A stretch of DNA of 11,097 nt from Candidatus Heimdallarchaeota archaeon (lineage in GTDB: Archaea; Asgardarchaeota; Wukongarchaeia; Wukongarchaeales; JBHIFL01), in NCBI GenBank assembly GCA_046761065.1, contig JBHIFL010000114.1, forward strand, positions 1-11,097. Reading direction: 5' to 3'. The notes beneath the pieces are model-generated. The model was not told the origin of the DNA. It saw only the letters and a program-made list of their open reading frames with translations, and ran no database searches. The position numbers were made by a program, and so were the translations under genes. Below are positions 1-11,097 of the stretch, piece by piece (within the stretch, counting starts at the first letter, position 1; each line of letters opens with the position of its first letter).

Positions 1-3
1 TCC

Positions 4-327
4 TTAGGTTTTCTTTTTCTTTTTCAGCTGGATCTCAATAGCAGATACATTGGATGTGCCGCGTTCGGAATCTTCGATCTTTTCGGTGCTGATGGCGACG
101 TCGACTAGTTCGACGCTGTCTGGCATAAATTTGTGCCGTAAAATCTCGGCAACATCGACAGCTCGACTGATAGCCCTGCCACGTGCTTTTATCATGATTT
201 CGTCAGCACCCTCATTGAACTGGGTCACACATGCAAGCACGTACGCATTGATCGGTTTAGATCCGACGTAGACGGTATTATCGTTCTTTCTTGGTATTTT
301 TGTCGCCTCCTTTCCGCTTTCATTCAC
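4..327 (-). CDS. albA: DNA/RNA-binding protein Alba
   Basis: Alba signatures [31 protein letters not shown] and NVSAIEIQL. Short N-terminal extension and a poly-Lys C-terminus. Confidence 0.97.
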
Positions 328-382
328 TGCATTTTTGGAGTTCTAACCTGTTGGATATTCAAGTTCCCCCATACCTTGAGCG

Positions 383-396
383 TTTAAATCTTTCCC
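383..396 (-). promoter_or_regulatory. Archaeal BRE-TATA promoter of albA
   Basis: Minus strand reads GGAAAGATTTAAA (purine-rich BRE, then TTTAAA), about 56 nt upstream of the albA ATG. Confidence 0.65.
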
Positions 397-826
397 CATT
401 GTCCGAGTTATTATCTTCTCAAGATGGATAATTCTCCGAGACTTGAACCCGTACATCACTCAAAACATTGCCAAAATGTATTTGTTAGATATGTTTTAAC
501 TATACATACATTAAAGAAATTTACATCGATCATCCTGAAAGATATTGCCTCTGAGCTTATTGATATCATTTGAAACATCTTTATTTGTGTTAAGATGTAC
601 ATATCTAGCCGGGATAATTTTTGAATGCACCATTTATCATATAGACGGGAAACCTTTGGCTGTGACAACAACTTAACATATATTTCCTTACTGATCCATT
701 GATAATTAGCAATCAAACTACCCAAATACCTATAATCCGGATCTTTGGTTACTATATCTAAATAATCAAGCAAAACCCATAGAATAGAAACCCAATAATA
801 AATAATTGATGAAAGAGTGGCACTAG

Positions 827-2746
827 ATGAGTATATTAAAAATAGAACTTATGAAGTTGCTCAAACATGCATTAAAATGCTTTGATGGACTGACTATTTC
901 TGATCCGGACATTTTGAAGAGTTTGAATACACCACCGGACTCTAATTTTGGAGATTTTTCGTCAAACATTGGATTTCGACTCGCCAAACACCTAAAAATG
1001 CCTGTCAATGAAGTCGTAGTGCAGATCGCCCAACATCTCCCCCCATCCCCCCTTGTGAAAACAGTTCAACCCTTTCGCGGTTATGTAAATTTCTACCTTT
1101 CGAAGGAAAATGCAGGTAACTTTATTCTAACAAGAGTTTTTGATGAAGAAAAAGCTTATGGCAACGTTCCCTTAGGTCAGGGGCAGAAATTAGTACTCGA
1201 ACACACTGCAGTAAATCCCATAAAGCCCTTACATATCGGTCATCTCCGAAACAGTGTCTTAGGTGATACTATGGCCCGAATTTATCGTGCTTGTGGATGG
1301 GAAGTTGAAGTCCAAAATTTAATCAATGACGCAGGGCGGCAAGTGGCTACAGTTGGCTGGGCACTTCATAAGGGTCTACAAGCTCGAATACCCAGACCAA
1401 AACACATGAAATTCGATTTATGGTTGGGTTTAATCTATACCCAGGCAGTAAACTTACTGAAGAAGCAACCTAAACTCGAGCAAGAAATTGATGCGTGGAT
1501 GGTTGAAGTTACCCAGAGTCAAGATTTGTTAACGTTACGGCGGATTTTGAACGAGAAATGTGTTGAATCTAATTTGGAAACCACTTGGCGAGCGGGAATC
1601 ACATATGACCTCCTGATTTGGGAATCCGATATTTCCAGCTCAGGTCTTTGGGAAACCACTTTGGAAACACTTGAGAAGAATGATAACTTTAGTTGGGAAG
1701 AGACAGGAGAGAATGCAGGGTGCTTTATGGCACATCTGAGTCATCTTCCCGAATATGCGGGTGAGCGGAGTGCTGATAAAGTCTTAATAAGGTCTAATAA
1801 AGTTCCAACCTATACTGCTCACGATTTAGCACTCCAGATGTGGAAATTTGGAATGCTCGATCAAGTTCAGCTAAAATATCAGCTTTGGGTGGCGCAATTT
1901 GATGGGAAACATATGTGGAGCACCACTCCCTTTGAAGGATTTCATACGGTTGAACGCCACCCCACCCCACCACGATTTGCTCATGGAGAGCGTGTGATCA
2001 ATGTAATTGGTTCTGAACAAGACTATCTGCAATCAATTCTCAAAGTAACTATGAAGCTCACAGGCCATTTCGATAAATACGAGAATTCAATTCATATGAG
2101 CTATAAACATGTCACATTACCTGGAGAGCGTATTAGTGGACGGGAAGACGAGTGGATCAAGGCAAGAGCTTGGGCGGATGCGGTTATCGATGACGCCGTA
2201 GCAAGGGCTTACGATTATCTCCTAGAAAAACGTCCTGAACTCCCGGAATCCCGTAAAAAAGAGATTGCGGAAAAGGTTGGTATAGCCACAGTACGATATT
2301 GGTTATGTAAATTTAGTACAGATCAAGAGATCAGCTTCGAAATCGGACAAGCCTCTAGTTTGGAAGGCGATACAGGACCCTATATCCTGTATAGTTACGT
2401 CAGGGCCGCAAAGATTTTAATGAAAGCTGAAGAACGGGGTTACAAACCAATACGCCCTAAAAATTACTCGATTTTAGAGGAAAATGGGGAATTTGAGCTG
2501 ATCAAAAGCCTTTCTCAACTGCCTGAAATCGTCCAAACAGTAGCAGAGTCCCTTAAACCGAATTTACTGACAACGTATGCAAATGATCTAGCCACGAAGT
2601 TTAACAAGTTTTATGAACGCTTTCCAGTCTTAACTGCCAAGAATGAAGCTATTCTGGAGCTTCGCTTAGCTATTGTATCCGCATACAAACAAGTTATGCA
2701 AAATGTATTGAATCTCCTCGGGATCCCTATCCTTGAAGAGATGTAG
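827..2746 (+). CDS. argS: Arginine--tRNA ligase (class I), archaeal type
   Basis: N-terminal FGDFSSN motif, EHTAVNPIKPLHIGHLRNSVLGD (HIGH), NVIGSEQ, EGDTGPYILYSYVRA, anticodon-binding domain ending LLGIPILEEM. Confidence 0.98.
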   Translation: MSILKIELMKLLKHALKCFDGLTISDPDILKSLNTPPDSNFGDFSSNIGFRLAKHLKMPVNEVVVQIAQHLPPSPLVKTVQPFRGYVNFYLSKENAGNFILTRVFDEEKAYGNVPLGQGQKLVLEHTAVNPIKPLHIGHLRNSVLGDTMARIYRACGWEVEVQNLINDAGRQVATVGWALHKGLQARIPRPKHMKFDLWLGLIYTQAVNLLKKQPKLEQEIDAWMVEVTQSQDLLTLRRILNEKCVESNLETTWRAGITYDLLIWESDISSSGLWETTLETLEKNDNFSWEETGENAGCFMAHLSHLPEYAGERSADKVLIRSNKVPTYTAHDLALQMWKFGMLDQVQLKYQLWVAQFDGKHMWSTTPFEGFHTVERHPTPPRFAHGERVINVIGSEQDYLQSILKVTMKLTGHFDKYENSIHMSYKHVTLPGERISGREDEWIKARAWADAVIDDAVARAYDYLLEKRPELPESRKKEIAEKVGIATVRYWLCKFSTDQEISFEIGQASSLEGDTGPYILYSYVRAAKILMKAEERGYKPIRPKNYSILEENGEFELIKSLSQLPEIVQTVAESLKPNLLTTYANDLATKFNKFYERFPVLTAKNEAILELRLAIVSAYKQVMQNVLNLLGIPILEEM

Positions 2747-2805
2747 AACATACTCATTGATGGATAAATAATGGGTTTCTAAGGTGTTTCTGAAGTCAGA
2801 GCAGA

Positions 2806-2822
2806 TAAAAGCCGTTTATATA
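2806..2822 (+). promoter_or_regulatory. BRE-TATA promoter in the argS downstream intergenic region
   Basis: TAAAAGCCG followed by TTTATATA (2815-2822). Standard archaeal spacing predicts a TSS near 2845-2847, with no ORF start nearby. Confidence 0.55.
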
Positions 2823-2845
2823 CCTGTCTAACCCCCCTTGAAATT

Positions 2846-2932
2846 AGCTGAGGCGGCTGGATGGGGTAACTTCTAGAATGAGCATCAGAAGGATCCTAGG
2901 ATACGTGATGAGTCCGGCTCAATTACATTTTT
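2846..2932 (+). ncRNA. Candidate small structured RNA (about 75-85 nt) or structured 5' leader, family unassigned
   Basis: GC-richer than its flanks, starts at the predicted TSS and ends in ACA-TTTTT. Nested stems: GGCTGGA/TCCGGCT, TGGGGT/ATCCTA, CTTCT/AGAAG. Contains CTGA and GTGATGA. Confidence 0.35.
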
Positions 2933-3060
2933 AGGCTAACGGTTCTGTCTTTAAAAAATTCGATTCACTAATGCAGTGAAAACTTATGCAACTCAAGAAT
3001 AATTAATAAAAGCTGGGTATTCTTTGATTGATTAACATAACTTGTTTGAGTGGACATAAA

Positions 3061-3456
3061 ATGATCGAGCAAACAAAAAGGATTATAGCCTTATTTATAG
3101 GACTTATCGTGGCATTGAGTGTAATTGGTGTGACTGCTAAGATAGGAGGGGATCTTGGCTCGAAGCAAACGATTATAATGATAGTTGCAGGCTTTTTTGG
3201 CGCCACTATTGTGGTTTATCTCCTCCTCCGATCCCTTATTCCAACCACCGCACCTCAGCCTACCCGGACGCGGCGTCGAAGACCATATCGGGTGACAAGA
3301 ATCGAAGAGGAGGAGAAAGAGGAAGAAGAGGGAGAATTAATAGAGGAACCCATGGAAGAAGAAGCCGTAACACCTCCATCAAAAAGAAAACCAAAACGTC
3401 GACCGTCACCTAAAGATGAAGAAGAACCGTGGGATGCCATGGATTTCGATATATAA
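3061..3456 (+). CDS. Hypothetical membrane protein: two N-terminal TM helices and a charged, disordered C-terminal tail
   Basis: Hydrophobic segments IIALFIGLIVALSVIGVTA and TIIMIVAGFFGATIVVYLLL, then RTRRRRP, a Glu-rich tract, KRKPKRR and an acidic end. ATG 3061 preferred over the upstream start at 3028. Confidence 0.85.
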   Translation: MIEQTKRIIALFIGLIVALSVIGVTAKIGGDLGSKQTIIMIVAGFFGATIVVYLLLRSLIPTTAPQPTRTRRRRPYRVTRIEEEEKEEEEGELIEEPMEEEAVTPPSKRKPKRRPSPKDEEEPWDAMDFDI

Positions 3457-3544
3457 ACGGATTCAAGTAGTAATAATTCCCTCAGAAGTCGCATTAGAAA
3501 AGGGAGTATGGAGAAGGAGGATAATAAAGATAGAGGGGTAGCGT

Positions 3545-4834
3545 ATGAGGCTTGGAACTGATCCAGTTCCATCAACATCTGGTAAAATTGTCAAAGAACA
3601 TCCAGAAGAATTCAATCGATATATCACGCCCCAAGGCAACACGATTTTTGGATTTTGGATGCAAACATTGGCTGATTTAGAATTACTTGATTTAGAACTC
3701 CAAGGTCTTACAAACAGCTATTCCATCGATCCTGTGAAAAGAACTGTTGAATTTAAGGGAGATGAGACAGCTCTAAAGTTAAGGATTGCTCATCTTGAAA
3801 AAGTTCGAGGCGAAACGACCCTTTATACTGAGTTTGTGGATGCTTACGGTGATACCAATGCTTACGCGTTTCACAACCTTTATCCCTATAAAGGAAAATT
3901 TTATCCTCGCATTGTCAGAACTCTGATTAATGCCTTCAGATTAAACCCCGGGGCACTCATCCTTGATCCTTTTAACGGTTCCGGCACAACGACTCATGAA
4001 GCGACTCTCATGGGTATCGATAGCGTGGGAGTTGATGTCACCCCTATGGGAGTTCTCCTGGCTGAATTAAAAAACGAGTTGCCTTTTCTTGATGCGAAAG
4101 AACTTAAATTGAATCTGAACGACCTGGGAGAGATTCTCACTCAAATTGAGAAGAAAGAATGGGTTTATTCTAATCCAGTGATAGAAAAGTTGCTGTTAGC
4201 TCTTTATTTTGATACCATGGATGCGTTTACAAGAACTTCGCGTTATAAGAAAAAGGGAAAATTCGGGTTATTTAAAGAAAAATATATGTATGTCAAAAAG
4301 AGCCATCAAACTCTTCTGACATTGCAGGAAAAATATCAACTTGAGTTTAAAAAAGCAACAATTCAGTTAGGCGATGTTTTAGAGTTACAAACCTTCAAGC
4401 AGTTCGTTAGTAAGTTTGATGCTATCATAACCAGTCCTCCTTATTATTTCTCTATTGATTATGTGGGGAAAGATCGTATTGCGTATGATTACTTAGGCAT
4501 AGACATGAAAACTGTGGAATCGAAGTATCTTGGGAGGAAAAACACTCACTCTCGTAAAAAGTCTGGGAAGCTGCCTGCAAAAGTTTTGCTTTATTACAAT
4601 GATCTAAATCAGTCGATTAAGAATATGTATTGGGCTTTAAAACCTGGAGGGAAACTTGCGATCATAGTGGGGGATAGTACTGTGAGTGGAACAAAAATCC
4701 CGACAACTATGATGACTAAGAAATTCTGCGATGAGGCTGATTTTAAATTTGAAACATTAATTTTCAATCCCCTCTTGGGTGTAAGAAACCGGGCAATTAG
4801 AGGGGAAAGCATCATAATTTGTAAGAAACAGTGA
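3545..4834 (+). CDS. Site-specific amino-DNA methyltransferase, probably N4-cytosine, alpha motif order
   Basis: HNLYPYKGKFYP, motif I LDPFNGSGTT, catalytic motif IV TSPPY located after motif I, LKPGGKLAIIVGD. GAGGGG SD-like sequence before the ATG. Confidence 0.9.
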   Translation: MRLGTDPVPSTSGKIVKEHPEEFNRYITPQGNTIFGFWMQTLADLELLDLELQGLTNSYSIDPVKRTVEFKGDETALKLRIAHLEKVRGETTLYTEFVDAYGDTNAYAFHNLYPYKGKFYPRIVRTLINAFRLNPGALILDPFNGSGTTTHEATLMGIDSVGVDVTPMGVLLAELKNELPFLDAKELKLNLNDLGEILTQIEKKEWVYSNPVIEKLLLALYFDTMDAFTRTSRYKKKGKFGLFKEKYMYVKKSHQTLLTLQEKYQLEFKKATIQLGDVLELQTFKQFVSKFDAIITSPPYYFSIDYVGKDRIAYDYLGIDMKTVESKYLGRKNTHSRKKSGKLPAKVLLYYNDLNQSIKNMYWALKPGGKLAIIVGDSTVSGTKIPTTMMTKKFCDEADFKFETLIFNPLLGVRNRAIRGESIIICKKQ

Positions 4835-4841
4835 AAAATAT

Positions 4842-4855
4842 AAAAAAGGCTTTTT
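4842..4855. terminator. Possible bidirectional oligo-T terminator between convergent genes
   Basis: A6-GGC-T5 just after the MTase stop, giving a T-tract on each strand. Confidence 0.35.
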
Positions 4856-4891
4856 GGTTTAGCTTTTAGATTCCATTGAATCTTTTAATGA

Positions 4892-5584
4892 CTAATAAAA
4901 ACATTTCATTAAACGTTTATACATATTTGGCATGTTCATAAAACTATAATAATCTAAAAAAGTCGAGATTGTCACGTAAAAATCGCTCCAATTATATGTA
5001 TGGAGTAACTCGAACATCTTTCGATTCTCCTGAGAAAACTGTTTCGAGTACGCTTCAACTACGTACCCTCACACGGAAAGAAGAAATTTATGGAAGTATT
5101 TTTTGTTAACCTAAGGAAATTTGAGATAGAGGAATTGCAACATCTTTATTATAGCATCACGCCTCCTTCCCCCTATCGCTATCCCATCTCAATGAAGGTG
5201 TATCATAAAATGCGAACCACCGCGCTTTTGGCCCATAGAGTGTGTGACCAGCTTTTTTTCCTGAATTACCCGTTTTCTTACTTCAATCACAAGATTTGCC
5301 CTTTTGAGAGTTTTGATATACCGGTAGATTGTCGAGCGTGTTTTTGGGACGGTGGTTATTTGGTTGTATCGTTCTAAGAGATCTTCAATAGCTATTGGAC
5401 CATCACGTAAGACGTGAATGAGTGGAAGATAAGCTTGTTTTTCGAAATACTGACTTTGGGGATCATTAAGTAAGATAACATTACGAATCTCGAGGAATTG
5501 TTGGATCACATCCTTGAAGGTTACATTTGTGGGCTCTGTTGAATTGCTCCACATGGGAAATGTTGGATGATATTTCTCCCGCAA
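4892..5584 (-). pseudogene. Disrupted winged-helix (ArsR-like) transcriptional regulator
   Basis: wHTH core LRDGPIAIEDLLERYN...KTRSTIYRYIKTLKRANLV. A frameshift at the A7 run (5253-5259) restores TLYGPKARWF...WDSDRGK. After a second shift near 5160, a frame with two internal stops runs to ...YKRLMKCFY* at 4892. Confidence 0.75.
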
Positions 5585-5612
5585 ATAGGGCGTTAAAGGA
5601 GATTAAAAAGGT

Positions 5613-5801
5613 TTATTTTGCCTTGGTATCCGTTAAAAGAACAGAGGCAAATCCCATATCTTCTATGATGTATTTACTTCTTGTATTCTGGCTCGTGATC
5701 ATGACGATGCCTGTCAATAAGGCCCAAGGTAGTATCATTGTTGCTATAATTTGTCACGAGACGATTAGCTTTATTGCATTCACTATGAATTACCCAAGCA
5801 T
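5613..5801 (-). pseudogene. Possible remnant of a membrane protein gene
   Basis: One frame reads MLG*FIVNAIKLIVS*QIIATMILPWALLTGIVMITSQNTRSKYIIEDMGFASVLLTDTKAK*: hydrophobic, with two in-frame stops. Confidence 0.3.
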
Positions 5802-6061
5802 CTATAATTCATTTCTACCAGTTAGCAGCCCCTTTGGCGATCCTACTACTGCCTAAGCTGCTATTTAAAGATTTTACAGGGGATTTAGCCGCCTTAATGG
5901 TATACGATGCGGATTAAGGGGTATCATGCCGTATTTAAGGTCCAAAGTTATCTATCGAGGCGCTAAAAATGAGGGATTAAACCATATGAACCTAAAAAAT
6001 TCAATATGGAGAACTAAACGTTGAAGTGATTCTTTAGAAGGACTAGTGTTTCTGGGCTGGG

Positions 6062-6271
6062 CGTGAATATTGTGGAATGAGATTAGAAGAAAGAGATCAG
6101 TTCTGCCCGGAATGTGGGAGTCGCGTACCATCGGGCAAAATATCTTCGCCTATTTTTGAATCGATAAGAAATATGATTATATCTATTTTCTCGTGTTGCT
6201 TTTATATCATCATCCTCCGCATTTACCAAATTTCAAAGATTTCAAAAAAAAAGAAGGAAGGATGTTTCTAG
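6062..6271 (+). pseudogene. Degenerate zinc-ribbon protein with a hydrophobic C-terminal segment
   Basis: Reading in frame upstream of ATG 6077 gives REYCGMRLEERDQFCPECG, the CxxCG-x7-FCxxCG zinc ribbon with the first Cys codon as CGT. In-frame TAG at 6044. Confidence 0.55.
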
Positions 6272-6274
6272 AGC

Positions 6275-7318
6275 TTAACCACTTGCAATTGAAGCTAAAG
6301 TTTCCGATAGGTGTTTCCCCTCAGGTGTGAGTTTAAAGACACTTGCTCTCGTATTGTAAAGAACTAGTCCTTTCACTTGTAAAGAGGACAAGATACTTTC
6401 TGCCAATGGAATTGTTAGATTAAGAACCTTTGAAAGTGTGACAGTTGTCAACTCATCATTGTTGTGGAAACTCAATAAAGTCATCATGCGAAAAAAGATA
6501 TCTGAAAATGTACTGAGTACACGATCTGGTTCTCTGCTCTTTCTAATGATTACTGATGCAGCTTGTCGTGTCGCATCACCTAGATCGGCTGCTGGAACCG
6601 CTCCTAGGGCTTTAAATGCTTCGGTTTCCAAAAAATCTTGGAGCTCTCGGAATTTCGGGACAAGACTCGTGATGACAACAGGCACCAGTCTCTTCTGTTG
6701 CCGGACCCATTTGTGTAATTCACCTAAGATGGCTCCTGTGGTCAAAGGAGGTACATCTTCTGTTGCGACGATCACACAATCCGCATTCTTGTAATAATGC
6801 GGCCGCAAATGGGCAAACTGTGGATCAGGTGAGCAGTGCCAGAATTGTAGGCGGACAAAATGATTCTCTTCTTGTAATAGTCCAGTAAATACATCAAAAC
6901 CGATCGTGTCCAAATAACTCCCACTCACTAAGGAACTTTCAAAGATCCCTGCCTTTCTTAGTGCCTTCCTAACCTCTGATGACCCAACAATGACAATCTT
7001 CCCAACCAAATATGGCTCTGTCGGTAAGTCTTCGGTCACCGAGATTGGTAACGATCCAATGAGTTTAAGCGCCTTCATCGAGGGTGCATAAAGCCCCCAA
7101 TCTTGCTTCTTTGCCCATTCTTCTTTCACTAGTCGTTCTAAATGCCGAGTGTACCCTCGTGAGTTACCATAACCCATAACATCGGCTAATTCGTTTGCTG
7201 TGGCTCTCCCTGTTCGCACAAGATGTAGAAAGGCTCTAGACCGATTCAACTTGCGGTTTTCAATCGCTTCAAGCGCGCTCAAAACCTCCAAGAGATCCCC
7301 AACAGAAACGCGATTCAT
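6275..7318 (-). CDS. wHTH - Rab/Ras-like pseudo-GTPase - wHTH fusion protein (putative regulator)
   Basis: wHTH at aa ~25-90 (TANELADVMG...HLERLVKEEWA...GLYAPS) and ~270-342 (LSKVLNL...ILSSLQVKGLV...FKLTPEG). Aa ~103-260 follow the small-GTPase order KIVIVG, YLDTIGFD, VRLQFW, YYKNADCVIV, VPVVI. GGGAGTG SD-like sequence before the ATG. Confidence 0.88.
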   Translation of the reverse strand: MNRVSVGDLLEVLSALEAIENRKLNRSRAFLHLVRTGRATANELADVMGYGNSRGYTRHLERLVKEEWAKKQDWGLYAPSMKALKLIGSLPISVTEDLPTEPYLVGKIVIVGSSEVRKALRKAGIFESSLVSGSYLDTIGFDVFTGLLQEENHFVRLQFWHCSPDPQFAHLRPHYYKNADCVIVATEDVPPLTTGAILGELHKWVRQQKRLVPVVITSLVPKFRELQDFLETEAFKALGAVPAADLGDATRQAASVIIRKSREPDRVLSTFSDIFFRMMTLLSFHNNDELTTVTLSKVLNLTIPLAESILSSLQVKGLVLYNTRASVFKLTPEGKHLSETLASIASG

Positions 7319-7354
7319 ACAAACACTCCCATATCTAAGAAAATATTACTCAAT

Positions 7355-7393
7355 TGACGCAAATATATGTTTTGATGTACTCAACTTGCGTCA
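7355..7393 (-). promoter_or_regulatory. Candidate promoter flanked by an 8-bp inverted repeat (TGACGCAA-N23-TTGCGTCA)
   Basis: Arms at 7355-7362 and 7386-7393 enclose the minus-strand sequence CAAAACATATATT (BRE/TATA-like). A third copy lies at 7567-7575. Confidence 0.5.
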
Positions 7394-7955
7394 TTCCAAG
7401 ATGAATCATATGGCTCTAATATCCCATCATTATTAACGAAAAAAACAAATACTTATATTAAAAAATATATTTGATAATTCAGCACATTAAAATTGTAAAA
7501 AACTATTTATAAATTTTATTTAAGCTTTTTTTCAGGAAAAAAGATCATAGAATAATTATCCTCAGATTGCGTCAAACACAATTTTGGAAATGAAAACAAT
7601 AATTTTGAATAGATTTTTTATGAATCTGTTACAGAAATCAACACTGGTGCGGTAAAGACATTAATGGTTGATATAGCCAAATTTGCATTTGATAAATTGT
7701 CCAAAAAAGTTTTATAAAGTTGTTTAATCCAGTTAAACATAAAACGAAGTGAGGAGGTAAAAGGAGTAATTATCTCTTCTTTGAGATAAAAGAGAGATAC
7801 TAAGTGAACCTGAGAGATATGAACCAAATAATATTTTTGTCGAAATCTAACCTTCTAATCGTCCAAGTGTTCAGATATGAAATCAAATGCTCCTCAAAGA
7901 AAGTACTAACCGATAACTAAATAAAGGGGAACGCAAATAGAAAGCGCAGGCTTTA

Positions 7956-8093
7956 TTGTTGGAGTCATTATCTCGAGTTGGCAAGTACAGGTATCTCAAA
8001 ACTGAGGGAGGTTTCATTTGCATCAAGGAAAAGCAGACAACTCCTTGTATACCGGGACAATTCCCTGAGTGCGAAGCCTGTGACCTCTTCTGA
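7956..8093 (+). CDS. Small 45-aa four-cysteine (putative metal-binding) protein, below the ORF-track cutoff
   Basis: TTG start; (M)LESLSRVGKYRYLKTEGGFICIKEKQTTPCIPGQFPECEACDLF*; C-x8-C-x7-C-x2-C; a T-tract follows at about 8134. Confidence 0.5.
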   Translation: MLESLSRVGKYRYLKTEGGFICIKEKQTTPCIPGQFPECEACDLF

Positions 8094-8213
8094 ATAAGAA
8101 TCAAGACGGGAGGGATACCAATAGAGTACCCCATTTTTCAAGATTTTAGAGTCTTTTATAGGGAGATTTTAACCAAAGATAAGTGTACAGAAGACTTGGA
8201 AGATTCTGTGAGT

Positions 8214-8516
8214 CTAAATGTGTACTTGAATCACTTTGGGGGTCTTTTCAGACACCATGACAGTATAGTCATTTTCATCCAGTTTGTAAAACTCATAAAT
8301 CCGCAGTGGAATCTCGAAAATGAGTAGATCCTTGTTCGTCCGACTGTGGATCTCTCCCTTCCAGATAGCGGTTTCATCAAAGAAGGGAATTTGTTCTGGA
8401 GCTAAGATGAAGAACTCGTTGCTTGCAACGTAGAGGATTAGTCGTTCTGAAAGTTTAGGAGCGATTTTCTTGGAGATTTTGATTTCTTTGACTTGAATTT
8501 GTTCCATGTACGTCAC
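8214..8516 (-). CDS. Hypothetical protein with two AbrB/SpoVT-like repeats (possible antitoxin or regulator)
   Basis: EIKISKKIAPKL...LILYV...FILAP and LIFEIPLRIYEFYKLDENDYTVMV each resemble the AbrB pattern xIxIPkxir-x-l-x-l-x-eGD. Start is GTG 8516, or ATG 8507 after GGGGTGA. Confidence 0.7.
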   Translation of the reverse strand: MTYMEQIQVKEIKISKKIAPKLSERLILYVASNEFFILAPEQIPFFDETAIWKGEIHSRTNKDLLIFEIPLRIYEFYKLDENDYTVMVSEKTPKVIQVHI

Positions 8517-8818
8517 CCCAGCGGCTCAACATGCCCTTTGAACAAGATCAATTCAACTATGCCATTAAACTCTTTCTTTCAAACCCAAAGGGCCGTTCGC
8601 ATTGGTTGCCCTCCTCTTTTCTGAAAGCGCATTTTAAAGATTAAAACATCCTCTTCCTGCTCATATAACTCAAGCATATATTGTGCCTTAATGAAAGAAA
8701 TGAGTTTCCACTCATTGATTCCGTTTTTTTCATGTTTATCTACCCAATGTTTCTTCAGGCGTTTCGGGATTCTAACAATGGTACGGTACCATTCCAATGG
8801 ATCACCAATCCATAACAT
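8513..8818 (-). pseudogene. Small gene interrupted by an in-frame TGA (8579-8581); possible BrnT/RelE-like toxin
   Basis: The frame continues past the TGA as KKEFNGIVELILFKGHVEPLG*, and this final TGA (8513-8515) overlaps the next gene's GTG as GTGA. KHWVDKHEKNGINEW resembles the BrnT-like KH-GI helix. Confidence 0.5.
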
Positions 8819-9112
8819 CCAGTATCTGGAACCTTTCCAGCAAAGTAGACATCAACTATGAAGTACAAGACATTTTAGTCCATGTAAATAGCATGTAAAA
8901 AATCATCGATATTGAATGTACCGTTGACATATCAACCTTATCTACTTGGGATAGCGCTTATTTAGTGAGCGACGGCCCCAATGGCAAGCCAAAAGAGCGC
9001 AGTGATTCGGATTGCGCCATCTAAGATTTTACAGGGAAGCTTTAGTGAATGAGATGTGTTTGTTGTATTACTCTAGGTAGTTGACTTAGTCCTACGCCAA
9101 CTCCAGCCAGCC

Positions 9113-9484
9113 ACCCAATGGACACTAATCCAAATCCCCATGACCTACACTTTCAAGCGTAACAAAATGTATCACACTATTCGCTATAAAGCGACTTTAG
9201 GGCAAAAACAACCCTTGGATGGCGCAGGAACCGTTATAGATCTCACGCAAAAATAATAGAGAAACCAAATCGAATAACTTTTTGTAGTTTGAATATGTTG
9301 GGTTATTTTGTAATGGAGCCCAACTATGAACCTCTTATACATCCCCTCACGGAATCTGGGCCCTCTGCTTGTTGGAAGATGTCTTGGACTACACCACCAA
9401 CAATTCCATTACTGGCACAGCACTATAGCGCTTGAAGAAAACGTTATCATAGAAAACTTTGAACTCGAATTCTCTATCAAATGA
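9113..9484 (+). pseudogene. Possible heavily decayed gene of unknown function
   Basis: Protein-like pieces in shifting frames: TQWTLIQIPMTYTFKRNKMYHTIRYKATLG...; FEYVGLFCNGAQL*TSYTSPHGIW...; ALEENVIIENFELEFSIK*. Confidence 0.25.
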
Positions 9485-9534
9485 GGTGCGAAAATTACAT
9501 GCTCTAATCCTTGTCCGTATAGTTTCACGTCAGT

Positions 9535-9951
9535 CTAAATTTCTTTTAAAAGACGTTCGATAAGGTTAAGAACTTTTTCGGCATCTGCCAAGGCGGGTTT
9601 AGCGGAAGGCTCGAAATACTCTACCCCAACTTCTTCTTCGAACCCATATCCCGCAAGTGCTCGTTGATCCGTTAGTCGTGCAAAGATATCTACAATCTCG
9701 GGAATAGCATCTTGAAACCAGCGAGGCAAGGTCGAGTGGGTCCTTAAGTGGAGAAATTCGTCACTGACATCGTGTACTCGTTTGAACACAAACCCTTGGC
9801 CTAACATGACTGCTTTTATCGCCTGTTCTACAGCCATCTGAGACCCATAGACCACATCATCCCAACGTTCATCTTCTACCGCGCGTTGTGCACCTTGGAA
9901 CCACCTTTGGGCTCTTTGAAACGCAAGTTGACTCTTCGTTGAATTCACCAT
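9535..9951 (-). CDS. HEPN domain protein (partner of MNT)
   Basis: SQMAVEQAIKA, FKRVHDV, LTDQRALAGYG and a C-terminal AKPALADAEKVL helix. GGAGGT SD; start overlaps the end of the upstream MNT gene. Confidence 0.92.
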   Translation of the reverse strand: MVNSTKSQLAFQRAQRWFQGAQRAVEDERWDDVVYGSQMAVEQAIKAVMLGQGFVFKRVHDVSDEFLHLRTHSTLPRWFQDAIPEIVDIFARLTDQRALAGYGFEEEVGVEYFEPSAKPALADAEKVLNLIERLLKEI

Positions 9952-10694
9952 GAGATACCTCCTGCTGTAACCCAGTATGTGGTTCCATCCAGCTTGGTTA
10001 CCTTTCGAAGCCCTTTCCGTTCATATTCCGTCCGGATCCAATCTAAAAGCTGTCTAGCTTTATTGTTCTTTTGAAAAAGAATAATATGGTCTGCCAAGAG
10101 ATCTGGATAGAAACCATGAGTCTGAAAAGCTTCGTCTTCCGACAATGGGATGTGTTGAACCCGAAAGGCTTCTTGATGGGTCTGGAGTGCCTTATGTTCC
10201 GGTGTCGCTCGCATCTGTTGTCGAATCGTCAGAAGCTCCGTGGTTCGTTCCCAGAGCGAAACGTTCCAGTTCTGTACAATAATCATGAGATCCAAGTCAC
10301 TTGTATCTGTCATGGTGCCCTTAGCGGCGGAACCGAAAAGTATCACACAAACGAGCTTTTCTCCGAAGCATTCCGTTAGAAGGTAGACATACCGAGCAAG
10401 CGCTCTTCTTAATAGCTCATTTGAGATTTTATTTTTCAGAACCGAGAAATCGGGAAAAGTAGGTGCTAAGACGGCGTGTAGGTTCTGCATCGATTGGAGC
10501 ATTGTAAGCCCTTTATCGGTTATTATATAGTTTCGTCCCTCTTTAAGGATTAAACCATATTGTCTAAGGAGCTTAAGACGTATTGACAAAGTTTTAGGGT
10601 TGATCCCAGTTTTTTCTAAGGAGCTAAAGGTCTGTTCCCTTCTTTGGGTGAGGTGAGAAAGGATGGCTCTAGAGATCTCATCTAATACCTTCAT
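9945..10694 (-). CDS. Minimal nucleotidyltransferase (MNT) with an N-terminal winged-helix domain
   Basis: wHTH FSSLEKTGINPKTLSIRLKLLRQYGLI...YIITDKG; pol-beta-type motif ILFGSAAKG...SDLDLMII (GS-x10-DxD); C-terminal DGTTYW. Confidence 0.93.
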   Translation of the reverse strand: MKVLDEISRAILSHLTQRREQTFSSLEKTGINPKTLSIRLKLLRQYGLILKEGRNYIITDKGLTMLQSMQNLHAVLAPTFPDFSVLKNKISNELLRRALARYVYLLTECFGEKLVCVILFGSAAKGTMTDTSDLDLMIIVQNWNVSLWERTTELLTIRQQMRATPEHKALQTHQEAFRVQHIPLSEDEAFQTHGFYPDLLADHIILFQKNNKARQLLDWIRTEYERKGLRKVTKLDGTTYWVTAGGISW

Positions 10695-10722
10695 TGCAAT
10701 TCAAAGTAGCTTTCCATTGAGA

Positions 10723-10738
10723 TTATAAATGCTTTCTT
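10723..10738 (-). promoter_or_regulatory. BRE-TATA promoter of the MNT-HEPN operon (near-leaderless transcript)
   Basis: Minus strand reads AAGAAAGCATTTATAA, about 30 nt upstream of ATG 10694. Confidence 0.65.
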
Positions 10739-11097
10739 TTTGAAAAGTTACGAGAAAATATGATCCCTTTAAACTTTAAATTATAAAATCTCTTACCATA
10801 CTACAAATTTATCTAGACTTTATTTTTTACTGAAAACCAAGATCCATCAAATGATACAACAAAAACACCAAATCTCGCCAAATGATTTTGAAGAAAACAG
10901 GTAATACAATTCTGTAATGATTTTGTTTTGTTTTTGTTCACAATTCCCATACCTATTAATTGTTAATAATAAGCATTCACACATCTCATAAAGCTAGAAG
11001 TTAGTTTAACTGATCTTTAAGATCAAAACGAGAAGCAATATAGTTTACACTCATGCATCGCATTACTTGTCCCTTTTCGCTGGAAATTAATTGTTAA

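Follow-up and report, generated by a model that had tools for sequence, protein, structure and literature searches.

What small GTPases do in the cells of Asgard archaea is an open question. The locus described here encodes a probable DNA-binding regulator in which selection maintains a RasL fold that no longer has its nucleotide site. The window, by which we mean the whole 11,097-nucleotide stretch of Candidatus Heimdallarchaeota contig JBHIFL010000114.1 that was analysed, carries on its minus strand an intact 347-aa ORF at 6275–7318. Pfam recognizes in it, in this order, a TrmB/MarR-like winged helix (wHTH; aa 27–72, E = 2e-5), a Ras domain above the gathering score (aa 107–210, E = 8.4e-6), and an HTH_45 wHTH (aa 278–344). 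This is the arrangement that the original prediction had read from the open frame, a central G domain between two winged helices. Matches to TrmB, Ras, Roc, MarR_2, and HTH_45 recur in 12 of the 12 full-length family members; in the 347-aa protein, those to TrmB, MarR_2, and HTH_45 lie below the Pfam gathering scores. With a TrmB score of 24.7 bits for a cut-off of 25.6, the protein is not a member of the TrmB family; Pfam finds no sugar-binding domain in it, and NCBIfam returns no match. Judged by domain matches and models, it has the architecture of a one-component regulator, a wHTH and a second domain in a single chain. The gene and its parts are:

6275..7318, minus strand: gene for the 347-aa protein, wHTH / degenerate RasL G domain / wHTH (ORF call, Pfam, family comparison, dN/dS)
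7043..7318, minus strand: N-terminal winged helix, aa 1–92, probable sequence-specific DNA-binding domain (Pfam, sequence conservation, net charge)
6533..7012, minus strand: Ras-like G domain, aa 103–262, with G1, G3, G4, and G5 replaced and switch I/II conserved (Pfam, PDB matches, models)
6278..6511, minus strand: C-terminal winged helix, aa 270–347, MarR/ArsR-like fold, divergent, neutral to acidic (model, charge)
7324..7330, minus strand: Shine-Dalgarno-like GGGAGTG ahead of the start codon, similar in relatives (sequence)

The sequence matches in the PDB are solely Rnd, Rab, and Rho GTPases, Rnd3 ranking best and Rab1 and Rab7 being among the top ones. A model of aa 98–264 (AF2, pLDDT 77) matched Rab23 with a Z score of 15.3 over 150 aligned residues and an rmsd of 3.0 (AF2 + VIA); the alignment behind it included canonical GTPases, which biases it toward the GTPase fold. 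A model built from the family sequences alone recovered Rab23 at Z 10.7 over aa 89–268 (VIA), and in the same model aa 270–347 matched MarR, ArsR, and PadR folds, with Z up to 12.1 for the MarR family (VIA). Foldseek matches of the full-length model (AdiA receiver-like, Rho) were set aside, because the model was of low confidence and the matches were weak and mixed. The Pfam Ras match and the two Rab23 matches place the middle domain in the Ras superfamily, whose G-domain fold has a six-stranded sheet and five helices, in agreement with the fold first proposed for it. The N-terminal domain was modelled with a pLDDT below 50, and its assignment as a wHTH comes from sequence evidence.

This fold has lost the motifs that bind GTP. 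The G1 position reads GSSEVRKA (aa 112–119), the G3 position WHCSPD (aa 160–165), and the G4 position TSLVP (aa 217–221); there is no clear G5, and the G2 Thr is retained as T138, invariant in the family. All these strings had been recognized from the single sequence, and the family extends them. Where active GTPases have GxxxxGK[ST] at G1, its members read GSSEVR[KE]A or GAAGVQDA; in place of DxxG, [NT]KxD, and SAK they show HCSP, TSLVP, and no SAK, without variation. The first Gly of the P-loop and His161/Cys162 are likewise invariant, and the G1 Gly and Ser/Thr are lost. Lys118 of the P-loop (AAG) is confined to this genome and results from a single-base change: each of the 11 remaining full-length sequences has an acidic residue there, Glu (GAG) in the close orthologues checked and Asp (GAT) in the distant clade. 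Among the 35 Ras-like ORFs of the genome, this is the only full-length one without G1, G3, and G4 together; about 25 RasL paralogues have canonical motifs. By dN/dS, fold match to Rab23, and motif comparison, the domain would belong to class i of the pseudoGTPases, which are defined by a GTPase fold lacking G motifs; the examples listed with that definition are eukaryotic (PMC5593906).

The Rab scaffold that had been recognized in the order RabF1 to RabF4 stands in part. RabF1, RabF2, and RabF4 are each identical at three of five positions, but RabF3 agrees at one of six only, and RabF5 at none of six. The switch II string is nearer to the RasL paralogues of this genome and to Rho/Rnd than to RabF3. 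As RabF3 and RabF5 fail, a specific Rab assignment is not supported, and by its motifs the domain is best described as a generic Asgard RasL. A quick tree, flagged for long-branch attraction, gave the domain no firm place with Rab or with a RasL clade. The stem of the family in it is long (4.4) and the crown short (0.42), a shape that would be expected if function had changed and constraint had then set in.

The family comprises 13 sequences, 12 of them full-length, in two clusters. Ten form a close cluster, whose full-length members are 90–95% identical to the 347-aa protein, one 95%-identical orthologue being labelled Candidatus Heimdallarchaeota. The other three form a distant clade, 67% identical and with the same replaced motifs. 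The gene is under purifying selection, with a dN/dS of about 0.1 (0.07–0.24) over its full length, 0.04–0.31 in the G domain, 0.00–0.17 in the N-terminal and 0.13–0.44 in the C-terminal winged helix. The claim that the loss of G motifs is not decay is thus upheld, both by these ratios and by the sharing of the replaced motifs with the 67%-identical clade. Between the two clades, whose synonymous sites are saturated, switch I is identical at 13 of 13 positions, switch II at 19 of 20, and the replaced G4 at five of five. The P-loop, the least conserved motif of the domain, is identical at three of eight positions, versus 75% for the whole domain (binomial P about 0.03). This pattern, drawn from the only two independent clades available, fits the loss of a nucleotide site together with the keeping of an interaction face.

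A search of Asgard genomes for the architecture, suggested along with the original prediction, gave no full-length match in 399 other Asgard species genomes; because many of these are incomplete, we speak of "not found" rather than "absent". No distant or active three-domain relatives occurred among 5.8 billion clustered proteins or 1.84 billion representatives, in the named genomes searched, or in viral contigs. With 13 sequences in one small lineage, the family is probably a late lineage-specific invention and not the ancestor of a eukaryotic system.

The two winged helices differ in conservation and charge: the N-terminal domain hardly varies (74% identical between clades) and is net basic, whereas the C-terminal one is divergent (46%) and neutral to acidic. 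The recognition helix GYTRH..RL of the N-terminal domain is common to a stand-alone wHTH, P0046, encoded on an unrelated contig; at 36% identity, P0046 was the sole outside match to this domain in the representative search. Two origins of the architecture were tried and rejected. That a protein with two wHTHs in tandem, P0049 for instance, had taken up the G domain by insertion is not supported (hhalign probability 1%), and for duplication of one wHTH to give both the match was weak (probability 9%).

A candidate binding site is present in the promoter of the gene itself. The motif TGACGCAA lies upstream in seven of seven loci from both clades; the distant clade has three copies, two exact and one with a changed last base. 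Both clades have three upstream copies of TGACGCA, in DNA that is otherwise unalignable (0 of 3000 shuffles), and TGACGCA is the only GC-containing word that the two have in common there. No other of the 3,049 genes in the genome has at least two copies of it within 300 bp upstream. Each copy makes up one half of an imperfect palindrome of 17 bp, centred on a single base pair and with the consensus T[GT][AC]C[GT]CAA-N-TTG[AC]G[GT][AC]A. With this conserved palindromic element in its own promoter, the DNA-binding role originally ascribed to the protein is probable. The sites in the window, given without strand, are:

7377..7393: candidate operator 1, an imperfect palindrome of 17 bp that closely precedes a putative BRE/TATA (sequence, matrix)
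7558..7574: candidate operator 2, also an imperfect palindrome of 17 bp, some 250 bp ahead of the start (sequence, matrix)
7346..7362: two tandem half-sites, between the putative TATA, placed from the sequence only, and the start, immediately downstream of the former

When a matrix trained solely on the sites of this gene was run over the promoter of P0046, 122 bp long, it detected two sites, scoring 17.3 and 11.9 bits. The sum of the two was reached by 0 of 5000 shuffles and 0 of 3100 real upstream regions. The 17-bp frame was fixed after the P0046 promoter had been viewed by eye, so that this test is independent in its training data and not fully blind. A blind test of P0049, the third homologue of the N-terminal wHTH, was negative: its best upstream score was −0.5, with 3301 of 5000 shuffles as high, and its upstream half-sites were matched by 947 of 3000 shuffles. 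The palindrome is thus found in the family's own promoter and in that of one of two outside homologues. The P0046 promoter (L065:1200–1321) contains three evenly framed copies of the palindrome and is divergent from two small unknown genes.

A large regulon is not supported, as the 8-mer occurs genome-wide 74 times versus 71.5 expected, with no excess. Only three non-self intergenic sites score at least 17.7 bits (null mean 0.33 at 18 bits and 1.2 at 16). The best of the distant sites, L074:858–874 (C112:6057), is a perfect palindrome and lies 135 bp upstream of a gene whose product, 539 aa long, is probably a surface protein and matches Heimdall-CTERM below threshold. In three related strains, contigs can be aligned from the palindrome on but differ immediately upstream of it, and its conservation in these strains is only suggested. 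Further candidate sites are C11:21745, at a metallo-beta-lactamase-fold gene, and C33:10725.

In the close relatives, the gene order is Alba, ArgRS, a small membrane protein, a DNA methyltransferase, a 443-aa double-HTH regulator, and the 347-aa gene. The distant clade has other neighbours, with the exception of a 44-aa four-cysteine gene. Two features of the window are concerned:

4898..5669, minus strand: remnant, frameshifted and without its 5' part, of the gene for the 443-aa double-HTH regulator (comparison with related loci)
7959..8093, plus strand: divergent 44-aa four-cysteine microprotein, C-x8-C-x7-C-x2-C, unannotated (in seven of seven loci)

The neighbourhood had been described as one of broken genes. 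This is true of the 443-aa HTH and of a 101-aa gene, but ArgRS, Alba, the methyltransferase, and an MNT-HEPN pair look intact in the window. The 443-aa gene is intact in L023, L032, L033, and L034; no second copy was found in this assembly, and the covered stretch of the locus in the distant clade does not contain it. The 101-aa gene (8516–8818, minus strand) is shortened by a premature stop at 8579–8581 and is whole, and 95% identical, in L023. At 9535–10694 (minus strand) lies a wHTH-fused minimal nucleotidyltransferase with its HEPN partner, of the MNT-HEPN toxin-antitoxin type, placed differently in relatives. The 44-aa microprotein, missing from the called genes, is the only neighbour seen in both clades; it has no Pfam match and was not found in the 399 other Asgard genomes. 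It has its own conserved TATA-like element at about 7917–7924 and an invariant 12-mer before its start (7943–7954). About 100 bp upstream of that start, the 9-bp word TTTTGTCGA (plus strand, 7835–7843) is invariant in seven of seven loci, a possible second cis element. No GTPase, roadblock, or longin gene is called or annotated in any orthologous locus, nor is a gene for a GTPase regulator called nearby in any of them.

On balance, we favour an autoregulated archaeal transcription factor in which the nucleotide-dead G domain would serve as a docking surface. It is likely that the N-terminal winged helix binds the palindrome in dimeric form, with a helix on each half-site, and that the regulator thereby represses the promoter of its own gene, repression being suggested by the position of the sites on either side of the putative BRE/TATA; the regulator may additionally control a few distant genes. 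The middle domain would, just as likely, bind neither GTP nor GDP, as reported for pseudo-GTPases with all G motifs degraded (PMC5593906). Its conserved switch I/II face would, more likely than not, form a fixed protein-docking surface, where a partner would alter DNA binding or transcription. The C-terminal winged helix may be accessory, through partner contact, oligomerisation, or weak non-specific DNA contact. A bolder idea, which we hold to be unlikely, is that the dead RasL domain permanently mimics one switch state and docks regulators or effectors of the approximately 25 active RasL GTPases (roadblock, longin, or similar). Small-GTPase signalling would then directly control the transcription factor and a small regulon, the surface protein maybe included; if true, this would be a direct link from the GTPase network to transcription in an Asgard archaeon.

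A palindromic site needs a dimer, and in one-component regulators the wHTH is usually joined to a domain for ligand binding or dimerisation. The same transcription factor might use its G domain only as a dimerisation scaffold or as a sensor of a small ligand or metal (involving, e.g., His161/Cys162, Thr138, or the acidic residue found where the P-loop Lys would be), lacking both a protein partner and a connection to GTPase signalling. The strings that replace G3 and G4 do not vary between clades, which would suit a new pocket, and the conserved neighbour is a four-cysteine microprotein gene. However, the conserved positions cluster in the switch regions, which in Rab-like GTPases form the effector face (PMC4915359). 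Position 118, being Lys, Glu, or Asp, is not a fixed metal ligand. We consider this scaffold or sensor role possible, if on the unlikely side. Binding of GTP or another nucleotide without hydrolysis, as in class ii, Rnd-like proteins, would be compatible with the invariant G2 Thr and first P-loop Gly, with Rnd3 as best PDB match, and with Lys118 in this genome. Yet Rnd proteins keep the guanine motif G4 and, in the G1 alignment with the PDB match, the P-loop GK. Here, G1 is without its Gly and Ser/Thr, the 11 other full-length sequences have an acidic residue instead of the Lys, the G3 Asp/Gly, NKxD, and G5 are gone, and it is the P-loop that is least conserved, making nucleotide sensing quite improbable.

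Many winged helices bind protein, and the C-terminal one is not basic. Another regulator, for example the double-HTH neighbour of 443 aa, could bind the palindrome, the 347-aa protein being a non-transcriptional adaptor with protein-binding winged helices as in ESCRT-II or PCI complexes. This appears very improbable: the sites persist here although the 443-aa gene is broken, that gene is not in the covered part of the distant clade's locus, the same palindrome lies upstream of P0046, a stand-alone homologue of the N-terminal helix, and the fold matches are MarR, ArsR, and PadR DNA binders. A decaying GTPase fusion with no current function would agree with the two neighbouring pseudogenes of this genome. 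It is refuted by dN/dS and hardly credible, as the frame is open in all 12 full-length members and the replaced motifs are unchanged across a saturated synonymous distance.

The preferred reading, a transcription factor with a docking G domain, can be set beside several known systems. With the Asgard RasL and Rab-like small GTPases (PMC4915359; 10.1101/2024.02.28.582541; PMC10933270), the protein shares the fold, the switch I/II sequence and, partly, RabF1, RabF2, and RabF4; it differs from them in the replaced G1, G3, G4, and G5 and in the position of the G domain between two winged helices. The fusion partners that Tran et al. name for Asgard GTPases are longin and roadblock domains (PMC10933270), and HTH terms are absent from the main texts of Tran et al. 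(PMC10933270) and of Vargova et al. (10.1101/2024.02.28.582541), who did not recover Asgard sequences as sister to Rab. Eukaryotic pseudoGTPases likewise combine a Ras-like fold with degraded G motifs and a presumed role as interaction module; however, they are not transcription factors, and in pG1 five of five motifs are degraded, whereas switch I/II is best conserved here. Archaeal one-component wHTH regulators of TrmB, MarR, and ArsR folds have the same N-terminal wHTH, a palindrome beside the TATA box, and probable autoregulation, but the second domain here has a G-domain fold instead of a sugar- or ligand-binding one, and a C-terminal wHTH is added. A tie between a prokaryotic small GTPase and transcription was proposed by Wuichet and Sogaard-Andersen for group 3 MglA loci with a receiver-wHTH neighbour (PMC4316618). 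There, GTPase and regulator are separate, whereas here a dead RasL-type domain is fused into the regulator.

A literature search over papers open without subscription found no description of a wHTH/RasL/wHTH architecture, which, with the lack of an NCBIfam match, accords with the original view that this is not a described family. It looks like an undescribed one-component regulator that contains a pseudo-GTPase domain and for which a binding site can be predicted. Its reach is limited to 13 sequences in one small lineage; the predicted 17-bp site makes DNA binding, nucleotide binding, and partner control testable in vitro with one small protein.

Small GTPases occur in other fusions as well. 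On contig C51 of the same genome (L035:1239–2621, minus strand), an Arf-like GTPase ends in an archaeal histone fold (E = 7.8e-11 for Pfam CBFD_NFYB_HMF), so that this genome has a further GTPase joined to a DNA-binding domain; its gene sits in a cluster of about seven small-GTPase genes. In genome G007 (L018:31–1791, minus strand), a Rab-like GTPase with an intact P-loop is fused to an M20 peptidase. Genome G002, of the same order, encodes a RasL GTPase with intact motifs (L038:8–1039, minus strand), followed by a coiled coil and a winged helix of PCI type, as far as these can be judged by eye and without Pfam support.
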